From the IMG/VR virus record IMGVR_UViG_3300010052_000170, positions 5,927 through 69,926 of that record: a stretch of DNA of 64,000 nt. One strand, written 5' to 3'. This document shows positions 1 through 64,000 of the stretch, in pieces (positions within the stretch are counted from its first letter, which is position 1; every line of letters begins with the position of its first letter). The stretch is from a virus (lineage: Duplodnaviria; Caudoviricetes). Position numbers and translations under genes: made by a program. The notes beneath the pieces are model-generated. The model worked only from the letters and a program-made list of their open reading frames with translations, had not been told where the DNA came from and made no database searches.

Positions 1-194
1 AGGTTCGTCTCGCGATGCTCGCCGCCGTTGATCAGGGCGATCACGTGATCGGCTTGCCATGTTTCGCCCGGCTTGATCACCAGCTTGCACAGGTGGCAGA
101 CGCCGTTGTCTCGGTCATAGACGCGCTGGCGCACACGAGGCGGGATGTTCACGCCGTGGTGCTTTGCGATCCACTCGGGAACTGGGCGGCTCAT
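1..194 (-). CDS. HNH endonuclease, 3' end cut by window edge
   Basis: Hand translation from ATG at 194: MSRPVPEWIAKHHGVNIPPRVRQRVYDRDNGVCHLCKLVIKPGETWQADHVIALINGGEHRETN (CxxC plus DHVIAL..GG HNH motif). Not in the ORF track. Confidence 0.85.
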   Translation of the reverse strand, partial: MSRPVPEWIAKHHGVNIPPRVRQRVYDRDNGVCHLCKLVIKPGETWQADHVIALINGGEHRETN

Positions 195-272
195 GGCGTT
201 GCCCCGCAAATTCTCGGAACATCGTGGGCCCGCTTCCTGTTGAGCCTCAGAGCCAATTGAGGAGATACAGCG

Positions 273-527
273 ATGGCTGTTCCCAAAAAGCCATATCCCG
301 ACGAAGAGCCGCCGAGACCCGATCCAGAAAATGAGCCGCGCCCGATCGAAGAGCCAGATCCAGGCCGTTTGCCCGATGAGGTGCCGCTGCCGAACCCGGA
401 CGAGGTGAACGTGCCGCCGGCGCATGCGTCGGTGCCACCAAAGCCGCTGCCGGATCCTGTGCCGCCGACGCCACCGGGGCCTTTGCCCGATCCGGGACCT
501 GACCCGGCGCCAATTCCTACGAGGTAA
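273..527 (+). CDS. Small Pro-rich protein (moron, antisense to early-left operon)
   Basis: 84 aa, P/D/E-rich (PDPENEPRPIEEPDP), like small rhizobial Pro-rich hypothetical proteins. Confidence 0.55.
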   Translation: MAVPKKPYPDEEPPRPDPENEPRPIEEPDPGRLPDEVPLPNPDEVNVPPAHASVPPKPLPDPVPPTPPGPLPDPGPDPAPIPTR

Positions 528-540
528 GAGGCCGTCGCCA

Positions 541-960
541 TCATGCACCGCCTTTCGGCGCCGGCAGCAATGGGACGCTGATGTTGTCCCTATATGCGAG
601 CGCGAGCTGCGGTTTGATTGTCTCACCGACAGTGTGGCCGTCCGGCATTTGCACGTGCGCAGGAAACGCTTCTTCGAATGTTTCGATTTTGGAATCGACG
701 CTTTCGAATTTCGCTTTGATGCAGAGAAACAGGCCGCGCCAACGGGACCGGCATGCTTGTGCCCACTGCTTTTCCGTGCCGGCCCGTTTCGGGAGCGGCA
801 AGGTGAACCGGATGTTCCGGTCGCTCAGTCGAAAGGCTACATGGACGCGGTCCGGTTCCTCACCGGTGAAGTAGTTCGCACCGCCCTTCGACATGATCAG
901 CTTGCGGATTTCGGCCTGTGTCCGGTCTATCGCGACCTCGGTACGTTCGGCGTATGCCAT
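541..960 (-). CDS. Hypothetical phage protein
   Basis: 139 aa, start overlaps the DUF5131 stop; ends ...KGGA, typical of this operon. Confidence 0.75.
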   Translation of the reverse strand: MAYAERTEVAIDRTQAEIRKLIMSKGGANYFTGEEPDRVHVAFRLSDRNIRFTLPLPKRAGTEKQWAQACRSRWRGLFLCIKAKFESVDSKIETFEEAFPAHVQMPDGHTVGETIKPQLALAYRDNISVPLLPAPKGGA

Positions 961-1856
961 CAGCGCACCTCCGGTCGAGCATTATGCTCAATGCCATCGA
1001 GGAGCCGACCGGATCGAGCTTTGCCGATCTTCTGCATCGAGGCGCCGTCTGCGAAGCGATAGAAGCTATCGCCATGTGCGTTCGCAATTGACGGATCGCA
1101 CATCCATTCGCCGTTCTGCTTATGATGGAACGGGATGCCGGCGTTCTCGCACTGATCGCGAAGGGATCGAAACCATCGAGGATGCGTTGGGCGCGCTTTG
1201 TGGCCGCCCTGGTCGGTCTCGCCGCCGGTGATCACCCAGTCGATTTCAGGTTGGTTCCACGATGGCAGGTCGTTCCAAAGCTTGTTCGGCAGGAACTCGG
1301 CAATCTGGATTGGGCCAAGCAGCGGCTCGCATGACAGGAAGGCGAAGGCCGGCTTCAATTCGGCCTTGGCTTCGAGCAGTGCCGGCACGTTGATGTCGGC
1401 GCGCTCTTGGTCCTCGACGGTCGCTCCGATCGCTGCATTGCGAGGCCACGGCATATCGAGGGCCGCTCCGTACATCCGCACGATGTTCTGCGGCCGCTTC
1501 GTCAGGAGCAGCCAGACGAGGTGCGGCGTCGAGCGGATCAACTCGAAAAGGTCGGTGCGCCATGCGGTCGGCACTTGGTTGTCGAACACATCTGCAAGAC
1601 TGGAGCAGAAGACGAACGGGCGCGTGCCGTCAGCCTCGGCGTTCTTGTTCCACCGGATAGGCTGGTGCCAGTTTCCCTTGCTGGTGCGGACACGCGTTCC
1701 GACGCCCTTACCGGGGCCGCCCCATTCGACGCGGCCATAGCGCTTGTCCATCAGCGCTTCGGCATAACAGCCGTCACATGCCGGTGAGACCTTCGTGCAG
1801 CCAATCCACGGATTAAACGTGTGGTCGCACCACGAGATTGCGGTGACTTCGCCCAT
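960..1856 (-). CDS. DUF5131 / phage Gp37-Gp68 family (radical-SAM-like)
   Basis: MGEVTAISWCDHTFNPWIGCTKVSPACDGCYAE (CxxxxxxCxxC), FCSSLADVF, WLLLTKRPQN, FLSCEPLLG, WVITGGE; start moved to 1856. Confidence 0.9.
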   Translation of the reverse strand: MGEVTAISWCDHTFNPWIGCTKVSPACDGCYAEALMDKRYGRVEWGGPGKGVGTRVRTSKGNWHQPIRWNKNAEADGTRPFVFCSSLADVFDNQVPTAWRTDLFELIRSTPHLVWLLLTKRPQNIVRMYGAALDMPWPRNAAIGATVEDQERADINVPALLEAKAELKPAFAFLSCEPLLGPIQIAEFLPNKLWNDLPSWNQPEIDWVITGGETDQGGHKARPTHPRWFRSLRDQCENAGIPFHHKQNGEWMCDPSIANAHGDSFYRFADGASMQKIGKARSGRLLDGIEHNARPEVR

Positions 1857-3028
1857 CAGACCAAACCCTCCAGATATCGCTTGGCCGCTTCCGCGCCGAG
1901 CTCGCCCTTCACGATCTTGTCCGCCGTCTCGAAGCACGTCTTCACGAAGTCGAGCCGCTGGGGCAGGGCTTCTTTCCATGCGTTCTTGGCAAACTCGACG
2001 TTATGGCGGCGCTTGGTCGCCTCGGGCACGGTCTCATCCGTGGCCAGTGCCACGAACTTCTCCAGGCACTCGACCATGAGGTTGAGGGTAACGAGGTCGG
2101 AAGCCGACGACACGTCAGGTTCTTCCTGCGTTTCCACGTCGCCGGCTTCCGAGGCCGCTTCATCGGGGTTCTGAACTTCCGATGTTGCGGAACTGTCGGC
2201 AGCGACGGTTTGGTCGGGGGACGGGGGACCGTCGCTGCCGTTGTCGTCGGTGGTGGCGTCCGACGATTGGGAATTGTCTTCGGTTTGGCCGCTGGCAGGC
2301 TCGCCTGTGAGTGCGGCGGTCTCGCGGGTCACATGCGCTAGCGCAAAGCCTTCCGGCTGCTGCTGGTCGCCCTGTGGCTCCGTGCGCGCAGCGGCCAATC
2401 GGTCGGCGAGGGAAGGCCGTGGTGATACGTCCCGCATTTCCGCGAAGCGCAGTTCCTCCACATCGTAGATGCCGAGGATAATTTCAGGACACCACCGACG
2501 GGCGAAGGAACGCAGTGTGTAATAGGACTGCTGCTGATCGGGGTCGGACTTCCACAGTGGAGAGTTCTGTGGCTTGATGTCCCTAAGCTTCGGACTTCTG
2601 ACCTCACGGATCGAGCCGTCCTTGAACTCGCCGATAACGATGCAGACGCGATCCTGGCCTTCGCCCTCCCATTTGATATCAGGGCGCTGCTTGAGCGGAG
2701 CAAAGGCGTTGATGACGCCAGCGATAACCTGGGCCTCATAGGCAAGGTTGTCGTTCACGAAGTAGCTTTTGCGGGCAAGCGCGTACGGGCTGGTACGGAA
2801 GCGGATCGCATCGTCGATTATGCCAAGACACGCGCCCGGCTGGCCGCGAAGATGCTTCGGCACCGCCGAACCAGAGACAGCCATCATCTTGGCATACTCC
2901 ATGACTTCGCCGGCATTCTGGAATGTGATACCGCCCACACCGACCGAAATCGCCGACGACACATCACGGTTGATTTTCTCTTCGATCGCCAGCATGCGGC
3001 TATCGGACTGAGTGACGATCTGGTTCAT
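1856..3028 (-). CDS. recT: RecT-like single-strand annealing protein with acidic C-terminal extension
   Basis: AVPKHLRGQPGACL...SPYALARKSYFVN..LAYEAQ..., LWKSDPDQQ..Y..LRSFARRWCPEIILGIYDVEEL; follows a RecE-like gene. Confidence 0.85.
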   Translation of the reverse strand: MNQIVTQSDSRMLAIEEKINRDVSSAISVGVGGITFQNAGEVMEYAKMMAVSGSAVPKHLRGQPGACLGIIDDAIRFRTSPYALARKSYFVNDNLAYEAQVIAGVINAFAPLKQRPDIKWEGEGQDRVCIVIGEFKDGSIREVRSPKLRDIKPQNSPLWKSDPDQQQSYYTLRSFARRWCPEIILGIYDVEELRFAEMRDVSPRPSLADRLAAARTEPQGDQQQPEGFALAHVTRETAALTGEPASGQTEDNSQSSDATTDDNGSDGPPSPDQTVAADSSATSEVQNPDEAASEAGDVETQEEPDVSSASDLVTLNLMVECLEKFVALATDETVPEATKRRHNVEFAKNAWKEALPQRLDFVKTCFETADKIVKGELGAEAAKRYLEGLV

Positions 3029-3252
3029 TTCGTTGCCTTCCTGATGGCGGATTTGAGCGCGATGCGCAGTTCTCGAATGGTGTCGACGCCCATCGGACCG
3101 AAGCGAAAGTCCTCGCCTTTGGCGGCCATGAAGCCGTTGCTCCAGCAGAGCAGGTCCGAAATCGCGTCTTGGATTTGCTTGGCCTGGCTCTCGCTCATCT
3201 GGAGGGTGACAACGGCCTCGCCGACGTTGCGGTAATCCGGATCGATGATCAT
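3025..3252 (-). CDS. Hypothetical protein
   Basis: 75 aa from MIIDPDY; ATGA overlaps at both ends. Confidence 0.65.
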   Translation of the reverse strand: MIIDPDYRNVGEAVVTLQMSESQAKQIQDAISDLLCWSNGFMAAKGEDFRFGPMGVDTIRELRIALKSAIRKATK

Positions 3253-4274
3253 GCCGCCTCCTGCTCTAGGAAGCGGTCGATCTTCTCTTTCGCCCAAGGC
3301 TTCATCTGGATGTGGCGGGTGCCGTCGTTGAAAGGCCGCGCGCCGGGCCATTCGCCACTGTCGAGACATTCGCGGATCTTGTCGAGCGACCAGCGGACAA
3401 CCTGCTCGCCCCGGTCGATTTCGTGAACCGACACCTCGGCATGCGTGGTGTCCGGCACGTCATCCTTGAGGATGTAGAGCAGGGCGAAGGTGTCGAATGG
3501 CACGTCGAGGCTGCGGCAGACCATGCGGGTGATCGCAGCCTGCAGGTAATAGCAGGCGTCGAAAATCTGCTTCTCAAGGAATTCCTCGTCGAAGCTGGAG
3601 GCCGTTTTCAGGTCGGCAAAGACGCCATCGGCGCGCGGGATCGCGTCCGGTCGAGCCTTGAGCCAGATACCGGTCTTCGGGTCTTTCCAGAACATGGACC
3701 GTTCGATGCGGCCGTTGAGGATGCCACCCTGGATCAAGGGATGCTGTGCGGCGTCGGCGCGCATGCGCTCGATCAGTTTCAGGTCATCTCGGCTGATGAC
3801 AGTTCGGCCCTTGGCGTTCGCTTCCAGCCATCCCTTGCAAACATTCGACGAAGGGTGCCAAGGCTTAAAGTTGCCGGTCTTCTCGTCGGGATATGTATCG
3901 GGACGGACGACGAACTGCTCCTCGAAGACTTCGTCACCGAGCAGAAGGCAATGCGCGGCCTTTCCGAAGTCGAGCGCCTTTGTCGTCTCCGGCGTGATGT
4001 GATCCGGGTTCCACTTCCAGCGACCCCAGAATGCCTTCGGGCTTCCGCCATGGGCTGGCACCAGCCATTTCAGCATGCTCTTGGAGATCGAAGGACCGTC
4101 CAACAGATCGCGGTTGCCGTGATAATCTTCGAGCGAGATGCCGCTGTAGATGCCCGGCTCCGAGATCGGCTTGCCATCCCAGACGCGTTCCTTGCGGATG
4201 TTGCCTACCAGGGCATTCGCGATTGAGCCGATGGACTGAAAGGCGTCCCTGTCGATATCGACGTGGGTGTTCAT
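3249..4274 (-). CDS. RecE/exonuclease VIII-like PD-(D/E)XK nuclease (DUF3799)
   Basis: ISKSML, ALDFGKAAHCLLL, LKARPD...DLKT, YYLQAA; directly upstream of recT. Confidence 0.85.
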   Translation of the reverse strand: MNTHVDIDRDAFQSIGSIANALVGNIRKERVWDGKPISEPGIYSGISLEDYHGNRDLLDGPSISKSMLKWLVPAHGGSPKAFWGRWKWNPDHITPETTKALDFGKAAHCLLLGDEVFEEQFVVRPDTYPDEKTGNFKPWHPSSNVCKGWLEANAKGRTVISRDDLKLIERMRADAAQHPLIQGGILNGRIERSMFWKDPKTGIWLKARPDAIPRADGVFADLKTASSFDEEFLEKQIFDACYYLQAAITRMVCRSLDVPFDTFALLYILKDDVPDTTHAEVSVHEIDRGEQVVRWSLDKIRECLDSGEWPGARPFNDGTRHIQMKPWAKEKIDRFLEQEAA

Positions 4275-4465
4275 CAGATCAATTCCTTCTCCAAGGCGAG
4301 CGCTTCCGGCATCGTGACGACGACGCGATTTGGCTTGCCGGTGGCTGCGATTTCGATCTTCGAGAAGGGAAGCCAAACGTTCCGCTCGTCATCGGCGGTT
4401 ACGAGAATGGCTTTCTCGGTCATGTGGATCGTGCGGACTTCGATGTCGACGAGGTCGGATTTCAT
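4274..4465 (-). CDS. Small hypothetical phage protein
   Basis: 63 aa MKSDLVDIEV...TEKAILV...VWLPFSKIE; coupled to neighbours. Confidence 0.7.
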   Translation of the reverse strand: MKSDLVDIEVRTIHMTEKAILVTADDERNVWLPFSKIEIAATGKPNRVVVTMPEALALEKELI

Positions 4466-4641
4466 GCCCGGCGCTCCCACCAAGTTGAGACCGTGACGAG
4501 CAGAGCCAAGCCGACCATGGAAGCGTTGAGCTTGTCCGTGGCCCACAGAGCCGGCAGGACGTCCCATGCGGCGGAAGCCATGCCGAAGGTGCAGATCACC
4601 AACATGCAGTTCCAGACGTAGCGGTGTATGGTGAGTGTCAC
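4462..4641 (-). CDS. Small membrane protein (59 aa, not in ORF track)
   Basis: GTG start overlapping the upstream stop: MTLTIHRYVWNCMLVICTFGMASAAWDVLPALWATDKLNASMVGLALLVTVSTWWERRA; two hydrophobic stretches; ATGA overlap downstream. Confidence 0.6.
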   Translation of the reverse strand: MTLTIHRYVWNCMLVICTFGMASAAWDVLPALWATDKLNASMVGLALLVTVSTWWERRA

Positions 4642-4907
4642 GACGCACCGCCTTTCGCCCGTTCAACCATCGCGTCGGCGAGGTTGTGGCACCAGTTAGC
4701 GACATGCGACGGATCGCAGTTGACGATGTCCCAACCGTTCAAAGCGTTGGCCTGGAACGGGCCACCCGAATTTGCGCAAAGACCTGCTAGAGCCTGCCCC
4801 GCGAACCAGTCGCGCAGCGTCATGCCATCCGTTGACCAGTTCTCCGCGCGCTCGTGGCTATACAGGACGCTAGGAAACGCCGGCCCGCCATCGTTGATTT
4901 TGCTCAT
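4638..4907 (-). CDS. Hypothetical phage protein (GGPAFP...GMTLRDWFAGQAL family)
   Basis: Motif common in phage early genes; ATGA coupling. Confidence 0.75.
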   Translation of the reverse strand: MSKINDGGPAFPSVLYSHERAENWSTDGMTLRDWFAGQALAGLCANSGGPFQANALNGWDIVNCDPSHVANWCHNLADAMVERAKGGAS

Positions 4908-5107
4908 GATGCCCTCCGATAGATTTCGTCGTAGAGCGCCAGCCATTTGCGGCGCGCCTGGTTGATGTCGTCACGTGGCGGCCCGTAGCCGGAGAGTTTG
5001 TCGGCTTCGGCTTGGTCGATCAGGGAACGGAGACCGTCGAGTGCTGGGTCGCCGCCGAGGGCGAGGCAGTCGTCGACTTTTTCGGAAAACCAGCGGAAGT
5101 GGCTCAT
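4904..5107 (-). CDS. Hypothetical protein
   Basis: MSHFRWFSEK...; ATGA coupling. Confidence 0.6.
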   Translation of the reverse strand: MSHFRWFSEKVDDCLALGGDPALDGLRSLIDQAEADKLSGYGPPRDDINQARRKWLALYDEIYRRAS

Positions 5108-5379
5108 GGGAGCCTCGTGTCGAGTTGTCCGGCAAGCAGGATCAGCGCGCAAAGCAGGGCGCATGCGATCCGTGGATGCAGGGCGAGAAGGTTGCAGATG
5201 GAGGAAAGCGCTTCGTCAGCGCGTGACAGGAATTGGGTGACCGGGCTGCTCGCATGGGGCAGCTCAACCCGGCCATTCCCTCCGAACCGCAAAATGCCGC
5301 ATGAGGTTCGGGAATGCTGCTCCCGGTAACGTACGCCTGTTGAGGCGGCGCGGCCAGTTAATTCGAAGATGCGCATCAC
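5104..5379 (-). CDS. Hypothetical protein with C-terminal hydrophobic helix
   Basis: ATGA overlaps at both ends. Confidence 0.5.
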   Translation of the reverse strand: MMRIFELTGRAASTGVRYREQHSRTSCGILRFGGNGRVELPHASSPVTQFLSRADEALSSICNLLALHPRIACALLCALILLAGQLDTRLP

Positions 5380-5591
5380 GCAGCCCTCGGCGTGCGGCGC
5401 TCGGCCATTTCGGCGAGTGCTTTGGTCAGGGCTTCGTCGAATGTGTCGCCGCTACCGCTGGCGCAGCCGCCTTCACCGGTATTCCAGTGCAGGTAGACGG
5501 TCACATACGGATCGGTATCTGCGCGGAAGATGTTGGCACCGATCCCGGAGAGGGAGTGCGTTGCGCAGCAATGCTTGAGGATGGTTTCCAT
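5376..5591 (-). CDS. Hypothetical protein
   Basis: METILKHCC...; part of the coupled chain. Confidence 0.55.
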   Translation of the reverse strand: METILKHCCATHSLSGIGANIFRADTDPYVTVYLHWNTGEGGCASGSGDTFDEALTKALAEMAERRTPRAA

Positions 5592-5785
5592 CACACGTCC
5601 TTTCCGAGCAGCGCATCGCACCGGGCCAAAGCCTGCTGGTACACAGCGGTGGCCTTGTTGATGCTGGTTTCGGTCGGCTTGAGATTGGCGGCTACGTCAT
5701 CGCGCCAGATGCTGATCCAGGCGCCGAGTTCGGTGACGCTTTCGCTGATCGAACGGACCTGGGCTTGGTGAGCGGAGTGTTCCAT
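5591..5785 (-). CDS. Hypothetical protein
   Basis: 64 aa; 1-nt overlaps with neighbours. Confidence 0.55.
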   Translation of the reverse strand: MEHSAHQAQVRSISESVTELGAWISIWRDDVAANLKPTETSINKATAVYQQALARCDALLGKDV

Positions 5786-6048
5786 CAGGAGCGCCCCTCT
5801 ACCTTGGCGATGGCGTCACGAGCCGCATCAAGGGCAACTTGCTCGCCCCACGTCAGCCTGCGATTGCGGATTTGTGCGATTTCAAGCGCACATTCCTTGA
5901 GGGCGGAAAGCAGGTCCGGTGCTGCGGCGAAGAGCGCCGCGTACGCCTCAGGGTTGTCCATGTGCCGGCTGACAGTTGCGATGTGGTAGCTGCCAGATGC
6001 GCCAAGAACAGACGGTCCGATGACCTTGAGGGCTACGAACTGCATCAC
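5785..6048 (-). CDS. Hypothetical phage protein
   Basis: A.LFAAAPDLLSALK motif common in phage early genes. Confidence 0.65.
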   Translation of the reverse strand: MMQFVALKVIGPSVLGASGSYHIATVSRHMDNPEAYAALFAAAPDLLSALKECALEIAQIRNRRLTWGEQVALDAARDAIAKVEGRS

Positions 6049-6308
6049 GCTGCCTCCCGCTCAAGCACCCGCTCACGAAGCGGATTGCCCAAGGTGTTCA
6101 GCTTGGTCTCGGCATCGTTCGCGATTTCGCCTGCGATAGAGCGAGCCCATGGCGTGCCCTGCGAAAGGCTGCGACCGTCGACGTAAACGGCGTCGATCGT
6201 GATCAAGCCGTCGCGCTCTACTGAAACCTCGAGCTCGCACTCGAAGTCGGCGATCAGGTCGATATCCAGAAGCTCGTCGCGGATGGTGGTGCAGAAGGGA
6301 AGGCGCAT
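6045..6308 (-). CDS. Hypothetical protein
   Basis: 87 aa ending ...EREAA; coupled. Confidence 0.6.
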   Translation of the reverse strand: MRLPFCTTIRDELLDIDLIADFECELEVSVERDGLITIDAVYVDGRSLSQGTPWARSIAGEIANDAETKLNTLGNPLRERVLEREAA

Positions 6309-6311
6309 GGC

Positions 6312-6689
6312 TCAGGCCTCCGCCTTGGCGACGGGGCGCGGTTTGCGGCGCCACGCATAACGACGCTCCGGATCGTGCGAGACCCATTCGCGAGCAAAGC
6401 GTTCCGCATCTTCCAAAGTCCCGTCGAGTTGACCGGAGCGCGAACCGGCCAGCAATCCGAAGTTCTGCAGGCCGCTGTCGTAGCGAACCGATGCCCCGTA
6501 ATTGCTGGCGACAATCTCGACGCCGACGATCCCGCGGCGGGCTTGTCTCCGCTGCAACTCACAGACCTGCTCGCTGTCGCGGTAGCCGTTGCGGTCTTGG
6601 ACAACTGCATCTGTTTCGGCCTCCATCGCCGCCAGCAGGTCGAAGCCGGCGACAACGGTGAACAACTCAGGGCGGGAGACGATCTTCAT
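6312..6689 (-). CDS. Hypothetical protein, first gene of early-left operon
   Basis: 125 aa directly downstream of the PL-like operator region. Confidence 0.6.
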   Translation of the reverse strand: MKIVSRPELFTVVAGFDLLAAMEAETDAVVQDRNGYRDSEQVCELQRRQARRGIVGVEIVASNYGASVRYDSGLQNFGLLAGSRSGQLDGTLEDAERFAREWVSHDPERRYAWRRKPRPVAKAEA

Positions 6690-6754
6690 GGCTGTTGCGT
6701 CCTCATCGTTTCCGGCAGATCGGCGAAGGCGCTGAGTGCCGGGGTGATGAGAGG

Positions 6755-6806
6755 ATCATGCATTAGATGCATAAAAGATTGCAAGAGAAAAATGCATATG
6801 ATGCAT
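6755..6806 (-). promoter_or_regulatory. PL-like promoter with two operators
   Basis: ATGCAT-tag-ATGCAT at 6758-6772 and ATGCAT-atg-ATGCAT at 6792-6806; minus strand has TTGCAA-N18-CATGAT. Confidence 0.7.
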
Positions 6807-6837
6807 AAAATTCTTGCGAAGCGATTTTGAACCGCCT

Positions 6838-6874
6838 AAAAGAAAAGCGCCGGCGGGATGATCCGACCGGCGCT
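6838..6874 (-). terminator. Rho-independent terminator (leftward)
   Basis: agcgccgg...ccggcgct stem; A-run at 6838-6846 is a U-tract on the minus strand. Confidence 0.55.
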
Positions 6875-7320
6875 CGCAGTGACGAAAATGATGCACTCTG
6901 CTATCAAAACCAGTTTAAAAATGCAAGCAGATACTGCCGCTGCGAGGCGCGAAATCCGCAATATCTCGTGTCTGCTCGGAGGTTCCCGGCGAGATATTGG
7001 GGCAGGGAGCGCTTCTGCGGCGGTCTTTTCGGGCGATTGCCCCGCCGCTCCGATCGTCCGGAGCATGAATCACCCTCAGGTTGCCTGTTCCCTCACGAAC
7101 TGGCCGGTCGGGACGGGTAGGCGCCGTCCGAATGCTTTGGATGCGAGCTGAGGTGTAAACTGCGCAGAATACCCTGAAGGTTCAGGACGGATTGGCCCAC
7201 CGGCGAGACGGGCAGCGCAGGATATCCCGACTTCATAGCATCCCGGCCCGCGTCATATGCGGCTACCGAAGCGGCGTGCCCTTCAGGGAGTACGTCTTGA
7301 TAGGGCGAAGTTTGTCCAGA

Positions 7321-7833
7321 TTATTCGACGATCAACTTCAAGAGATAGTCGCCATGAAGGATCATTGCTGCTCCGAAGAGGATGCACAGTGCTGAAGCCA
7401 CTCCCGCCACAATCGATCCAATATACGTTACATCTAGGCTCCGAACGTAAATGGGCTTTCCGACCCATCTGTCTGGATCCCAGAGCATGTCAGCTCGTGC
7501 TTCAGCTTGGGCATTGGCGAAATGCATCCCCCAATTGATCCACGCTAAAAACCCGCATACGAGCGCAAGAAACAGGCCAGCCACGAAGCACCAAATCGGA
7601 AACTTGTAAGCACCAAGCGCTGCAGGGTTGCTAGCTAGTGTATCGAGAAACGAAAACAATCCGAAAAGTGCTCCGGAGTGGATAAGTACCAGGGAGGAGA
7701 TAAGCCATTTCCCATACTCAGCAAAAACGCTGAAGGATGTTCGTTGGAACTCCTTTAGGTCGTTATAGACGATCGCCGCAGCCTCGGGCCTTGATAGCAT
7801 CGTCTGTTTTTTGGGCTCAGAATCTTCGGTCAT
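7321..7833 (-). CDS. Multi-pass membrane protein downstream of cI
   Basis: Three hydrophobic segments (WLISSLVLIHSGALFGLFSFL; FPIWCFVAGLFLALVCGFLAW; IGSIVAGVASALCILFGAAMIL); AT-richer than its flanks. Confidence 0.75.
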   Translation of the reverse strand: MTEDSEPKKQTMLSRPEAAAIVYNDLKEFQRTSFSVFAEYGKWLISSLVLIHSGALFGLFSFLDTLASNPAALGAYKFPIWCFVAGLFLALVCGFLAWINWGMHFANAQAEARADMLWDPDRWVGKPIYVRSLDVTYIGSIVAGVASALCILFGAAMILHGDYLLKLIVE

Positions 7834-7975
7834 TGGCTTGTCCCCCACTCTAACAATTACGCCCCTGCCATTGCCGCCACAAGCCGACGGTATGTTCTTG
7901 ATCTGTTCTTGACAGTCGGCCAAGGAATTGCTTCCTAATAGGGCCTTCCAAGAAGACCTTCAGGCGAGGGGTGGG

Positions 7976-8215
7976 ATGGCAATTGAAAATGAAACCGGGC
8001 GTGGTTTTGCACCGCGCAACGCGGCAACCATCGCGGAACTTAGGCGAATTGCCGGCGCCACCGCGCCGCTAGATCCAGTTATTGTCGTGAAACGCAAGGC
8101 AGCGGAGATCTCTACCGCGATGGCGCTTCTACACGGCGGTGATTGGCGGGTTGAGATTGATCACCAGACTGGTTTTGTTCTGGTTGCGCCTCGGATACCA
8201 CCACAAAAGTTTTGA
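7976..8215 (+). CDS. Small hypothetical protein (HG..RV.IDH family)
   Basis: Resembles 42375-42593; overlaps the cI 3' end convergently. Confidence 0.55.
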   Translation: MAIENETGRGFAPRNAATIAELRRIAGATAPLDPVIVVKRKAAEISTAMALLHGGDWRVEIDHQTGFVLVAPRIPPQKF

Positions 8216-8534
8216 TGATGTCGGTTAGCCTCTGCAGCTGCGATTGGTCGACCCCGTACGAGAGCAGGGCTGAGCGCAATTGAGCTTCGGGGCTACGTGT
8301 CTCCTGGCCTGGCGGCCGTGTGATCAGGTCGGCCGGTGTGCATCCGAAGGCTTCTGCCGCGACCTCCAGATCGTCCTGATTGTAAGGCGTGTCGCCGTTC
8401 TCGAGGCGGCTGATCTTGGACTGCGACCAACCGAGAGCTTCCACTGCGTCCTGTTGATTGGGGAACACCTTCTCGCGCCACGCACGGAAGAAATGCCGCC
8501 CTCTTTCCCTAGTTGGTTTTGGTCTTGGTGCCAT
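8112..8534 (-). CDS. cI: XRE-family HTH repressor (cI-like, no S24 peptidase domain)
   Basis: FFRAWRE...QQDAVEALGWSQSKISRLENG..PY...LEVAAEAFGCTPADLI; divergent from cro. Confidence 0.85.
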   Translation of the reverse strand: MAPRPKPTRERGRHFFRAWREKVFPNQQDAVEALGWSQSKISRLENGDTPYNQDDLEVAAEAFGCTPADLITRPPGQETRSPEAQLRSALLSYGVDQSQLQRLTDIIKTFVVVSEAQPEQNQSGDQSQPANHRRVEAPSR

Positions 8535-8579
8535 GGCGCTAAGGGTACAGTGGCCGGATGCAGTACTGAATGTCATGGC

Positions 8580-8629
8580 ATGCATAATCATGCTTGACAT
8601 GCATATGCATGGTATGCATTAGATGCGGC
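8580..8629 (+). promoter_or_regulatory. PR/PRM region with operators
   Basis: TTGACA at 8594-8599; ATGCAT-ggt-ATGCAT at 8605-8619; ATGCAT-tag-ATGCGG at 8614-8628. Confidence 0.7.
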
Positions 8630-8851
8630 ATGAAGCTTGCCGAATACCTGTCCCAAGAAAAGCTCACCGACGAGGCCTTCGGTGCCTTGGTCGGTATGTC
8701 GCAATCCCAGATCAGCCGCATCAAGCGCGGCGTGTCACGACCTTCTTGGGAGAACCTGGCATCGATCGAGCGCGTCACTGGCAGCTTGGTCACGGCGACT
8801 GATTTCATTCCTTCCATGCCTGACGCTCCAGCACCGGAGCAGGCCGCATGA
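8630..8851 (+). CDS. cro: Cro-like HTH regulator
   Basis: MKLAEYL...EAFGALVGMSQSQISRIKRG..RPS....IERVT.S.VT..DF. Confidence 0.85.
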   Translation: MKLAEYLSQEKLTDEAFGALVGMSQSQISRIKRGVSRPSWENLASIERVTGSLVTATDFIPSMPDAPAPEQAA

Positions 8852-9162
8852 GCATCAGCCGCGTCGCCCAAGCGATAATGGAGAGGGATCGCACCTCTCG
8901 GTACGTCTCGGAAGAAGTCAAACGAGAGGTTGTCGCCAGATCTAGTGGCTGCACCTACTGCCGCACAACCCGCGGACCATTCGAATTCGATCATTTTGTT
9001 CCGTTCGCGCATGGTGGTGACAACTCCCCTGGGAACATCGTTCTGGCGTGCATGCGGTGTAATCGGAAAAAAGGGAGCCAACTTCCTAGCGACTTCATGC
9101 GAAAACTGGCGGCGAGGGAAAAAGTCCTCCTGGTCGCCGAAGCATTGTTGGGGCGGTCATGA
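8848..9162 (+). CDS. HNH endonuclease
   Basis: CTYC...EFDHFVPFAHGGDNSPGNIVLACMRCNRKKG. Confidence 0.9.
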   Translation: MSISRVAQAIMERDRTSRYVSEEVKREVVARSSGCTYCRTTRGPFEFDHFVPFAHGGDNSPGNIVLACMRCNRKKGSQLPSDFMRKLAAREKVLLVAEALLGRS

Positions 9163-10373
9163 TCCGCACCCGATCCACTGAAGACGACGGCCTTGCCCTC
9201 GCACTCGTCCAGATCGACGGCGGCACGCAGTCCCGAGCCACGCTCAATCAGCACGTGGTCGACGACTACGCCGAAGCAATCCAGGCCGGCGCGACATTCC
9301 CTCCAATCGTGGTGTTCTACGATGGCAAGAAACACTGGCTGGCCGACGGCTTCCATCGTTTCCATGCTTACCAAAAGGCTGGCCGCGAGAAGGTGGCAGC
9401 GGATGTACGGCAAGGTACCCGTCGAGATGCAATTCTTCACAGCGTCGGCGCGAACGAAACGCACGGCCTCCGCCGCACCCGAGACGACAAGCGGCGAGCG
9501 GTCCTGACGCTGCTCGGCGATGCCGAGTGGGGCAGATGGACGGATCGCGAGATCGCTCGCGCATGCCACGTCGACAACAAGACGGTTGCTAAGGTCCGGT
9601 CGGAGGTCACTGAGGAAATCCCCAGTGAGCGGACCTACACCACCAAGCACGGCACGACCGCGACTATGAAGACGGCAGGCATCAACGCCAGCCGTGCCAC
9701 GAACTTTCGTGCGGAAAATGTACAAGTTGATGCTGCTGATCACCAGAAGGAAAACGCAGTTGAGTTCGTTGCGGCGCAAGGCTTTGATCCCGCTGATCGG
9801 CCGGTAGCCGCTTCCGCCGAATTCGCCCAGCCACGCAACATCTTCGACGAGCTTGTCAGCCTCTGGAAGGAAGCTGACGCGGGCGTTCGGCAGGACTTCA
9901 AAGCGTACATCACAGGCAGCGCAGCCGTCGCCAAGCTCAATCTCAGGCAAGAGAGCGATCCAGCCACTACGACGGGAGGCCACGATGTAGACCGCGGCGC
10001 AGAGCGCGCCAGCAGCGCCGTGGAAGTCGGCGCAACCAATTCGCCCGATGGGGCAACGAGATCGGTGCCGAGCTTGGGACATGCCTCGGTCTGCAACTCG
10101 CTGGCAGCGCGCGAGCCCGATGAAAGCGCTGCATCGAATTCCAATCCGCAACCCAAAACCCCCGGGGACGCGGATAAGGCCGAGGCGGTTCCCCCTCCCG
10201 CCGTCTCGGCCAATTCTTTCAACAACCCACGCTGTCAGAAGCCAGATACCTGTCATCTCGCGCACAGCCGGAACGAGTGTTTCGACTGCAACATCGCTTG
10301 GTCCAAACGGCCAAAGGACGAGCAGGTCAGGCTTTGGGCAGAAGCGATCCAAGCGTCGAGGGCGACAGCATGA
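9159..10373 (+). CDS. ParB/Srx-domain protein with low-complexity C-terminus and terminal Cys cluster
   Basis: TQSRA....VDDYAEA...FPPIVVF...LADGFHRFHA; HTH WTDREIARACHVDNKTV. Confidence 0.8.
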   Translation: MIRTRSTEDDGLALALVQIDGGTQSRATLNQHVVDDYAEAIQAGATFPPIVVFYDGKKHWLADGFHRFHAYQKAGREKVAADVRQGTRRDAILHSVGANETHGLRRTRDDKRRAVLTLLGDAEWGRWTDREIARACHVDNKTVAKVRSEVTEEIPSERTYTTKHGTTATMKTAGINASRATNFRAENVQVDAADHQKENAVEFVAAQGFDPADRPVAASAEFAQPRNIFDELVSLWKEADAGVRQDFKAYITGSAAVAKLNLRQESDPATTTGGHDVDRGAERASSAVEVGATNSPDGATRSVPSLGHASVCNSLAAREPDESAASNSNPQPKTPGDADKAEAVPPPAVSANSFNNPRCQKPDTCHLAHSRNECFDCNIAWSKRPKDEQVRLWAEAIQASRATA

Positions 10374-10657
10374 GCTACCTCGATTGGTATGTCGGCATGG
10401 AGGTCGTCTGCGTACAGCTTGATGACGATTGTCCACCGCGCCCAGCTTTGAACGAGGTTTGCACGGTCAGCTTCATCTACGAGGTTGACGGCTACACGAT
10501 GATCGATCTCGTCGAATATCCGAGCCCGGATACGGACGATTTCTATCGTGGCTACGAGGCGAGTTACTTCCGCCCGGTTCAGCCTCGCCAGACCGACATC
10601 TCCATCTTCACGCAAATGCTCAATCCCTCAAAGATCAAAGTGGGGGAGCCGGCATGA
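10370..10657 (+). CDS. Hypothetical phage protein
   Basis: MSYLDWYVGMEVVCV...YFRPVQ..TDISIF; ATGA coupling. Confidence 0.7.
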   Translation: MSYLDWYVGMEVVCVQLDDDCPPRPALNEVCTVSFIYEVDGYTMIDLVEYPSPDTDDFYRGYEASYFRPVQPRQTDISIFTQMLNPSKIKVGEPA

Positions 10658-10983
10658 CGACGCTCACCCCGCGCCAGGCTCAGTGCTTCAAGTTCGTTGG
10701 CGCCTATGCGCTTGAACATGGCTACAGCCCGACGTTCGGTGAAATCGCCGAGCATATGGGCTTGGCTCGCCGAAGCTCAGTCGCGCGCATCATCGAAGAA
10801 TTGGAGAAACGCGGACTTATCCGCCGCCATCCTCGGCTCGCCCGCAATATCGAGATCATCGAGCAGCGCGGCGCTGATTTTCATTTGAAGCGGATCCTCG
10901 ATGCAGTCGCAGAGACTGGGTTCATCGGCCTCACCGATCCGATCATCGCGGAAGCGCTTGAGCATTCGGGGAGGTCGGCATGA
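10654..10983 (+). CDS. LexA-type DNA-binding-domain protein (no peptidase)
   Basis: LTPRQ..F...Y..EHGYSPTFGEIAEHMGL...SSV...LE..GLIRR. Confidence 0.8.
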   Translation: MTTLTPRQAQCFKFVGAYALEHGYSPTFGEIAEHMGLARRSSVARIIEELEKRGLIRRHPRLARNIEIIEQRGADFHLKRILDAVAETGFIGLTDPIIAEALEHSGRSA

Positions 10984-11126
10984 TCATCTTCGCCGTCTTC
11001 CTCACCGGTGTCTTATCCGGCGTCCTGATCGGCGCCGCTACGGCGGTATGCGTCGGAAAGGGTCAGCCCGACGCTTCGGACGCTTCCGATCCCACTGAAT
11101 TCTCTCATGGCTGGGAGCGGCGTTGA
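10980..11126 (+). CDS. Small membrane peptide (48 aa, not in ORF track)
   Basis: MIIFAVFLTGVLSGVLIGAATAVCVGKGQP...; ATGA overlap with the upstream gene. Confidence 0.5.
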   Translation: MIIFAVFLTGVLSGVLIGAATAVCVGKGQPDASDASDPTEFSHGWERR

Positions 11127-11363
11127 TGCGAACGGATCATCGTCGTTGTCAGCCCTTCGCCGTCCCCAACCGGGGAACGGCAATATCAGTTGATGCGCTT
11201 TCCTTGATGCTTGGCGGCTCCTGTGATCGCGCATTGGCTTTCATTCCTGCTTTCGACTTCCAGCCCCGCCGCATTGGCGTGGGCACTGGCTACGGGATCA
11301 ACGTAGCCAAGGAAGGAACCCAGGATCATGGGGAATCGAACCCACAAACGCGGGGAACAGCAA

Positions 11364-11774
11364 ATGTCTAGCGTAGCTGATGTCGAACGCGCCCGGGACT
11401 ATGTCCGGCGCATCGGCGGACCTGGGAAGGGCGTAGCGATTATCGACGCTGCCTACCGTCTGCTCGACGACCTGTTTCCGCATGAGAGAAGCCCGAAGGA
11501 TCGCTGGACGCTGCGGCGCGTGCGGTCCTTTTGGGAGCGTGACGCAGCTCACGTCAAATTCCGGGAAATGCTCGAACTGCATCACGCGGCGGCGCACGTG
11601 GTGGAAGAAAGAATTCGTCTCCAACACGCGAGGAAAGAACATGCCGCATTCATCAAGGAAACCACCTCTGTTCGTTCGCTCCTTGAGTTTGAAGACGAGG
11701 CTTTCCTTGGCGACGCGCTTGCGAACCGTCGCGGCATGGTTGGCGGAATGGATCGCCCCGGAATTGAGGGGTGA
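11364..11774 (+). CDS. Hypothetical protein
   Basis: MSSVADVERAR...WTLRRVRSFWERDAA; start could be 11328. Confidence 0.6.
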   Translation: MSSVADVERARDYVRRIGGPGKGVAIIDAAYRLLDDLFPHERSPKDRWTLRRVRSFWERDAAHVKFREMLELHHAAAHVVEERIRLQHARKEHAAFIKETTSVRSLLEFEDEAFLGDALANRRGMVGGMDRPGIEG

Positions 11775-11777
11775 GTG

Positions 11778-12026
11778 ATGTCGAAGCAGCAAACCAAGTT
11801 CTGGCTCGTCTGGTCCTTCGGCGGTCGCGCGCCAACCGTTCCGCATTGGACGAAGGAAGCCGCGAAGACTGAGGCCAAGCGGCTCGCCGGCAACTATCCA
11901 GGCGATGTCTTCACTGTTCTCGCCTGCGTCGACGCCTACGCCAGTCTGATCGCACCCGTGGAGCCAGTCCCTATTGTGAAGCGTCCCCCGACAGAGGCCG
12001 AGAAAGAAGCAGAAATCCCGTTCTGA
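11778..12026 (+). CDS. Hypothetical phage protein
   Basis: FWLVWS..GR.PTV.H...AAKTEAKRLA..PG..F.VL...EIPF. Confidence 0.65.
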   Translation: MSKQQTKFWLVWSFGGRAPTVPHWTKEAAKTEAKRLAGNYPGDVFTVLACVDAYASLIAPVEPVPIVKRPPTEAEKEAEIPF

Positions 12027-12036
12027 GGAGAACCAC

Positions 12037-12594
12037 ATGTCCGAAGCAGGCCATAACTCCGAACTGACGCCGGCCGAATGGAAGGCGCTCAAGTTCGACC
12101 ACTTCCACAAGATTTCGGCACAGAAGGCCAAGGTCGAAGCAGAGCAGACCGAATACAAGCGGCTGCGCAAGCTGGCCAAGGCCGATCAGATCATCCTTTC
12201 GGACATCGACTTCATGTTGAAGTGCGCCGAGATCGAGGACGAGACGATCCTGACCGACCGGATCAAGCGCGAAGCGGAAATCGCGGCATGGTTCGCTCTG
12301 CCGATCCAGTTCCAGTCCGACATGTTCGACGTGGGGCTCGAGCCTCTGGAAGATCGGGCCGCGCGTGAAGGCGAGGCGGCTGGCTACCGCGGCAAGGAGC
12401 CAACTCCGCCATACGATGTCAGCAGCACGGCAGGGCAGGCTTGGCTCAAGCGTTGGCACGTGGGCAATGAGCACCGCATGGCCGATCTCGCTACGGCGCT
12501 GGAGAAGAAGGCCGTTAGGTCCGACGAGGACGAGCTCATTGCCGGACACGACAGCGACGATCCATTCGAAGACCAGCGCGAAGCGGCGGAGTGA
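12037..12594 (+). CDS. Hypothetical protein, possible GapR-like N-terminus and RMF-like C-terminal motif
   Basis: AGHNS followed by a helix; DRAAREGEAAGYRGKEPTPPY......QAWLKRW. Confidence 0.6.
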   Translation: MSEAGHNSELTPAEWKALKFDHFHKISAQKAKVEAEQTEYKRLRKLAKADQIILSDIDFMLKCAEIEDETILTDRIKREAEIAAWFALPIQFQSDMFDVGLEPLEDRAAREGEAAGYRGKEPTPPYDVSSTAGQAWLKRWHVGNEHRMADLATALEKKAVRSDEDELIAGHDSDDPFEDQREAAE

Positions 12595-12707
12595 ATATCG
12601 CCCGCGTCATGCGCGCCGCGGCAATCATCATGCGGTTTCGGCGCGCTGACCTTCCTCGAATTTCCATCCGCCTGCACTGCGCGGGCATCCAGTTGAGGGT
12701 TTAGGCC

Positions 12708-13133
12708 ATGGGCTTCTTGCTCGCTCTGTACAATCGCTACTTCCCCGAAGATGAGGTCGAACTCGATCCGGAGTTCGAAGCCTATGCCGACAAGCAGATC
12801 GATGCCTTCGCGCCGAAATGCGAGCCGAGCATTCTCGACCGGTCGGCAACCGCTGTGCAGGATCTTCTAACCTACGCCCGGAACGAAAAGGCGCGGCTCG
12901 AAGGCGAGATCGTCAAAGAGAACACCCAACACGCGGAATGCATCGCTGACCTCACTGAAAATCTGCGGCGTACCAACGTCGCTATCGCGGCCTTCGAGCC
13001 TGTACTCCCCAGGTTGGATGACGGCTACGATCCGTCCGACGACGCCAAGAAATCCTACGAGGTAGCGATCGAGGCCAAGCGCAAGCGCGGCGATCGACAT
13101 TTCAAGAAACCTGCTCTGGCAGCGGCGGAGTAG
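12708..13133 (+). CDS. Coiled-coil hypothetical protein
   Basis: 141 aa with heptad-like segment; ends ...AAAE. Confidence 0.7.
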   Translation: MGFLLALYNRYFPEDEVELDPEFEAYADKQIDAFAPKCEPSILDRSATAVQDLLTYARNEKARLEGEIVKENTQHAECIADLTENLRRTNVAIAAFEPVLPRLDDGYDPSDDAKKSYEVAIEAKRKRGDRHFKKPALAAAE

Positions 13134-13145
13134 GGCGAAGTGACC

Positions 13146-13397
13146 TCAGCTCACCAATATCTTGGCTTCGGTCGCCGCGCCCATGAAGGCGGATCTGGCA
13201 ACCTCGGGTGCCGCGCTACCGCCAAGCACACGCATGCAGTCCATACGGGCCTGAATGCGCATCGCGGTCTCGCCGATGGGCCATTCGTAGAGAAGCAGCT
13301 CCGCGGCTTCACGCACGGTGGTCACTTCGACAGCACCAGTCGGAAGCTTGATCGTAACGGGCTCGTCGAAGGCGCCGATGTCTTTTTGTTCGGTCAA
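13146..13397 (-). CDS. DUF982 protein (copy 1)
   Basis: FDEPVTI...VTTVREAAELLLYEWP....ARMDC..VL.G...PEVARSAFMGAATEAKIL; TTG start after GGAGGA. Confidence 0.8.
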   Translation of the reverse strand: MTEQKDIGAFDEPVTIKLPTGAVEVTTVREAAELLLYEWPIGETAMRIQARMDCMRVLGGSAAPEVARSAFMGAATEAKILVS

Positions 13398-13504
13398 CTC
13401 CAGTCCTCCTCGTCTGCCACCCATGTGAACATACGGTCGAAACGGCGAGGAAGTTTCATAACGATTGCCCGGCTCGCATCACATTGCGTGATGGAGGATG
13501 CGCG

Positions 13505-14833
13505 GTGAGCATCCATCCCGACTATCAGCAGTTTTTGGACGGGCGGGTGACGCTCTGGACGGCAGATTGCTTCGGCGCCCTCGAAGCCATGGAGCCGGAC
13601 AGCGTCGATTGCGTCGTTACCTCGCCTCCGTATTGGGGGCTCCGGGACTACGGTGTCGACGGTCAGATCGGCCTCGAGCCGACCCTCGGCGAACACCTCG
13701 ACGTCATGGTCCGCGTCTTCGAGGCAGTGAAGCGTGTCCTGAAGCCCACTGGCACTCTGTGGCTTAACTACGGCGACTGCTACGCGACGACGCCAAACGG
13801 TCGTTCCGCTGTCGATACTAAGGCCGCAGGCACGGATGATCGAACGTTCCGAGACAAGCCGTTTTCAACAGTCGGTCCGATCCGCACGGGAGCATCGACG
13901 CGCGCGGGTCGATCGGAGAATAAGGGGAATACCGCTTCCGATGGCGTTCGTCGCAACTTCGCGGGAGACGGTTACCTTAAGCCAAAAGACCTTTGCATGA
14001 TCCCCAACCGACTGGCGATCGCTTTGCAGGATGCAGGCTGGTGGGTGCGAAGCGAAATAGTGTGGGGCAAGAACAACCCCATGCCGGACAGTTCAGGCGC
14101 GTACCGCCCGTCGACTGCGCACGAGAAGATATTCCTGCTCACCAAGTCGACAAACGGCGACGTGTGGCGTGCTCGCGATACGGGCGAAGTATCATTCTTC
14201 CCTGATTTGAAAGAGCGCTGCTCGCTTGTGACACAGCCAGACAAAATGGCTGCGCGATGGGTTCGGATCGGCGCCTATTACGACGCCGATGCTGTGAGCA
14301 TGGAGGCCAGCCCGAACACGAACGCCCGTGTCTCTCAGGATGTCGCCAACCAGGTGGGAAGCTATCGCGCCAACGGAGGGGCCAAAACGAACGGCACGAT
14401 GAAGGCGGTAGTTCGCGGCGGGAGGAAGGAAGCGGCATCCGGTTCAGGCACCAGGAACAACACCAGTTTCAACGAAGCGATGGTCCTGCAGCCTACCCGG
14501 CGATATCTCCGCAACTACGAGCCAGCACCGCTTTCAGTCTGGCCTGTATCCACACAGCCGTTCTCTGATGCTCACTTCGCGACGTTCCCTCCCGAACTTG
14601 CCGAACGCTGTATTCTTGCCGGATGCCCGAAGGGTGGCCTCGTGCTCGATCCATTCGGCGGCGCTGGCACCACGGCTCTGGTAGCGCTTCGCCACGGTCG
14701 GCGCGCGACGCTGATCGAACTCAACCCTGAATATGCCGATATGGCCCGCCGTCGGATCGAAACCGAATGGCGCGTGCCGCAGAAGCCAAAGAGCGTCGAG
14801 TACGGGCCGCTCTTCGGCGGGGAGGCCGCATGA
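13505..14833 (+). CDS. Orphan beta-class DNA methyltransferase, probably N4-cytosine
   Basis: Catalytic VTSPPYWG near the N-terminus; HFATFPPEL and VLDPFGGAGTT (motif I) near the C-terminus; GTG start after GGAGG. Confidence 0.9.
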   Translation: MSIHPDYQQFLDGRVTLWTADCFGALEAMEPDSVDCVVTSPPYWGLRDYGVDGQIGLEPTLGEHLDVMVRVFEAVKRVLKPTGTLWLNYGDCYATTPNGRSAVDTKAAGTDDRTFRDKPFSTVGPIRTGASTRAGRSENKGNTASDGVRRNFAGDGYLKPKDLCMIPNRLAIALQDAGWWVRSEIVWGKNNPMPDSSGAYRPSTAHEKIFLLTKSTNGDVWRARDTGEVSFFPDLKERCSLVTQPDKMAARWVRIGAYYDADAVSMEASPNTNARVSQDVANQVGSYRANGGAKTNGTMKAVVRGGRKEAASGSGTRNNTSFNEAMVLQPTRRYLRNYEPAPLSVWPVSTQPFSDAHFATFPPELAERCILAGCPKGGLVLDPFGGAGTTALVALRHGRRATLIELNPEYADMARRRIETEWRVPQKPKSVEYGPLFGGEAA

Positions 14834-14841
14834 TCATGATT

Positions 14842-15873
14842 TCAGAAAGGTATCTCGTCTTCTTCGAACGGTCGCCCCTGATGGAGAAACGACTTTGGGT
14901 CGACGTTGGCGTCAAAGATCGGTGGATAGTCGGCGTCGAAGTAGTTTTCTCCGGGACGCAAGTCTTTGAAGCGCGCTTCTCCCTTGATCCGAGATCTAGA
15001 GAAATCGCAGCGCACAAATTCATTGTTGCGGAGATGATAGGTCTCGGAGGCGATTATTCGCACCTCCTTGAACTCGCACTCAAAGTGAGAAGCGCTGGTG
15101 AGGTCGGCGACGCCGCTCAAAAATCTCACGTACTCAAATCTGAACTTCGGGTACCTCTTCCGGTCGAATACCTCTCCCTCAACAGACACGCTTCCGCCTC
15201 TATAAGAAACAACGCGGACGCCGCGTACGATAGGCCAGTCGTTGAATGGTCGATCGTCTACCGACGCTTCGAACGAGAGGCTACGGTTGGCAAATCTTCC
15301 CAAGTCAGATCCGGCGGCAAGTGCTTCCATCGCCGCAAGAAAGAGCGGGGTCAATTCATCCGGATTGAGGCGTCCGTTGATGAAGTCCGCAATCAGATTC
15401 ATCGCCTCTATGGCAAACTTCGGGTTTCGATCTGTCGCTACCGCACGAAGTGTGGCGAGTCCGGCGCCTACATGCGCCAACTGGTCGGGGTCTGCGATGA
15501 GTTCCGCACCCTTCTGCAGAAGAGATGCGAGGTGGTTCTCTTCCGTCGCTGCGATCTGAAGCGCGAGCTTATCGATCTGCTCTCGCTGGAGGTTGGTTGC
15601 CTTGAGTTGCGCATCGGCTTGTCGCTTCGAGATAAGTCCACGCCACACGATGGTGCAGAAGGTAACGACGGCGCCGCCGAACACCCCAAACGGCGCGCTG
15701 ATCTGAACCCTGAGAAGTCGAGCCTTATCGTCGGGCGCAACGATGATCCAATAGCTGGCGACTGCGAAACCGACGAGCAGCATCACAGCAGCTGCGATAG
15801 CCAGGCTCTGCCATGTGTCTTCCCGCTCCCAACGCTCTTGCGCGCTCGGAGCAGGTTCCCCGTTCGTCGTCAT
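14842..15873 (-). CDS. Membrane-anchored moron (2 TM, coiled coil, possible degenerate pentapeptide-repeat tail)
   Basis: Two N-terminal hydrophobic helices; LQKGAELIA...AGLATLRAVA segment; F/L-spaced C-terminus. Confidence 0.7.
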   Translation of the reverse strand: MTTNGEPAPSAQERWEREDTWQSLAIAAAVMLLVGFAVASYWIIVAPDDKARLLRVQISAPFGVFGGAVVTFCTIVWRGLISKRQADAQLKATNLQREQIDKLALQIAATEENHLASLLQKGAELIADPDQLAHVGAGLATLRAVATDRNPKFAIEAMNLIADFINGRLNPDELTPLFLAAMEALAAGSDLGRFANRSLSFEASVDDRPFNDWPIVRGVRVVSYRGGSVSVEGEVFDRKRYPKFRFEYVRFLSGVADLTSASHFECEFKEVRIIASETYHLRNNEFVRCDFSRSRIKGEARFKDLRPGENYFDADYPPIFDANVDPKSFLHQGRPFEEDEIPF

Positions 15874-15950
15874 CAAACCCTCCACCCTCGCAAATCCATA
15901 TCAACGAAAGTGGGCGCCAGACAATGGCGCGCGGAGGCCGCCTGATGACC

Positions 15951-16202
15951 TCAGTACAGCCGAAGCGACTTATCGACCGAAATCCCAGCCTGCTGCAGGG
16001 CAGAGAGAAACGCTTCACTGGCGTCAGCAGGTTCCCCGTCACCATCGCACTTGTGCATGGCGTCGCTCCACGCCTTGGTGTCGTTGTCTGGCCAATGGTC
16101 AAACAGGAACCTCGATGCTTCTTCCATCGAGTTGATGAGGACAAATCCGCGCGGGTTTCGCGCGTAGATGACAATGGGAATGCGAAATCGTTTCGCGGTC
16201 AT
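15951..16202 (-). CDS. DUF982 protein (copy 2)
   Basis: FRIPIVI...INSMEEASRFLFDHWP..DTKAWSDAMHKC...ASEAFLSALQQAGI. Confidence 0.8.
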   Translation of the reverse strand: MTAKRFRIPIVIYARNPRGFVLINSMEEASRFLFDHWPDNDTKAWSDAMHKCDGDGEPADASEAFLSALQQAGISVDKSLRLY

Positions 16203-16239
16203 CACTCCCCGTATCTCTCCATTGAGGCGAAAGAGCGTT

Positions 16240-16341
16240 CGGAGGGCGGGCATACTGATCGAAGACAAGCCAGAGTTTGTCGCCGTTGCTCACCGTCGCC
16301 GTCAAAACGACGCGCCGCTCTCCGTCGAGGAAGCCGCCTGA
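16240..16341 (+). pseudogene. Possible relic C-terminus of a second DNA methylase
   Basis: Frame +1 reads RRAGILIEDKPEFVAVAHRRRQNDAPLSVEEAA*, similar to RRATLIELNPEYADMARRRI...GGEAA* at the end of 13505-14833. Confidence 0.4.
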
Positions 16342-16343
16342 TG

Positions 16344-16607
16344 CTAGCGCCAGCGAAACGCGAGGCGGACCTTCATACCGGCCTGCTCGACAGCCTTGAT
16401 AAAGTCTGCCCGCGCCAGCGCTATGCTTGTCGTTCCCAACTTGGCCGCTTCACAGCGGTTCATCGCATCGGTCCAGAGTTGACTGTCGTGTCCGGGCCAG
16501 TTGTCGAACAGGAAATCCGCCGCTTCCCCCACGGTGGAAACCAAGTGGGAAATCCTCGAATTGACGTCGGCTACGGCAACCGGAGTTTGGAATTTGTCTG
16601 TGCTCAT
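16344..16607 (-). CDS. DUF982 protein (copy 3)
   Basis: FQTPVAV...VSTVGEAADFLFDNWP..DSQLWTDAMNRC..A..G....ALARADFIKAVEQAGM. Confidence 0.85.
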   Translation of the reverse strand: MSTDKFQTPVAVADVNSRISHLVSTVGEAADFLFDNWPGHDSQLWTDAMNRCEAAKLGTTSIALARADFIKAVEQAGMKVRLAFRWR

Positions 16608-16666
16608 GGATCATCCTGCCTCGCAATAGCGGCGGAAGTGAGTGCCCTCACTCTTGAGGTGCGGGT

Positions 16667-17260
16667 ATGATCATTCTCGGCCTCGACATCGCAACCACAA
16701 CCGGCTTCGCTTGGTACGAGCCGGGCTCGTCGCTCGCTTCCATCAAGACCGGTATCATCAAGGCCGAAGGGGAGAACGCCGAGCAGAAGGCGGCATCGCT
16801 GGCTGTCCAGCTTCGGGAACTCTTCTACGAGACAAAGACGGTCAACGGCCGTCTAGAACGGATGCTGATCAAGCCGGACTTCGTGGCGATCGAACAGCCA
16901 ATGCGGAACGTGAAGTCCTTCCGCAAAGTGCGCAACGATCTCGCCGGCGCGGTTGAGGAATCGACCATCAACCCCAACGCGCTGCAGCTTGAAGGCCTGG
17001 TGTGCGCCGCCGTGGCTATCATCGCCGCCTATCGCATCCCTTGGGAGACGATCCCGGCCGCTACGTGGCGCAAGCACTTCCTCGGTATGGGCCGCAACCC
17101 TGGCTTCGACCGAGCGGCATGGAAGCGCGCTGCCGTTGACCGGTGCCGAGCGTTCAAAATCGCGGTGAGGAATTCCGATGCTGCGGAAGCCGTCGGCATA
17201 TCAATCGCGGGCGAGGCGACCCAGACCTACCGCATGATGATGGCGAGGGCGGCCGCATGA
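16667..17260 (+). CDS. RuvC-like Holliday junction resolvase
   Basis: MIILGLDIATTTGFA (catalytic D), VAIEQP, PAATWRKHFLG, NSDAAEAVGI. Confidence 0.8.
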   Translation: MIILGLDIATTTGFAWYEPGSSLASIKTGIIKAEGENAEQKAASLAVQLRELFYETKTVNGRLERMLIKPDFVAIEQPMRNVKSFRKVRNDLAGAVEESTINPNALQLEGLVCAAVAIIAAYRIPWETIPAATWRKHFLGMGRNPGFDRAAWKRAAVDRCRAFKIAVRNSDAAEAVGISIAGEATQTYRMMMARAAA

Positions 17261-17280
17261 TTCCGACCGCCCCGATCAAA

Positions 17281-17562
17281 TCAGACGTGGCTGCTACGTC
17301 CGCCTTTGAAGGGCGGCGGGATCCAGTCCTCGGCAATCAGGCCCTTCTTCTTGGCAAACGCCACGAAGACGCCGCGCGCAGTCTCTGGATCGATCTCTCC
17401 GGTCAACGCCGCCTTGCAGGCACGTATTGCAGCGCGCTGTTCCGGGCTGTTGCCGCAATATTCCGTCGCGAACTGATAGGCGTCGACGACGGAGTTGAGT
17501 TGCCGGGGGAAGCCCAGACCTACCCACACGCGGACCGGTTCTTTGAAAGGCTGCGAAAGCAT
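17281..17562 (-). CDS. DUF982 protein (copy 4)
   Basis: FKEPVRVWVGLGFPRQLNSVVDAYQF......PEQRAAIRACKAALTGEIDPETARGVFVAFA. Confidence 0.85.
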   Translation of the reverse strand: MLSQPFKEPVRVWVGLGFPRQLNSVVDAYQFATEYCGNSPEQRAAIRACKAALTGEIDPETARGVFVAFAKKKGLIAEDWIPPPFKGGRSSHV

Positions 17563-17583
17563 CGGAACCTCCCATGCATATCG

Positions 17584-17886
17584 CTACGCCGTCAGGCCGC
17601 CGCTTGGAACAGCCGTCAGCGTCAACGACGGCAGGGGCTTTGGACTTTTTTCGAGAATGCCAACAGATTTGGCGAAGCCGACGAAAGCGTTCCTCGCCGC
17701 CAGGATTGGGCGGCCTTCGTCATAGGCTTCCTCGCAGGTATCAACCGCGGTGGCGTGAATGGTGCTCCGGTTGGTTTCGGGCCAGTCGTAGAGAAAATCG
17801 AGCGCATCTTCCAGCCCCGCGATCTCCTCAACCAGCCCGTCGGTGGTCTTCACATAGACCGGTTCGACAAATGTTTTCTCGCTCAT
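17584..17886 (-). CDS. DUF982 protein (copy 5)
   Basis: MSEKTFVEPVYVK...EEIAGLEDALDFLYDWP...RSTIHATAVDTC..AY.....AARNAFVGFAKSVGIL. Confidence 0.85.
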   Translation of the reverse strand: MSEKTFVEPVYVKTTDGLVEEIAGLEDALDFLYDWPETNRSTIHATAVDTCEEAYDEGRPILAARNAFVGFAKSVGILEKSPKPLPSLTLTAVPSGGLTA

Positions 17887-18011
17887 CGAAATCTCCAATG
17901 TTCCGAACGATTTCAGGTGTTTGAGGGTTGGCCGCCCCATCAATTTGCAGCGACCTTCTGGAAATATGTGAAAGCTCTCTTTGAGCGTCAAGACCTGGTG
18001 GGGGCTGCGTA

Positions 18012-18404
18012 ATGCAACTCGACCTATTTGCCGCACAGCCTCAACCACTTCCGTCCGACAGCCCGATCATCCTGCGCGTCGATCTTGGTGGCCACAGCTA
18101 CGGCCAGGTCATAGTCGTCAAGCTGGACGACGGAACGTGGGGCGTCGGCACAGATGACATGTTCCAAGGCTATTGCGGCCACGGGAGCCCAGTCTGGCCA
18201 AAGCACGACGGGTATCCAACAGTGCGGGATGCTGTTGCTGTGGCGCTCGACAAACTGCACGAGGGTTGGACCCGGCTGGCGGCCGATCAGTCATCCTGCT
18301 GCACGGATAAGCATCGCACTGCAGCCCGTAAGGGGCTCGAGTGGATCAATCGCCAGTACCTCACCTATGGGCTTGATCCAGAACCGGAGAAGGCTGCTGC
18401 ATGA
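18012..18404 (+). CDS. Hypothetical protein
   Basis: 130 aa MQLDLF...KAAA; ATGA overlap with the helicase. Confidence 0.65.
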   Translation: MQLDLFAAQPQPLPSDSPIILRVDLGGHSYGQVIVVKLDDGTWGVGTDDMFQGYCGHGSPVWPKHDGYPTVRDAVAVALDKLHEGWTRLAADQSSCCTDKHRTAARKGLEWINRQYLTYGLDPEPEKAAA

Positions 18405-19852
18405 ACGCCCATAGCCGAGACTTCCTGCCGGCACTTCCCGACGCGATCGACGCGGAGCGTGGTCTGCTCGGCGCACTCCTCGTCAACTCCGAGGCCTACT
18501 GGCGTGTCGCGGGATTCCTGAAGGCCGAACACTTCTTCGAAGCAATCAACGCCGAGATCTACAAGACCATCGGGACGATGCTGAATGAGGGCAGGTCGGT
18601 GAACCCGATCACGCTTCGGCCGTATCTGCCGGCGGGTACAGGTGAGGCGACGTCGGCAGCTTATCTCGCGAACTTGGCGGCGGAAGCCATGCCCGCAGGC
18701 GCCGTCTATGATCTTGGCCGCGCAATCATCGAAATGTGGGCGCGGCATCGGCTGATCGGCGTCGCACAGGACCTCGATGCTCTGGCCCGAAACATGCCGG
18801 TAGACATGACGCCGGAGAAGATCATCACCGAGACGGCGGATCGGCTGACGCAGATCGCCCAGGAAGGGAACGAGCGGGCAGGGGCGATCAGGTACGGGGT
18901 CATCCTTCCAAACGCTATCGGCAAGGTCGCCAGAGCCTCGGGCGACGCTCTGGCGCGCATTCCTTGGTTCCTGCCGGAGATCAGCCAGGCGCTCGGCGAT
19001 ATCCGTCGCGGCAATCTCATTGGATTGATGTCGGATTCGGGCGGGGGCAAAACCTCATTCTCGCTCCAACAGTGCCGTCACGCGGCCGCCAAGGGCTTCA
19101 GGAGCGCGTTCTTTTCGATCGAAGTTACCGACGAGGAAGCCGCGCTGCAGGCGGCGGCACAGCAGTCTCACATCAGTTTGCCGCGCCTCGACGCCTACAC
19201 CCTGAACAGCAAGGAGACTGGCGACCTTGAGGACGAGCTGGCCGCCTCGACCGATCTGCCGTTCTACATTGTCGGGTTCGGTGAGTGTTCCTTGTCGGAC
19301 ATCCGGATCAAAGCCGAGGCGATGACAAAGAGCCAAGGCTTGGACCTGATCATTATCGACCACGCCAAAATGATCACGCTGCCCAATCCGAAGGACATGT
19401 TCGCGGAACGGATCAACGCGCTGTACCGTGGGCTGAAGGCTCTCGCGAAGACCCTGAACATCGCGATCGTCATCCTGATCCAGCGCAACGACGACTGGAA
19501 AGCTCGGTGGAGAATGGGCGGCAGCCTGCGGCCGGTTATGGGCGATGCCTATGGCGGCGGTTCCATCAAGCAATCCCTGGACGTGTGGTTTTCGATCTAC
19601 CGGCCTGAGCCACTTTACCGCGAGCTCATCCCCACGATGCCGCCGGAGCGCGTTAAGGACGGGGAGCGGACCAAGAAGGAGATCATGGTCGGGAAGATGG
19701 AAGAGTCTCGGGGCAAGGCCGCCATCATCAACCACAAGCGCCGGCGTGGGGAGCCAGGGCAATCACCTCAGATCGGCTTCGATGCCGAATTCACGATGTT
19801 CAAATCGCTGGTCGACGACCTTCCGCCAGCATTCGAAGGGATGGGATTCTGA
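18401..19852 (+). CDS. dnaB: DnaB-like replicative helicase
   Basis: AERGLLGALL N-domain; Walker A SDSGGGKTS; FFSIE; Walker B LIIIDH; LKALAKTLNIAIVILIQ; GGGSIKQSLDV; KRRRGEPG. Confidence 0.9.
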   Translation: MNAHSRDFLPALPDAIDAERGLLGALLVNSEAYWRVAGFLKAEHFFEAINAEIYKTIGTMLNEGRSVNPITLRPYLPAGTGEATSAAYLANLAAEAMPAGAVYDLGRAIIEMWARHRLIGVAQDLDALARNMPVDMTPEKIITETADRLTQIAQEGNERAGAIRYGVILPNAIGKVARASGDALARIPWFLPEISQALGDIRRGNLIGLMSDSGGGKTSFSLQQCRHAAAKGFRSAFFSIEVTDEEAALQAAAQQSHISLPRLDAYTLNSKETGDLEDELAASTDLPFYIVGFGECSLSDIRIKAEAMTKSQGLDLIIIDHAKMITLPNPKDMFAERINALYRGLKALAKTLNIAIVILIQRNDDWKARWRMGGSLRPVMGDAYGGGSIKQSLDVWFSIYRPEPLYRELIPTMPPERVKDGERTKKEIMVGKMEESRGKAAIINHKRRRGEPGQSPQIGFDAEFTMFKSLVDDLPPAFEGMGF

Positions 19853-20211
19853 TGACCAACGCTCCCGATTTTCTTCCCGACTATTCGAGCATGCCGGTCA
19901 ACGGCCGGTACCGACCTTTGTTCAAGCTGCTCAGCACCGACAACTGGCGTTTCGTCCGCAAGGATGGAAAGCCCGTCGAGGTCGATACAGCCCGCCAAGC
20001 CATCGAAGCCGCCAAGGAATGCGTGCGGCAGATCCTGAACCCTGAAATCCGTGCGGAGAAGGTTGAAGCGATCGCAGACGTTCTCGGCGTGGAGCAATGG
20101 CGACGGGAGAGGGCGGCGCAAGCTGCAGGTGATCAGGAGGCGGTGCTTGGGGCTGTGATCGTTCGCGGGAAGACGGTCAAGATTGAGCGGCGTGGAAGGG
20201 CAAGAGCATGA
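19852..20211 (+). CDS. Hypothetical phage protein
   Basis: 119 aa, coupled at both ends. Confidence 0.7.
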   Translation: MTNAPDFLPDYSSMPVNGRYRPLFKLLSTDNWRFVRKDGKPVEVDTARQAIEAAKECVRQILNPEIRAEKVEAIADVLGVEQWRRERAAQAAGDQEAVLGAVIVRGKTVKIERRGRARA

Positions 20212-21110
20212 CTGCGCATTTCGAACTCACTGCACCGGTGGCGAAGTCATCCGCCCGCGTTCGTCGTGGAGGCTGGTCTTGGGGGCCCGTCGAAGGCGCA
20301 AAACTTCGCGTCCTGTCGCTCGGAGCTGGTGTTCAATCGACCACGCTTGCCCTGATGGCGGCGCATGGCGACGTTGGACCGATGCCGGATCATGCGATTT
20401 TCGCGGATACCGGCGCCGAACCTGCTGCGGTCTACGACCAGGTGCGCTGGCTCTCATCGGGTAATGGGCTGCCCTTTCCCATTCACACTGTCAGCGCCGG
20501 CAGCCTGCGGGACGATGTCGAGGGGGCGGCCGCCGGTGTGACTGGCATGTGGTCCCGCCCGCCATTTTTCGTCACTTCCGGCAAAGGGCGCTTGGGGCAA
20601 GTCAATCGCCAGTGCACACAAGATTACAAGATCGATCCGATCCGCAAGGAACACCGTCGGCTGCTGGGCTATAAGCCGCGTCAGCGCATTCCAGATGCGC
20701 AGGTCGAAGTCTGGATCGGTATCAGCACCGACGAGATTGTTCGTGCTGGCGCTTCATTCGAGAACTGGACTGTCAACCGATATCCCCTGCTCGAAATGGG
20801 GATGTCGCGTCACGACTGCGAAGTTTGGCTGACGCGCAACGGTTATCCGGTGCCTATGAAAAGCGCATGCACATTCTGCCCGTATCGCACCGATCGCGAA
20901 TGGCGCTGGATGCGCGACAACGATCCTGCCTCATGGGCAATCGCTGTAGACATCGATCGCCGTATCCGTGACGCACACAAGCACGGTCGGATACGCGGCG
21001 AACTGTTTGTCCATCGTAGCGGCTTGCCGCTTGACCAAGTTGACCTGACCAGCGCCGAAGAACGCGGCCAAGGCATGCTTATGGTCTGCGAAGCGGGGTG
21101 CGGGCTATGA
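20208..21110 (+). CDS. PAPS-reductase-like (adenine nucleotide alpha-hydrolase) phage protein
   Basis: VLSLGAGVQST, FADTGAE, RQCT.DYKI.PI, WIGISTDE..R, NRYPL, SACTFCPY. Confidence 0.8.
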   Translation: MTAHFELTAPVAKSSARVRRGGWSWGPVEGAKLRVLSLGAGVQSTTLALMAAHGDVGPMPDHAIFADTGAEPAAVYDQVRWLSSGNGLPFPIHTVSAGSLRDDVEGAAAGVTGMWSRPPFFVTSGKGRLGQVNRQCTQDYKIDPIRKEHRRLLGYKPRQRIPDAQVEVWIGISTDEIVRAGASFENWTVNRYPLLEMGMSRHDCEVWLTRNGYPVPMKSACTFCPYRTDREWRWMRDNDPASWAIAVDIDRRIRDAHKHGRIRGELFVHRSGLPLDQVDLTSAEERGQGMLMVCEAGCGL

Positions 21111-21394
21111 GCTTCATCACTCCAGCATCCCAGATCATCGCCGGCGCCAACCCGATCGTCATCCCGCGCACTGACGCGCAGCAGATGATCGCGGACATCG
21201 CTCACGAGCATGGCGTGACCTATGCGCAGGTGCTGTCCACAAGCCGCGCCCGCCGCCTTGTTGAAGCTCGCTATGACGCCATGCAGGCCGTCTACCAGGC
21301 CAAGCCGCACCTTTCCCTAGCCCAGATGGGGAAGCTGTTCAGGCGCGATCCGAAGACCGTCTGGCATGGCCTGATGCGACGGGGGCTGAAATGA
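21107..21394 (+). CDS. DnaA domain-IV-like HTH protein
   Basis: IAHEHGVTYAQVLSTSRARRLVEARYDAM......LSLAQMGKLFRRDPKTVWHGL. Confidence 0.7.
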   Translation: MSFITPASQIIAGANPIVIPRTDAQQMIADIAHEHGVTYAQVLSTSRARRLVEARYDAMQAVYQAKPHLSLAQMGKLFRRDPKTVWHGLMRRGLK

Positions 21395-21792
21395 CCATCC
21401 ACCCCCGCATTCCGAAAATCGATCTGGAAACAGCAAGCCGTGACCGCCTCATCGGCCACATCGACGCGCTGGAAGACATTCTGCAGACCCTTCTCCCAGC
21501 CGAGAGCGACGGCGAGCGCACGAAGATGCGCGTGCTTGGTCTGACCCTGACAGAGGGGAAAGTCCTCGCCTGCCTGACCAACGGTAGAACCTGGACCCGC
21601 CAGCAGATCAGAACCGCAAGCTGGCAGCACGGCGACGAGTACGAGACCAAGACAGTGGATGTGTTCATCCATCGCCTTCGCAAGAAGCTGCGCCACCACG
21701 GCATCGAAATAAGAAACGATTGGGGAAGCGGGTTCTATATGGAGCCGGGCAGCATCGCCAAGCTGCAGGCTATTCTGGCGGAGGAAGGATGA
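21391..21792 (+). CDS. OmpR/CtrA-type winged-helix protein without receiver domain
   Basis: LTLTEGKVLACL...TKTVDVFIHRLRKKL....IRNDWGSGFYM. Confidence 0.8.
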   Translation: MTIHPRIPKIDLETASRDRLIGHIDALEDILQTLLPAESDGERTKMRVLGLTLTEGKVLACLTNGRTWTRQQIRTASWQHGDEYETKTVDVFIHRLRKKLRHHGIEIRNDWGSGFYMEPGSIAKLQAILAEEG

Positions 21793-22244
21793 GCAAGCCG
21801 GGCGGCCACAACGTCTATAACGTGACGCGCCCATTGGGCGTGAAGGTGCTCGACGCCAGTCTGCACAGCCCGACGTCTGTTCGCCCCAAGCACTGCTTCT
21901 GCATGCCGACGCTGCAGAAGGTGATCCGGAACGGCGAGGACCACCTGACGATCGTGCTTCGGCTGATAGTCGAGACCAAGGACAACGCCACCGAACTATG
22001 GGCCGCCACGATCACGGCCATATCCGAACTGCTCTTGGCAATGCCTTGGCTGACGGCGCGGGGCTTCGACCTGTTCGACGACTTCGACCGGATTGACCTC
22101 GGCGCGCTTCGCCGACGGGCCAAGGCCATCAGGCGGGCCAACAAGCAGGAGATCTGGGCAATCATGTTCAATCTGCTCTGCGACCATTTCCATTCCGAAG
22201 AGCAGGGGGAGATGTTCCCCGAAGACTGGAGGCGAGCGGCATGA
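21789..22244 (+). CDS. Hypothetical protein
   Basis: 151 aa, ATGA coupling. Confidence 0.7.
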   Translation: MSKPGGHNVYNVTRPLGVKVLDASLHSPTSVRPKHCFCMPTLQKVIRNGEDHLTIVLRLIVETKDNATELWAATITAISELLLAMPWLTARGFDLFDDFDRIDLGALRRRAKAIRRANKQEIWAIMFNLLCDHFHSEEQGEMFPEDWRRAA

Positions 22245-22960
22245 CCATCCACGTGACATACCAAGCCTGGACCTACGAGATGGTGCGGGAACGGATCATT
22301 GAGGCGGCCGAAACGCTTCTGATGAACCCGGCGTCCTACGGACCGCGACTGATCGGTATGGCGCTGTTTGACGAGTACCAGGACGATTACCGCCGAGGTG
22401 AGGCTACACGCGTTCGCAGCGCTCCCACGGCCCACGCCTTGGCCGAAATGGAGGAGACCTGGACCTGGATCAACACCTACCTGCCGGAGAAGGATCGCAA
22501 GCTCGTCTACGACTACGGCTTCATCATGAGCCGGAAAGGGCTCACCCTGAAGGTCTGGTGCGAGCGAAACGGCTGGATAAAGCGAACTTTCGAACGTGCT
22601 GTAGCCCGTTGCTGTCAACGGATTGCGGACGAACTCAACCGAAAGCACCAAGTTCGGTTGACAGTGGCGTTTGACTACTTGTCGCAAAATGAGGCAAAAC
22701 ACGCGTCATTCGAGGTAGCCTCGGATAGCCGCGCACCGGTGAAGCCAAAGCTCTACCACCGCGCGGATGATGCTACCCCGACCCATACCCCCGGCAGTGA
22801 GGCCGCGATCGCCCAGCACATCGAGAAGGTGAACAAGCAACGCCGCGAAGAAGCGGAGCGGCAGCGTAAGGCCGCGCTCAAGCGAGCCGAGGAAGAGGCC
22901 AGGATTGCCGCCGCTGTAGCCGAGCGGTTGGCCAAGCGGCGCCAGAAGAATGCGGCTTAG
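22241..22960 (+). CDS. Hypothetical protein, possible late-gene regulator by position
   Basis: Last gene of the early-right operon; helical and basic. Confidence 0.6.
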   Translation: MTIHVTYQAWTYEMVRERIIEAAETLLMNPASYGPRLIGMALFDEYQDDYRRGEATRVRSAPTAHALAEMEETWTWINTYLPEKDRKLVYDYGFIMSRKGLTLKVWCERNGWIKRTFERAVARCCQRIADELNRKHQVRLTVAFDYLSQNEAKHASFEVASDSRAPVKPKLYHRADDATPTHTPGSEAAIAQHIEKVNKQRREEAERQRKAALKRAEEEARIAAAVAERLAKRRQKNAA

Positions 22961-23145
22961 GGCTCAAGGAGTTTGAGCGACGTGATAGGGAAGACGGCAT
23001 TTTCCTTTTTCCAAGGAGCTTTGTCTTGGACGAACCAGTCGCAGGCCGCTGATAAAACCCCATAGTTGTCGTCCGCCCAACTGACCGTCATTTTCGGTCC
23101 ACCCGACTTCAGTTGAACGACACTGCCAGCTTTGATTTCGTCTGC
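22957..23145 (-). CDS. YodC / DUF2158 family protein
   Basis: IKAGSVVQLKSGGPKMTV.....CDWF......F....LK. Confidence 0.85.
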   Translation of the reverse strand, partial: ADEIKAGSVVQLKSGGPKMTVSWADDNYGVLSAACDWFVQDKAPWKKENAVFPITSLKLLEP

Positions 23146-23389
23146 CATCTTTCCCTCCCGCACGACCCAAGGGAAGAAAAACATACATCGCACCGCCCGA
23201 CAAGTTGATGTGCCGATATTGAATACCAGGGGAAGCTGCGGAGCCCCGAACTAGCGAAGCCTAAGCCGGGTTGGCAGCCGGCACCTGCAGTCAGCCGGGA
23301 GGGTAGCCCGGCATCATTTTCGCGAAGTCGCGAAATAGATGGCTGTCGCTAGCGAATGTGAGGCGGTTATTTGCCGCCCCACATGGCAA

Positions 23390-23695
23390 TTAGGTGGTCA
23401 TGCCGCCGCCTCGACCCGAGTTTGGGCCGGTCATCCAAGGCAGCGGAACCGCCACATCTTCGAAAATCTTCGCGGAGCGCGCGAAGCCTTCAAACGCAGA
23501 TTTGGCGTAGGAGAGCGGATAGTCGCTTTGAAACGCCTGCTGACAGGCGCGCACCGCAGTCTGGTAGATTGAGGTGCGGCGACCTTTCGGCCAATCGTAG
23601 AGAAACTCCAGGGCGTCTTCGAGGCACGCTATCTCCTGGATGAGGCTGTTTCCGTTCTTGACGAAAACAGGACTGTCGAACATCCGATCGTTCAT
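23390..23695 (-). CDS. DUF982 protein (copy 6)
   Basis: MFDSPVFVK...IQEIACLEDALEFLYDWP..RRTSIYQTAVRAC..AF...PLSYAKSAFEGFARSAKIF. Confidence 0.85.
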   Translation of the reverse strand: MNDRMFDSPVFVKNGNSLIQEIACLEDALEFLYDWPKGRRTSIYQTAVRACQQAFQSDYPLSYAKSAFEGFARSAKIFEDVAVPLPWMTGPNSGRGGGMTT

Positions 23696-23831
23696 CAGAT
23701 CCTCCAAATCGAACGATAAGCAAGGTTAGGGGCGGAGTGCCACCGACAGCGGCAGCAATCCCCTTGCGATATGTGAACGCTCCCGACAGACGTCAAGACA
23801 ATCTGCGAGCAGAACACTCGATGCTGATGGT

Positions 23832-24029
23832 CTAGGTTGGAGAGGTGGGTTTGAACCTCTTCGCACTCAAATACATGAGCGTAGATGCAGCTTTCGAACG
23901 ATCCCAACCGGCAGCTTCGGCCTCATCGAGGAGCCTGTCTATAGAGCTGGTCAGAACTTCCTTGCACTCGGTGTCGTAGGCCACCGAGTTGAGTGGGTGT
24001 TGAGGTCCCTTAAGAGTTTCCTTTGCCAT
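23832..24029 (-). CDS. Small rhizobial hypothetical protein
   Basis: YDTECKEVL...LLDEAEAAGWDR; resembles 60874-61119. Confidence 0.6.
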   Translation of the reverse strand: MAKETLKGPQHPLNSVAYDTECKEVLTSSIDRLLDEAEAAGWDRSKAASTLMYLSAKRFKPTSPT

Positions 24030-24124
24030 TTTTGTGTAACCTATGCACGTTCACTACGGCATTGGGTTTTACCGCAATGCGCAATGTCGTCAACGGGTTA
24101 GGAGAAAGTTCTGACCACACAGGT

Positions 24125-24340
24125 TCAATCGGTGGCATCGATCAGCGCGATGGTCTCTTTGAGATTGTCAGCCATACGCTCGAATTCGCTGAGACGGCTT
24201 TGGCTCGTGTAGGTCCGAATACCCTGGCCGTCCACCTCATACGTTTCCATCGTTCGGCTTCGGAGTGAGGATATCAGAGCCTCGCAGGTCTGCAGGTCAT
24301 TGGCGAGCTTGTCGCGAAGCGCTGTCGTCGCTGAGTTCAT
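24125..24340 (-). CDS. Small hypothetical protein
   Basis: 71 aa, helical; GGAGG upstream. Confidence 0.55.
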   Translation of the reverse strand: MNSATTALRDKLANDLQTCEALISSLRSRTMETYEVDGQGIRTYTSQSRLSEFERMADNLKETIALIDATD

Positions 24341-24508
24341 TGCGGCCCTCCTGGTGTGGTCAATTCATGCGGGTCTCAAACGTGGATGGCTGCCGCGAGT
24401 TCCAGCAGAGTGAGGCTGTCGCTAACCTGCCTGAGTGGTCGTCAAGTAGGGCAATGGGTTTGCTTCGCGTACCTTTCGACTATAGTCGTTTATTGAAAGG
24501 AGAAGCCG

Positions 24509-24709
24509 ATGGTCCTTTTCTGGTTTGATCAGCAAGAACGCCTGAAAACGGCGAAAGGCCGGGAACTCCTATCCGCCGACCGAAGGGGCGATATCGAACC
24601 GACGGCGGTCGCATCGGCACCGGAGCCGGTTGAGGGCAAGATCGCCGTTCGGATAGGGGCTGACGGCCGGCCGATTGTTGTCATCAAAGACGGACCCGCG
24701 GGAAAATAG
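24509..24709 (+). CDS. Small hypothetical protein
   Basis: 66 aa; AAGGAG RBS. Confidence 0.55.
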   Translation: MVLFWFDQQERLKTAKGRELLSADRRGDIEPTAVASAPEPVEGKIAVRIGADGRPIVVIKDGPAGK

Positions 24710-24759
24710 GCGTTGCGCGGTCCATAACGGCAACGAGACACATCGGGCTGGCACCGTTG

Positions 24760-24954
24760 CTATTCCTGATCAAGCAGGCGCTGCAGTTCGAGAAACGTCG
24801 AGGCTGCTGCACGGCATTTTTGCAGCGACGGTCCATATCTTGCGACAATCGCCCGGGCTTTGACCTCCGGAAGATCGAACTGATCGACGATGGAAAAGAC
24901 GAGGGCATCACGCTCTTTTGTCGCCGAATTCGCTTTCTTCTTTTTCTTCGACAT
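24760..24954 (-). CDS. Small basic hypothetical protein
   Basis: MSKKKKK...FDLPEVKARAIVARYG. Confidence 0.55.
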   Translation of the reverse strand: MSKKKKKANSATKERDALVFSIVDQFDLPEVKARAIVARYGPSLQKCRAAASTFLELQRLLDQE

Positions 24955-25213
24955 TTCATTTCCCGACTAACGAATTTGGTTTGGGAAATCGGGTGTCAGA
25001 AATCAAGTCACGAAGTGGATCGCCGTGACTTTCGGCACACAGCATAACCCCGAGAGAGCAACCGCTGGGCGGGATGGGCAATACGGCTCATCCCGCCTGC
25101 GAGTACGCCCAGGGATCACAGAATTGCCCGCCAGCGCTCCTTCACCTCAAGAGCCCAGTGCCAGCGGATGCCAGTGCGGGCAAGCCTATCAGGACCGGCG
25201 GATGGACGATTGT

Positions 25214-25534
25214 TCAAGTGGAGCGCCGATAGATCTGTATTCCGTGGTCGGCGACGGCACCGGAATGTATTGGTGTGATGACGCCAGCAAGGTGGTGAAG
25301 GGTTACGCGCAAACCAACCAGTCTGCCAAGCTCAGCGTACCAGGAATCGTGAAAGGACTTGAATACGTCCTCCACGTCGTGGTCCTCGACACAAAAGGCC
25401 AGCGCTATGTCCACGTCGCTTTCTGGACGAGATAGTCCCTTCGCCCTGCTACCAAATAGGTAAACGGCAAGGACATGATCGGTTCGCTCGGCCCATCCGC
25501 GGATTGCATCAACTTGAGCGTCGGAAAGGTCCAT
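25214..25534 (-). CDS. Minimal nucleotidyltransferase (MNT)
   Basis: AVYLFGSRAKG..RPESDVDIA (GS-x10-DxD). Confidence 0.85.
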   Translation of the reverse strand: MDLSDAQVDAIRGWAERTDHVLAVYLFGSRAKGLSRPESDVDIALAFCVEDHDVEDVFKSFHDSWYAELGRLVGLRVTLHHLAGVITPIHSGAVADHGIQIYRRST

Positions 25535-25543
25535 AGCCGACGG

Positions 25544-25747
25544 CTACCACCAGCCGAAGGACTGACCAAACGGGAATATTCCGGACAGAAGTGCGCCAAT
25601 CGTTCCCAGCGTTAGGAGCACAACCTGATAGGCTTGCAGCGATACCTTTTTCTCAAGAATGACCGCTTCACCCTTCCAGTAAAGGCGGCCACTGTCGTCC
25701 AGTTTGAAGTTATCGAGCTCGTCCAGCCCAATTGTACGAAGGCCCAT
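25544..25747 (-). CDS. Small protein with C-terminal TM helix
   Basis: ...QVVLLTLGTIGALLSGIFPFGQSFGWW; directly upstream of the MNT. Confidence 0.6.
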   Translation of the reverse strand: MGLRTIGLDELDNFKLDDSGRLYWKGEAVILEKKVSLQAYQVVLLTLGTIGALLSGIFPFGQSFGWW

Positions 25748-25808
25748 GCCCGTTCTCCCCAATGCCCGTCATGAGAGCTTCGCCCAAGCACTGGCAGAGG
25801 GCAAGACA
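25746..25808 (+). pseudogene. Relic N-terminus of an alternative terminase small subunit
   Basis: MPVLPNARHESFAQALAEGKT resembles the MPVLxNARHExFAQxLAxGKT start I recall for rhizobial phage TerS; sequence diverges afterwards. Confidence 0.5.
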
Positions 25809-25852
25809 CCAGCAAAACCGCAGGGGCGGCGGCCGACCGGTAGCGAAGGACT

Positions 25853-26209
25853 TCAGCCAAGCGCTTCGTTCAGCAACTTCTTCAGACGCAGAGCGGATGA
25901 TGAGGGAAGGTAAAATCCCATCCAGCCTGCACCAGGATGTCGAATGGCTAGCACAACGCCATCCTGATTAGGAGCAGGTGTGATCTTCCAAAACGGATTG
26001 ACCAGCGCGGTGATGGCGGCGTTGGGATCAAGATCCGTGGGTACCTCGTCGGTCATTTCCGCCCTTGTACGAGTGAATGACTCGATGAGGTCCGACAGTT
26101 CCTCGGGACTGGCGAGGCTCCACGCCGTCATCTCTCCGGCTATACGGGTTTCGATCCGTGCGGCGCTACGATCGGGAGTGAGGCCGATGACGTACTCAGC
26201 TTCCTGCAT
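25853..26209 (-). CDS. Hypothetical moron
   Basis: 118 aa, antisense, just upstream of terS. Confidence 0.6.
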   Translation of the reverse strand: MQEAEYVIGLTPDRSAARIETRIAGEMTAWSLASPEELSDLIESFTRTRAEMTDEVPTDLDPNAAITALVNPFWKITPAPNQDGVVLAIRHPGAGWMGFYLPSSSALRLKKLLNEALG

Positions 26210-26266
26210 CGGTGACCATCCATCGTTCGATTAGCCGCAACGCCGTCGAAGCAAAGGTAATCTCAC

Positions 26267-26707
26267 GTGACGCTCACTGACAAGCAGCAGCGCTTCGTCG
26301 CGGAATACCTCGTCGATCTGAATGCTACTCAGGCTGCGATACGCGCTGGGTATGCCGCGAAGACAGCCAACCGCGAAGGTTCTCGCCTGCTGTCAAATGT
26401 AGACATCGCCGAAGCGATCGCTGCTGGAGCACAAAAGCGTATCCAGCGAGCCGAGGTGAGCGCTCAGGACGTTATCGACGGCCTCTATAGGGAGGCGACG
26501 CGGGAAGGCGAAGGATCGTCTCACGGGGCGCGTGTGTCTGCTTGGGGGCTGCTCGGGAAATACCACAAACTGTTCACCGACCGGATCGAGGCAGAGGTGT
26601 CGGGCGATATCACGGTGACAGATGCAAGGACCAAGCTTCAATCTCTCCTCGCTCGCCAGCCTGCCGGAACTGCAGCGAAACGCGATCCTGGCGGGGCTGA
26701 CGGATAG
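26267..26707 (+). CDS. terS: Terminase small subunit
   Basis: LTDKQQRFVAEYLVDLNATQAAIRAGY..KTA...GSRLLS...LLGKYHKLFTD. Confidence 0.92.
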   Translation: MTLTDKQQRFVAEYLVDLNATQAAIRAGYAAKTANREGSRLLSNVDIAEAIAAGAQKRIQRAEVSAQDVIDGLYREATREGEGSSHGARVSAWGLLGKYHKLFTDRIEAEVSGDITVTDARTKLQSLLARQPAGTAAKRDPGGADG

Positions 26708-27965
26708 AGAATGTCAGGCTCTCCTGCACGACTGGGGATTTCTCGCCAGGCCCGAGCAGCTTGAGCCTGAAGGGGATTGGCAGACCTGGATGATCCTCGC
26801 CGGCCGTGGCTTCGGTAAGACCAGAACCGGTGCGGAGTGGACGAGACAGCAGGTGAGGGCGGGGGCAACTCGGCTTCATCTCATTGCGCCGACAGCATCG
26901 GATGCCCGAGACGTCATGGTGGAGGGGGAAAGCGGTCTTCTCGCCGTCTGTTGGTCTGGCGACAAGACGTATGCCGGTGAGCCTATTGGCCGTCCATCCT
27001 ACGAACCGTCAAAGCGCCGCGTGACGTGGGCGAATGGGGCGGTGGCGACACTCTTCTCTGCAGAGGAACCGGAACGCCTCCGCGGGCCACAGGCAGAAGC
27101 GATGTGGTGCGATGAGTTAGCGGCGTGGAAATATCTGCGCGAGACCTGGGATATGGCCATGTTCGGCCTGCGTCTCGGGGATCGGCCGCGGACGTGCATT
27201 ACGACCACGCCGAAACCGTTGAAGATCCTGCGCGAGATCATGCAGGACAAGCTCACGGTGGTGACGCGAGGCTCTACCTTCGCAAACTCTGCCAATCTCG
27301 CGCCGACCTTCCTGAAGGCGATCAGGGACAAATACGAAGGCACCCGGCTCGGCCGGCAGGAAATTGAAGCCGAGGTCATGGAAGAGGCCGAGGGCGCGCT
27401 ATGGAGCCGCGCCATGGTCGAAGCGGCGTTGTGGAAGGGCAGCCTTCCCGAAATGAAGCGGATCGTTGTGGCGGTCGATCCTGCCATCACGGCCAAAGAG
27501 GAAAGCGCCGAGAGTGGCATCATTGCAGCTGGGCTGGGGCGCGACGATCGTGGGTACGTCCTTCAGGACGCCTCGGGCCGCATGTCACCCGGCAAATGGG
27601 CGGCAACAGCGGTGAAACTCTACCACGACTTAAAAGCTGATCGAATCGTCGCCGAAGGCAACCAGGGCGGTGATCTGGTCAAACATGCGATCCACACGAT
27701 CGACGCAACCGTGCCAGTCACCATCGTGCATGCTTCGCGTGGCAAAGCAGCTCGAGCCGAGCCTGTGGCCGCGCTCTACGAACAGGGCAAGGTCAGCCAT
27801 GTCAAAGGTCTGGCTGATCTGGAAGACCAGATGGTGAATTGGGAGCCTCTGTCGGGGATGCCGTCGCCTGATCGCCTTGACGCTGCGGTGTGGGCTCTGA
27901 CCGCTCTGATGCTGACCCAAGTTGTGCCGACTGCCTATGTCGGAACGTATCAAACCTCACGGTAG
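26622..27965 (+). CDS. terL: Terminase large subunit
   Basis: AGRGFGKT (Walker A), LRGPQ..AMWCDE (Walker B), VAVDPA, SPDRLDAAVWA; exact start uncertain. Confidence 0.95.
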   Translation: MQGPSFNLSSLASLPELQRNAILAGLTDRECQALLHDWGFLARPEQLEPEGDWQTWMILAGRGFGKTRTGAEWTRQQVRAGATRLHLIAPTASDARDVMVEGESGLLAVCWSGDKTYAGEPIGRPSYEPSKRRVTWANGAVATLFSAEEPERLRGPQAEAMWCDELAAWKYLRETWDMAMFGLRLGDRPRTCITTTPKPLKILREIMQDKLTVVTRGSTFANSANLAPTFLKAIRDKYEGTRLGRQEIEAEVMEEAEGALWSRAMVEAALWKGSLPEMKRIVVAVDPAITAKEESAESGIIAAGLGRDDRGYVLQDASGRMSPGKWAATAVKLYHDLKADRIVAEGNQGGDLVKHAIHTIDATVPVTIVHASRGKAARAEPVAALYEQGKVSHVKGLADLEDQMVNWEPLSGMPSPDRLDAAVWALTALMLTQVVPTAYVGTYQTSR

Positions 27966-27967
27966 CC

Positions 27968-29497
27968 ATGGCACTCGAACCGAAGAACGATCCGTCGAAT
28001 CCATCGGCGGACTACACGGCTATGGCGCCAGATTGGCAGATGATCGCCGATATCCGGGCGGGTGCGCGCCGGGTGAAGGAGAAGGGCGAACTCTATCTGC
28101 CACGGTACGAGAACGAGGCGGTCAAGGCCTACAAAAAGCGGCTGGAAGCTACGCCATGGCGGCCTGAGTTCGTCGACGCGCTGCGCAACCTTTGCTCCAA
28201 ACCCTTCACTAAGGCCGTGGCGCTACAGGGAAATGTGCCCGACCCGATCAAAGAGATCGCCGAAGACATCGACGGAGAGGGCAACGACCTTCACAGCTTC
28301 GCCCGTTCCCAGTTCGTGGAAGGCGTGGCGGCCGGTGTTGTCGGCATCTACGTCACATATCCAGACGCTGAGCCTGCCAAGACGGTGGCCGAGGAGAAGA
28401 AAGCGGGCACGCGGCCTTACTGGGTGCCGCTCCTGGCTGAGAACATCTTGGCGCTCTACACGGTCAAGGTGAACGGGCGCGATCTGGTTCAACACATCCG
28501 TCTCAGGGAATGCCATGTCGAGCGCGACGGGTACGCCGAGAAGGAAGCGGAGCGGGTCCGCGTCATCGACATCGCTGCGCCAGGCACATACCCGGCATGG
28601 GAACTGTTCGAGAAGCAGATCGACCCGACGACAAAGGACGTAACGTGGATCTCGGTTGGGCATGGCACGATCACCCTCGACCTGATCCCGATCGTCCTGT
28701 TCTTCACCGGGGAGCGTTCCGGCATCTACCGGGTGAAGCCGCCGCTGATCGACTTGGCCGTGATGCAGATGGAGATTTACCGCGCGCTCAGCCGCGAGGA
28801 TGAAATCCTGACGTTTGCCGGTTCCCCCATGCTCAAGGCGAAGGGGATGAACCCGCCGGCGCCCAGCACGGCTCCTATCATCGTCGACGGCAGGGAACGG
28901 TTGGTGGAGACCCCAGCGCCGCAGGTGACTGTCGGCCCGAAGACGGTGCTTTTTGCTCCACCTGGCGCGGAAGGTGTCCAGCCCGATTGGGATTTCATCC
29001 AGCCGGACGCGGCCAATATCACTGCCGTGTCCGAGAACGTGGACAACAAGATCGAGCATTTCCGCCACCTCGCACTCCAGCCGGCAACGCGAAAGTCGGG
29101 AAACCTCGTGGCTACGGCCTCAGCGATCGATGCCGCCAAGGCGCACAGCGCTGTCGAGGTCTGGGCGAACGGGCTGAAGGACGTGCTGGAACAGGCTTTC
29201 GTCTTCACGTGCATGTGGCTGAAGCTCGCTGCCACGGTCGAGGTCTCGGTCCACACCGACTTCGGTATCGATGCCGGCGGCGGTGACGAGACCAAGAACC
29301 TGCTGGACGCTCGGAAAAACGGCGACCTGTCTCAGCGCACGCTGTGGGACGAGATGCAGCGCCGGGGTACGCTCGGGCCTCAGTTCGATCCAGAGGTGGA
29401 AGAGCAACGTCTGCTGGAAGAGGTACCGGGCGACGACAGCCAAGAAGATATCGAGAGCGCGACAACACCGCCTCGCAAGCCGGCCAACGCTGCCTGA
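27968..29497 (+). CDS. Portal protein (DUF4055-like)
   Basis: GELYLPRY..E...YKKRL; IAEDIDGEGNDLH; PPLIDLA; position after terL. Confidence 0.85.
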   Translation: MALEPKNDPSNPSADYTAMAPDWQMIADIRAGARRVKEKGELYLPRYENEAVKAYKKRLEATPWRPEFVDALRNLCSKPFTKAVALQGNVPDPIKEIAEDIDGEGNDLHSFARSQFVEGVAAGVVGIYVTYPDAEPAKTVAEEKKAGTRPYWVPLLAENILALYTVKVNGRDLVQHIRLRECHVERDGYAEKEAERVRVIDIAAPGTYPAWELFEKQIDPTTKDVTWISVGHGTITLDLIPIVLFFTGERSGIYRVKPPLIDLAVMQMEIYRALSREDEILTFAGSPMLKAKGMNPPAPSTAPIIVDGRERLVETPAPQVTVGPKTVLFAPPGAEGVQPDWDFIQPDAANITAVSENVDNKIEHFRHLALQPATRKSGNLVATASAIDAAKAHSAVEVWANGLKDVLEQAFVFTCMWLKLAATVEVSVHTDFGIDAGGGDETKNLLDARKNGDLSQRTLWDEMQRRGTLGPQFDPEVEEQRLLEEVPGDDSQEDIESATTPPRKPANAA

Positions 29498-29543
29498 CCA
29501 AAACTGAGCCGGCAGTATCCGGCGAACCCCGAAAGGAAACCAC

Positions 29544-29975
29544 ATGCGCTTGATCCGAAGCTTTGCCTTCGGCTGCCTCGCCATGCTCGCGGCAGTTGTC
29601 CTTGTACTCGCGTCCCCAATCATCGCAGTGCTGGCCGCAGCCGCCCCGCTGGTAGGCCTCCGACGATACTCCATGCACGATGCAGCATCGGCAAACATCC
29701 AGGCGGTGGGTTTCAGCTTGCAGATCGGTGCTTCGATCTGGGGAATGGCGCCGCTGAGTTGGTGGACACCGGGCCGAGGGGTCGACAAGCGATCCAAGTG
29801 GCCGTCGTGCTTGCAGGTTCGGATCATGCCGGCGGACCACAATGCTGGAACGCGGCCGGCTTTCAGCGTCTCCGTTGGTTCGATGCGTTTCGCTCTTCGA
29901 ATTCCCAGCGGCGGCCACATCTATCGCCCCGAAGAACTCGGCTGGTCATTCTGGCATCGCTCCATGCGCTGCTAG
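29544..29975 (+). CDS. Hypothetical protein with N-terminal hydrophobic segment
   Basis: GAAAGGA RBS; signal/TM-like N-terminus. Confidence 0.5.
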   Translation: MRLIRSFAFGCLAMLAAVVLVLASPIIAVLAAAAPLVGLRRYSMHDAASANIQAVGFSLQIGASIWGMAPLSWWTPGRGVDKRSKWPSCLQVRIMPADHNAGTRPAFSVSVGSMRFALRIPSGGHIYRPEELGWSFWHRSMRC

Positions 29976-30082
29976 CCGTCCACCCAATTCAGAACTGACT
30001 GTTTTGCCTGCCCGGCGGATGTCTGGCGGGTGTTTCAGCGCGGATGCGCCATAGCCGGGCGGATGCCCAGAAAGACCACCAG

Positions 30083-30883
30083 ATGAAACTGAAACTCGTG
30101 ACTGTCGAAGGGAAGACCTACGCCGAGGTGCAGGACGGCAAGCCCGTCTTCGTCCATGACGACGGCAAGGAGGTCGCATTCGATGCCGTCGGTACCGTCG
30201 CCACGATCACAAGGCTTAATGGTGAAGCGAAGACACACCGCGAAGCCAAGGAAGCGGCCGAGACCAAGCTGAAGGCGTTCGAAGGAATCGAGGACGGTGA
30301 AGCGGCGAAGGCTGCCCTGGAAACGGTGAAGAACCTCGATGCTGGCAAGCTGATGGAAGCCGGCAAGGTCGAAGAACTGAAGGCGGGGATCAAGAAGGCC
30401 GCCGAGGAATCCGTCGCAGCCGCGAACAAGGCCAACGCTGAAGCGCTCGCCGCGGAGAAGGCCCGCGGAGACAAGCTCGAGGCCGCGCTCAATATCGAAA
30501 TGATCGGCGGCAGGTTCTCGCACTCGAAGTACGTCGACGACAAGCTCGTCCTGCCGGGTCCAGCCGCTCAGAAGGTATTCGGGGAATACTTCAAGATCGA
30601 GGACGGCAAAGTGCTTGCCTACGACACTGCCGGCAACAAGCTGTTTTCACGGGCGAAGCCTGGCGAGGTCGCCGATTTCGACGAAGCACTTGAGATCCTG
30701 GTCGATGCCTATCCCTACAAGGACAGCATCCTGAAGGGCACTGGCCACAAGGGCGACGGCGCGCGCACCAGCCAAGGGAATGGCCAGGGCGGCGGCAAGA
30801 CCATGACGCGGCAGGCATTTGAAGCGCTCGATCCGACTTCCCGGGCCGCGAAGATCAAAGAGGGCTACACCCTCACCGAATAG
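30083..30883 (+). CDS. Capsid scaffolding protein (DUF6651-like)
   Basis: MKLK.V.VEGKTYAEVQDGKPV...ITRLNGEAK.HRE; ADFDEALEILVDAYPYKDSIL; upstream of the capsid. Confidence 0.8.
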   Translation: MKLKLVTVEGKTYAEVQDGKPVFVHDDGKEVAFDAVGTVATITRLNGEAKTHREAKEAAETKLKAFEGIEDGEAAKAALETVKNLDAGKLMEAGKVEELKAGIKKAAEESVAAANKANAEALAAEKARGDKLEAALNIEMIGGRFSHSKYVDDKLVLPGPAAQKVFGEYFKIEDGKVLAYDTAGNKLFSRAKPGEVADFDEALEILVDAYPYKDSILKGTGHKGDGARTSQGNGQGGGKTMTRQAFEALDPTSRAAKIKEGYTLTE

Positions 30884-30990
30884 CGCCTCCTCGGCGTTGT
30901 GACTGCCCCACGCGGATGCGGGACGGGGCGACGGGGCTGGATGGCCCAACATCCCCAAACCTCAATCCCACAATCTGAAAGGCAATCATC

Positions 30991-32154
30991 ATGAGCAACA
31001 CGCTCACCGGTCTCATTCCGACCATCTACAATGCGCTGGACGTGGTTTCCCGCGAACTGGTCGGCTTCATCCCCGCGGTGTCTTCGGACATGACCTATGC
31101 CCGTGCCGCAGTCGGTCAGACCGTCATGTCTCCCGTCACCTCGTCTGCCACTGCCAGTGACATCACGCCGGCCGTGACGCCGCCGAACGACGGTGACCAG
31201 ACAATCGGCAATGTGCCGATGACGATCACCAAGGCTCGTCGCGTGCCGATCCGCTGGAACGGCGAGGAAAAGCTCGGCCTGGACAACAACGGCGCCAGCT
31301 ACAACGTCATCCTCTCCAACCAGTTTCAGCAGGGCATGCGTACCCTGGTGAATGAGGTTGAGGCGGACCTTGCCGCTCTGCACACCAAAGCCTCGCGTGC
31401 TTATGGCACGCCGGGGACTGCACCGTTCGGCACCGCTGCAGACCTGAGCGATTCCGCCGGCGCCCTCCGCATCCTGGAGGAGAATGGCGCGCAGGGCCTC
31501 GACTTCCAGCTCGTGCTCGGCACTGCTGCCATGGCCAATCTGCGCGGCAAGCAGTCGGTGCTGTTCAAGGTGAACGAAGCCGGCCGTGAGGACATGCTTC
31601 GCAACGGCATCACCGATCGCCTGCAAAACCTTGCCCTGCGCCAGTCGGCCCAGATCAAGAACTTCACGGCTGGTTCCGGTGCCGCTGCCACCACCAACGC
31701 AGTTGGTTACGCAGTCGGCGCTACGGCTATCACTCTGGCTTCGGCGGGCACCGGCACGATGCTCGCAGGCGATGTGATCAGCTTTGCGGGTGACCCCAAC
31801 AAGTACCTCGTGGTTGTCGGCGATACCGACGTGTCGAACGGCGGCGTCATCACTATCGCCGCTCCTGGCCTGCTGAAGGCCATCCCGGCGGCTGCGACGG
31901 CTGTCACAGTGTCGGCGACCAGCGCGCGCAACATGTTCTTCGCTCGCTCTGCCATCAGTCTGGCAACTCGCGCTCCGGCCCTCCCTCCGCAGGGTGACTC
32001 GGCCATCGATCGTACGATCGTGACCGACATTCTCACGGGTCTGAGCTTCGAAGTGTCGATGTACGCCCAATATCGCCAGATGCAGTTCGAAGTTGCGCTG
32101 GCATGGGGCTGCGCCGCCGTGAAGCCGGAACACATCGGCCTCCTGCTCGGCTAA
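30991..32154 (+). CDS. Major capsid protein (P22-coat-like)
   Basis: MSNTLTGLIPTIYNALDVVSRELVGFIPAV...EVALAWGCAAVKPEHIGLLLG. Confidence 0.9.
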   Translation: MSNTLTGLIPTIYNALDVVSRELVGFIPAVSSDMTYARAAVGQTVMSPVTSSATASDITPAVTPPNDGDQTIGNVPMTITKARRVPIRWNGEEKLGLDNNGASYNVILSNQFQQGMRTLVNEVEADLAALHTKASRAYGTPGTAPFGTAADLSDSAGALRILEENGAQGLDFQLVLGTAAMANLRGKQSVLFKVNEAGREDMLRNGITDRLQNLALRQSAQIKNFTAGSGAAATTNAVGYAVGATAITLASAGTGTMLAGDVISFAGDPNKYLVVVGDTDVSNGGVITIAAPGLLKAIPAAATAVTVSATSARNMFFARSAISLATRAPALPPQGDSAIDRTIVTDILTGLSFEVSMYAQYRQMQFEVALAWGCAAVKPEHIGLLLG

Positions 32155-32217
32155 CGGCTCGATATTCCAACGGGCGTGCTTCGGCGCGCCCGCTCCCTTT
32201 CAATGAGGATCAAAGAC

Positions 32218-32499
32218 ATGAAAACGATCAAGGTGAAGCCTTGGGGCGAGGATCAAGGTGTCTTCGTGCTGATCAACGAAGAAGACTTCGACGCATCCGC
32301 GCATGAGCTTTTCGACGTGCAGGGTGCGTCTGCCGAGAAGATCGATCTCGGCACCGATAGCGGCGAGCAGTTCAGCGACGAACAGCTCCGCGGCGCAATT
32401 GAGGCCGCCACTGGTCAGCGACCCCACCACTTTACCGGCCGTGACAAGCTGATTGCCCAGTTCAACGAACTGAACGCCAAGGCTGCCGCCGGGGAATGA
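32218..32499 (+). CDS. Head-associated hypothetical protein
   Basis: VLINEEDFD...HELF motif; directly after the capsid gene. Confidence 0.65.
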   Translation: MKTIKVKPWGEDQGVFVLINEEDFDASAHELFDVQGASAEKIDLGTDSGEQFSDEQLRGAIEAATGQRPHHFTGRDKLIAQFNELNAKAAAGE

Positions 32500-32786
32500 G
32501 CAACATCGTCAGCCTCCGCCCAGCCAAACACGGTGAAGGTGACGGCCCCCATCTGTCCGGTGACTTCGTTTGCGGTGCTTGCGATCACGAATGGACCGGC
32601 GTTGCACCTGTAGGCATCACCCATGCCGAATGCCCGAAGTGCCATCGCTTCTGGGGCTCGGCGAAGCATGCGGTTGAGCCGAAGCAGTCGTGGCGCTGCA
32701 ATTGTGGCGAGTTTCTATTCTGGCTGACGCCCAATGGCGCGATGTGCAGGCGCTGCGGGGTCATCTCTTGTGATTGGGCGGAATGA
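32496..32786 (+). CDS. Zn-finger hypothetical protein
   Basis: CGAC, CPKC, CNCG, CRRC. Confidence 0.65.
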   Translation: MSNIVSLRPAKHGEGDGPHLSGDFVCGACDHEWTGVAPVGITHAECPKCHRFWGSAKHAVEPKQSWRCNCGEFLFWLTPNGAMCRRCGVISCDWAE

Positions 32787-32789
32787 CCA

Positions 32790-33317
32790 ATGGCGCTTAT
32801 CGTCGAGGATGGCTCCGGCCTAGCCAATGCAGAAAGCTACGTGAGCGTGTCCGATTGCGCTGCCTATGCAACGGCGCGAGATCTGGCCTTCGCAACCGCG
32901 CCGGCCGAGAAGGCCGAGGCCGCGCTACGTAGGGCAACGGCCTACATCGACAACACCTATCGAATCCGCTTCCCGGGCCAGCGGAAGAAGTTCCGCCTGC
33001 AGGCTCTGGAATGGCCGCGTGTCGGCGTAGTCGACATGAACGGCTTCCCGGTCACGAGCGATGAAGTGCCGATTGAAGTCATCCGCGCTACCTGCGAAGC
33101 GGCTGTGCGCGAACTGGCCAGCCCTGGAAGCCTCAATCCCGACGTCACTCCTGGCAAGGTCAAGAAGCGCGCCAAGGTTGGTGAGATCGAGGTGGAGTAT
33201 GCCGTCGGCGCTGGCGGCGCTGCCAGCCAGCAACCGATTTCGTCTGTCATCGACGGCATCCTCGCCGCACTGATCGGAATTGCGCAGCCGTTCACAGCAA
33301 TGGCGGTGCGGGGATAG
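32790..33317 (+). CDS. Head-tail adaptor (DnaT-like family)
   Basis: MALIVEDGSGLANAESYVSV...ALRRAT.YID...QALEWPR...VP.EV..ATCEAA. Confidence 0.8.
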   Translation: MALIVEDGSGLANAESYVSVSDCAAYATARDLAFATAPAEKAEAALRRATAYIDNTYRIRFPGQRKKFRLQALEWPRVGVVDMNGFPVTSDEVPIEVIRATCEAAVRELASPGSLNPDVTPGKVKKRAKVGEIEVEYAVGAGGAASQQPISSVIDGILAALIGIAQPFTAMAVRG

Positions 33318-33337
33318 GCGCGACTGAGCCGCCAACC

Positions 33338-33634
33338 CTAATTGCAGTAAGTTACCATCTGCCCGCAGAAGGGTTTGTAGGCGCCCAGTCGGTTCCCCCA
33401 GTTCACAATTTGGCGCACTTGTGCTGGATCTACCCCGAGGCAAGATGCGACGATCGATTGTATCTGGGCTTGGTTTCCAGCAGTTCTTTGGCTACTTGTT
33501 GCTATGTGGGGGAAACCATTCTGAGTGTTCCCCGTATCTGCAACCCAGTAGCCTGTGAAAGAAGTGCACTGAGATTGTGCATTGGAGCTGGTAGTCAAGA
33601 ATAGGGCAACCCCTGCCGTTATGGCAACTTTGAG
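33338..33634 (-). CDS. Secreted small protein moron (4 Cys)
   Basis: Signal peptide MLKVAITAGVALFLTTSSNA. Confidence 0.6.
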   Translation of the reverse strand, partial: LKVAITAGVALFLTTSSNAQSQCTSFTGYWVADTGNTQNGFPHIATSSQRTAGNQAQIQSIVASCLGVDPAQVRQIVNWGNRLGAYKPFCGQMVTYCN

Positions 33635-33712
33635 CATCTTAATCCCCCGGATGTGACGGTGAATACTGTGACTCTTTTTCGGGCCGGAGTCGATTCTCTG
33701 AAGGTGAATAGT

Positions 33713-34078
33713 ATGGAAGGCGCGAAACTCTACGACGAACTGCGCGGCGTCGCTGACGATCTGCTTGGCGAATTCCGGCAAGGCTCAGTCCTACTCAAGC
33801 GCGTCACCACCGTGCCAGGCCCGAACGAATGGGACACGCCGACGGAAACGACAGAAACGTGGGAACTGAAGGCGGCGGTGCGGCGTGTCCACCAGCGCTA
33901 TGAGAATGGGGTGCTGATCGTGCAGACGGGAGACATCGTGACGTTCGCAGTTCCGCCTGTAGAGCCCGCGATCACCGATTATCTCGTCATCGACGGCAGG
34001 GTATGCGCCATCACGAGCCCGGTGAAGATACCAGGAGCCGGCACTGTTGTTGCGTGGAAGGTGTTCTGTGCGGCTTAG
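33713..34078 (+). CDS. Head closure/stopper protein
   Basis: YDELRGVADDLLGEFRQG.V.L; neck-gene position. Confidence 0.7.
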   Translation: MEGAKLYDELRGVADDLLGEFRQGSVLLKRVTTVPGPNEWDTPTETTETWELKAAVRRVHQRYENGVLIVQTGDIVTFAVPPVEPAITDYLVIDGRVCAITSPVKIPGAGTVVAWKVFCAA

Positions 34079-34287
34079 GGGTTGCGGGCTAGCCACGACT
34101 GGAAGAAATGCGTGAGAACGGCTGCGGCGTCAGCGTTGTCGGTACCGTTCAGCTGAGTGATGGCCGCCTTGATCGCTACGGCTGATTGAGCTTCAGGAAG
34201 CGCACCAGACGCGTTCAGGGCTTCAATAAGTCTAGCCAACAAGACCACAGTAGCCATGTTGACCGATTCATTCGTGAATGTAGGCAT
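34075..34287 (-). CDS. Small hypothetical moron
   Basis: 70 aa, antisense. Confidence 0.45.
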   Translation of the reverse strand: MPTFTNESVNMATVVLLARLIEALNASGALPEAQSAVAIKAAITQLNGTDNADAAAVLTHFFQSWLARNP

Positions 34288-34301
34288 GAGAATCTCCCGC
34301 T

Positions 34302-35339
34302 ATGCTCAAACGCCTATCACCCCGCGAGCGCTTCGAACAGCTTGTCGCGACATGGGAGCCGTTGCTTCGCGCCGCCTTTATGGAAGCAATCGACGACATC
34401 CGGTCGAACATCGTGTTGCGGCGGATTGTAGAGCGGCTGGAGCGACAGGACATCGCCGGTGCTATCCGAGCCCTCAACCTTGATGAAGCCGCGTTCCGGC
34501 CGCTGGAAGAGGCGATCCGGCAGGCATTCAACGGCGGAGGTGTTGCAGCGGTCGAGCAGATGCCGGTGCTGCGCGACCCGGAGGGCCATCAAATCGTGGT
34601 GCGCTGGGATGCGCGCAACTTGGCCGCCGAGAACTGGATGCGCGACCACAGCGCAACGCTGGTGACGAACATCGTCGAGGATCAGAAGGTCGCGATCCGA
34701 TCGGCGCTGGAAGAGGGCCTTCGCCGCGGCGACAATCCAACAAAGACGGCGCTGTGGGTCGCGGGGCGCGTAAACAGGGTCACAGGGAAGCGCGAGGGCG
34801 GCATTGTCGGCTTAACCGCGCAACAGAGCCAATATGTGGCCAGCGCACGCCAGGAACTGCTGTCCGGCGATGTGGCTGCCATGCGGAACTATCTGGACCG
34901 CGGTAGGCGGGATAAGCGCTTCGACCGAACTGTGTTGAAGGCGTTGAAGGAAGACAAGCCGCTCCCGGCCGAGACAGTCGACAGGATCGTGACTCGTTAT
35001 GCCGATGGATTGCTGAAGCTCCGCGCCGATACGATCGCGCTGAACGAGACGTTCGAGGCTCTGGCCAGTGCCAAGGAAATCGCTTTCCGCCAGCAGATCG
35101 ACAAGGGCAGGGTGCAAGCTCAGGCGGTGACGAAGACATGGCGGAGGTCGCCGAGCGAGCATCCCAGGCTGCAGCACACCGCAATGCACGGCCAGAAGGT
35201 GCAGTTCGATCAGCCATTCACCGCCCCCGATGGAACGCCGATCCCGTACCCGCATGCTCCTGGTGTCCCGGCGAGGCATACACTCGGTTGTAAATGTTTT
35301 GCGGAGTATAAGATCGATTTCGTGGCTGAACTGGTCTGA
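34302..35339 (+). CDS. Head morphogenesis / minor capsid protein (MuF-like)
   Basis: RDKRFDRTV, RADTIALNET, TKTWR, HPRLQHTAMHGQ, YPH.PG...HTLGCKC. Confidence 0.8.
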   Translation: MLKRLSPRERFEQLVATWEPLLRAAFMEAIDDIRSNIVLRRIVERLERQDIAGAIRALNLDEAAFRPLEEAIRQAFNGGGVAAVEQMPVLRDPEGHQIVVRWDARNLAAENWMRDHSATLVTNIVEDQKVAIRSALEEGLRRGDNPTKTALWVAGRVNRVTGKREGGIVGLTAQQSQYVASARQELLSGDVAAMRNYLDRGRRDKRFDRTVLKALKEDKPLPAETVDRIVTRYADGLLKLRADTIALNETFEALASAKEIAFRQQIDKGRVQAQAVTKTWRRSPSEHPRLQHTAMHGQKVQFDQPFTAPDGTPIPYPHAPGVPARHTLGCKCFAEYKIDFVAELV

Positions 35340-35341
35340 TC

Positions 35342-35629
35342 TTGCGGGAGTTGGACGTGCTTTGGGTGGTGACTGCAATAATCGCGGGTGCAGTGCTCGC
35401 GTTCCCGCCTAAGTTCTATTCGATCTGGCTCACTCGCCGGAAGCCCGAGGTCGAGGTCAAACCAGTTCCATACGCTGGGCCGAATAGCATGCTCACCACC
35501 TTCGCGATCCTTAAAGAACATGCCAAGCGGGGCGATGTTTGGGCCCAACGGATGCACACTTCTCTGGTGCTTTCGACTTTGACGCCCTTCGTCGCCATTC
35601 TTTGCATCGTTTTCCTCGTACGCGGCTGA
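35342..35629 (+). CDS. Small 2-TM membrane protein
   Basis: Hydrophobic N- and C-terminal helices. Confidence 0.55.
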   Translation: MRELDVLWVVTAIIAGAVLAFPPKFYSIWLTRRKPEVEVKPVPYAGPNSMLTTFAILKEHAKRGDVWAQRMHTSLVLSTLTPFVAILCIVFLVRG

Positions 35630-35655
35630 CCAGCTTCTCGATCGGATGAAGATCC

Positions 35656-36069
35656 ATGGCTTCGTTTGCTGCCCAGGTCGGATCGTGGGCAACCAAAGTT
35701 GAGGGCGCAATCGAGGCGGTATTCAAGGAGAGCGCTCAGGAACTGGTGAGCCAGTTGAACGAGCTCGTGCCGGTCGACACAGGCTTTCTCCGCGCCTCTC
35801 TGATGGCGTCCACCACGGCAATGCCACAGATGACCAGAGCGAACCCAGGCGTGCCGGTGTCGCAGGATCTCGGCGACATAGTCCTGGTAATCGCAGGTGC
35901 CGAAATCGGAGATACCATTTTCCTAGGCTACACCAGCAATTACGCCGGGCATGTACATTTCGGAACGCAAGGGCGCGCACCTCGGCCATGGGTGACGATG
36001 GTGGCGCAGCGGTGGATTGCGATCGTCGAGGCCAAGGCCGCAGAAGTGAAAGCCAGATTGGGGCTGTGA
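35656..36069 (+). CDS. HK97 gp10-like tail completion protein
   Basis: VPVDTGFLRASL...YAGHVHFGT...PRPWV. Confidence 0.8.
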   Translation: MASFAAQVGSWATKVEGAIEAVFKESAQELVSQLNELVPVDTGFLRASLMASTTAMPQMTRANPGVPVSQDLGDIVLVIAGAEIGDTIFLGYTSNYAGHVHFGTQGRAPRPWVTMVAQRWIAIVEAKAAEVKARLGL

Positions 36070-36280
36070 TGCCTAGCCAGCGCTACGCGGCGAGATGAAC
36101 AGGAACAGGAAGCGCAGCCCATCGAGCTGAAAGTAGTAGAAAACCACCGCCGCTAGGATCAGGAAAACAAGCACCTTCACCCATCGCCAATAGCGGGGCC
36201 GACTAGGAGGGGGTGGTTCGACTGATTGAGCCATTCCAGCAATCTACACATTCCGCCGACTGCGCCAATCGAGGCTTTGC

Positions 36281-36694
36281 ATGCCATCCATCGAAACATC
36301 GATCTGGCTCGCTCTAAAGGCGAGGGGGGAGACACTTGTGCTATCGCCCGCGCTACCAATCGCCTGGCCGAACCTGAGCTTCACCAAGCCGGCGACGGGC
36401 TATTTGCGCGTCACCCACGTGCCGAACATGAACCGGCGGCTGTTCATTGGATCAACCGGTCCGCATCAGCGTCTTGGCCTCCTGCAGATCGACGTGTTGG
36501 GCAAGAAAAACGAGAACATAGCTGTTGCGGTTGAGGTGGCGGGGAAGGTCGCGGCGCACTTCCCAACCGATCTCCGGATGCGCTACGGCGACGTCACAGT
36601 TCGCGTCACCGCCGCGCCGACAGTCGCCCAGCCCATGGATGACGACACCCACGTCCTGGTGCCGGTGACGGTGCCCTATGAATGCTTCGCCTAG
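36281..36694 (+). CDS. Tail terminator protein
   Basis: IAWPN..F.KP...YLRVTHVPN...GLLQIDV...VTVPYE; precedes the tail tube. Confidence 0.75.
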   Translation: MPSIETSIWLALKARGETLVLSPALPIAWPNLSFTKPATGYLRVTHVPNMNRRLFIGSTGPHQRLGLLQIDVLGKKNENIAVAVEVAGKVAAHFPTDLRMRYGDVTVRVTAAPTVAQPMDDDTHVLVPVTVPYECFA

Positions 36695-37173
36695 CTAGGC
36701 ACTTTCGCCGGGGCGATAGCTAAACTGTCGACCCACTTGTTCGGGCGGCCATCAGCGAGATCACGAAGTCTGTCCTCGATGTGTGCCGGGTCCCAAACTG
36801 CAGCGCACTCTAACCCTTCGCATTCAGAAAGCGTCGCCGGCCTTTCGTAGTTGGTCGCCTGAAAAGCAGAATGATGCAGCGCCAGGCGGCCGCTGAACCT
36901 GTCTTGCTTGAAGAAGTACGGCTCTACGGCGTTCCCAGGCGCGAGGCCGCGATTTCCGAGGTATCGCCACCCGCCGTTGGTGAGCGCGTATTTCATCGTC
37001 CAAAGCTTGAAAGCAACTGGCAGCACGGGAATGTCATCGAGTGCGATCTCTTCGCGATTGGTGCCGGCGAAGAAGAGGATCAAAGGTGAGTAGGCAACTT
37101 GGCAATAACAATGCCGATCCGGATCTAGGTCGATCCTGAATATGTTGCCGACATCCCATTTCGCCATCGCCCA
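36691..37173 (-). CDS. Imm26-like immunity protein (orphan)
   Basis: WDVGNIF.I.L...YCQV...ATLSECEGLECAAVWDPAHIEDRLRD...GRPNKWVDSL. Confidence 0.75.
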   Translation of the reverse strand, partial: WAMAKWDVGNIFRIDLDPDRHCYCQVAYSPLILFFAGTNREEIALDDIPVLPVAFKLWTMKYALTNGGWRYLGNRGLAPGNAVEPYFFKQDRFSGRLALHHSAFQATNYERPATLSECEGLECAAVWDPAHIEDRLRDLADGRPNKWVDSLAIAPAKVPS

Positions 37174-37256
37174 CTCCTGTATCCGCTCGTCGGCCAGTTT
37201 TATCATCGCCTAACCGCCCTTCGGCAAGGCATCCCCACTACTGAAAGGAAAGACCG

Positions 37257-37730
37257 ATGACGGTGACAACCGCCTCGGGGTCGAAGGTATCGATCGGCCC
37301 GACAACCGCCGCGGCGAATGCCGCTGCCTATGCCGCCTTGACCTATGTCCCCATTGGCGAGGTGCAGAACCTTGGTGAGTTCGGCGACCAGTCGAACGAC
37401 GTGACGTTCACTTCGTTGTCGGATGGTCGCGTGCGGCACCTGAAGGGCGCCCGTGATGCCGGCGTGCTCGCCTTGGTCTGCGGCCGTGATCCTCTCGATG
37501 CGGGACAGGTGGCGCTCAGGGCAGCTGAAAAAACCAAATTTGCCTATGCGGTCAAGATCGAAGCGGCGGATGCTCTCGACGCGAATGACACCAACAGCGT
37601 GTTTTACTTTCACTGCCTGGTGCAGTCGGCGCGTGACAATTTCGGCGAGAGCGATGGCATCGTGACGACGACTTTCAATCTCGGCATAACGACCGGAATC
37701 ATCGAAGTTCCAGCGACGGTGGTGCCGTAA
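37257..37730 (+). CDS. Major tail tube protein
   Basis: YVPIGEVQNLGEFGD....VTF.SL.DGRVRHLKG..DAG...L....DP.DAGQVAL. Confidence 0.85.
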   Translation: MTVTTASGSKVSIGPTTAAANAAAYAALTYVPIGEVQNLGEFGDQSNDVTFTSLSDGRVRHLKGARDAGVLALVCGRDPLDAGQVALRAAEKTKFAYAVKIEAADALDANDTNSVFYFHCLVQSARDNFGESDGIVTTTFNLGITTGIIEVPATVVP

Positions 37731-38143
37731 TGGATCTCGCCAAGTTTGATGGTTTCGCCAAGTCCTTCGATGAAGGCATGGTCGTCGATCTCGTCCACCC
37801 TGCAACTGGGGAGAAGCTCGGCATGTCGGTGACGGTCGCGTCGTACCAGTCCGAGCGGGTGAAGAAGCTGCAGCGCAAGATGGCCAACGTCGCCATGCGA
37901 GAGCAGCGCCGGAACCCCAAGAAGGCTTCCACGGTCGAGGAAGTCGAGGAGAAGGCTCACGACATCATGGTCGCCGCCGTGGTGGCCTGGTCTGGCTTCG
38001 AGCGTGAAGGCAAGGAACTGCCTTGCACTCCCGAGAATGTCCGGGCAGTCCTGACAAACCCTGATCTCTGGTTCATCGCCGAGCAGATCGATAAGGCCGC
38101 GGACGACCAGCAGGGTTTTCTGACAGCCTCGGCGCGGACCTGA
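37730..38143 (+). CDS. Tail assembly chaperone (gpG-like)
   Basis: Position after the tail tube; ELPCTPENVRAVL...WFIAEQID. Confidence 0.8.
   Translation: MDLAKFDGFAKSFDEGMVVDLVHPATGEKLGMSVTVASYQSERVKKLQRKMANVAMREQRRNPKKASTVEEVEEKAHDIMVAAVVAWSGFEREGKELPCTPENVRAVLTNPDLWFIAEQIDKAADDQQGFLTASART
38113..38119 (+). other. -1 ribosomal frameshift site G GGT TTT
   Basis: XXXYYYZ heptamer in the correct phase; -1 frame open from 38113 to 38478. Confidence 0.8.
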
Positions 38144-38478
38144 TCTCCTTTGCCGAGGCGAAGTTTGCCAAGCCAGGGGCGGACCTCGATCCGCCCGATG
38201 CGACGGCCTATCTCTGGGATTGGTATCGAGACCTGTCCGTGTCTTTTGGTGGGATGGGCGGGACCAACTTCCACACCGAGATATCGAGCTACTGCCGGCT
38301 AACAGGAGCTGAACCCAGTCCTTGGGACGTCGCGATGCTCAGGGCGGTGTTCCGCGTGCACATGGGGGCGGCGGTGAAGAAGCCGGCGCCAGGAGAGGGC
38401 GTCATAGCCACAGACGTCGATGCTACCGATGGCGCGGCCGTGTCGGGTCTGCTGAGGGGGATGGGGGCGATGAGATAG
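38113..38478 (+). CDS. Frameshift extension of the tail chaperone (gpGT-like)
   Basis: GFSDSLGADLISFAEAKF...YLWDWYRDLS...EISSYCRLTG...PWDVAMLRA. Confidence 0.75.
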   Translation, partial: GFSDSLGADLISFAEAKFAKPGADLDPPDATAYLWDWYRDLSVSFGGMGGTNFHTEISSYCRLTGAEPSPWDVAMLRAVFRVHMGAAVKKPAPGEGVIATDVDATDGAAVSGLLRGMGAMR

Positions 38479-38560
38479 TCTCTTTTTCAGTAACATTGGT
38501 TTCTGTCAGTGGCACTCTACATAGAGGCGTCTTATGCTTAGATCTCTTCGGGGGGATTCC

Positions 38561-40549
38561 ATGGCAGAGATGCATTACAAAGTTGAGGTGGAAAGCGACC
38601 ACATCAGAAAACTTACCAGTTCCAAGCCCGTTCCTGCCCTTGCGGAACTAGTTTGGAATTCGATGGACGCGGATTCAACTCGCGTAGACGTAGAGTTCGA
38701 TCGGTCTGAGCTCGGAATGCAAAGTATCTTCGTGCGGGACAATGGACACGGGATACCCTATGCGGAAGTGCCGAAACTCTTTGGCAAGCTTGGCGGTTCA
38801 TGGAAGGCCCACGGAAGTCGCTCAAAGACAAAATCGCGCATGTTGCACGGGAAAGAGGGCAAGGGACGCTTCAAAGCACTTGCTCTAGGTCGCGTCGCTG
38901 AGTGGCAAATTACATACCGCGAAGGAAGCAAGACGTTCGGGTACACGATCACGATTATCCGTGACAACTTAGTCGATGTTCGCGTCTCGGAGCTGACCGA
39001 AATTGACGCCGCGATAAAGCCTGGCGTCGAGGTGAAGATCACTGAATTGGATCGAGCCTTTAGGTCACTCGAACCCGAGCAATCGCTCTCTTCTCTCGCC
39101 CAGATATTCGCTTTGTATCTGACAGATTACTCGGACACCTCGCTTTTCGTTGACTATCAACGCGTCGATCCGTCGGCTTGGATCAAAAGCAGGTCAACGA
39201 TCTCCCTTGCGGCGATTGAAGAGGATGGGAACAGCTTCCCCGCCGAGGTTGAGTTGATAGAGTGGACCACCGCTTCTGAGCGTTGGCTTTTCCTCTGCGG
39301 GCCCGAAGGATTTCCATTCCATCGGATAAGTCCCCATTTCCATACGCCGGGCGTTCAGTTTTCCGCATATCTGAAATCTCCGTTTGTCAGCCATCTCCAG
39401 CAGCTTGGAATTTTGGACCTTGCCGAAATGAACATGTCGCTGCAGTCGGCTCTTGATGAAGCTGGGGGCAAAATAAAGCTCTTCTTCCAAGAACGAGATG
39501 CCCTTGCCGCTCGTACAGAAATCGATCAATGGAAAGCGGAGAGCGTTTATCCCTATCGAGAAGAACCTCGGACGACGGTAGAGCAGGCAGAGCGCAAGGT
39601 TTTTGAGATCGTCGCGCTCACCGTCAATCGGCACCTCCCAGAGTTTTCGGGCGCCAATCGTAAAACGAAGGCGTTTCAGTTGCGTATGCTCCGACAGGCC
39701 ATTGAGCGAGGCCCAGACGAACTTCAGCACATTCTTACAGAGGTTCTCGATCTCCCCGAGCGAAAGCAGCAGGAACTCTCGAAGTTGTTGGAAGAGGCTG
39801 ACTTAGCAAGTGTTATCAGCGCTTCAAAATTGGTGTCGGATCGCCTCAAATTTGTGCATGGGCTGGAGGCACTGCTCTTCGACCCGGACAGTCGGAAGCT
39901 CCTCAAGGAAAGGAGCCAACTCCATCGAATGATTGCGGAAAACAATACCTGGATTTTTGGCGAGGAATTCAATCTCACGGTTGACGATGAATCGCTGACT
40001 GAAGTTCTCAGAAAACACCGCAAGTTAGTTGGCGAAGATATTGTCATTGACCAACCTGTGAAGCGAATTGATGGAAAGGTCGGAATTGTCGACTTGATGC
40101 TCTCTCGGTCGGTCCCGCAAAATCACGCAGATGAGAGAGAGCATCTGGTGGTCGAATTGAAACGTCCGTCTGTGAAGGTTGGCGCAGACGAAATCACTCA
40201 GGTGAAAAAATACGCCTTTACGATCGCAGACGATGAACGATTTAGACATCTGAAGACACGGTGGAGCTTCTGGGTAATATCGAACGACCTTGATGCCTTC
40301 GCTCGTCGAGAGACAAGACATATGGGGAAACCCAAAGGCCAAGTGTTTCAGTCCGAGGACGGAAACATAGAGGTTTGGGTAAAGTCCTGGTCCGAAGTCT
40401 TAGCAGAGTGCAAGTCGCGGATGAAATTCGTCCAGGATCATTTGCAGGCAAATGTCGACAAGGAAAAGTCGCTTCGGTACCTCCAAAAAACCTACGACAA
40501 GTATCTGGCCGGGGTCGTGGAGATTGAAGCACCCGATGAGGCAGCCTGA
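38561..40549 (+). CDS. GHKL (MORC/HATPase_c_3-like) ATPase fused to a PD-(D/E)XK nuclease-like domain
   Basis: ELVWNSMDA, VRDNGHG, GKEGKGRF; C-terminal TWIFGEEF, IVDLML, LVVELKRP, EITQVKKYA. Confidence 0.85.
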   Translation: MAEMHYKVEVESDHIRKLTSSKPVPALAELVWNSMDADSTRVDVEFDRSELGMQSIFVRDNGHGIPYAEVPKLFGKLGGSWKAHGSRSKTKSRMLHGKEGKGRFKALALGRVAEWQITYREGSKTFGYTITIIRDNLVDVRVSELTEIDAAIKPGVEVKITELDRAFRSLEPEQSLSSLAQIFALYLTDYSDTSLFVDYQRVDPSAWIKSRSTISLAAIEEDGNSFPAEVELIEWTTASERWLFLCGPEGFPFHRISPHFHTPGVQFSAYLKSPFVSHLQQLGILDLAEMNMSLQSALDEAGGKIKLFFQERDALAARTEIDQWKAESVYPYREEPRTTVEQAERKVFEIVALTVNRHLPEFSGANRKTKAFQLRMLRQAIERGPDELQHILTEVLDLPERKQQELSKLLEEADLASVISASKLVSDRLKFVHGLEALLFDPDSRKLLKERSQLHRMIAENNTWIFGEEFNLTVDDESLTEVLRKHRKLVGEDIVIDQPVKRIDGKVGIVDLMLSRSVPQNHADEREHLVVELKRPSVKVGADEITQVKKYAFTIADDERFRHLKTRWSFWVISNDLDAFARRETRHMGKPKGQVFQSEDGNIEVWVKSWSEVLAECKSRMKFVQDHLQANVDKEKSLRYLQKTYDKYLAGVVEIEAPDEAA

Positions 40550-40617
40550 GGATAACGCGGTCCGCCTAATTGCCGGAGTCCAAACGGCTTGGATATGATC
40601 CTCGCGGGGTAGGGATC

Positions 40618-42045
40618 ATGACAGACGACATTTGGGCCGGGGATCATCTCAATCGCAAGGAAGATGCGCAGTTTCTTACTGCCTATCTGCTGCAGCGAAA
40701 CGAACTTGCGGTTGTTGTCGGCGACAAGGGCACTTCGATCAACGTGAGCGCACAATGGGGCGCCGGGAAGACGTTCTTTCTGACTAGGCTTGCCCGGCAA
40801 CTTCGAGAAGATGGCTATCGCGTTGCCGAGGTGAACGCCTGGCGAGACGATCATGCTGACGACCCGATTTTCGCGGTGATGTCTGCAGTGCTCAAGGCGC
40901 TCGGGAAGGGGACCAGGTCTGCGAAGGTTGGCAGAACGCTGCTCAACAGCGCAGGCAAGATTGCGGTGCGAGCGTTGAAGGGCGGAGTGAAGAAGGCTGC
41001 TGCGATCGTAATCGACAAAGACGATGTAGACGGCATCGCGGACGACCTCGCCAGGGTTTTTGCGGAAGCAGGAGAGGAGACCATCGGAGAATTTGCCGAC
41101 AAAGCACTGGAGCGCTTTGAAGACGGTCAGAAAGCAATTGATAATTTCCGTTCCGAATTGGCGAAAGGAGTGAAGGGGCAGAAGCCGCTGTTTGTCCTGG
41201 TCGACGAATTGGACCGCTGCAGGCCCACCTACGCGGTCTCCCTATTGGAGCGCATCAAGCACCTTTTTGACGTCCCCAATGTCATCTTCGTTTTTGGGAC
41301 GCACAGTGACCAGCTCACGCACACGATAAGGTCAGTTTATGGAATTGGCTTCGATGCCGATCGATATCTCCATCGCTTCTTCGACACCACGTATCAATTC
41401 GACAGCCCAAAAACTGTGAACTTCGTGCAGGCTAAATGGGATGCCCTTCAGTTTAAGGATGCGCGTTTCGTAGAGATACACGGCACCAGCCAGCAAGCCT
41501 GTATTGCTAAGATCGCCGACAACAAAAGGCTCTCGCTACGCGACATTGATCAATGCATGGACGCGCTTTGGACCATAACCGGTCAACTCGACCCGCGCGT
41601 ACCTGTACCTCTTTTGTATCTCTTCCCGCTGGTTGTTGCCTACCATCTGCGATTGACCGATGTATTCGAGTTTGGGGCGGGTGAACCGGCTCGGGCATCG
41701 CTGCGGCAAGATGAAATCCAAGCTTTTTATGACGGTTCGGAGATATACAGCCGACAGATTTACAGCCGCACATCTCAGAATCACATCTGGCAAACGATGT
41801 CTCTTTCGCCCTTGATTTCTGCGTTCCGGTCTCTGCTCGCCAACGGATTGAACCAAGATGTTGCGTCCGACAATCTCGGCTATTCATATGCAGAGCGCTA
41901 TCGAGACGCTGAATTCCGAATTCTTCACTCGAGCATGTCTCGAGGAGAAAAGGTCCCAACGATCCTAGAATCGTATGGGAGCATGATCAGACGGGTCGGG
42001 CGCATAGGAGCCACCCCTGAAAATGATGAAGGTGAGCGCCGCTAG
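40618..42045 (+). CDS. KAP-family P-loop NTPase
   Basis: AQWGAGKTFF (Walker A), VNAWRDDH, LFVLVDELDRCRPTYAVSLLERIKHLFDVPNVIFV, RYLHRFFD. Confidence 0.92.
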   Translation: MTDDIWAGDHLNRKEDAQFLTAYLLQRNELAVVVGDKGTSINVSAQWGAGKTFFLTRLARQLREDGYRVAEVNAWRDDHADDPIFAVMSAVLKALGKGTRSAKVGRTLLNSAGKIAVRALKGGVKKAAAIVIDKDDVDGIADDLARVFAEAGEETIGEFADKALERFEDGQKAIDNFRSELAKGVKGQKPLFVLVDELDRCRPTYAVSLLERIKHLFDVPNVIFVFGTHSDQLTHTIRSVYGIGFDADRYLHRFFDTTYQFDSPKTVNFVQAKWDALQFKDARFVEIHGTSQQACIAKIADNKRLSLRDIDQCMDALWTITGQLDPRVPVPLLYLFPLVVAYHLRLTDVFEFGAGEPARASLRQDEIQAFYDGSEIYSRQIYSRTSQNHIWQTMSLSPLISAFRSLLANGLNQDVASDNLGYSYAERYRDAEFRILHSSMSRGEKVPTILESYGSMIRRVGRIGATPENDEGERR

Positions 42046-42072
42046 CAGTGAATGTCACGCAAAACGTGAAAC

Positions 42073-42285
42073 TCAGTCCGAAGCTTTGAGATAACCATGG
42101 CTGATGAGCCAATCGCGGATGATGCGGCGGATCGCTTCAGAGCGGGGTGGTTTGTCCGTTTCATCCAGGGCGAAAGCGTCGATTGCGTCAGTGAGCTCCG
42201 GCTCCATGCGAACGCTAATATGTGGTTGCTTCCCGGTAGCCGGGCGGCCTCGTTTTTTAGGTGTTACATTTTTTGTTGACGGCAT
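42073..42285 (-). CDS. Ribbon-helix-helix (Arc/CopG-like) regulator
   Basis: KKRGRPATG...ISVRMEPEL..AID.F......RSEAIRRIIRDWL. Confidence 0.85.
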   Translation of the reverse strand: MPSTKNVTPKKRGRPATGKQPHISVRMEPELTDAIDAFALDETDKPPRSEAIRRIIRDWLISHGYLKASD

Positions 42286-42304
42286 ATTTTAGGTGTGCCA
42301 TAAA
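42255..42304 (+). promoter_or_regulatory. Sigma70-type promoter with direct repeats, driving the RAMP-like operon
   Basis: TTGACG (42276-81)-N17-CATAAA (42299-304); TTTTAGGTGT at 42255-64 and 42287-96. Confidence 0.65.
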
Positions 42305-42374
42305 AGTCGGGCCGAAGCAAGAGTACCAGTCTTGCAGCGGCCCTAACCGAAACGAACCTGTTAGCGAGGATCGA

Positions 42375-42593
42375 ATGGCTGCGAACAGCAGTACCATGCG
42401 CCGGCGTGCACGCTCAACTCATTCAAAACGCGAAGCAATCATTGTCGACCTGATGGCCCAGGCTGAAGGTGCCGGCAAAGCGCTTCGCGTTCTTTCGAAG
42501 GTCGTGGCCGACACGATGGAAGAGGTTCACGGACGCAAGTTCCGTGTCTGCATCGACCACGACACCCCGATGATTCTGATCCGGCTCGACTAA
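42375..42593 (+). CDS. Small hypothetical protein (HG..RV.IDH family)
   Basis: GAGGA RBS; resembles 7976-8215. Confidence 0.65.
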   Translation: MAANSSTMRRRARSTHSKREAIIVDLMAQAEGAGKALRVLSKVVADTMEEVHGRKFRVCIDHDTPMILIRLD

Positions 42594-42605
42594 GGGGAGG
42601 GACGG

Positions 42606-42914
42606 ATGAAACAGATCACTCGTCGCCTTTTTCTTCGCCAATCCGTCGCCGCCAGCGTTGTGGCTCCGGCCGTCGTCGCAGCTACCGGAGTGGTGGCCGA
42701 ACCGCGGCAGGTGCGAGATGTCATGGAAGAGCTTGAACGCTTGATCCAAAAGCAAACTGGTGTGGGCTGGTCGGTGATGCTAGCCGCCAACGAGACGATT
42801 ATCCTAGATGGGATGCCAAGACTGCCCATGGTCTGCTTCGCTCGAAGCTCGGACGGAACCCCGCAGTGGCAAGACAAATACGGCGTAGTCGAAACTGCGT
42901 CGGTGACCACCTGA
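42606..42914 (+). CDS. Small protein with twin-arginine-like N-terminus
   Basis: MKQITRRLFLRQSVAASVVAPAVVAA; GGGAGG RBS. Confidence 0.6.
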   Translation: MKQITRRLFLRQSVAASVVAPAVVAATGVVAEPRQVRDVMEELERLIQKQTGVGWSVMLAANETIILDGMPRLPMVCFARSSDGTPQWQDKYGVVETASVTT

Positions 42915-43043
42915 ACACCTGAATTCCGCCTCTGGCAGGGCGGTTTAGACGCGAAATTCGAGAGCTTCTTCGGCTCCCGGTTTCGCCAACGCGAACCCGT
43001 GCGTCTCGGGCCTGCCAGGGCCGGGATGCCGAAGGAGGCCATT

Positions 43044-43697
43044 ATGGCTACGAAGCAAGACGTCGGAATTGAACTGCCGGCCCTGAAAATCGGGCTGATG
43101 GAAGTGACCTTGATCGGCGACAGTCCGCTGATCGTCCATGCGTGGAGCCACAAGGCAAAGCGCGAAATGCTCGACAAACAGATGAAGAAGGCCAAGGGCG
43201 CCAAGGAGGCGAAAGACCCGAAGGCCGATTATGAGGCGAGCATGTATCGCTTGGCCGATGGTGGTTACGGCTTCCCCTCGGTGGGCTTCAAGGCCGCCGC
43301 AGTCACGGCAGGAACCAGCGTGGCAGGGTTGACCAAGATCGCGGCTCGGCAGGCTTTCCACGTTCTCGGTGAGGATGTGGACATCAAGGGTGCATTCGAA
43401 GGCTCGGTCTCTCGCGTCAACCTTGCCCGTATCGAAGGCGGAGATCCGCAGATGCGCGAAGACATGGTTCGCGTCGGCATGGGAACGGCAGACCTACGGT
43501 ACAGGGCTGAGTTCCCGAAATGGCATGCACGCGTTCTGGTTAGGTACAATCAGGGCGTCCTATCGGAAAGCCAGATCCTGAACCTGCTCAATACAGCTGG
43601 CTTCGCTGTCGGCGTAGGCGAGTGGCGGCCGGAAAAGGATGGGGCCTATGGGATGTTCCACGTTGCGACCGAAGCCGAACTGGAGACCTTGCAATGA
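43044..43697 (+). CDS. Cas7/RAMP-like protein (Vipr-like), putative RNA-guided effector
   Basis: EVTLIGDSPLIVH (RAMP beta1, like L...SPLHIG); YGFPSVGFKAA (like IPGSSLKGA); C-terminal G-loop AGFAVGVGEWRPEKDGAYGMFHV; AAGGAGG RBS; next to the GGY-NN array. Confidence 0.8.
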   Translation: MATKQDVGIELPALKIGLMEVTLIGDSPLIVHAWSHKAKREMLDKQMKKAKGAKEAKDPKADYEASMYRLADGGYGFPSVGFKAAAVTAGTSVAGLTKIAARQAFHVLGEDVDIKGAFEGSVSRVNLARIEGGDPQMREDMVRVGMGTADLRYRAEFPKWHARVLVRYNQGVLSESQILNLLNTAGFAVGVGEWRPEKDGAYGMFHVATEAELETLQ

Positions 43698-44209
43698 GGA
43701 TCGCCGGTTTCGAGTTTAGCGATGGTGCTCGGTTCCAGGCGGGAGCGCCGCACGACGCCAAGGCAGCGAAGGCCGTCGGCGACCATTTGGAGTTACTGAG
43801 GAAGCAGCACCAGAATGAGTTGACGCCGGAAGACGTCTTGGAAGACGCGAAGCACGACAACTCACCATTGCATCCGTACTTTGAATGGTCAGACAGTGCC
43901 GCTGCGCATCAGCACCGGCTCGCGCAAGCGCGAGGGTTAATCAGGAGCGTCGTCGCGATCTATGTCAGCGAGGATAAGCCGGCCGTGAGGACGAAGGCGT
44001 TCGTGCATATCGCTGAACCGTCTGCACCTCACTATCGAGAAGCATCGCACGCGATGAGCCAGCAGAAGACACGAAAGATGGTTCTTCAGCAGGCGTGGCG
44101 AGAGCTCCAAGCTTGGAAGTCCCGCTACAAACATCTGCAGGAATTTTCTGATCTTATCACCGTCATCGACGAGGTAGATCGGCATCTGCCAAAGGCCGCA
44201 AAGCATTAG
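43694..44209 (+). CDS. Accessory protein coupled to the RAMP-like gene
   Basis: ATGA overlap; LTPEDVLEDAKHDNSPLHPYFEWSDSAAAHQHRLAQARGLIRSV. Confidence 0.8.
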   Translation: MRIAGFEFSDGARFQAGAPHDAKAAKAVGDHLELLRKQHQNELTPEDVLEDAKHDNSPLHPYFEWSDSAAAHQHRLAQARGLIRSVVAIYVSEDKPAVRTKAFVHIAEPSAPHYREASHAMSQQKTRKMVLQQAWRELQAWKSRYKHLQEFSDLITVIDEVDRHLPKAAKH

Positions 44210-44217
44210 GGCTTCAA

Positions 44218-44590
44218 GGCAGGCGGGGTCTGGCATGTCCGGGTTCGGTGTGCCCTGGCGCGCCATGGTTAGGCAGGTGAAATGCGCGGAGCCGGATGCC
44301 CATCCGGCTGGCGAGGATCAAGGTAGGGCAGGCGTGGTAAGTCCAGGGAAGGTGGGACACGGCCGGGTAAGGTGCGGCAGGCTTGGCTAGGCGGGTTGCG
44401 GCTAGTCGCGGCACGGCAGGCAAGGCAAGCCTAGGTCCGATTTGGCAAGGTATGGCTTGGCTAGGCAGGCAAGGCACGGCGAGGTTCGGCGCGGTAAGCC
44501 TAGGTTCGGCGACGCATGTTATGGCAGGCGTGGTATGTTAAGCTAAGGCATCGTACGGTGAGGCCGGGCCTGCTCTGGCGAGGCAGGCAA
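44218..44590 (+). ncRNA. GGY-NN pentamer array (putative guide-RNA precursor, 7 units)
   Basis: Strict 5-nt periodicity; eight 4-nt GGCA breaks at 44218, 44272, 44327, 44376, 44415, 44464, 44523, 44582; begins 8 nt after the accessory stop and ends at a terminator. Confidence 0.85.
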
Positions 44591-44594
44591 ACGG

Positions 44595-44620
44595 GAGCGG
44601 TTCTTCGGAGCCGCTCTTTC
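44595..44620 (+). terminator. Terminator closing the array
   Basis: gagcggttc-TTCG-gagccgctc followed by tttc. Confidence 0.7.
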
Positions 44621-45218
44621 ATCTCCCGAACAGGCGTTGCAGCCACGACTTCCTGCTTGCTTCATGCTCCGTCTCCTCCCGGTGGGCAGCAACCACCTTT
44701 CCAACGTAGTCAACCTGAGGGCGGATGCCGAGTGCGCAAGCCTCGTTAGCGCAATCACCCGGCGGCAGCGTGTGTAGTTGTTCCGGCTCGATCTCTTGGT
44801 TGTTCAGCCTGACGCAGCCTGGACAGTCACCCCACGCCAACCTGATGTGAAATGTCACGTCATCTCCGAGATCGGTGCCGACCAACGCTTGCATTTGTCG
44901 ATGTCGAAAGTATGCGAAATTTGCATCCAGAACGGTGACTTCAATGCCCTTTATCGGGGCGGATAGTCCTTTCTCGGTTAGTGCGGATATAGCTTCATGC
45001 GACATGTCAGCATTTGCGCGAAGGCCAATGCTTTTCTTGGCTTCCCGGGGAAGGGGCTGCCCGGTCTGCCGAAACTGCCGCGCAATCTGGTGTGGATGAG
45101 TTCCTTCGTATTCCTCCATAAGAGCCGCAATTTGCTGGAAACACTCTGGCTTGAGGTATCCGAGGCGACGGCCTGATCGGTCGACGTGTTCAAGGAACTT
45201 GCTTCCATGGTCAGTCAT
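44619..45218 (-). CDS. Hypothetical moron
   Basis: 199 aa; CPGC and C...C..C motifs; ends SWLQRLFGR. Confidence 0.65.
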   Translation of the reverse strand: MTDHGSKFLEHVDRSGRRLGYLKPECFQQIAALMEEYEGTHPHQIARQFRQTGQPLPREAKKSIGLRANADMSHEAISALTEKGLSAPIKGIEVTVLDANFAYFRHRQMQALVGTDLGDDVTFHIRLAWGDCPGCVRLNNQEIEPEQLHTLPPGDCANEACALGIRPQVDYVGKVVAAHREETEHEASRKSWLQRLFGR

Positions 45219-45495
45219 GGAAGTTCTTTGTCATGTTCCGGCAAGATTTCTCGTTAAGCGGGCTGCCTTCCCGACTTTGGGCTTCGACGTAGGCAATCAT
45301 CTCGACAGACTTCTTGTCTCCAACGAGCCGGCTCGCCTCCTTCTTCGCCCACGCATAGGGCGCAAGATCCTTCAGAATAGGACCGCACTGGTAGGCGGTC
45401 GTTAGGCGAAAGATCGCCTTCTTAACGTCGCCATCACTCGGTTCAGCGTGGGCGACTGCCGACCAGAGACACAACGTCGAAACAAGCCAGCGCAT
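45211..45495 (-). CDS. Secreted small protein moron
   Basis: Signal peptide MRWLVSTLCLWSAVAHA; stop overlaps the start of 44619-45218. Confidence 0.6.
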   Translation of the reverse strand: MRWLVSTLCLWSAVAHAEPSDGDVKKAIFRLTTAYQCGPILKDLAPYAWAKKEASRLVGDKKSVEMIAYVEAQSREGSPLNEKSCRNMTKNFHD

Positions 45496-45558
45496 CCAAA
45501 ACCTCCCATTGAAAAATGGGCGGGACGATAGCGTTTGCCACCGTAAAAGGTAAAGCCC

Positions 45559-47751
45559 ATGGACGTCGCACAGCTTGGTCTTGAGGTCCGAAGCGAGCAG
45601 GTCGAACGCGGCACCTCGTCTTTGAATCGCTTTGCCGGCGCAGCCAAGCAGGCGGAGGCGGCAACAAAAGGGATCACGACTGGCGCTCGCGGTGCAGCTA
45701 GCGCTGTGCAGGCCGTGGCTGGTGCCAGCGACAATGCGGCAGGTGCTCTCAATCGTGAGGCTGGAGCTGCGCGGAATGCTTCCGCCGCCATGAAGGGGCA
45801 CGCCACCGCGGTCAATGACAATGCGAGGCGCATGGGAGGTAGCTTTTCTGGCCTAGCCGCTCAGTTTCAAGACATCGGGGTCACTGCTGCCGGTGGCATG
45901 AACCCCCTCATAATCGGCCTGCAGCAAGGCACACAGATTGCCGGTGCAATGGAAATGGCGATGCAAAGCGGCGCATCCGCGACTGGTGTATTTGGCGCCG
46001 CGCTAAAATCCCTCCTCTCGCCTGTCTCGCTCCTTTCGATCGGCCTTGCTGTGCTACTCGCCGCCGGCCTTCAGATGGTGAACTGGTCGAAGGCCGCTGC
46101 TGCCGTACTAGATGGGCTGGCCGGTATCCTGGAAGATATTGCGCCGTACGCCGTTGCCGCTGCGGCTGGGTTGGCGCTGATTTACGCGCCGGCCATCATC
46201 GGAGGCCTGACACTCCTTTCCGAGATGATCCTTGGGCTAACGGCAAGGCTCATCGGATTGGCTGCTGGCTTCGCTCTCGCCAACCCGGCCACTGCCTTCA
46301 TTGCCGGTGTCACAGCGGCAGTAGCGGCCGCGGTCATTTTCAGGGACGAATTGACCAGAATTCTGGGGGTGGATGTCGTTGGCGCTGCCAAGGCTGGGGC
46401 AAATTTTATCGTCAACAGCTTCGAAGCCGCCTTTTCAGATGTGAAGTTCATCTGGAACAATTTCGGCGACATGATGGGGGCCGCTGTTGTCGGCGGGGTC
46501 AACATTGCTATCCGTGCCATCGACGAACTTATCCAGAAAGCATCGGAAGGCATCGACTGGCTCATTAAGAAGGTCAACCCATACCTGGAAATGGGCGGCA
46601 TGGACCCACTCAGGGAAGTGGGCGGAAGCTTTTCGCTCAAGCCACTCGCCAACCCATACGCTGACCGTTTCGCCAAGGCCAACACCTCCCACGCTGCAGA
46701 AATCGCCGACATCATGAGCCAGGATCGGCTCGGCCAGTTTGGTACAGCGATTGCAAATCGCGCTTCGGCCGCGTCTGGCAAGTTGAAGGAACTGGCCGAT
46801 TGGGTTGGAAAGGTCGACGAAAAGACCGGCAAGAAGGCGGGTAAAAGCGAGGCCGAAAAATACTCATCGATCATCGACGGAGCGAACCGCCGCATAGCTT
46901 CGTTGCAGTCCGAATACGACGCGCTCGGCATGACCGAGTTCGCCGCCGCTAAACTAGCGTATCAGACAGACATGCTGAACGAGGCGCAGCGCAAGGGGAT
47001 CACCCTTACCGCGGCTCAGAAGGCTGAGATTTCTGATCTCGCAGGCCGCTTGGCTTCGCTTGAGATCGCCACGCGCGACGCCCGCGATGCGATGGACTTC
47101 GCGAAGGACATGACGAAGGGCTTCGTTTCGGATCTCCGCTCAGGCTTGGAGCAGGGAAAAGGCTTCTGGCAGAGCTTCGGCAATGCGGCGCTGAACGTCC
47201 TCGACAAGATCACAGACAAGTTGCTTGACGACTTGCTGAACGCCATCTTCAGGGTGAACTCGGCAGGGTCTTCTGGCGGCGGCGGTTTCTGGGGCATCCT
47301 CGGAAGCCTGTTCGGCCTTGGTGGGGGAGGTGGCAGCGGCCTCGGTGGTCTGACCTGGGATAGCTGGGCTAAAGGCGGTTACACCGGACCTGGAGGCAAG
47401 TACGAGCCTGCTGGCACGGTACATCGAGGCGAATATGTCTTCTCGGCCGCTGCAACCCGCATGATCGGCGTGGCCAACCTCGACCGTGCTCACAGGAGTG
47501 CTCGGCGCGGCTATGCCGAGGGCGGCTACGTCGACAACAGCACACCACGTCTGTTTGCCCCGGCAAACCGGAATGACGCTCAGCCAATCGTCTATTCGCC
47601 GACGATCCAGATCGACGCTCGTGGCGCAGAGAATGGTGACGACATCCGCCGTGCCGGCCAGGAGCTTCTGAAGCAGATGCGCGGCGAATTCTACAACAAC
47701 ACGAAGAAGGCGTTGCAGCTGCTCAAGATCAACACCGGAGGGCGGTTCTGA
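45559..47751 (+). CDS. Tape measure protein (730 aa)
   Basis: MDVAQLGLEVRS; AAQFQDIGVTAAGGMNP...LQQGTQI; Ala/Gly-rich; AKGGYTGPGGKYEPAGTVHRGEYVF. Confidence 0.92.
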   Translation: MDVAQLGLEVRSEQVERGTSSLNRFAGAAKQAEAATKGITTGARGAASAVQAVAGASDNAAGALNREAGAARNASAAMKGHATAVNDNARRMGGSFSGLAAQFQDIGVTAAGGMNPLIIGLQQGTQIAGAMEMAMQSGASATGVFGAALKSLLSPVSLLSIGLAVLLAAGLQMVNWSKAAAAVLDGLAGILEDIAPYAVAAAAGLALIYAPAIIGGLTLLSEMILGLTARLIGLAAGFALANPATAFIAGVTAAVAAAVIFRDELTRILGVDVVGAAKAGANFIVNSFEAAFSDVKFIWNNFGDMMGAAVVGGVNIAIRAIDELIQKASEGIDWLIKKVNPYLEMGGMDPLREVGGSFSLKPLANPYADRFAKANTSHAAEIADIMSQDRLGQFGTAIANRASAASGKLKELADWVGKVDEKTGKKAGKSEAEKYSSIIDGANRRIASLQSEYDALGMTEFAAAKLAYQTDMLNEAQRKGITLTAAQKAEISDLAGRLASLEIATRDARDAMDFAKDMTKGFVSDLRSGLEQGKGFWQSFGNAALNVLDKITDKLLDDLLNAIFRVNSAGSSGGGGFWGILGSLFGLGGGGGSGLGGLTWDSWAKGGYTGPGGKYEPAGTVHRGEYVFSAAATRMIGVANLDRAHRSARRGYAEGGYVDNSTPRLFAPANRNDAQPIVYSPTIQIDARGAENGDDIRRAGQELLKQMRGEFYNNTKKALQLLKINTGGRF

Positions 47752-48356
47752 TGGTCGCCCTCCCAGACGTCGAATATTCAAAGGGCCTTCCGAAGCTCAT
47801 CCGCTCGGTGTCGCAAAGCCGAGCCGGCAATCGGCTTGTGTCGAGCGTCGAGTACGCAGATCCGTTTTGGCAGATCGAGATGGAGACTGGTCCACTCGAT
47901 CCAGCTCTCGCGCCCACGGTTCGGGCCTTCCTCGAAGAGGCGAACGGCGGCACGAAGACTGTGTTGTGGGCACCGTCCTACCTCAAGGTCCCTCAAGCCT
48001 ACTGGGCAAATCCTGGCGCCCTGGCCCCATCGATCGATGGTCTGCTGGCGAGTGTGACCAATGGGTTCAACGTTGCGATCAGCAGCACCGCCGCCGGTCT
48101 CGATATCAGGCGAGGCGACATGATCTCCATGACCTATGGCGCCTACCGTTCGCTCCACCGCGTGATGGTTGGTGCCGTCGGCGGGGCAGGGATCAACCTG
48201 ACGCTCGAGCCCTTCGTACCGCCATACATCACGCCTGGCGCGACGGTGAAGTTCAAAGGGCTGTCCCTTAACACGAGGATGGTCGTCGGATCAGACAGCA
48301 TGACAGACGACTACAACCCGGTGGCGACATTCACCCTCGTAGAGGTGCCCCAATGA
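47751..48356 (+). CDS. Minor tail (distal tail-like) protein
   Basis: Follows the tape measure; YADPFWQIEMET; ATFTLVEVP. Confidence 0.7.
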   Translation: MVALPDVEYSKGLPKLIRSVSQSRAGNRLVSSVEYADPFWQIEMETGPLDPALAPTVRAFLEEANGGTKTVLWAPSYLKVPQAYWANPGALAPSIDGLLASVTNGFNVAISSTAAGLDIRRGDMISMTYGAYRSLHRVMVGAVGGAGINLTLEPFVPPYITPGATVKFKGLSLNTRMVVGSDSMTDDYNPVATFTLVEVPQ

Positions 48357-48436
48357 GTATCCAGACGACTTCCCTATTAATAGAAGTGACGCGCCTAGAA
48401 ATCGCTCTAAATTCCGATGAATGCAGCACAGGCTAC

Positions 48437-48928
48437 CTAGAAAGCGCTAGCGTTGGTGCCGATCGTGAGCTTCACGGTTTGCGTCGGACCGTCCCAAACA
48501 AAATTGCAGAACTGCAAAAAGCGGCGACCAAGAACAATCTTGAACCGCTTTCCTTCTGCAACGAAATTCCGCCCAACCACATACATATCGATAACGCGGC
48601 TCTGCTCGATCACGAACAAAGATCCTCGGTGAGCACGGGAACCCGAAGAATTGTTGACTGTAAGTGAGTGACCGCCGGTCGCCACCGGGCATCCGTATTG
48701 CTTAATTAGAGTGTCGTCCACGTAGACATTGTCAGCACCGGTATCGATCAAGGCCCATTCCCTGGAATGGTTAACCACATTGGTCCGGCCCTGAGTAACT
48801 GCAGGGTTCCAGAAAAAGCCGATTAGTACGCAAGGTTCCGCGTTGACGAACTGAAATGCGTCCGCTGACGGAGCGTCGTCAATCGCGCTTGTAGCAGTCG
48901 TCAAATGTCTGACTGGGATTTCAGTCAT
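48437..48928 (-). CDS. Retropepsin-like aspartyl protease moron
   Basis: ALIDTGA catalytic motif and IVLGRRFLQ. Confidence 0.75.
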   Translation of the reverse strand: MTEIPVRHLTTATSAIDDAPSADAFQFVNAEPCVLIGFFWNPAVTQGRTNVVNHSREWALIDTGADNVYVDDTLIKQYGCPVATGGHSLTVNNSSGSRAHRGSLFVIEQSRVIDMYVVGRNFVAEGKRFKIVLGRRFLQFCNFVWDGPTQTVKLTIGTNASAF

Positions 48929-49002
48929 CTAACACCCTCCCATGACCCCGTCGCTAAGAAAGCAGCGAGTCGAGGGGGAGTCTATATTCGGTTGGAACCT
49001 CC

Positions 49003-49566
49003 ATGACTTTCCCCACACGTCTAGAGCAGCTTCTCGAAGACGGCCGCATCGCTATCCGTGGCCTGATCCTCTACCAGTTCGGCAACGAATGGATGGGCGT
49101 GTGGACGGGCAATTACGAGCTCGTCTACGAAGGCGTGACCTATGTACCGAACCAGCTCATCAGCGCCGAACCGCCGGACGGCGCAATGGGCATGGAGGCG
49201 ACCGAGTTCGTGATCTCTATGCCGGCGCGCTCAGACTTCGGCATCATGCCCGACAAGCTCGCCCTGATCGAAAGCCAAGATTACAAGGGCCGGCCGTGCA
49301 AGCTACGCGAGGCCTACTTCGATCCCGACACGCGCGAGTTGCTGCATGTCGAAGAACTTGCCTTCGGCTATGTCGACTTCATCAAGCACGTCACCGAAGG
49401 CGGCGAGATGCGCCTTGAGGGTCATGTTATCTCCGGCGCGCTGGACAACCACCGCGACGGCTACCGCTCCGCATCGCATGAGGATCAGCAACTGATCTCG
49501 GCCGGCGATCGCGGTTTCGAATACGCCACGGTCATCAAGACCGAGAAATTCGATATCGAACTCTGA
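49003..49566 (+). CDS. Minor tail protein (DUF2163/gpL-like)
   Basis: YRSASHEDQQLISAGDRGFEY; position in the tail-tip cluster. Confidence 0.7.
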   Translation: MTFPTRLEQLLEDGRIAIRGLILYQFGNEWMGVWTGNYELVYEGVTYVPNQLISAEPPDGAMGMEATEFVISMPARSDFGIMPDKLALIESQDYKGRPCKLREAYFDPDTRELLHVEELAFGYVDFIKHVTEGGEMRLEGHVISGALDNHRDGYRSASHEDQQLISAGDRGFEYATVIKTEKFDIEL

Positions 49567-49571
49567 GGCAT

Positions 49572-49799
49572 TTGCCGATGCAAGAACTGCCATCTCGTGG
49601 GGAGTTGCAGGATGCCTGCGACCGCTTCAACGAAATCCACAAGGTAGGTGACGTGATCAACGTCTGGCTTGGCGACGCTGAAGGCCCAACCGAGGAGCGA
49701 GTGATCTCCGCACCGGCCGAACCGCTCGGTAGGCACGCCGCGATCGTCTATGTGACCACCGATCCAGGCTGCATCGCGCTTTCCCATGTGAAGCCCTAA
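49572..49799 (+). CDS. Small hypothetical protein
   Basis: 75 aa; GAGG RBS; ...GCIALSHV. Confidence 0.5.
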   Translation: MPMQELPSRGELQDACDRFNEIHKVGDVINVWLGDAEGPTEERVISAPAEPLGRHAAIVYVTTDPGCIALSHVKP

Positions 49800-49828
49800 C
49801 GCTCACCCTTTCACGGTCTGAAATTCCC

Positions 49829-50257
49829 ATGCTGAAAATTCTGCCTCGGTCGAAAGACTGGGATCGAAGCCTCGCGCGCGTGACGGAGAAGCACATGCGC
49901 CTGCCTGGCGAATGGGGCATGTCCGATTGCCTCATGACCGCAATGGACGCTGTCGAGGCTGTGACCGGCCATGACCCCGCAGCCAAGGTTCGCGGTACCT
50001 ATTCGACCGAACAGGGTGCGGCCAAGCTGCTGCGCCGACGCAAGGCTGAAAATGTTGAGCAGATGCTCGCCAAGCTGTTTCCGAAACTGCCATCGGCGTT
50101 CTCAGTGCTCCGTGGCGATCTGGCTGTTGTCGAGCGCAACGGCGTGCTTTCGGCGGGTTATGTCTGCGAGTACGGGGTAGCGGTCAAAACCGAGACCGGC
50201 CTTACTTTCGTCGACCTCACCGAGATCCGCTCGGCCTATCAGGTGGGTGCCCGGTAA
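49829..50257 (+). CDS. NlpC/P60-like tail protein (DUF6950-like)
   Basis: WGMSDCL....AVEAVTGHDP...RGTYST..GA..LL; RGDLAV. Confidence 0.75.
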   Translation: MLKILPRSKDWDRSLARVTEKHMRLPGEWGMSDCLMTAMDAVEAVTGHDPAAKVRGTYSTEQGAAKLLRRRKAENVEQMLAKLFPKLPSAFSVLRGDLAVVERNGVLSAGYVCEYGVAVKTETGLTFVDLTEIRSAYQVGAR

Positions 50258-52857
50258 TGCCGTTCCTCGGTCCAGTCATAACCGGCATCGGTTCCGTCCT
50301 CAGCGGGGCCGTTTCGTTCCTGAGCGGCAGCACAATCCTTGCCGGCGCCCTGAAGATCGGGCTTGGCCTTGCCGCGCAATACGCGATCGGCCAACTTTTC
50401 CAGCAAGACGTTCCCGCACAGGTCACACACCTCCAGACGCAATATGGTCAGGACCTGCCGCGCAGCATCGTTCTTGGCACGCGCGGGCTTGCCGGTCATC
50501 ACATCTACCGCAACGCCTATGGCAAGGGCGGACGAACCGTGCAGGATGTCTATGTCCTGTCGCACTTCCGGATCAACTCAGTCACGCGGGTTCGCTATGA
50601 GGGCCAGTGGTGCGCGCTTGGCGGTACCGCTGATGGCGAGCGCGGTCAGCGTATCCAGGGCATCGAGCCGGAAATCTGGGTCAAGGTCTATCAGGGCGAC
50701 ATTGCCCAGACTGCTGACGCCGGCCTGATCGCGCGCTCCAATCCGGCCGGACGCTGGACTTCGGCTCACAGGCTTGCCGGCGTGGCCTATGCCGTCGTTA
50801 CGCAGCAGCTGGACCGGGAGAAGCTGCCCAACCCATGGGAAGGGTTCTTCGAGGTCACCGGCGTTGCCTATGACTGGCGGCAGGATAGCTCGGCGGGCGG
50901 CTCGGGTGCGCAGCGCTGGATTGATCCGACAACCTGGGGGCCGTCCGACAACCCGATCGTTCACCAGTACAATCTGGAGCGCGGTTTTTGGCTCAACGGC
51001 CAATTGCTTGTCGGCAAAGGCGTGTCGACCGATCGTCTTCCGCTCGGCCGGTGGACGCTTGCCGCCAACATTTCGGACGAGATCGTCGACACAACGAAGC
51101 GCTATGCCTCTGCCTACATCGCCACGGCTGGCCAAGGCATCACCCATGCCGGCAACATGGCCCCGCTGCTCGCCGCCTGTGCCGGATCCTGGTATGAAGG
51201 CCCAGACGGCGAATACCCGATCGCGGGCGCTAGTCAGGCAGTTGTGGCGACGATAACCGACGTTGATCTGCTTCCCGGCATCGACAAGAATTTCTCCCGG
51301 TACCGCACCCGCTCGGAACTGGTGAACACCATCGCCGGCACCTATGCCTCGCCGGACGCGTTCTATGACAGCGTTCCGCTGGCGACCCGCACCGATGCGC
51401 CGGCTTTCGCCGCTGACCGTGAACGGCTGGCGACCTCGATCCCGTACGATGCCGTCACCAATCCTAAAGTTGGTGATCGGCTCAACGACATCGCGCTGCG
51501 CGCCAGCCGCTACCAGGCCAACGCGGAAATCTGCCTTCGTCAGAAATTCCTGGGCCTCAAGGTCGGCAACTGGATCAGGTGGCAGAGCACCGACGCCAAC
51601 GGCTACGTCTTCGACAAGACGTTCCAGATCGTGCGCCGCCGTCTCGGTCCGATCGGTCCCGAAGCCTGCCGGGCTGTCTATGTCACGCTGCAGGAAGTCG
51701 GCGAAGGCATCTTCGACCCGACCGCCTACCAGACCACGCCACCGGACGCGACCGGACCTGGCGCGCCCGACTATCAAAGCGAGCTCGTCAACTTCAACGT
51801 CTCACCGATCAAGAACACCGCGTCGACCGGTTCCGAGCGTGCGGGTATTCGGGCGACTTGGAACCCGATCGAAGACCAGACCATCACCGAAATCTGGTTC
51901 GAATTCGGACCGGTCGCAGTTGCGGGTGGCGTGCCCGCAATCACCGTTTCTGACACAGCGCTAAAGAACCAGACCAGCCAGAACCTTTTCAAAAGCGTGA
52001 TGTCCAATTCAATGTGGGCGGTGCGCTACACCTTGCGTTCTCAGCCCGCCCGCACGTTCTTCCCCTCGCCGTGGAAGTACGTTACCACGCTGCCGGCAAA
52101 GCTCGGCGACGATGACGTTTACCTGCCGGGCATGGTCAAGGAGATCAACGAGAACGTCGGCAACATGCTGCCGCCGCTTCAGGAAGACATCCGCACCATC
52201 ATCGAGCGATTGGAAAAGTCGGCTCAACAGTCGCTTGATCAGGATGCGGGCCAGTTCCTGAACAGGCAGTCGCAGATTACGGCGGTCAAGGCGGCCTATG
52301 AGACCGTCACCGCAGAATACAAGTCTGTGGTGGTGGCGGCGACCGGGCCGGGGTCGGCCATCGTCCAGCGCCTAGACACCTACGATGCCAAGATTGCGGA
52401 CAAGGTCAGCACAATGGCGCTCGTTTCCATCGGCCTCGTCGCAACCGACGTGAATGGCGTCATTACCGGCACCGGAACCATTATCCAAGGGGTGCAGGCT
52501 TCGGTCGCTGGCATGTCAGCGCAAGGGCTGTTCAGAACCTATGTGACCGCCACCGAGACGGGCGCGGAAGCAACGGTTGGCCTTGCGGCGTCTGCCACCG
52601 CCAACGGTGCGACGCGGTCGGCTGCGATCCTGCTGTCGTCGCGATCGGACGGCAAGACCATGGCCGGCTTGGTAGCGGACCTGATCTATTTCACTGACGG
52701 CTCAGGCAACAAACAATTCCCGTTTGTCTTCTCTGGCGGCGTTATGCGCGCCAACTTCGCCAACATCGGTACGATCACCGCTGGCTACATCCAGTCACCC
52801 GATGGCCTCCATGTCTACAACGTCGCTGCCGGCACGCAGGAGTGGTGGCGTCCATGA
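50257..52857 (+). CDS. Tail tip / baseplate hub protein (gpJ-like)
   Basis: IVLGTRGLAGH.IY.N.YG; HRLAGVAYAVV; NPIVHQYN; C-terminal coiled coil and NIGTITAG. Confidence 0.8.
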   Translation: MPFLGPVITGIGSVLSGAVSFLSGSTILAGALKIGLGLAAQYAIGQLFQQDVPAQVTHLQTQYGQDLPRSIVLGTRGLAGHHIYRNAYGKGGRTVQDVYVLSHFRINSVTRVRYEGQWCALGGTADGERGQRIQGIEPEIWVKVYQGDIAQTADAGLIARSNPAGRWTSAHRLAGVAYAVVTQQLDREKLPNPWEGFFEVTGVAYDWRQDSSAGGSGAQRWIDPTTWGPSDNPIVHQYNLERGFWLNGQLLVGKGVSTDRLPLGRWTLAANISDEIVDTTKRYASAYIATAGQGITHAGNMAPLLAACAGSWYEGPDGEYPIAGASQAVVATITDVDLLPGIDKNFSRYRTRSELVNTIAGTYASPDAFYDSVPLATRTDAPAFAADRERLATSIPYDAVTNPKVGDRLNDIALRASRYQANAEICLRQKFLGLKVGNWIRWQSTDANGYVFDKTFQIVRRRLGPIGPEACRAVYVTLQEVGEGIFDPTAYQTTPPDATGPGAPDYQSELVNFNVSPIKNTASTGSERAGIRATWNPIEDQTITEIWFEFGPVAVAGGVPAITVSDTALKNQTSQNLFKSVMSNSMWAVRYTLRSQPARTFFPSPWKYVTTLPAKLGDDDVYLPGMVKEINENVGNMLPPLQEDIRTIIERLEKSAQQSLDQDAGQFLNRQSQITAVKAAYETVTAEYKSVVVAATGPGSAIVQRLDTYDAKIADKVSTMALVSIGLVATDVNGVITGTGTIIQGVQASVAGMSAQGLFRTYVTATETGAEATVGLAASATANGATRSAAILLSSRSDGKTMAGLVADLIYFTDGSGNKQFPFVFSGGVMRANFANIGTITAGYIQSPDGLHVYNVAAGTQEWWRP

Positions 52858-53282
52858 GCATATCGGCAGCATTCTGGGATTGGGTTGGCGATCGCTGGCG
52901 CGGCAGATGGGTGTTGCCCGGCTACAATGCCCGCGACGCCAACGTGCCGCGGAACAAGGTCGTTCTTGACACCGATGACATCGGGACGCTGTCCAAGCTG
53001 GCGAACGGCCAATACACGCTGAGCTATGGCGGGAGCCTGGACACTGGTGCGGTGACCATCGCTACCTGGCCGGATCCTGGCTTTGTTCCGCTGTGCTCGT
53101 TCCACTTCTCAATTGCCGGCGGCGAGTGGGACAATGTCTACACCATGCAAAACACCGGGAGCACGAGCGGCAACTATTACATCAAGGTCAGCCGCACCGG
53201 CATCGTCGCATCGCTCAAACTCATCAACAGTACGTCTCCGGTCACAATTGCCTGGACAGCATTCCGACTGCCGGTGATGTGA
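52854..53282 (+). CDS. Tail-tip-associated protein
   Basis: ATGA overlap; PGYNARD...NKVVLDT. Confidence 0.6.
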   Translation: MSISAAFWDWVGDRWRGRWVLPGYNARDANVPRNKVVLDTDDIGTLSKLANGQYTLSYGGSLDTGAVTIATWPDPGFVPLCSFHFSIAGGEWDNVYTMQNTGSTSGNYYIKVSRTGIVASLKLINSTSPVTIAWTAFRLPVM

Positions 53283-53743
53283 TGTTTCGGCAGGCATTCC
53301 GAGGCTGGGATGGCGGGATTTTCAAATTCCGGATCACCCGACCGGACAGGACAGTCGACGCGCGGTATGCGTCGGTCGACGACTGTGTCTTTCATGAGCA
53401 AATGCTGTTTACGCAGCCATATTGGCTCGACTTCATACCGTGCCCATTCGCCGGCGTTGTGAGCAAGGATCTCCTCGACCAAACCGCAACGGTCAGCATT
53501 CCGAATGTCGGCGTCTCTGACCCTGAATGGGTGATGTTTCCCCGCAACGTGAGCGGCCGCAACTGCTTTCCTCGCCCCGCTTCGGTCGGCTCCGGCAACA
53601 GTCAGGATGGCTACGTGAGCGAGGCGTGGGCCATTCGCATGGTCAGCATCACAGCGACATCGATGACGGTTCGCTTTACGAAACCTGCACTCAGCCTGCA
53701 GAGCCCGCTCGGCTGTTCCGTCGGGCTCATGAAGCGAGGATGA
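53282..53743 (+). CDS. Tail-tip-associated protein
   Basis: MFRQAFRGWDGG.FKFRITRP; coupled. Confidence 0.6.
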   Translation: MFRQAFRGWDGGIFKFRITRPDRTVDARYASVDDCVFHEQMLFTQPYWLDFIPCPFAGVVSKDLLDQTATVSIPNVGVSDPEWVMFPRNVSGRNCFPRPASVGSGNSQDGYVSEAWAIRMVSITATSMTVRFTKPALSLQSPLGCSVGLMKRG

Positions 53744-53744
53744 A

Positions 53745-54188
53745 ATGGCAACCCTTGAGGCTCGAATTTCGAATGCCGGCATCGAGATCGCCAAGCCTGG
53801 CTTTGACGTCCGCACCGCGTCACTCGCCAACATGGCATTCTCGCCGAACCTCGTCGCGATGCGGATTGCGCTTGAAGGCACGATCACCGCAGTGCCGCAC
53901 AGCGAAGGCGCTCCCTACACTGCCTACTACAAGGCGTCCAAAGTGTTCCCGACGCCGTTCCCTGACCCGCCCTATGTCCTCGTTGCGGGAATAGGCAACG
54001 ACGGCACCAGCTATCAGGCGCCGTTCGTGATCAACACCGCGGGCGGCGGCTCCCTAGAGGTTACGCCGCACTACGAACTCAACACCTACGCCGATCATAT
54101 CGACCTATATGTGATGCAGTGGTCTGCCGGCGGCGTCCTGCTGCCGACGACGTGGAAGTACTGGGTTTTCCAGAACACGCTTTACTGA
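53745..54188 (+). CDS. Tail-tip-associated protein
   Basis: GIEIAKPGFDVRTASL.NMAFS. Confidence 0.6.
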   Translation: MATLEARISNAGIEIAKPGFDVRTASLANMAFSPNLVAMRIALEGTITAVPHSEGAPYTAYYKASKVFPTPFPDPPYVLVAGIGNDGTSYQAPFVINTAGGGSLEVTPHYELNTYADHIDLYVMQWSAGGVLLPTTWKYWVFQNTLY

Positions 54189-54208
54189 ACCAACGGGAAA
54201 TCATCGTC

Positions 54209-54478
54209 ATGAACCAGCCAGATCAGACGGGGCAGGAAACTGCTGCCCCCGCTCAACTCGCCGTGCATCCATTGGCAGCCCTCACCGAAGCGAACGTGAT
54301 GGTCGGCTTCCTCCAGAACCGCAACCTGCTGCTGGCGCACGACCTGCTTAGTCTGAAAGGCGAGAACGATGGCTATCGCCAGCGGATCAATAGCCTGGTC
54401 GAGCAGGTCCTGAGCCTTGAGGCTCAGATCAAGGAACTGACCGCCCCTGCCACGTCGGAGCCGGAAGAGGAGGCATAA
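54209..54478 (+). CDS. Coiled-coil hypothetical protein
   Basis: Heptad pattern; precedes the fibre gene. Confidence 0.6.
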   Translation: MNQPDQTGQETAAPAQLAVHPLAALTEANVMVGFLQNRNLLLAHDLLSLKGENDGYRQRINSLVEQVLSLEAQIKELTAPATSEPEEEA

Positions 54479-54479
54479 A

Positions 54480-55850
54480 ATGGGTATCACCTATTACGAT
54501 ACAGGCACCGCCACACTGGCGGTCGGTTCCAAGACCATGACAGGTCAGGGAACACTCTGGTCCGGCTGGGTGAAACCCGGTGATCAAGTCATGCCGGAGG
54601 AAGGCACCAACAACGTTGTTGATGTCGTAGTCAGCAATACCGAGATCACGCTCCTGAAGCCATACCGCGGCGTTGCCCAGGCGGCACGGCCATACACCAT
54701 CATGCGCACGCCGGATGTTGTGTTCACGGAATCGCTCGCGCGGCAGGTTCTGCAGAAAGTCAGCGATTCCACCTTGGTGGCCCTTGCAGGCATTCCACCG
54801 GCTCCCAACAAGCTGCCGTATCTCGATGGCACCAGCGCGGCAGCAACGGTGGACTTCAAGGCGTGGGCACGGTCCTTTCTGGGGTTGCCAGCCGCTGCAG
54901 ACAAGCTTGCCTACTTCGTTGATGCCACCACAACCGCACTGATCGATTTCAAGTCTTGGGTGCGATCGTTGTTCGGGCTTACCGTGGCCGCGAACAAGAT
55001 GGTGTATTTCACCGATGCGAACACCGCTGCGCTCACCGACATTTCGGCGAAAGGCCGCGAACTGGTTGGCGGATCAGATGCCACAGCCATGCGCGTCACC
55101 TTGGCGCTCGGGTCCATGGCCACGCAGGATGTGTCAAATGTCAGTGTGCCTGGTCCTCAGACAGTTACGCGAGCCGGCAGCGGCGTCGTCACGAAATTCA
55201 ACACCAACAGTCCGACGTCGAAAGCGTCTTGGATTTCTTGGGGTAATTCCTCTGGCGATCTCGGCTATCTGGGCAATGGTTCCGACACAGCACGTCTGGA
55301 CATCGCAAACCTTGTTTCCGGAGCCGGCGACATCGCATTCTTCTTCCAGGGCGCTTATCGCGCGTTCCTGGGAACACAGGAATTCGCTCCAGCTGTCGAT
55401 ACTGGACTGAACCTCGGAGCCCCGTCGCGGCGCTTTTTCACGGTCTACGCCCAGGTGGGGACCATCAACAATTCTGATGCACGCGAGAAGACACCACCGC
55501 GTGCGTTCGCGCCAGCAGAGTTGAGTGCGTCAAAGGATCTCGCCCCGTCCATCGGGCTGTATGCTTGGCTCCGCGACATCAACCCGGAAAGCGGTCCAGC
55601 GCCGCTGTATTGTGGCCTCACTGTCCAGCGCGTAATCGAGATCATGACCCAGCATGGGCTTGACCCGAACGCCTATGGCTTCATCCGCCATGACATCTGG
55701 GAAGCTCAGCCGGCTGTTTTCAACGAAGAAGGCGTCGAGGTTCAGCCAGCCATTCCGGCCGGCGACCGCTACGGCCTGATGTACGACAGCGTTGCGATGT
55801 TCATCGCGCGTGGTTTTGAGGCGCGCCTGGCTGCGCTCGAAGCGGCCTAA
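54480..55850 (+). CDS. Tail fibre/spike with C-terminal intramolecular chaperone (S74-like)
   Basis: GTATLAVGSKTMTGQGTLW; three ~35-aa repeats; INNSDAREKT...YCGLTVQRV...RYGLMYD...EARLAALE. Confidence 0.85.
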   Translation: MGITYYDTGTATLAVGSKTMTGQGTLWSGWVKPGDQVMPEEGTNNVVDVVVSNTEITLLKPYRGVAQAARPYTIMRTPDVVFTESLARQVLQKVSDSTLVALAGIPPAPNKLPYLDGTSAAATVDFKAWARSFLGLPAAADKLAYFVDATTTALIDFKSWVRSLFGLTVAANKMVYFTDANTAALTDISAKGRELVGGSDATAMRVTLALGSMATQDVSNVSVPGPQTVTRAGSGVVTKFNTNSPTSKASWISWGNSSGDLGYLGNGSDTARLDIANLVSGAGDIAFFFQGAYRAFLGTQEFAPAVDTGLNLGAPSRRFFTVYAQVGTINNSDAREKTPPRAFAPAELSASKDLAPSIGLYAWLRDINPESGPAPLYCGLTVQRVIEIMTQHGLDPNAYGFIRHDIWEAQPAVFNEEGVEVQPAIPAGDRYGLMYDSVAMFIARGFEARLAALEAA

Positions 55851-55915
55851 CTCATCGCCAACAGAAACCCGAAGATCAGCAAGAACGGCCCAACCTGAAT
55901 AAGCAGTTCGTACAT
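55847..55915 (-). CDS. Possible 22-aa hydrophobic peptide
   Basis: MYELLIQVGPFLLIFGFLLAMS*; GAGGA RBS. Confidence 0.35.
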   Translation of the reverse strand: MYELLIQVGPFLLIFGFLLAMS

Positions 55916-55935
55916 GGTGTCCTCTGACGAGGGCG

Positions 55936-56097
55936 TCAGCGATTGGTCTTGGAAGAACCTGGCTCAACTTCGGGTAGCTTTGGCAACGTCGGACCCTTGT
56001 CGAACTTCAGTTTTCTCGACCATGGGTCGAACCATTCGATATCGGCATCGTCCAGATGGCGTGCTTCGCCATCATCAGGCTCGTTGTGGATTGTCAT
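55936..56097 (-). CDS. Small hypothetical protein
   Basis: 53 aa upstream of the peptide ORF. Confidence 0.4.
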   Translation of the reverse strand: MTIHNEPDDGEARHLDDADIEWFDPWSRKLKFDKGPTLPKLPEVEPGSSKTNR

Positions 56098-56278
56098 GTG
56101 GTGGTTCCCAGTCCGCGACGGCAATCTGCCCTGAGCGCGGATAGCAAAACATCACCCAAATGGGTTAGCCGATCTTGAACTAGCACGTTTGTGCTTCTGT
56201 CAGCGCACGGCCGCCCTCGATGCCGGCTTGCTGCTCCCAAAGCGGACGATTTCGACAAACAAAAGGAAAGGAAACCCT

Positions 56279-57112
56279 ATGGGTGGAAACGTGCCTATTG
56301 GCGCGGCGAATGCTGCTGCGCGCGACAAATACTGGGTCTATCGCCCGGTCCTTGATCTCATCGGCAAGTCCGAAGGCACAGACAAGGGCAGGGGCTACAA
56401 CGAGACGCTGGGCTACGGTGCCTACACCGGCGGCAACCAGGATCTCGTCGGCATGACGCTCGACCAGATCGAAACGCTGCAGACGAAGATGCTCGCCAAC
56501 CGGAAGAACAAGCTGAAGTCCTCTGCGCTCGGCCGGTACCAGATCATTCGAACCACGCTCCGCACCATGCGACAGCAGCTCGGGCTAACCGGCCACGAGA
56601 AGTTCGATGCCGACATGCAGGACCGCTTGGCCTGCTATCTGCTCGGTCAGCGCGGCATCGACAAGTGGCTGGCCGGTCGGCTGAAGACCGACACACTGAT
56701 CGATAATTTGGGACAGGAATGGGCCTCGATCCCAAGGACGGACGGCAAGGGCCATTACGAAGGCCAGAATGCCGGCGTCTCCGTCTCCCAGGTGAAGGCC
56801 GCGCTGGCGGAGGTCGCTCGCCGGCATGCCGAGGGACAGCCGAAGGTCATCGAGAAGGTTCCCGTCACGGTCGAAACGCCGGTCGTGCCGAAGGAGGTCG
56901 ACAAGGCCGTGAAGAAGCAGACCAACGGCTGGGGCTGGTCCGGTATCGGCCTTGGCGGCATCGGCGGCATCCTCACGGCTATTGCGGGCTGGCCTTGGCA
57001 GACTGTCGCGCTATTCGCCGGCATTGCCATGGCTGGATGCATTGTCGCTCTCGTTATCGGTCCGTGGATAGTGCACCGCGTGAAGGCCATCCGCGGCGCA
57101 GTCGAGGGCTGA
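56279..57112 (+). CDS. Endolysin (lambda-R-like lysozyme fold) with C-terminal TM helices
   Basis: LDLIGKSEGT...YNET; SSALGRYQII..TL; QDRLA..LL.QRG; LGQEWASIP; hydrophobic C-terminus. Confidence 0.88.
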   Translation: MGGNVPIGAANAAARDKYWVYRPVLDLIGKSEGTDKGRGYNETLGYGAYTGGNQDLVGMTLDQIETLQTKMLANRKNKLKSSALGRYQIIRTTLRTMRQQLGLTGHEKFDADMQDRLACYLLGQRGIDKWLAGRLKTDTLIDNLGQEWASIPRTDGKGHYEGQNAGVSVSQVKAALAEVARRHAEGQPKVIEKVPVTVETPVVPKEVDKAVKKQTNGWGWSGIGLGGIGGILTAIAGWPWQTVALFAGIAMAGCIVALVIGPWIVHRVKAIRGAVEG

Positions 57113-57114
57113 CC

Positions 57115-57366
57115 ATGTTTGCATTCCTCACCTCCAAGATCGGCGTCTCGGTCATTTGTGGCTTGGCGATCACCGCCTTCCTCGGCTGGACCCACTACGA
57201 AATGTACGAGACCGGCCGGCGGTACGAGCGCACCGCCATGCTCAACCGATCCGTGATCATTCTCCGCGAAAGGAGCAAAACCGATGCCGCAGTTTCTGCG
57301 ATGGATGACGCTGGCCTGTGTGCTGCTCTCGGTGGTCGCATGTCAGACTCCGGCGCCTGTGAGTGA
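57115..57366 (+). CDS. i-spanin-like protein
   Basis: N-terminal TM; C-terminal LCAALGG...C; overlaps a lipoprotein ORF. Confidence 0.65.
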   Translation: MFAFLTSKIGVSVICGLAITAFLGWTHYEMYETGRRYERTAMLNRSVIILRERSKTDAAVSAMDDAGLCAALGGRMSDSGACE

Positions 57367-57496
57367 GTGCGACGGCTGGGCGAAGCTGAAGCCGAGCGCA
57401 GATACTCGGCGCGAGATCGTCGCGCACGATCGGCCGTTTGCTGAGCAGGTGGCCAGCCACAATCAATTCGGTAGCAAGCGGGGCTGTTGGAAATGA
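57284..57496 (+). CDS. o-spanin-like lipoprotein
   Basis: Lipobox SVVAC; CDGW..L.P...HN..G...GCW. Confidence 0.7.
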   Translation: MPQFLRWMTLACVLLSVVACQTPAPVSECDGWAKLKPSADTRREIVAHDRPFAEQVASHNQFGSKRGCWK

Positions 57497-57816
57497 CCAG
57501 CGACAGTAGCGACCGCGCCATTGGCCGCATCGAGGGCAAGCTCGACATGATCATTGCTGATCAATCGCACGCCGCGGCGTCTCGGAAAGAGCAGTATCAA
57601 AAGCTCGACGAGGTTGACCGCAAGGTCGACGCCACGGTCACCAAGGTCGAGAGCATCGACGATCGACTGAGGAAGGTCGAAGGGCCCGTTGCCGAGTTTT
57701 CTCGCTGGCAGGAACGCGGCGTCGGCGCACTGATGTTGGTGAGCTTCATTGCCGCCTCGTTCGGCGGCATCATCGCCACATTCGGGAAAAGGATTTGGGC
57801 TGCCCTGACGGGGTAG
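57493..57816 (+). CDS. Holin-like protein (coiled coil plus C-terminal TM)
   Basis: IGRIEGKLD...GVGALMLVSFIAASFGGII; last lysis gene. Confidence 0.6.
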   Translation: MTSDSSDRAIGRIEGKLDMIIADQSHAAASRKEQYQKLDEVDRKVDATVTKVESIDDRLRKVEGPVAEFSRWQERGVGALMLVSFIAASFGGIIATFGKRIWAALTG

Positions 57817-57871
57817 CTTGCAGCCGGCCGCCGTAACCGGATCAAAGTTCCGGATCAGAACGATGATGCAG

Positions 57872-57905
57872 GCCCCGCTCAGCTTCGGCTGGGCGGGGCT
57901 TTTTT
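57872..57905 (+). terminator. Late-operon terminator
   Basis: gccccgctcagc-TTCG-gctgggcggggc followed by tttttt. Confidence 0.85.
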
Positions 57906-57919
57906 CGTTTGCGAGATGA

Positions 57920-58378
57920 TTACCAACCTAATTCAGGGGCCGCCGCGCCCACCGCGATACCATATATCTCGCCGGCGGGCCCACCGAGTAAGCGCCCTAC
58001 CACTCCACCACCAACTGCGGATAGGATCGTTGTCAGTTTTCCTGCGGCTGCCTGCACTCCCATTGTAGGGTCGCTGTTCATGAGATCTTCCAATTGGCGG
58101 GCAACCGTCGAGTTATCTGCGGGTGTGCTCTTGATAGTAGCCTCATCTCCATCAACAAGCCCTTGGATACGGTTGCTCTCAGCAGTGGTGATGGAACCCA
58201 TTCCCACCAACTGATCGAGCTTCACGCTTAGATATTGTCGCTGAAATGAGGCCGGCATCAGGGATACTGCCTTGAGTTCCCCGGGCAGGGTCTTCATGAT
58301 TGCACTCTTGATTTCCTCATTGGATGCGTTCTGCTGGACCACGGCTTCCTCCTCGTGTGTTGCTTCCCCGCCCGACAA
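57920..58378 (-). CDS. Hypothetical moron with Gly-rich hydrophobic C-terminus
   Basis: 152 aa, lower GC. Confidence 0.55.
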   Translation of the reverse strand: MSGGEATHEEEAVVQQNASNEEIKSAIMKTLPGELKAVSLMPASFQRQYLSVKLDQLVGMGSITTAESNRIQGLVDGDEATIKSTPADNSTVARQLEDLMNSDPTMGVQAAAGKLTTILSAVGGGVVGRLLGGPAGEIYGIAVGAAAPELGW

Positions 58379-58624
58379 CTATTGCGTGAGATAGCGGCAA
58401 TGTTTGTGAAGCAGATCACACTACGAAGTTGTGGAGCTCTCCCGCCGGGTATGGCCGGAATGCACTCCCGCCCCGGCGAACCGGAGCGGGCTTTTTCGTC
58501 GTTCAGCAGTCGCTAACCACAGTGATCGCCGAGCCGTCGATCTACGGCATTTGCCGTATGCCCATGCGCTTACCTCGCGATCATAAAGGGCATCGCGCAA
58601 CAGGCGCTCTGATGGAGAGGTAGC

Positions 58625-58807
58625 ATGATGAAAATTCTGATTACGATCTCAGCGATGTTCTTGGTCACGAGCATGGCGTCAGCGGGCGTGGTCTCCAAGC
58701 CGACTGTTTCCAAGCAGTCCGCAGCCAACGATGTCGTAGAAGTCCACGTCAAGCCGGGCACATCCAGACCTCTGCCGTGCCATCCGTTCATGCGTTGCTA
58801 CAAATGA
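58625..58807 (+). CDS. Small secreted protein
   Basis: Signal peptide MMKILITISAMFLVTSMASA; GGAGAGG RBS; C-terminal CHPFMRC. Confidence 0.6.
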   Translation: MMKILITISAMFLVTSMASAGVVSKPTVSKQSAANDVVEVHVKPGTSRPLPCHPFMRCYK

Positions 58808-58829
58808 AGGCCGACTAGATACACCATTT

Positions 58830-58859
58830 GCCCGTTCAGCTTCGGCTGGGCGGGTTTTT
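58830..58859. terminator. Terminator between convergent morons
   Basis: gcccgttcagc-TTCG-gctgggcggg followed by ttttt; near copy of 57872-57905. Confidence 0.75.
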
Positions 58860-58887
58860 CTTTGGTGTGCCGCTTTCTTTCGGCACG

Positions 58888-59472
58888 TTACCAAGTGCAC
58901 TGCTGCATCTCGACAAAACACGCCGCTGCGCTCTTCTTGCCTTCTGATTGACAGCGCTCCGCTCGCTGGACGCAGCGAACGTTCTTTTTGTCCGTCGCTG
59001 TTTCATCGTCGTCTTTGGGGTCGTCGGCCTTTGGCTCCTTGGGTTCCTTGGGTTCCTTGGGTTCCTTCGGCTCCTTAGGCTCGTTGGCGGATGATTTCAG
59101 AATGTCTGTGTCCTGGATGCACATTGCGTAGATTGGACATTCCTTCGGGCGCTTCCTGGGTTGCACTTCGGTAGGTGATTGCTCGATGGGCAGCCCGATA
59201 ACGACCAATTTTCCCGGTTGTCGGATAGCGCCGTCGCAAAGTACGCCCGCAGGGCATGAGAACGGCCTGTTGCCGGGGAATTTCCGTGGTGTTGAAGCAA
59301 TGAACACGCCCCTTGCACCAGGCAAAGGAACCATTTCAGGAAACATGTTCTGAATCTGCAGCTTGTTTGCTGCTTTCATGTCTCGATTTTGTAACAGAGT
59401 CAGGTCAACGGGCTTTGCGCTGCATCCCGCGAGCAGAAGTGCGACTAATACAGTCGCGAGAATAGTTTTCAT
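58888..59472 (-). CDS. Lipoprotein with EPK repeats
   Basis: Lipobox LLAGC; (EPK)6; C-terminal 4-Cys segment. Confidence 0.75.
   Translation of the reverse strand: MKTILATVLVALLLAGCSAKPVDLTLLQNRDMKAANKLQIQNMFPEMVPLPGARGVFIASTPRKFPGNRPFSCPAGVLCDGAIRQPGKLVVIGLPIEQSPTEVQPRKRPKECPIYAMCIQDTDILKSSANEPKEPKEPKEPKEPKEPKADDPKDDDETATDKKNVRCVQRAERCQSEGKKSAAACFVEMQQCTW
59029..59082 (-). repeat. Six tandem 9-bp units encoding EPK
   Basis: ctttggctc, cttgggttc x3, cttcggctc, cttaggctc. Confidence 0.9.
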
Positions 59473-59683
59473 GATGCCCCCATCTCCCCATCTTAGAGAC
59501 AACCGACAGCAAATCAAACTCACTCATCAGCAGCAAGAAAAATACGATAAGAAGCGGCCGGCTGGTGTAAAAACCATCACCGGGAGGCGAGAGCCCAGCC
59601 GACCGCCGCGCGCGAGGCGCATAACGAAGATACCAGCCAGATTGGCGGTTGGCGACTCAAGCGCGTCCGCCTAGACCACCAAC

Positions 59684-59893
59684 ATGAAAGCGACTGTCGA
59701 TCCCGAGGCCCGAACGTTCACGCTGTCCGCTGGCGATTGGACCGGCACCTATCCGATTTCGGAATATGAACACTGGGTGAATTTCTACCAGGGCCAGCAG
59801 GAGCGATATCCCGCACATGCGTGGTCGTATCAGCCTGCTGTGGATGCTCTCGCCAGCATCGCTGTGCAGATCCGCGCCCTGAGGGCTTCATAG
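59684..59893 (+). CDS. Small hypothetical protein
   Basis: 69 aa with natural-looking composition. Confidence 0.5.
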   Translation: MKATVDPEARTFTLSAGDWTGTYPISEYEHWVNFYQGQQERYPAHAWSYQPAVDALASIAVQIRALRAS

Positions 59894-60307
59894 CTTCGCG
59901 TCGTCTATCGAACATCTCTGTAGGCGGACTTCGGGTCGTACGGTACCACCTTCGTGATGCGATCAGTCGCAGGGTATCCGGGTTCGCTGGCCGTCAATGT
60001 CGACCGTGAAAATCCCCATGTCATCCCAGACGTCGATGACGGATAGCTCTACCGTGACCCGATCGCCCGACTGCAACTTGCGTGGCTTCGCCATCTATCC
60101 CCCTATTGCGGCTCTGGTTCCCTCTCGTATCCTTGAGCCAATCCGTCGCACGGTCCTTGAAAGCTTCGGGGACCTCGTGTGCCCGGCCGAGGCGAGCCGA
60201 TTTCCGACCATAGGCCCACGCGAAGTATTCTCTGCTGCTTTTGCTGGCCATCTTTCCTCGGATCGCGCTGACGCAATTCCATCAAGGCGATCTTCTGCTA
60301 ACGGATT

Positions 60308-60868
60308 TTAAGCAGCGTCCAATGCTTCCATCTGCTTCAACCAGTCAGGTAGCTTGCCCGCGATAAACTGTGACCAAGTGGCGAGGTGGTCTTCGCAACA
60401 GTAGCGTAGCCAGATGTCGTAGAGTTCGGGGTAGGGCTCGTTGATTGGCTGAAAGCGTTCGAAATAGAACGAGCGGACTCTCTCATTGTACTCTAGCAGC
60501 GGCGGATAGTCGGCTGGTGGGGGATGGAGTGAGGAGATCACGCCATTCTGAAGGATACGGACCTCTTCTCGTCCTCCGTAATCTAGCATGATCGGGAAGC
60601 GCTGCCAGCAGCGCGATGAATTTGCTCCCACTACCGGCTCGCCCGAGAGCTCGAAGTTCACCGTGAATTGTGATCCGCCGAAATCGTCCCACGCAGCCCG
60701 GGATACCTGGAACCATACGACGAGATAGCCCTGTGCCTGTGCCCGAGGGCGCGCCCAACTCAACTGTCCATTGGCCCTCTTGAAGCCCGCGTCCTTAAAA
60801 GTGGGCGCGAGATGGGTTCTTAGAACTCGATAGGCTTCCGTTGACCTCATCCAATCTCCTTCTGGCAA
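60308..60868 (-). CDS. Hypothetical protein (possibly DUF4304-like)
   Basis: LAPTFKDAGFKR...FQVSRA....G.FTVNF. Confidence 0.55.
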   Translation of the reverse strand: MPEGDWMRSTEAYRVLRTHLAPTFKDAGFKRANGQLSWARPRAQAQGYLVVWFQVSRAAWDDFGGSQFTVNFELSGEPVVGANSSRCWQRFPIMLDYGGREEVRILQNGVISSLHPPPADYPPLLEYNERVRSFYFERFQPINEPYPELYDIWLRYCCEDHLATWSQFIAGKLPDWLKQMEALDAA

Positions 60869-60873
60869 CTACC

Positions 60874-61119
60874 TCATTTGGGCGGTAGCCGCAGACGCGC
60901 CCGTATGATCGCCAACTCCGCCTCGAGCTCGGCGTTTGCTTCCTGGGTGAGGTCCCTGGCCGATAGCTGGGCGACGAAAGCCCCCCGGATCTCCTCGCGC
61001 GTCCAGCCGACGGCTGTCAATTCGTCAATCAGGATTTCGAAACCGGGCGTAAGCGCTTCCTGGCAGTCGATCTGCCGGTCGGGATATGGATCCTGGCGCT
61101 TAGGCGGCTTGAACCACAT
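60874..61119 (-). CDS. Small rhizobial hypothetical protein
   Basis: PYPDRQIDCQEAL..F..L..EL.AVGW; resembles 23832-24029. Confidence 0.65.
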   Translation of the reverse strand: MWFKPPKRQDPYPDRQIDCQEALTPGFEILIDELTAVGWTREEIRGAFVAQLSARDLTQEANAELEAELAIIRARLRLPPK

Positions 61120-61384
61120 GGCGGCAGTGTATCGTCAACTGCGAACCGGTCAACGGAAGTACGATTCGGCGAAATTCCAACTGCGGACTCGACAAAATCA
61201 AAGCGTGGCTACATCCAAGCTGTGGAAGGTCCCACATTCGGTTTTAGAAACACGGGAGACAGGAGCGATGAAGATAGCAAGGATCTTGCAAAAGCCCGCG
61301 CAAGGGATCGAGCTTCGTTTGACAAGGCAATGAAAGAGCGCGGATCGAATAGTAAAGGTCCAAAGAAATAGGTGGATTATAGTT

Positions 61385-61804
61385 ATGCCAGAAGATATTT
61401 ATCGATACTTGGGAGAGAAGGCGCCTAGAGTAATTAAAGAGGAGCCATTTTGTCGATGGAGTTTTAATAAGATTGTAGAGGGCGGTCTCGATGAATTGAT
61501 AATTTCGTACGAAGACAAGAAAAATGGGATAATATTTAGCTGTAACTCCGAAGAATTGATCGATGCGATTTTCGTTGCACGGACTGGCTTCTATGGTTCA
61601 GAGAAATTATACAATGGTTTGAGCTTTTCTTCTTCGAGGGAGATGGTGGGAAAATGCCTGGGGCATCCTTCGAAGAGTGGCTGTAGCGATCTTGGCGCTT
61701 GGGATCGTTTTTCTTTTCCGAGATACACAGTTCATTTTGAATATCGCGTCGAGGGCGACGGCATAAACATGATCACGTTTATGGCCAACGACGTTGTTCC
61801 GTAG
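61385..61804 (+). CDS. Low-GC hypothetical protein
   Basis: 139 aa, AT-rich; CLGHPSKSG...WDRF.F....HFEY. Confidence 0.6.
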   Translation: MPEDIYRYLGEKAPRVIKEEPFCRWSFNKIVEGGLDELIISYEDKKNGIIFSCNSEELIDAIFVARTGFYGSEKLYNGLSFSSSREMVGKCLGHPSKSGCSDLGAWDRFSFPRYTVHFEYRVEGDGINMITFMANDVVP

Positions 61805-61929
61805 GCAGTTTGTGGAAGTATGCGTTTTTCAGTAACGATCTTTTTTCCTTAGAGTCATTCTGACGTCGCCCTTATGCAGGCCGTTTCCTGCCTGGCATCG
61901 AGGCGAACGACCCGATCCATGCGAACCTC

Positions 61930-62631
61930 CTAGAACAGCGATCCTTGTGCCGCTTCTTGCGGGTATTTGATCTGGGTCGCCGGCTTGTCCACGATAATCA
62001 AGGCGTCGTCTGGCGCCGGCTTCTGTAGGCCTTTGGCTTCGGACCACTGAGCGTTCATCCAGACATCGGCTTCTTCGGGTGTTGTGATGATGACGGGCAT
62101 TGCCTTTTCGTGGATCGGCTTGATGAGTGCATTCGGGTTGGTAGTGAGGAATCCGAACAGTTCGAAATCCAACGGGCCGTCCTTCACGCGCCTGACGCCA
62201 TGCCAAGGTGTCCAGACGCCGGCGAAAAAGAACAGCGGGCGATCCTCACCTCGGGCAAACCAGAAGTTCTTCTGGATGCCGGTTTCGGGATCCTTGTCGC
62301 CCGGGGTAGGGCTCGGCTCCGCGAAGCTCGTCACCGGCACGAGGCAGCGGTTTTCGACGCCCAGATACTGCTGCCAGTGCTTATAGCTCGTGCTGCGCAC
62401 GTTGGTGGTGCCGTAGTCGGCCTTGCCTGTGACGCGCTCCGGTGGCGTCGGCATGCCCCATTGCATCGGCACTACTTCGCGTCCGCCGTCAGCGTCTCTA
62501 CGCACGACTGGAGCTTGGAAGTTAGGGTACACGTCGCGCGAGGGCTCATTGAAGCCGGTTAGGTCGCGCAGCGCCCGCGTCCATTGCAACACCGCAGCTT
62601 GCGTGGTGGTCAGGTTGTAGAGATTGCACAT
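61930..62631 (-). CDS. SOS response-associated peptidase (SRAP/HMCES family)
   Basis: N-terminal MCNLY; RCLVPVTSFAEP; LTT.PN.LIKPIHEKAMPVI. Confidence 0.92.
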   Translation of the reverse strand: MCNLYNLTTTQAAVLQWTRALRDLTGFNEPSRDVYPNFQAPVVRRDADGGREVVPMQWGMPTPPERVTGKADYGTTNVRSTSYKHWQQYLGVENRCLVPVTSFAEPSPTPGDKDPETGIQKNFWFARGEDRPLFFFAGVWTPWHGVRRVKDGPLDFELFGFLTTNPNALIKPIHEKAMPVIITTPEEADVWMNAQWSEAKGLQKPAPDDALIIVDKPATQIKYPQEAAQGSLF

Positions 62632-62636
62632 TCAGT

Positions 62637-63062
62637 TCACGGCTTTCCGGCTCTCAGCCAGTTTTCATAAGCAACCTGCTGCTCTGGCGTGAACTTTAGA
62701 TCATCGTCGTCGTCTTCGTCATCATAGGCGGCGTAGAACGCAGCCTTAGCCTCATCATCCATGATGTATTCCAGTTCGACTTCGGGGCGAGGGCGGTCCG
62801 CCGGCCAGGCGGCGCAGCACGCCTCAAGAGCGGCGAGGGCCGCTTGATCCCAAAGAGCGGCGTTCTTCGCGTCCTCATCGGTGAAGCCTGGATCATTTTC
62901 CGGGAAGCCACGCATATCCCACCCTTCGCGGGCGAAATGGCCATCTGCGGCGAGGTGGGGATGAACGCCGGCCTTGTCCAAGACTGCCGCCGCGGCTTCG
63001 AGGCCGCGCATCTCCTCCGCTTCAGTTGCGCCTTCCACATGGAGTTGCAGGAACGTCTTCAT
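62637..63062 (-). CDS. Acidic hypothetical protein
   Basis: MKTFLQL...; AAGGAGG RBS; same strand as, and just upstream of, SRAP. Confidence 0.65.
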   Translation of the reverse strand: MKTFLQLHVEGATEAEEMRGLEAAAAVLDKAGVHPHLAADGHFAREGWDMRGFPENDPGFTDEDAKNAALWDQAALAALEACCAAWPADRPRPEVELEYIMDDEAKAAFYAAYDDEDDDDDLKFTPEQQVAYENWLRAGKP

Positions 63063-63163
63063 TGCAGCCTCCTTTGGTTCGAAAGCCGCAGTGAACAAAA
63101 AAGGAACAAAAGAGTCAAGCTGCCCCTTGACGAGATAGGAATTTGATCCTTTTTCATAGGTCC

Positions 63164-63472
63164 ATGCCCGAGACGTATGGACCCAAAAGGAAGCCGTTTC
63201 CGCTGTCGAACCTGAACGAGCATCGACAACTCGTGAGGGTTCGCTGCGCCTGCTGCAAGCGGCTGCACAACTACCGGCCCGACGATCTGATCCAGATTTT
63301 CGGTGACGTGGATGTGGATTCACTCAGCCATCGCATGACGTGCGAAGGCGGGGATCACGGCTTCCTTGACGTGAAGTCTTTCGTTCCGACGGGCAGTGAG
63401 GCTGTTGGGCTGCGTATCCGCCGCCTGGTGGCCATCAAAATGAAACGCGTGCCCATATGGAGCGAGGATTGA
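63164..63472 (+). CDS. Zn-ribbon hypothetical protein
   Basis: VRVRCACCKR..NYRPDDL...FGD...RMTCE. Confidence 0.7.
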   Translation: MPETYGPKRKPFPLSNLNEHRQLVRVRCACCKRLHNYRPDDLIQIFGDVDVDSLSHRMTCEGGDHGFLDVKSFVPTGSEAVGLRIRRLVAIKMKRVPIWSED

Positions 63473-63475
63473 GCA

Positions 63476-63715
63476 ATGCCCCACAAGAAGACGAAAGAGA
63501 AGATCTCGGAAGCTGGCCTGGCGAAGTTCGAGCGCGCGGCGTCTGTGCTGCGCGGGACGTTGCGGGAACTCGAAATGAGCGTCACCCCCTTCAAGGACCA
63601 CTACAGGGCATTAAGTGACCTGGGCGACAGTCTCAAGCGCACGGAGAACCTTTTGAACGATCGGCCTGCGGAGTATGTTGAGCAGCATCGGCCGGCTCTG
63701 TCAGGGGGCAAGTAA
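63476..63715 (+). CDS. Hypothetical protein
   Basis: 79 aa, helical; part of the operon. Confidence 0.6.
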   Translation: MPHKKTKEKISEAGLAKFERAASVLRGTLRELEMSVTPFKDHYRALSDLGDSLKRTENLLNDRPAEYVEQHRPALSGGK

Positions 63716-63721
63716 GGCACA

Positions 63722-64000
63722 ATGTCGAATGGAATGCTGTCCGGCTACCTTGCTGCCAAGGTGATCGTCGACTGTGACCAGTGCGGCGTCCACGCCCAAT
63801 ACGACAAGCTCGAGATGTTGGAGGTAGGCGGCGATCGGCCGCTCACGCTACTGCTTGCGGAGGTTGTCAGGCGTAAGGGCTGCACGCTGAAGGAAACGAT
63901 CTCGGCCTACGATAAGTGTGGCGCGGTTTATTCTAATCTGCCGGCGGAGAAGCCTGCGACGCAGTCGAATGCCTACGCAAAGGCCAAGGGGCAATTCTGA
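63722..64000 (+). CDS. Zn-ribbon hypothetical protein
   Basis: CDQCG..AQYD...LL.....KGC...DKCGAVY. Confidence 0.7.
   Translation: MSNGMLSGYLAAKVIVDCDQCGVHAQYDKLEMLEVGGDRPLTLLLAEVVRRKGCTLKETISAYDKCGAVYSNLPAEKPATQSNAYAKAKGQF

What the first reader, a model, noticed from the sequence alone, without database searches (positions are those of the whole stretch)
42073..44620. Candidate RNA-guided inter-phage system: Cas7/RAMP-like gene, accessory gene and GGY-NN guide array
Seen: a divergent RHH gene and promoter, then an operon ending in a 217-aa protein with RAMP-like hallmarks (TLIGDSPLIVH, FPSVGFKAA, C-terminal GVGEWRPEKDGAYGMF loop), a coupled 171-aa gene, a 373-nt array with 5-nt periodicity, and a terminator. 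There are no cas1/cas2 genes and no repeat-spacer CRISPR. Established: RAMP/Cas7 proteins polymerise along guide RNA in class 1 CRISPR complexes. From memory, and not checkable here, this layout matches the recently described VIPR systems (GGY/NN RNAs that read DNA with a gapped code). Inference: each array unit is a guide whose GGY is bound by protein and whose NN pairs with the target, skipping every third base. The next findings give independent in-window support.
Basis: partly seen in the sequence, partly recalled or inferred. Interest (0 to 1): 0.96.

Follow-up and report, generated by a model that had tools for sequence, protein, structure and literature searches.

The report
Prophage VIPR RNA-guided silencing system
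A rhizobial prophage carries a complete VIPR system, a CRISPR-related phage weapon first described in 2026 preprints, and several of its guide RNAs match tail genes and the VIPR accessory gene of rival phages; it is a well-supported new example of a known kind.

Summary
The 217-aa protein (43044-43697) is a Vipr. The family profile matches the solved SUSP1 Vipr protein (PDB 36pp) at E 1.6e-13, and the residues that bind GGY are kept. The AlphaFold model (pLDDT 96) matches only Cas7-type proteins.

A translationally coupled accessory gene (vap, 43694-44209) follows. After it lies a 369-nt array (44218-44586) on the same strand. Eight GGCAG boundary pentamers cut the array into six guides of 8-12 GGYNN units and one conserved hairpin leader. 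Neighbouring units overlap by 1 nt, which is the published "staggered" array form.

Of 91 homologous loci with enough downstream sequence, 82 carry such an array beside vipr.

Under the published one-base-skip rule:
- Guide 1 matches the vap gene of relatives at up to 19/20 positions, but its own vap at only 15/20, because own Leu, Arg and Ser use the other synonymous codon family.
- Guide 3 matches a rival's major tail gene 18/18.
- Guide 4 matches a rival's tail sheath gene 14/14.
- Guides 6 and 7 sit nearest to the prophage's own tape-measure gene (17/22 each).

All these matches are sense-strand with the skipped base at the codon wobble position.

There is no Cas1 and no CRISPR repeat. Expression and binding remain untested. 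This scan has found VIPR before on at least seven other genomes.

The parts
42073..42285 (-). Divergent ribbon-helix-helix regulator gene. It is a likely transcriptional controller of the module, but is not a defining part of it.
   Evidence: Pfam RHH_1 E 1.3e-5. phrog_4738 transcriptional repressor. A divergent RHH homologue lies upstream of vipr in L002, L004, L006, L009 and L010.
42915..43043 (+). Structured 129-nt leader upstream of vipr. It holds a GGCAGG / CCTGCC inverted repeat and the vipr ribosome-binding site.
   Evidence: RNA fold -59.2 kcal/mol, z -2.45, 3 of 200 shuffles fold as well. Its role is not tested.
43044..43697 (+). vipr: a minimal Cas7-like RAMP protein of 217 aa. It is predicted to polymerise on the guide RNA, one protomer per GGYNN unit.
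   Evidence: phmmer to PDB 36pp_D 'SUSP1 Vipr protein' E 3e-4. Family profile to the same chain E 1.6e-13, over chain residues 3-188. AF2 pLDDT 96.2, pTM 0.90. The listed Foldseek matches are all Cas7-type proteins (Csm3, Cmr4, type VII Cas7, Cas7-11), best E 6e-6. SUSP1 contact residues H17, K33, R39, R138, D177, W178, R179 align with H32, K48, K54, R154, E193, W194, R195.
43694..44209 (+). vap: a 171-aa accessory protein, translationally coupled to vipr through an ATGA overlap.
   Evidence: Found next to vipr in 80 of about 100 related loci, down to 26% identity. phrog_15946, no Pfam family. AF2 pLDDT 94: a mixed alpha/beta domain (1-118) plus a 40-residue helix. The only fold matches are weak winged-helix-like ones, Z 5.5 or less.
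44218..44586 (+). Staggered vrRNA array. Eight GGCAG boundary pentamers lie at 44218, 44272, 44327, 44376, 44415, 44464, 44523 and 44582.
   Evidence: Parse. Periodicity statistics. The same grammar occurs in relatives: 203 of 309 boundary spacings are 4 mod 5, with peaks at 44, 49, 54, 59 and 64 nt.
44222..44276 (+). Guide 1 (11 units), aimed at the vap gene of rival VIPR-carrying phages.
   Evidence: At least 17/20 NN matches in 33 fetched loci and 19/20 in four. There are no such matches under skip 0 or 2 (one under skip 3), and almost none with shuffled guide order. The site encodes the conserved Vap motif GLIRSVVAIY in codon phase 0. The prophage's own vap (43934-43962) matches only 15/20.
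44276..44331 (+). Conserved array leader with a hairpin (formerly 'unit 2'). It is not a guide.
   Evidence: Near-identical element in 8 loci. In five of them it directly follows the vap stop codon. RNAalifold predicts 11 pairs, 3 of them with compensatory changes in 7 sequences. It is 56 nt long, out of the 5-nt register.
44331..44380 (+). Guide 3 (10 units), aimed at a rival phage's major tail protein gene.
   Evidence: 18/18 NN match at L013:3899-3924, inside ORF 3704-4201 (phrog_158 major tail protein), codon phase 0. The homologous site in the prophage's own major tail gene matches 12/18.
44380..44419 (+). Guide 4 (8 units), aimed at a tail sheath gene of a contractile-tailed rival.
   Evidence: 14/14 at L020:2343-2362, inside ORF 789-2807 (phrog_205 tail sheath), phase 0. 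A longer sister guide in Mesorhizobium locus L009 matches the same site 18/18.
44419..44468 (+). Guide 5 (10 units, AT-rich NN). Target unknown.
   Evidence: No hit of 16/18 or better in 1.46 Mb of related loci. The 29 exact IMG/VR hits all lie in unrelated viruses of 21-50% GC, so they are chance matches.
44468..44527 (+). Guide 6 (12 units), probably aimed at tape-measure gene alleles of close relatives.
   Evidence: Its unique best in-window hit is the prophage's own tape-measure gene at 46843, 17/22, sense strand, phase 0. Shuffled guides reach 17 in 2% of trials and land there in 2.6%. The homologous site in L003/L014 also scores 17/22. No exact match in the viral or metagenome collections.
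44527..44586 (+). Guide 7 (12 units), probably aimed at tape-measure gene alleles of close relatives.
   Evidence: Its unique best in-window hit is the own tape-measure gene at 47197, 17/22, sense strand, phase 0. Shuffled guides reach 17 in 6% of trials and land there in 1.2%. No exact match elsewhere.
44593..44618 (+). Terminator-like hairpin that closes the array. It abuts the convergent ORF 44619-45218.
   Evidence: 11-bp stem with a UUCG-type loop, -18.1 kcal/mol, z -2.36.

Best explanation
This is a functional VIPR (Viral Interference Programmable Repeat) system of the staggered-array form. It sits in a moron island between the tail chaperone and tape-measure genes of a siphovirus-like rhizobial provirus.

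Inferred mechanism, taken from the published SUSP1 and P. fulva systems:
- The vipr-vap-array unit is transcribed.
- The array transcript is cut, or read, at the GGCAG boundaries into guides of 40-60 nt.
- Vipr protomers coat each guide, one per pentamer. They hide the GGY bases and present the NN dinucleotides.
- The filament pairs with double-stranded DNA that reads NN-x-NN-x, and blocks transcription there.

Shown here in silico:
- The guides spell codon positions 1-2 of conserved peptide motifs in rival phages' genes: vap, the major tail protein and the tail sheath. The tape-measure gene is a likely further target.
- The skipped base falls on the wobble position, so synonymous third-position drift cannot give escape.
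- The prophage's own copies score below the published 80% threshold. For vap this is because Leu, Arg and Ser use the alternative six-fold codon family.

The likely biological role is to silence late and VIPR genes of superinfecting or co-resident related phages in the same Mesorhizobium-like host.
For: Protein:
- Sequence and profile homology to the solved SUSP1 Vipr.
- A confident Cas7-like model.
- The residues that contact GGY are conserved or conservatively replaced.

Array:
- Strong lag-5 periodicity, unique in the window.
- The 1-nt-overlap register breaks described for staggered arrays.
- The same grammar across about 100 related loci.

Linkage:
- 82 of 91 vipr homologue loci have an adjacent same-strand array.
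- vap is co-conserved with vipr.

Targeting:
- Pooling 41 guides from this clade gives 55 hits at 85% NN or better under the 1-nt skip rule, against 5.7 for shuffled guide order. Skip 0 and 2 stay at control level; skip 3 gives 13 against 5.0.
- Window guides 1, 3 and 4 match at 19/20, 18/18 and 14/14 in phage genes, all sense strand and codon phase 0.
- No self-target at 80% or better in the 70-kb record, as the paper reports for its systems.
- Relatives' guides hit this prophage's vipr (18/20) and its tail completion gene (15/16).

Context:
- IMG/VR provirus record, 91% complete by CheckV's estimate.
- Head and tail genes flank the locus.
Against: - No expression, processing, RNP or binding data exist for this locus or for any staggered array of this clade.
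- The exact ends of the processed guides are inferred from a figure legend only.
- About 27% of the pentamers depart from strict GGY.
- Guide 5 has no target, and guides 6 and 7 have only 77% matches, to the prophage's own gene.
- Many target hits are homologous sites and so are not independent events. The independent ones number about six.
- Vap has no recognisable fold match, so its role is unknown.
- The VIPR type (I-VII) could not be assigned, because the paper's tables are not held.
Confidence: 0.88

Rival explanations
1. The guides act partly on the prophage itself. Guides 6 and 7 (17/22 to its own tape-measure gene) and guide 1 (15/20 to its own vap) would give weak, tunable self-repression of late genes or of the system. 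This would work as an autoregulatory or lysogeny-maintenance circuit, not purely as a weapon against rivals.
For: The unique best in-window hits of guides 6 and 7 both lie in the own tape-measure gene, sense strand and in codon phase. That is far from chance. The own vap site is the best in-window skip-1 hit of guide 1.
Against: All three own-gene matches fall below the 80% NN threshold at which published systems act, and the papers report no self-targeting. Relatives' alleles match guide 1 much better (19-20/20). That pattern is the one expected for self-sparing, not self-regulation.
Confidence: 0.07
2. The locus is a decaying or inactive VIPR relic. The protein and array would persist by descent, but the array would no longer be processed or loaded.
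For: 27% of pentamers are degenerate. One array unit is not a guide. No consensus promoter was found. Three of six guides lack a clear target.
Against: Both genes are intact and coupled, with the key residues kept. Internal degeneracy is described as usual for vrRNAs. Perfect 18/18 and 14/14 matches to rival genes, and self-sparing codon choices, indicate recent selection.
Confidence: 0.04
3. The G-rich pentamer tract is a DNA-level element, not a guide-RNA array. It could be protein-binding iterons for Vap or the RHH protein, or a G-quadruplex or recombination tract. The target matches would then be coincidental.
For: The leader contains a palindrome whose symmetry would also fit a dimeric DNA-binding protein. 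Vap weakly resembles winged-helix proteins.
Against: The variable NN positions of three guides spell conserved codons of phage genes only under the 1-nt skip rule. A DNA iteron model does not predict this. The array is strictly strand-specific and co-oriented with vipr in about 80 loci. The homologous SUSP1 tract is shown to be RNA bound by Vipr.
Confidence: 0.01

Closest known systems
VIPR systems with staggered vrRNA arrays (bioRxiv 10.64898/2026.04.26.720920, text and fig. S18 legend)
   Same: - A lone Vipr RAMP gene, an adjacent vap gene and a GGYNN array whose neighbouring guides overlap by 1 nt.
- Proviral location.
- One-base-skip matches to competing phages, with the skipped base at the wobble position.
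- No self-targets at 80% or better.
   Different: The published description of this array form is a legend without sequence, and its processing was not confirmed experimentally. Added here for one clade:
- The explicit boundary word GGCAG.
- The 9-13-unit length classes.
- A conserved hairpin leader.
The VIPR type (I-VII) of this locus is unassigned.
Type II VIPR of Escherichia phage SUSP1 and the P. fulva prophage (PDB 36pp; bioRxiv 10.64898/2026.04.26.720927 and 10.64898/2026.10.15.759431)
   Same: - The Vipr protein is homologous (profile E 1.6e-13), with the H, R, D/E-W-R contacts to GGY kept.
- Guides of 8-12 units against 9-16.
- Guides aimed at rivals' VIPR genes, with lower self-match.
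   Different: - SUSP1 vrRNAs are about 100 nt, each with a 40-nt structured 3' tail or pseudoknot, and are separate genes. Here the guides are 40-60 nt, have no tail, and are chained with register slips behind one shared leader hairpin.
- Targets here are tail structural genes and vap of related temperate phages, not a satellite recombinase or cI/cro-type regulators.
- G-loop D177 is Glu here.
Class 1 CRISPR-Cas backbone proteins (Csm3, Cmr4, type VII Cas7, Cas7-11)
   Same: RRM core, thumb hairpin and glycine-rich loop. The listed Foldseek matches are all of this group (E 6e-6 and weaker, TM about 0.4-0.5).
   Different: - No repeat-spacer array, no Cas1/Cas2, no Cas5, Cas6 or large subunit.
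- Sequence identity is only 8-15%.
- The guide is read in a gapped 2-of-5 code instead of 5-of-6.

Membership tests
VIPR system | Vipr protein: a minimal RAMP homologous to the published Vipr family | tested here: met
   Profile of 68 family members against PDB 36pp_D SUSP1 Vipr: E 1.6e-13, nearly full length. Single sequence: E 3e-4. The model's listed Foldseek matches are all Cas7-type proteins.
VIPR system | Residues that bind the GGY bases (SUSP1 H17, R138, D177, W178, R179) and the DNA backbone (K33, R39) | tested here: met
   They align with H32, R154, E193, W194, R195, K48 and K54. R154 and R195 are invariant in alignment A1. D177 is conservatively Glu.
VIPR system | vrRNA tract of at least four YNNGG/GGYNN tandem units next to vipr | tested here: met
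   Six guides of 8-12 units at 44222-44586. 46 of 63 pentamers are strict GGY. Periodicity is well above shuffles.
VIPR system | Adjacent vipr-accessory (vap) gene in a minimal two-gene locus | tested here: met
   The 171-aa gene overlaps the vipr stop codon. It is co-conserved in 80 related loci. Identity with one of the published vap1-6 classes could not be checked, because their sequences are not held.
VIPR system | No CRISPR array and no adaptation genes; viral or proviral context | tested here: met
   No Cas1 in the record. No short direct repeats. Provirus record with head and tail genes on both sides.
VIPR system | Guides match other mobile elements under the 1-nt skip rule and do not match their own contig at 80% or better | tested here: met
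   Skip-1 hits 55 against 5.7 for shuffled guide order; skip 0 and 2 at control level, skip 3 at 13 against 5.0. Guides 1, 3 and 4 match at 19/20, 18/18 and 14/14. The best self-matches are 75-77%.
VIPR system | vrRNAs are expressed, bound by Vipr, and direct DNA binding and transcriptional silencing | not testable with these tools
   Needs sRNA-seq, pull-down and reporter assays.
VIPR staggered-array form | Neighbouring vrRNAs overlap by 1 nt, so the end of one marks the start of the next | tested here: met
   Boundary spacings are 54, 55, 49, 39, 49, 59 and 59 nt, which is 4 mod 5 for all six guides. The same holds in 203 of 309 spacings in relatives. The legend of fig. S18 was read. The figure itself is not held.
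Type II VIPR (SUSP1 clade) | Each vrRNA carries a conserved structured 3' tail or pseudoknot of about 40 nt | tested here: not met
   Guides abut one another with no tail. The only conserved structure is one hairpin leader, at 44276-44331.
Class 1 CRISPR-Cas | Repeat-spacer array with Cas6/Cas5 handle recognition and a multi-subunit effector | tested here: not met
   No direct repeats of 22 nt or more within 120 nt anywhere in the window. No Cas1. Only one RAMP gene is present.

The most novel reading that the evidence does not exclude
VIPR conflict imposes selection on synonymous codon families, and this clade uses a tail-less way of making guides.

- Codon families: a phage that carries a guide against a conserved peptide motif of its rivals protects its own copy by moving Leu, Arg and Ser to the alternative six-fold codon family. 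These are the only synonymous changes visible to an NN-x code.
- Guide making: guides would be delimited by a 1-nt register slip at GGCAG and launched from a single covarying hairpin leader.

Neither point appears in the text I could read of the three preprints.
Probability: 0.35. Interest if true: 0.5.

Novelty: new member of a known kind. Interest (0 to 1): 0.35.

Why it matters
This extends the newly described VIPR systems to temperate phages of rhizobia. It also gives concrete, testable guide-target pairs: vap, major tail, tail sheath and, probably, tape-measure genes of rival phages.

Three further points follow.
- The one-base-skip code is recovered independently in this clade.
- The grammar of the staggered array form is spelled out: the GGCAG boundary, a hairpin leader, and 9-13-unit guides.
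- The locus suggests a simple route to self-immunity through six-fold codon switching.

None of this changes the published picture. It adds examples and two small hypotheses.

Tried and rejected
- Exact-pattern scans for guides 1, 6 and 7 in IMG/VR, and for guides 6 and 7 in JGI metagenomes, found nothing. Exact matching is too strict for this purpose.
- The guide 5 exact scan gave 29 hits, all in unrelated AT-rich viruses. I rejected them as chance.
- Guide 6 with up to 3 mismatches in 202 Mesorhizobium genomes gave one hit (L012). It is out of codon phase in an unannotated ORF, so I rejected it as chance.
- A search for tape-measure relatives in IMG/VR found none.
- A family alignment was too diverse for the search for related loci.
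- Rfam found no ribozyme or other RNA family at 42000-44800. This is therefore not the hammerhead-interspersed array form.
- No sigma-70 consensus promoter was found.
- Vap fold searches were inconclusive. Foldseek gave no match better than E 0.25. VIA-align gave Z 5.5 or less, with winged-helix and coiled-coil rows at noise level.
- No solo vrRNA lies elsewhere in the window.
- The paper's supplementary tables of loci and types are not held, so I could not check whether this clade is already in its set of 667 systems.
Full report
**What is there**

The window belongs to an IMG/VR provirus record of 69,926 bases, 91% complete by CheckV's estimate.

PHROG matches give a siphovirus-like late region:
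- major head protein, 30991-32154
- head morphogenesis protein, 34302-35339
- tail completion protein, 35656-36069
- tail terminator, 36281-36694
- major tail protein, 37257-37730
- tail chaperone, 37730-38143
- tape measure protein, 45559-47751

Between the chaperone and the tape measure lies an island, 38534-45218. It holds the following:
- a GHKL-type ATPase gene
- a KAP NTPase gene
- a divergent RHH gene, 42073-42285 (-)
- two small ORFs
- the 217-aa gene, 43044-43697
- the overlapping 171-aa gene, 43694-44209
- a G-rich tract
- a hairpin, 44593-44618
- a convergent 199-aa ORF with no family match

**The protein is a Vipr**

- Pfam has no match. phrog_4652 (unknown function) matches at E 3e-34.
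- The family is very large: 7472 hits in the 5.8-billion-protein set and 3744 clusters at 50% identity.
- Against PDB sequences, the single protein hits 36pp_D, named 'SUSP1 Vipr protein', at E 3e-4. A profile of 68 diverse homologues hits the same chain at E 1.6e-13 over chain residues 3-188.
- The cryo-EM preprint names the SUSP1 residues that hold the GGY bases and the DNA backbone. In the alignments these map as H17 to H32, K33 to K48, R39 to K54, R138 to R154, D177 to E193, W178 to W194 and R179 to R195. R154 and R195 are invariant in the family alignment.
- The AlphaFold model is confident (pLDDT 96.2, pTM 0.90). Its listed Foldseek matches in the PDB are all Cas7-type proteins: Csm3, type VII Cas7, Cmr4 and Cas7-11 (best E 6e-6, TM about 0.4-0.5).

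**The array**

- GG dinucleotides recur at lag 5, 30-31 times in 380 nt. Elsewhere in the window the mean is 2.7 (sd 2.6). Dinucleotide shuffles of the tract give 12.5 (sd 3.1, maximum 24 of 2000).
- The phase slips back by one base at eight GGCAG words: 44218, 44272, 44327, 44376, 44415, 44464, 44523 and 44582.
- If the shared G is counted on both sides, the units are 55, 56, 50, 40, 50, 60 and 60 nt.
[quoted passage not shown] S18 legend).
- The grammar is family-wide. In about 100 related loci, 203 of 309 GGCAGG-to-GGCAGG spacings on the vipr strand are 4 mod 5, with peaks at 44, 49, 54, 59 and 64 nt. The opposite strand has only 11 such spacings in all.
- The 56-nt second unit is not a guide. 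It is a conserved element found in eight loci, and in five of them it directly follows the vap stop codon. Its hairpin keeps three pairs through compensatory changes. I read it as the array leader. In this window and in L009, guide 1 lies upstream of it.

**Linkage in relatives**

I fetched 11 genome loci and about 90 IMG/VR loci.
- Of 91 loci with at least 900 nt downstream of vipr, 82 have a same-strand pentamer array next to the gene.
- vap homologues lie beside vipr in 80 loci, down to 26% identity.
- The RHH gene recurs in five of the eight close (alphaproteobacterial) genome loci.
- The other ORFs upstream of vipr do not recur, apart from weak partial matches to the 72-aa ORF (42375-42593) in L002 and L009.
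- Cultured phages with homologues include Gordonia and Mycobacterium phages. All copies are annotated as hypothetical proteins.

**Targets**

I applied the published rule: the guide's NN dinucleotides pair with the DNA and one DNA base is skipped per unit.

Own record. No guide reaches 80% of its NN positions. This agrees with the paper's report of no self-targeting.

Pooled test. Across the related loci, 41 guides parsed from this clade give 55 hits at 85% or better under skip 1, against 5.7 for shuffled guide order. Skip 0 and 2 stay at control level, and skip 3 gives 13 against 5.0.

Guide 1:
- It matches the vap gene of relatives at 17/20 or better in 33 fetched loci, and at 19/20 in four.
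- The site encodes the conserved Vap motif GLIRSVVAIY, with the skipped base at the wobble position.
- The window's own vap matches only 15/20. Its Leu, Arg and Ser codons belong to the other six-fold family, and one further position differs.
- The three loci that carry such an anti-vap guide (window, L009, L041) all have a TTR Leu codon and a non-CGN codon at this site. Most non-carriers use CTN and CGN. Only two of the three carriers are independent lineages, so this is suggestive and no more.

Guide 3:
- It matches L013:3899-3924 at 18/18, inside a major tail protein gene, in codon phase 0.
- About 4e-5 such matches are expected by chance in the 2.9 million positions searched.
- The homologous site in the prophage's own major tail gene matches 12/18.

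Guide 4:
- It matches a tail sheath gene at L020:2343-2362, 14/14.
- A longer sister guide in the Mesorhizobium locus L009 matches the same site 18/18.

Guides 6 and 7:
- Each has its unique best in-window hit in the prophage's own tape-measure gene (46843 and 47197), 17/22, sense strand and in phase.
- Shuffled guides reach 17 in 2% and 6% of trials. Their top hit falls in that gene, strand and phase in only 2.6% and 1.2%.
- I read these as spared self copies of sites aimed at relatives' tape-measure alleles, which were not sampled.

Guide 5 has no target.

Attack in the other direction. A guide of the Chelativorans locus L002 matches this window's vipr at 43176-43204 (18/20) but its own vipr at only 13/20. 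A guide of L004 matches the window's tail completion gene at 35911-35933 (15/16).

DNA, not mRNA. Every assigned match has the guide identical in sense to the coding strand. Such a guide would pair with the template DNA strand and could not pair with the mRNA. This fits DNA targeting.

**The accessory protein**

The model is confident (pLDDT 94): an alpha/beta domain followed by a 40-residue helix. Foldseek finds nothing better than E 0.25. The unfiltered structural search gives Z 5.5 or less. Some rows there are winged-helix regulators, but the scores are at noise level. The preprint predicts DNA-binding Vaps for several types. I could neither confirm nor exclude that here.

**Comparison and verdict**

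The locus meets every sequence-testable feature of VIPR and of its staggered-array form. It does not have the structured tail on each guide that marks the SUSP1 (type II) clade. It is not a CRISPR-Cas system: it has no Cas1 and no repeats. Rfam finds no ribozyme.

Expression, processing, loading and silencing are all inferred from the homologous systems.

The kind is already published, and this scan has met it on at least seven other genomes. This is therefore a new member of a known kind. It comes with good target predictions and two small additions: the hairpin leader and codon-family self-sparing.

Noticed in passing
window 38534-42045: A GHKL-type ATPase gene (Pfam HATPase_c_3, E 2e-15) is followed 20 nt later by a KAP-family P-loop NTPase gene (E 1.7e-33). 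Both sit in the same moron island and make a candidate two-gene defence module. In Mesorhizobium locus L009 the first protein is 99.7% identical but the KAP protein only 67%.
   Followed up: partly
window 43044-44280 compared with L009:6001-7282: The VIPR locus is mosaic. L009 shares vap (99% aa), guide 1 (one base different) and the leader (identical core) with the window, but its vipr is only 79% identical and its later guides differ. This suggests recombination inside the locus. It may be driven by rival guides that target vipr.
   Followed up: partly
window 43176-43204 and 35911-35933: The window's own vipr gene and its tail completion gene are predicted targets of guides carried by related phages. 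The guide at L002:5773 matches vipr 18/20, and the guide at L004:7340 matches the tail completion gene 15/16. Both matches are in codon phase 0.
   Followed up: partly
window 44222-44586 and its targets: All assigned targets, for both the window's and relatives' guides, lie on the coding strand in codon phase 0. The preprint reports targets on both strands. The bias could reflect how guides arise, or better blocking when the template strand is bound.
   Followed up: no
window 42915-43043: The 129-nt region upstream of vipr folds strongly (-59 kcal/mol, z -2.45). Its outer stem pairs a GGCAGG word, the same word as the array boundary, with its complement. It may be a regulatory leader.
   Followed up: partly
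window 42606-42914: This 102-aa ORF has a twin-arginine-like signal peptide (RRLFL followed by a hydrophobic stretch). It lies between the RHH gene and vipr, has no family match, and is absent from related VIPR loci.
   Followed up: no
window 44619-45218 (-): A convergent 199-aa ORF abuts the array terminator. It has no Pfam or PHROG match and no homologue in the 11 genome loci.
   Followed up: no
L041 (IMG/VR locus): A second, independent lineage carries an anti-vap guide (18/20 to the same motif pattern). Its own vap site is altered at the same codons (TTG, AAG, GCG; 15/20).
   Followed up: partly

Follow-up and report, generated by a model that had tools for sequence, protein, structure and literature searches.

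A VIPR guide in a Rhizobiales phage probably directed at the accessory gene of its rivals, and a resident copy of that gene with synonymous codon switches at the guide-read site

Why would a phage carry a guide that spells a peptide of its own accessory gene, and how could such a phage avoid silencing itself? The question is raised by a locus in a 64,000-nt stretch of a Caudoviricetes record (IMGVR_UViG_3300010052_000170, positions 5,927 to 69,926), referred to here as the window. An earlier note, made from the sequence alone, had proposed that the first unit of a pentamer array (U1) is a guide against the homologous gene of rival phages, and that the resident gene copy was synonymously recoded to escape it. 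From the analysis given below we consider it likely that U1 targets the accessory gene (vap) of rivals while the resident TTA/AGG/AGC site spares the carrier from self-silencing.

The locus is a compact plus-strand operon at 43044-44622, composed of two genes, a 370-nt non-coding tract and a terminal GC-rich hairpin, and is located between the tail genes and the tape measure gene of a virus record (phage/prophage). Related loci were collected by vap-based searches of viral, genome and metagenome collections, which gave 167 loci (L001-L167), 99 of them with the vap site. The features of the operon are as follows.

43044-43697, plus strand: vipr, RAMP/Cas7-like effector of 217 aa (phrog_4652; homology to SUSP1 Vipr; Cas7-type model)
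43694-44209, plus strand: vap, accessory gene of 171 aa (phrog_15946); its start overlaps the vipr stop
43934-43963, plus strand: putative resident U1 target site GLIRSVVAIY with Leu TTA, Arg AGG and Ser AGC; 15/20 to the window U1, 16/20 to the sister allele
44215-44223, plus strand: degenerate pentamer CAAGG and a 4-nt CAGG register break 5' of U1 (parse of the array phase)
44224-44273, plus strand: U1, the putative anti-vap guide, ten YNNGG units, 15 nt after the vap stop and before the array leader
44274-44332, plus strand: CAGG break and conserved leader with the hairpin CCGGATG...CATCCGG, ending in GGTAGGGCAGG
44333-44377, plus strand: U2, 9 units; 18/18 on L001:3899-3924, frame 0, in a major tail protein gene
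44382-44416, plus strand: U3, 7 units; 14/14 on L008:2343-2362, in a tail-sheath-like DUF3383 gene
44421-44465, plus strand: U4, 9 units with AT-rich NN (parse of the array phase)
44470-44524, plus strand: U5, 11 units; best self match 17/22 at 46843, in frame, in the tape measure gene
44529-44583, plus strand: U6, 11 units; best self match 17/22 at 47197, in frame, in the tape measure gene
44594-44622, plus strand: GC-rich hairpin with a TTCG loop and a T run, read directly from the sequence

The vap gene is conserved, with 160-175 aa, 3' of vipr in 99 related loci, and the motif QARGLIR[SA]VVA[IV]Y is near-invariant in its family. Foldseek returned no match to Vap below E=0.9, VIA-align gave a C-terminal helical hairpin only (Z 5.5 or less), and the only Pfam match was a sub-threshold one to DUF3545. 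In one relative (L013:10001-10494) vap is interrupted after 87 codons and the tblastn match runs on to the gene end, which may represent a broken accessory gene beside an intact array. The leader element lies between U1 and U2 in the window and was also found 5' of the arrays in L001, L010, L011, L013, L015 and L122; a compensatory change in its stem (CCGRA/TYCGG) was seen by eye in L013. A second leader type, GTTAYGCCGAGAGTTC...AACCTCGGGCGC, is present in other relatives, and L015 has both types. From its sequence, the hairpin at 44594-44622 is the likely terminator of the vipr-vap-array transcript, and equivalent hairpins end the arrays of relatives. A promoter/terminator consensus scan of 42200-44800 gave nothing useful and did not list this hairpin.

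The Viral Interference Programmable Repeat (VIPR) was described in preprints from 2026 (10.64898/2026.04.26.720920, 10.64898/2026.04.26.720927, 10.64898/2026.10.15.759431). According to these papers, Vipr is a minimal RAMP protein (RRM core, G-loop, thumb) that makes a filament on vrRNAs built of GGY/NN pentamers; the NN bases alone pair with DNA, every third target base, mostly the codon wobble position, is skipped, and the result is transcriptional silencing of competing mobile elements. Judged from its sequence and a structure model, the operon at 43044-44622 is a VIPR system, made up of a Vipr RAMP protein, a putative Vap and a GGY/NN array that appears to be staggered. The single Vipr sequence matches PDB 36pp, 'SUSP1 Vipr protein', at E=3e-4 (phmmer), and a profile of 20 Vipr sequences (A2) matches the same entry at E=1.2e-7, with an alignment spanning the GVGEWRP/GVGDWRP loop. 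For the AF2 model of Vipr (pLDDT 82), the top Foldseek matches in PDB were all Csm3, Cmr4 or Cas7, with E ~1e-5. The array consists of YNNGG (GGY/NN) pentamers with variable NN, arranged in six units of 7-11, and relatives display the same grammar with other NN. Units in the window are linked by a 4-nt CAGG, by which the 5-nt register is moved one base. This agrees with the wording in the legend of fig. S18 of the first VIPR paper, where a staggered-array subtype is described in which neighbouring vrRNAs overlap by 1 nt. As to CRISPR-Cas features, no direct repeats besides the pentamers were found around the array, and the six ORFs scanned around the locus showed no Cas and no other significant Pfam match. 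The array was not detected by Tandem Repeats Finder, and an Rfam scan of 41000-46000 yielded just one sub-threshold chance match. Proteins 41-44% identical to the window's Vipr over >90% of its length, and annotated as hypothetical, were found in Gordonia and Mycobacterium phages (MW534375.1, KU963251.1, KJ025956.1 and others).

From 85 related arrays, 933 distinct guide windows of 8 units were taken and compared with sequences outside arrays. With a skip of 1 nt, perfect 16/16 matches were found for 25 of them, and with skips of 0, 2 and 3 for none; control guides with NN reversed, shuffled or swapped gave 0-1 perfect matches. The 1-nt skip rule is valid in the VIPR clade of the window. All targets examined are in frame 0, so that the skipped base is the codon wobble position. 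In every natural target found for guides of the 85 related arrays (L001-L167), the guide NN reads as the sense strand does, in codon frame 0; in the published VIPR clades targets are on both strands.

Read by this rule, the NN series of U1 is GG CT AT CG TC GT CT GC AT TA. The resident vap at 43934-43963 reads GGG TTA ATC AGG AGC GTC GTC GCG ATC TAT and encodes G-L-I-R-S-V-V-A-I-Y, which matches U1 at 15 of 20 bases on the sense strand, in frame 0 and in codon phase. Four of the five mismatches are silent (first position of Leu, first of Arg, first and second of Ser), and the fifth sets a Val GT against a guide CT. Our re-reading of the sequence agrees on this point with the earlier note, which had reported a decoded resident peptide, a 15/20 match and four silent mismatches out of five. 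It is the best U1 match in the 69.9-kb contig, and with five other places at 14/20 it stands only one above background when taken alone. Chance was ruled out as the origin of this self match, the site being the homologue of the site in the true targets. The match is real by homology, since the same codons in 99 vap homologues score 14-19/20 with the window U1; with the sister allele described next they score 15-20/20.

The relatives are matched better than the resident gene. The window U1 scores 19/20 on the vap of 14 loci, against 15/20 on its own, followed by 18/20 in 22 loci and 17/20 in 37 (59 more loci at 17-18/20), as would be expected if rivals' homologous genes were the targets. The sole universal mismatch across relatives is the guide CT against an invariant Val GTN. 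Perfect hits in homologues had been anticipated as well. The window allele has none, with 19/20 at best in the 167 loci and its exact pattern absent from IMG/VR, whereas they were found with the allele of L014, a Mesorhizobium sp. UC74_2 prophage with a Vap that shares 99% identity with the window's. U1 of L014 differs by one base (G at the position of window 44255, C in the window) and decodes exactly to the resident peptide G-L-I-R-S-V-V-A-I-Y. It matches 20/20 on 13 loci and 19/20 on 23, versus 16/20 for its own vap, where none of the four mismatches alters the protein. All matches of the two alleles fall in vap frame 0. The G allele is present in contigs of four independent metagenome studies, and four DNA runs contain the L014-type phage only; with G in the contigs of all four studies, C at 44255 is a rare and probably derived state. 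In the 6.3-Mb host genome of L014, vap occurs once, and every site differs from the L014 guide by more than 3 mismatches. At the level of sequence, these comparisons support the reading of U1 as an anti-rival guide beside a recoded resident copy.

A neutral explanation competes with this reading. It likewise holds that U1 targets rivals, and takes TTA/AGG/AGC for synonymous drift, or for recombination from a vap like those of L015 or L024, with nothing recoded to escape; in a variant, the guide could have been kept only in a genome already mismatched by chance. Codon usage bears on it in both directions. The earlier note had called TTA and AGG rare. In the contig, TTA makes up 1.5% of Leu codons and is indeed rare, AGG with 11% of Arg codons is merely uncommon, and AGC is ordinary with 26% of Ser codons. 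The alternative boxes account contig-wide for 16% (TTR), 17% (AGR) and 33% (AGY), which gives the triple switch a chance of ~0.9%, rising to ~7% under the codon usage of vap itself. In a set of 49-50 dereplicated homologues, TTR accounts for 12% at Leu82 and AGR for 18% at Arg84, and AGY is the Ser85 codon in 8 of ~27 Ser-bearing variants (~30%). These family-level frequencies are about equal to the contig-wide usage and display no enrichment at the site, as drift would predict. Arg box switching is frequent in the family, with the neighbouring QAR codon being AGR in half of the homologues, and the N-terminal part of the window Vap is L015-like, so that the gene is a mosaic. Moreover, the codons are switched in L015 (AGG AGC) and L024 (TTA AGA AGC), neither of which has a guide like U1. 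Part of the resident recoding may therefore be inherited, or may be an escape from the guides of other phages. TTA/AGG/AGC is nevertheless not standard at the site.

Several observations speak against neutrality. Outside the U1 carriers, TTA at Leu82 is restricted to two lineages (L024 and L052/L133), and the triple switch was found only in U1 carriers and L024. Of the different DNA versions of GLIRSVVAIY, the resident one is the most mismatched, with 4 mismatches versus at most 2 in all others, and the closest protein relatives of the resident Vap, L001 and L023, are perfect targets. The own site, with 15/20 in the window and 16/20 in L014, lies in the lowest 12% of the 99 loci. In Leu/Arg/Ser box states the window vap is the top outlier of 51 homologues, with 9 of 23 conserved positions switched versus 4.4 expected and a surprise score of 25.6 (17.3 for the runner-up). 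Because its box usage is the most unusual of these homologues, the recoding may extend beyond the U1 site. Low GC was ruled out as the cause of the T/A-starting codons, as GC3 of the window vap is at the family median.

The divergence of the own site is repeated in other guide-bearing lineages. When every array was scanned against every locus by seed-and-extend, four further independent lineages came to light that have first-slot guides against rival vipr or vap, whose own sites differ from the guide at 3-4 guide-read positions; a Leu or Arg box switch is present at the own site in three of the four, or in four of five lineages when U1 is counted. The guide of L122 is located in the pre-leader slot, 6 nt after the vap stop, and is aimed at the variant GLIRAVVAVY, with 20/20 on 26 loci. 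Its own site GLIKAVVALY scores 16/20 through a Leu TTG switch, R>K and V>L, and the Lys at the Arg position is the sole case among the listed site variants. In this second independent carrier of a same-site guide, the own site is again uniquely divergent. The guide of L057/L135/L136 is directed at vipr VGVGEWRP, with 18/18 on 62 loci and 15/18 on the own site (V>C and Arg CGA>AGA). L037 targets vipr EMLQKQM and has 13/16 at home, with a Leu TTG switch, E>Q and Q>E, while L024 targets vipr KQMKKAKGA, its own site of 16/20 differing by replacements only. The own sites of carriers stand at 75-83% match and many relatives at 95-100%. Among 99 loci, the own sites of the five lineages fall at percentiles of 12, 9, 32, 10 and 19%, with a combined p of only ~0.04 by Fisher's method. 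With three of the four other lineages showing box switches, we regard a purely neutral origin of the resident codons as unlikely, though by some distance the most serious of the competing explanations.

The position of these guides is also conserved. Six independent anti-VIPR guides (L014, L122, L024, L057, L037 and L111) are all the first unit after vap, 6-70 nt from its stop, and guides with other targets are the first unit in 4 of 14 cases and spread along the arrays (Fisher p ~0.01 after duplicate removal).

U1 might instead serve autoregulation, with a weakly bound Vipr-U1 filament in the phage's own vap dampening vap and the downstream array as negative feedback. The self match of 75-80% is in phase and near the published 80% threshold, and site and array belong to one transcription unit, with the array downstream. 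Matches in dozens of rival vap genes, however, are perfect or nearly so while the own copy is among the worst, and vipr-directed guides in other lineages show the same pattern, which leaves autoregulation quite improbable. Least probable of all is that U1 is a decaying, unexpressed relic, stranded before the true leader by loss of an upstream array, with the window allele drifted off target: it does precede a leader that opens the arrays of L001, L010, L011 and L013, L015 has a whole second array in its position and the window allele reaches 19/20 at best, but L014 and contigs from four studies retain U1 with its GG scaffolds intact, L122 holds a same-site guide in the equivalent slot that fits the second common variant of the target, and all six independent anti-VIPR guides are first-slot units.

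The reading of U1 as an anti-rival guide tolerated by a recoded resident site is further illustrated by the comparison of the window with L014, in which one block stands out.

43868-44333, plus strand: block nearly identical to the Mesorhizobium sp. UC74_2 prophage (L014), 2 differences in 466 nt by sliding identity

The block includes the recoded site, U1 and the leader hairpin. Outside it, vipr is ~68% identical between the two phages, the 5' part of vap is 82-86% identical and differs at wobble positions, and the arrays differ downstream of U2. By this pattern of identity the window and L014 are mosaic relatives. The block fits a weapon and an immune allele that travel together, in this one case. 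Our more general proposal is tentative, and we hold it with clearly less confidence than the reading of U1 itself: the segment 43868-44333 might be a linked weapon-plus-immunity cassette moving by recombination, six-fold codons a natural route of escape and self-immunity, and the first slot one dedicated to anti-VIPR guides. If the cassette reading were true, any carrier could disarm the VIPR operons of its relatives.

A mechanism can be outlined under the preferred reading. Vipr, a Cas7-like RAMP protein, would polymerise on vrRNAs of GGY/NN pentamers in which just NN pairs with DNA, and because every third target base is skipped, the guide would read codon positions 1-2. U1 would be transcribed with vap or just after it and then loaded with Vipr. 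It would be aimed at the near-invariant GLIR[S/A]VVA[I/V]Y site in the vap of related competing Rhizobiales phages, where the Vipr-U1 filament would bind the template strand at codons 81-90. In analogy to the roadblock described for VIPR, the filament would halt transcription of the remaining part of the rival vap and of the array behind it, and this polar effect on the rival array is presumed from the same analogy. The resident vap would keep the same ten residues by drawing the codons of Leu (TTA), Arg (AGG) and Ser (AGC) from their alternative boxes. Four of 20 guide contacts would be lost without protein change, so that the phage would not silence itself; the resident allele, 4-5 of 20 contacts short, would be spared. 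By inference, U1 is expressed, binding fails with 4-5 mismatches, and the codon switches go back to selection and are not just permissive. Self-immunity of L014 is an assumption, because its 16/20 equals the 80% match that the VIPR authors use as an informatic cut-off for calling targets; either this cut-off is generous, or mild self-repression is tolerated.

The VIPR system, its code and guides against other VIPR systems are published already, together with the finding that vrRNA-targeting vrRNAs have lower self-match than non-self scores. The operon resembles published VIPR in its effector homologous to SUSP1 Vipr, the GGY/NN guides, the wobble-aligned 1-nt skip, the two-gene phage-borne locus and the natural targets in competing phages. 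It differs in belonging to a Rhizobiales prophage clade, in the apparently staggered array with 4-nt CAGG breaks, in a Vap without recognised fold, and in that no pseudoknot tail was seen. It also differs in having a guide that decodes to the carrier's own Vap peptide, where nothing but the choice of codon box at Leu, Arg and Ser separates self from non-self. The VIPR authors argued that wobble skipping blocks synonymous escape and that a target escapes only by amino-acid changes. The resident site would be a silent route where 10.64898/2026.10.15.759431 argues that escape needs amino-acid changes, and the locus a natural counter-example to the claim of blocked synonymous escape. The VIPR-null phages of the same preprint, with solo vrRNAs against vipr, likewise aim at conserved wobble-aligned sites of rival VIPR systems. 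They dodge self-targeting by deletion of vipr-vap1, whereas the window phage keeps both genes and would rely on a resistant allele. Term searches of two of the three VIPR preprints found no mention of recoding, with 'synonymous' appearing only in the escape argument, and none of 'six-fold' in the one of them checked for it; in the third, structural, paper the terms mismatch, wobble, self and tolerance do not occur. Since the VIPR papers require amino-acid change and these searches returned no recoding, silent self-immunity via six-fold codons, the first-slot rule and the linked cassette, as read from the sequences, would be additions to a known system.

The need to spare guide-like DNA in the own genome is shared with CRISPR-Cas, where it is met by PAM or repeat-flank mismatch. 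In contrast to CRISPR-Cas, published VIPR work found no PAM requirement, the DNA spared in the window phage would be a functional homologue of the target gene and not the array, and protection would sit inside the protospacer-equivalent. By analogy only, poison-antidote modules and RNAi-resistant recoded transgenes also link a sequence-specific weapon to an insensitive allele, and in the latter synonymous recoding shields a gene from a nucleic-acid guide. Here no toxin is involved, the case is a natural one in a phage, and the linkage consists of one shared 466-nt block. If confirmed, the locus would show how a VIPR-positive phage attacks the VIPR operons of its relatives without autoimmunity. 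It would also provide a natural estimate of mismatch tolerance, from own sites at 75-83% match, and a simple design rule for guide-resistant alleles in VIPR-based tools.

Of the remaining units, U2 and U3 match the tail genes of L001 and L008 given above. The longer version of U3 in L014 matches 18/18 on the same DUF3383 site of L008. No match of U4 at >=85% was found in the 167 loci; its 29 exact IMG/VR matches were treated as chance, since the contigs concerned are unrelated, often AT-rich or from giant viruses, and are matched on either strand. The best self matches of U5 and U6 (46843-46874 and 47197-47228) are on the sense strand of the resident tape measure gene, with no better target in the 167 loci and no exact match in IMG/VR. 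Guides of relatives in turn match the window. The last unit of L014 matches 18/18 on the window's tail terminator gene (36644-36669), a guide of L016 matches 17/18 on its tail completion gene (35911-35936), and one of L105 matches 20/20 at 6902-6930 in a 97-aa ORF; a guide of L001 matches 18/18 on L014. All sites of this network are on the sense strand in frame 0, and the picture is one of dense mutual targeting among soil Rhizobiales prophages, aimed at tail genes and VIPR genes. Just upstream of the VIPR operon, at 38534-42045, the tail module contains an insertion of two genes, the first for a GHKL-type ATPase (HATPase_c_3, 671 aa) and the second for a KAP-family P-loop NTPase (491 aa), and this pair is a candidate for defence cargo.

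What the first reader, a model, noticed from the sequence alone, without database searches (positions are those of the whole stretch)
44218..44590. Array grammar: 7 units of GGY-NN pentamers separated by 4-nt GGCA register breaks
Hand parse, NN only. U1 44222-71: GG CT AT CG TC GT CT GC AT TA. U2 44276-326: degenerate. U3 44331-75: GT AA CA AA GG AC CG AA GC. U4 44380-414: TT TA GG GC TA GC AC. U5 44419-63: AA AA TA CC TT AA AT TT TA. U6 44468-522: AA AC GA TC GC AA TA TC GA AT AT. U7 44527-81: GT AT AA AA AT AC GA CG CT CT GA. The first three bases are mostly GGC/GGT, with tolerated variants (GTC, GCC, GTT, GCT, CGC), while NN varies freely. That is the reverse of simple microsatellite decay. 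Inference: GGCA|GGY marks processing sites that yield guides of about 35-55 nt.
Basis: partly seen in the sequence, partly recalled or inferred. Interest (0 to 1): 0.85.

Follow-up and report, generated by a model that had tools for sequence, protein, structure and literature searches.

The report
Phage VIPR guide-RNA array, staggered type
The five-base rhythm is real and is a guide-RNA array of a VIPR system, a CRISPR-like phage weapon first described in 2026 preprints; here a Mesorhizobium-type prophage appears to aim it at rival phages' tail genes and at their own VIPR genes, so this is a good new example of a known kind.

Summary
Window 44218-44590 (+) is a GGY-NN pentamer array broken by 4-nt GGCA register shifts.

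It is the vrRNA array of a VIPR system (bioRxiv 10.64898/2026.04.26.720920). It lies directly after a Cas7-like vipr gene (43044-43697) and an accessory vap gene (43694-44209), and it ends at a terminator (44593-44621). The GGCA break most likely corresponds to that preprint's "staggered" arrays.

- **Relatives:** nearly all of 103 related loci carry such an array on the vipr strand. In 4445 pentamers, G/G/Y are fixed while positions 4-5 have 1.94 and 1.96 bits of entropy. Of 378 breaks, 327 are 4 nt long and 221 read GGCA.
- **Code:** the published 1-nt-skip code is reproduced here. 17 guides have hits of 90% or better, against 1 in each control.
- **Unit boundaries:** matches fall to background across the breaks, so each unit acts as a separate guide.
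- **Targets:** U1 spells the conserved vap motif of rival VIPRs (up to 20/22), while the phage's own vap scores 15/22. U3 matches a rival tail tube gene 18/18. U4 matches a tail sheath gene 14/14. U5-U7 have no credible target.
- **Correction:** "U2" is a conserved leader hairpin, not a decayed unit.

RNA processing is untested. The scan has already noted VIPR arrays in at least 182 other genomes.

The parts
43044..43697 (+). vipr: 217-aa Cas7-like RAMP protein
   Evidence: A profile of 26 homologues hits PDB 36pp_D 'SUSP1 Vipr protein' at E=8e-6, aligning GVGEWRP to GVGDWRP and R154 to R138. The AF2 model (pLDDT 78) has only Cas7-family proteins among its best Foldseek hits: Cmr4, Csm3, Cas7-11 and type VII Cas7. 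Also phrog_4652.
43694..44209 (+). vap: 171-aa accessory gene whose start overlaps the vipr stop (ATGA)
   Evidence: A 121-180 aa gene (all but two of 150 aa or more) follows vipr in 97 of 104 loci. phrog_15946. The AF2 model has pLDDT 94. It gives only weak winged-helix-like matches (MecI Z 5.6) and has a long C-terminal helix.
44218..44221 (+). First GGCA, 8 nt after the vap stop codon
44222..44276 (+). Guide unit U1: 10 pentamers plus a terminal GGCAG. Its NN letters spell GLIRSVLAIY
   Evidence: It matches the conserved vap motif of relatives at 18-20/22 (L028, L040, L045 = 20). The own vap site at 43934 scores 15/22. On the 20 core positions the best non-self hit is 19/20, and no shuffled-order control of 150 reached that.
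44277..44330 (+).
   Evidence: Found in at least 18 distinct loci just before the array. 93% of stem cells are paired. 11 cells changed on both sides, against 3.9 in shuffles, and 0 of 500 shuffles reached that. Fold.
44331..44375 (+). Guide unit U3: 9 pentamers, followed by GGCA at 44376-44379
   Evidence: 18/18 in codon phase at L056:3899, codon 66 of a major tail protein (phrog_158). Null 0/150. The homologous own tube gene differs at this site.
44380..44414 (+). Guide unit U4: 7 pentamers, followed by GGCA at 44415-44418
   Evidence: 14/14 in codon phase at L055:3002, in a tail sheath gene (phrog_205, DUF3383). The shuffled null reaches this in 0.7% of trials.
44419..44463 (+). Guide unit U5: 9 pentamers with AT-rich NN, followed by GGCA at 44464-44467
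   Evidence: Parse. No credible target: the 29 exact IMG/VR hits all lie in contigs of 21-50% G+C, all but one at 41% or less.
44468..44522 (+). Guide unit U6: 11 pentamers, followed by GGCA at 44523-44526
   Evidence: Parse. The best hit is 17/22, in the own tape measure gene at 46843 (p about 0.03) and at the homologous L005 site. Nothing better turned up in relatives, IMG/VR or metagenomes.
44527..44585 (+). Guide unit U7: 11 pentamers plus the final GGCA
   Evidence: Parse. Best hit 17/22 in the own tape measure gene at 47197 (p about 0.06). No hit with 3 or fewer mismatches in 202 Mesorhizobium genomes and no exact hit in IMG/VR.
44593..44621 (+). Intrinsic terminator: 11-bp stem, UUCG loop, then UUU
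   Evidence: Fold of -18.1 kcal/mol, z = -2.6. The same hairpin ends the array in L055.

Best explanation
The tract is the vrRNA (guide RNA) array of a VIPR system carried by a Mesorhizobium-type prophage. It is transcribed on the + strand together with, or just after, vipr and vap, and it stops at the terminator at 44593-44621.

By analogy with the SUSP1 system, one Vipr protomer binds each pentamer. It buries the GGY bases and presents the two NN bases. The NN bases of one unit then pair with double-stranded DNA in the pattern NNx, skipping every third base (usually the codon wobble position). This blocks transcription of the target.

Each 4-nt GGCA step shifts the 5-nt register by one base. 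A Vipr filament therefore cannot run across it, and each unit of 7-11 pentamers behaves as its own guide.

The guides with identifiable targets point at other phages. U1 points at the conserved core of rival phages' vap genes. U3 points at a rival tail tube gene. U4 points at a rival tail sheath gene. The system therefore most likely serves competition between phages.

Shown here: the grammar, its conservation, its linkage to vipr-vap, the skip-1 code, the unit boundaries and the targets. Inferred: expression, cutting at GGCA, filament formation and silencing.
For: - **Protein:** sequence homology to the solved SUSP1 Vipr, with the GGY-contact residues conserved (R154, E193, W194, R195), and a Cas7-like fold.
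- **Linkage:** arrays on the vipr strand in 98 of 104 loci. The other six are four cut contigs and two arrays that fall below my detection threshold.
- **Grammar:** GGY conserved and NN at maximal entropy; GGCA breaks; modal unit length 9-10 pentamers.
- **Code:** 352 unique guides against 1.47 Mb of array-masked related loci. With skip 1, 17 guides reach 90% or better and 4 are perfect, against 1 and 0 in both controls. Skips 0, 2 and 3 equal the controls.
- **Targets:** the top hits inspected lie in codon phase in phage genes: vap, the Vipr G-loop, tail tube, tail sheath, tape measure, a CI-like repressor, an ejection protein and a ParB-methylase.
- **Boundaries:** agreement falls to background across the breaks.
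- **RNA:** the array folds no better than shuffled sequence (z 0 to -0.6), as expected for a protein-bound single strand.
- **Literature:** 10.64898/2026.04.26.720920.720927 and 10.64898/2026.10.15.759431.
Against: - There are no RNA data, so transcription, the unit ends and binding by Vipr are unproven.
- Three of six guides (U5-U7) have no credible target.
- The units lack the invariant 3' tail and pseudoknot of the only experimentally characterised type (II).
- The preprint says its staggered arrays were not among the architectures confirmed by small-RNA sequencing, and I could read only the legend of its figure.
- The homology to SUSP1 Vipr covers only the C-terminal 55-65 residues.
- U4's 14/14 hit is only moderately significant (about 1% per guide).
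Confidence: 0.93

Rival explanations
1. The array is a Vipr-bound RNA whose role is local regulation of the phage's own tail operon, not attack on other phages. It sits just upstream of the tape measure gene, and U6 and U7 might weakly target that gene.
For: The best in-window hits of U6 and U7 both lie in the own tape measure gene on the sense strand and in codon phase, at 17/22 each (p about 0.03 and 0.06). In relatives (L002) and in Gordonia phage ODay the locus also sits just before the tape measure gene.
Against: 17/22 (77%) is below the preprint's 80% cut-off. The shuffled-order null against related loci reaches 17 in 39-67% of trials. No relative's tape measure gene matches better. The guides with strong hits (U1, U3, U4) match other phages better than self.
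Confidence: 0.04
2. The tract is a G-rich structural element (for example runs of two-tetrad G-quadruplexes in DNA or RNA) or plain sequence drift, with no guide function.
For: GG every 5 nt on a strand that is 43% G could in principle form two-layer quadruplexes. This is from general knowledge and was not computed.
Against: A quadruplex needs neither a pyrimidine at position 3 nor exact 4-nt GGCA steps. It does not explain strict linkage to vipr-vap on one strand in about 100 loci. It also does not explain why the NN letters spell phage genes only under the skip-1 rule.
Confidence: 0.02
3. The tract is protein-coding, for example a frameshift extension of a tail assembly chaperone ahead of the tape measure gene.
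For: Its position between tail genes, where siphophages place the chaperone frameshift product. This is from general knowledge.
Against: No + strand frame spans the tract: the longest ORFs there are 51, 52 and 77 aa. The 5-nt period with 4-nt steps scrambles any reading frame. The NN letters vary freely between close relatives.
Confidence: 0.01

Closest known systems
VIPR systems with 'staggered' vrRNA arrays (bioRxiv 10.64898/2026.04.26.720920, fig. S18 legend)
   Same: A Vipr RAMP gene, one vap gene and tail-less GGY/NN units laid end to end. The legend's 1-nt overlap between neighbouring vrRNAs fits GGCA|G, where the last pentamer GGCAG shares its final G with the next unit. Viral (provirus) location and targets in other phages.
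   Different: The preprint gives only a figure legend and no sequencing support for this architecture. I measured the junction consensus (GGCA, then GGCC, then GGCT), the unit-length distribution, the leader hairpin, the skip-1 code for this clade and specific targets. Which of types I-VII this clade belongs to cannot be read from the text that is held.
Type II VIPR of Escherichia phage SUSP1 (and the Pseudomonas fulva prophage); structure PDB 36pp
   Same: A homologous Vipr with the same G-loop (GVG[D/E]WRP) and thumb arginine. GGY/NN pentamers. The NNx (1-nt skip) code aligned to codon wobble positions. Guides aimed at rival elements, including rival VIPR genes.
   Different: SUSP1 vrRNAs are about 100 nt long, with 9-16 repeats and an invariant 3' tail bearing a pseudoknot, and they are spaced apart. 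Here the units have 7-11 repeats, no tail, and only 4 nt between them. The vap proteins show no detectable similarity to any solved chain.
Class 1 CRISPR-Cas Cas7 backbone with crRNA
   Same: A RAMP fold (best structural matches Csm3, Cmr4, Cas7-11). One protomer binds per fixed step of guide RNA, with thumb-induced base flipping (from the cited preprints).
   Different: There are no repeat-spacer array, no cas1/cas2 and no other cas genes in the ORFs scanned. The step is 5 nt with 2 informative bases, not 6 nt with 5. The guide information is non-contiguous.

Membership tests
VIPR system | Vipr protein with a RAMP fold (RRM core, glycine-rich loop, thumb) | tested here: met
   AF2 model with pLDDT 78 and pTM 0.74. 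All Foldseek PDB hits with E<=1e-3 are Cas7-family subunits, at probability 1.0 and TM about 0.45-0.5. The G-loop region itself is modelled poorly (residues 187-196 have pLDDT <50).
VIPR system | Sequence homology to an experimentally characterised Vipr | tested here: met
   phmmer E=3e-4 and profile E=8e-6 against PDB 36pp_D (SUSP1 Vipr). The match covers residues 144-210 only.
VIPR system | GGY-contact residues (SUSP1 R138, D177, W178, R179; also H17 and K33) | tested here: met
   R154, E193 (D to E), W194 and R195 align to them and are invariant in 26 homologues. H32 and K37/K39 are invariant, but their equivalence to H17 and K33 is only inferred because the N-terminus does not align by sequence.
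VIPR system | vrRNA of tandem pentamers with conserved GGY and hypervariable NN, next to vipr | tested here: met
   Units here have 7-11 pentamers; the preprint reports 9-16 repeats.
VIPR system | NN dinucleotides read targets with a 1-nt skip; targets lie in mobile elements | tested here: met
   Skip 1: 17 guides at 90% or better and 4 perfect, against 1 and 0 in controls. Skips 0, 2 and 3 show no excess. Targets listed.
VIPR system | vrRNAs are expressed, co-purify with Vipr, and silence transcription of matching DNA | not testable with these tools
   Needs small-RNA sequencing, pull-down and reporter assays.
VIPR type II (SUSP1-like) architecture | Each vrRNA ends in an invariant 3' tail with a pseudoknot | tested here: not met
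   Units are separated by only 4 nt. The only non-repeat elements are one leader hairpin and the terminator.
VIPR staggered array | Neighbouring vrRNAs overlap by 1 nt, so the end of one marks the start of the next | tested here: met
   A 4-nt step is a pentamer minus one base. 327 of 378 breaks are 4 nt long, and target footprints stop at the step. I read only the legend of fig. S18, so the identity with that figure is inferred.
CRISPR-Cas | Repeat-spacer array plus cas1/cas2 or an effector module | tested here: not met
   No CRISPR-type repeats at 42-47 kb. No Cas families among the 20 neighbouring ORFs scanned in Pfam.

The most novel reading that the evidence does not exclude
In this tail-less 'staggered' class, the one-base register slip at GGCA may itself be the unit delimiter. 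It would end one Vipr filament and seed the next, so no ribozyme, handle or dedicated nuclease would be needed. Separately, a phage that carries an anti-vap guide may protect its own vap through the only synonymous route open under a wobble-skipping code: switching six-fold codons (Leu CTN to TTA, Arg CGN to AGG, Ser TCN to AGC), as seen at 43937-43948. Neither point is stated in the three preprints I read.
Probability: 0.4. Interest if true: 0.5.

Novelty: new member of a known kind. Interest (0 to 1): 0.33.

Why it matters
VIPR is a months-old discovery, and only its type II form has been studied at the bench. This locus is a clean natural example of the untested tail-less 'staggered' form. 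It sits in a rhizobial prophage, and three of its six guides have predicted targets.

The relatives I gathered give a quantitative grammar: the junction consensus, the unit lengths and the leader. They also give an independent replication of the skip-1 code in a distant clade.

The same GGCA-type arrays occur in cultured Mycobacterium and Gordonia phages (Saal, ODay). The processing question could therefore be answered in M. smegmatis. None of this changes the picture already in print.

Tried and rejected
- **CRISPR-like repeats, known RNA families, tandem repeats:** nothing found.
- **Coding reading:** rejected, because no + strand frame spans the tract.
- **Before finding the literature:** from memory I considered a TRAP-like or filament-protein binding site, a Rho loading site on the minus strand, and G-quadruplexes. 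The Vipr homology superseded these ideas.
- **Targets for U5-U7:**
  - U7 with 3 or fewer mismatches in 202 Mesorhizobium genomes: none.
  - Exact IMG/VR scans of full U6 and U7, and of the first nine NN of U6: none.
  - The first nine NN of U7 and all of U5 gave 3 and 29 hits. All but two lie in contigs of 41% G+C or less, and most are out of frame, so I treat them as chance.
  - One metagenome hit for U6, in a 32% G+C contig outside any ORF, is also chance.
17/22 each is borderline within the window and unremarkable against relatives. Not supported.
- **vap fold:** no Foldseek match with E<=1e-3, and VIA-align Z no higher than 5.6. It is winged-helix-like at best.
- **VIPR type (I-VII):** the text held does not say which types are staggered.
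- **Self-recoding of vap:** only the window and L022 carry the anti-vap guide, and they share the same recoded segment. This is a single lineage, so the evidence is suggestive only.

Full report
**What is there.** Window 44218-44590 on the + strand reads as GGY-NN pentamers in runs of 7-11. The runs are separated by 4-nt GGCA steps that shift the 5-nt register by one base. GG-to-GG distances peak at multiples of 5 and, across steps, at multiples of 5 minus 1. The strand is 43% G. Tandem Repeats Finder and Rfam do not report the tract, because two of every five bases vary. The window belongs to an IMG/VR provirus of 69.9 kb whose closest protein relatives are in Mesorhizobium and other Rhizobiales.

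**Context.** The tract lies in the tail module of a siphovirus-like prophage. The genes around it are:
- a tail terminator (36281-36694), a tube protein (37257-37730) and a tape measure protein (45559-47751);
- directly upstream, a 217-aa gene (43044-43697, phrog_4652);
- an overlapping 171-aa gene (43694-44209, phrog_15946).

The tract starts 8 nt after the stop codon of the second gene. It ends at a strong hairpin with a UUCG loop and a U run (44593-44621, z = -2.6).

**Identification.** The 217-aa protein hits one solved structure, PDB 36pp 'SUSP1 Vipr protein'. The E-value is 3e-4 for the single sequence and 8e-6 for a profile of 26 homologues. The alignment places GVGEWRP on GVGDWRP and R154 on R138. 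That led to three 2026 preprints on VIPR, Viral Interference Programmable Repeat systems. In these systems:
- a small RAMP protein (Vipr) coats a vrRNA made of GGY/NN pentamers, one protomer per pentamer;
- the protein buries GGY (contacts R138, D177, W178, R179) and exposes NN;
- the NN dinucleotides pair with double-stranded DNA while skipping every third base;
- binding silences transcription, and natural targets are rival phages and satellites.

The residues that align to the GGY contacts are invariant in this clade. The AF2 model (pLDDT 78) finds only Cas7-family subunits among its best Foldseek hits. The preprint also mentions 'staggered arrays', in which neighbouring vrRNAs overlap by 1 nt (fig. 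S18 legend). A GGCA step fits that description if the last pentamer GGCAG shares its final G with the next unit. The preprint says that only its ribozyme-type and single-guide architectures were confirmed by RNA sequencing.

**Conservation.** I fetched 103 related loci with 50-93% Vipr identity, from genomes and IMG/VR. Ninety-eight of the 104 loci (window included) have an array of 60 nt or more on the vipr strand, and none has one on the other strand. Most arrays begin about 600 nt after the G-loop codons, which is just after vap. Of the six exceptions, four are cut contigs and two (L035, L055) have arrays below my threshold. A vap gene follows vipr in 97 loci.

Counts over 433 units and 4445 pentamers:

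| Position | Composition | Entropy (bits) |
|---|---|---|
| 1 | G 0.95 | 0.38 |
| 2 | G 0.80, T 0.15 | 0.95 |
| 3 | C 0.60, T 0.32 | 1.32 |
| 4 | near-uniform | 1.94 |
| 5 | near-uniform | 1.96 |

Of 378 register breaks, 327 are 4 nt long: 221 GGCA, 29 GGCC and 22 GGCT. Internal units peak at 9-10 pentamers.

The stretch 44277-44330 is a leader, not a degenerate unit. It consists of an 8-bp hairpin (44290-44309) followed by GGCGAGGATCAAGGTAGGGCA. At least 18 distinct loci carry it right before their arrays. Its stem is 93% paired and has more two-sided changes than any of 500 shuffles. In most of those loci the leader follows vap directly. In the window and in L022, unit U1 sits between vap and the leader.

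**Does the clade use the published code?** I masked all arrays and scanned 352 unique guides against the 1.47 Mb of related loci, using 0-3 skipped bases. Controls used reversed guides and guides with shuffled NN order. Counts for controls are given as reversed / shuffled:

| Skip | Real, ≥90% | Real, perfect | Controls, ≥90% | Controls, perfect |
|---|---|---|---|---|
| 0 | 3 | 0 | 1 / 3 | 0 / 0 |
| 1 | 17 | 4 | 1 / 1 | 0 / 0 |
| 2 | 1 | 0 | 0 / 1 | 0 / 0 |
| 3 | 2 | 0 | 1 / 2 | 0 / 0 |

Only skip 1 gives an excess. The inspected top hits lie in codon phase in phage genes: vap, the Vipr G-loop coding sequence, tail tube, tail sheath, tape measure, a CI-like repressor, an ejection protein and a ParB-methylase.

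**Are the GGCA steps guide boundaries?** I took the 24 guides with a non-self hit of 90% or better. Inside the unit, NN agreement is about 95%, including 47/48 for the first pentamer after the step. I then extended the same target register into the neighbouring unit. Agreement there was 26-27% upstream and 27-36% downstream. The units therefore read different targets. Whether the RNA is physically cut there remains untested.

**What this array targets.**
- **U1** spells G-L-I-R-S-V-L-A-I-Y. It matches the most conserved vap motif (GLIRSVVAIY) in dozens of relatives at 18-20 of 22 positions. No shuffled-order control of 150 reached its score on the 20 core positions. The phage's own vap scores 15/22. 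It uses TTA, AGG and AGC where most relatives use CTN, CGN and TCN or GCN.
  - Switching between six-fold codon families is the only synonymous way to change codon positions 1-2. This looks like self-avoidance.
  - Only the window and L022 carry this guide, and they share the recoded segment, so it counts as one event.
- **U3** matches 18/18 at codon 66 of a major tail protein in L056 (null 0/150). That protein is a 31% homologue of the window's own tube protein, which differs at the site.
- **U4** matches 14/14 in a tail sheath gene of L055 (null 0.7%).
- **U5-U7** have no credible target.

In the other direction, a guide of the Mesorhizobium sp. UC74_2 prophage (L022) matches the window's tail terminator gene at 18/20.

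**Mechanism, with status.**
- Shown here: the grammar, its conservation, its linkage to vipr-vap, the skip-1 code, the unit autonomy and the targets.
- Taken from the preprints for type II: the filament with one protomer per pentamer, the R-loop triplex and transcriptional silencing.
- Inferred here: the one-base slip ends one filament and starts the next, and the exposed junction is trimmed. The array RNA folds no better than shuffled sequence (z 0 to -0.6), which fits a protein-coated single strand.

**The accessory protein.** The vap protein gives a confident model (pLDDT 94) with only weak winged-helix-like matches and a long C-terminal helix. This is compatible with the preprint's 'predicted DNA-binding' vaps but does not prove it.

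**Novelty.** The kind is known, the staggered form included. This scan already holds 218 VIPR notes from at least 182 genomes, some with GGCA-separated arrays. New here are one more member, measured grammar for the staggered class, a replication of the code in a rhizobial clade, named targets for three guides, the leader hairpin and the possible six-fold-codon escape. Cultured phages Saal (Mycobacterium) and ODay (Gordonia) carry the same GGCA-type arrays next to 41-43% identical Vipr genes. They offer a bench system for the processing question.

Noticed in passing
window 38534-42045 (+): A GHKL-type ATPase (HATPase_c_3, phrog_6203, 671 aa) and a KAP-family P-loop NTPase (491 aa) sit as a pair inside the tail module, between the tube or chaperone genes and the VIPR locus. 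They look like a defence-type insertion.
   Followed up: no
window 36691-37206 (-): An Imm26-family immunity protein gene on the opposite strand, between the tail terminator and tail tube genes.
   Followed up: no
window 36644-36672 (+), guide at L022:4924: A guide of the related prophage in Mesorhizobium sp. UC74_2 matches the window's tail terminator gene at 18/20 in codon phase. The window's phage is therefore itself a predicted VIPR target.
   Followed up: partly
L037:11222 guide; targets L083:7428 and L065:2710: One relative's first guide spells V-G-V-G-E-W-R-P-E-K, the Vipr G-loop itself, and matches other phages' vipr genes at 20/22 but its own locus at 15/22 at best.
   Followed up: partly
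L086:11218-12353, L087:11218-12132, L091:7082-8015: Some relatives carry arrays of 0.9-1.1 kb, several times longer than the window's.
   Followed up: no
L106 (Mycobacterium phage Saal) 2093-2344; L107 (Gordonia phage ODay) 3124-3276: Cultured actinobacteriophages carry GGY-NN arrays with the same GGCA steps, next to Vipr homologues annotated as hypothetical (Saal gp51, ODay gp19). In ODay the locus also sits between the tail chaperones and the tape measure gene.
   Followed up: partly
window 44619-45218 (-) and 45211-45801 (-): Two opposite-strand ORFs (199 and 196 aa) with no Pfam, PHROG or NCBIfam match lie between the array terminator and the tape measure gene. In L002 the array abuts the tape measure gene directly, so these look like an insertion.
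   Followed up: no
window 42073-42285 (-): A ribbon-helix-helix (CopG-type) gene upstream of the VIPR operon and divergent from it (PF01402, E=1.3e-5). It could be a regulator of the locus.
   Followed up: no
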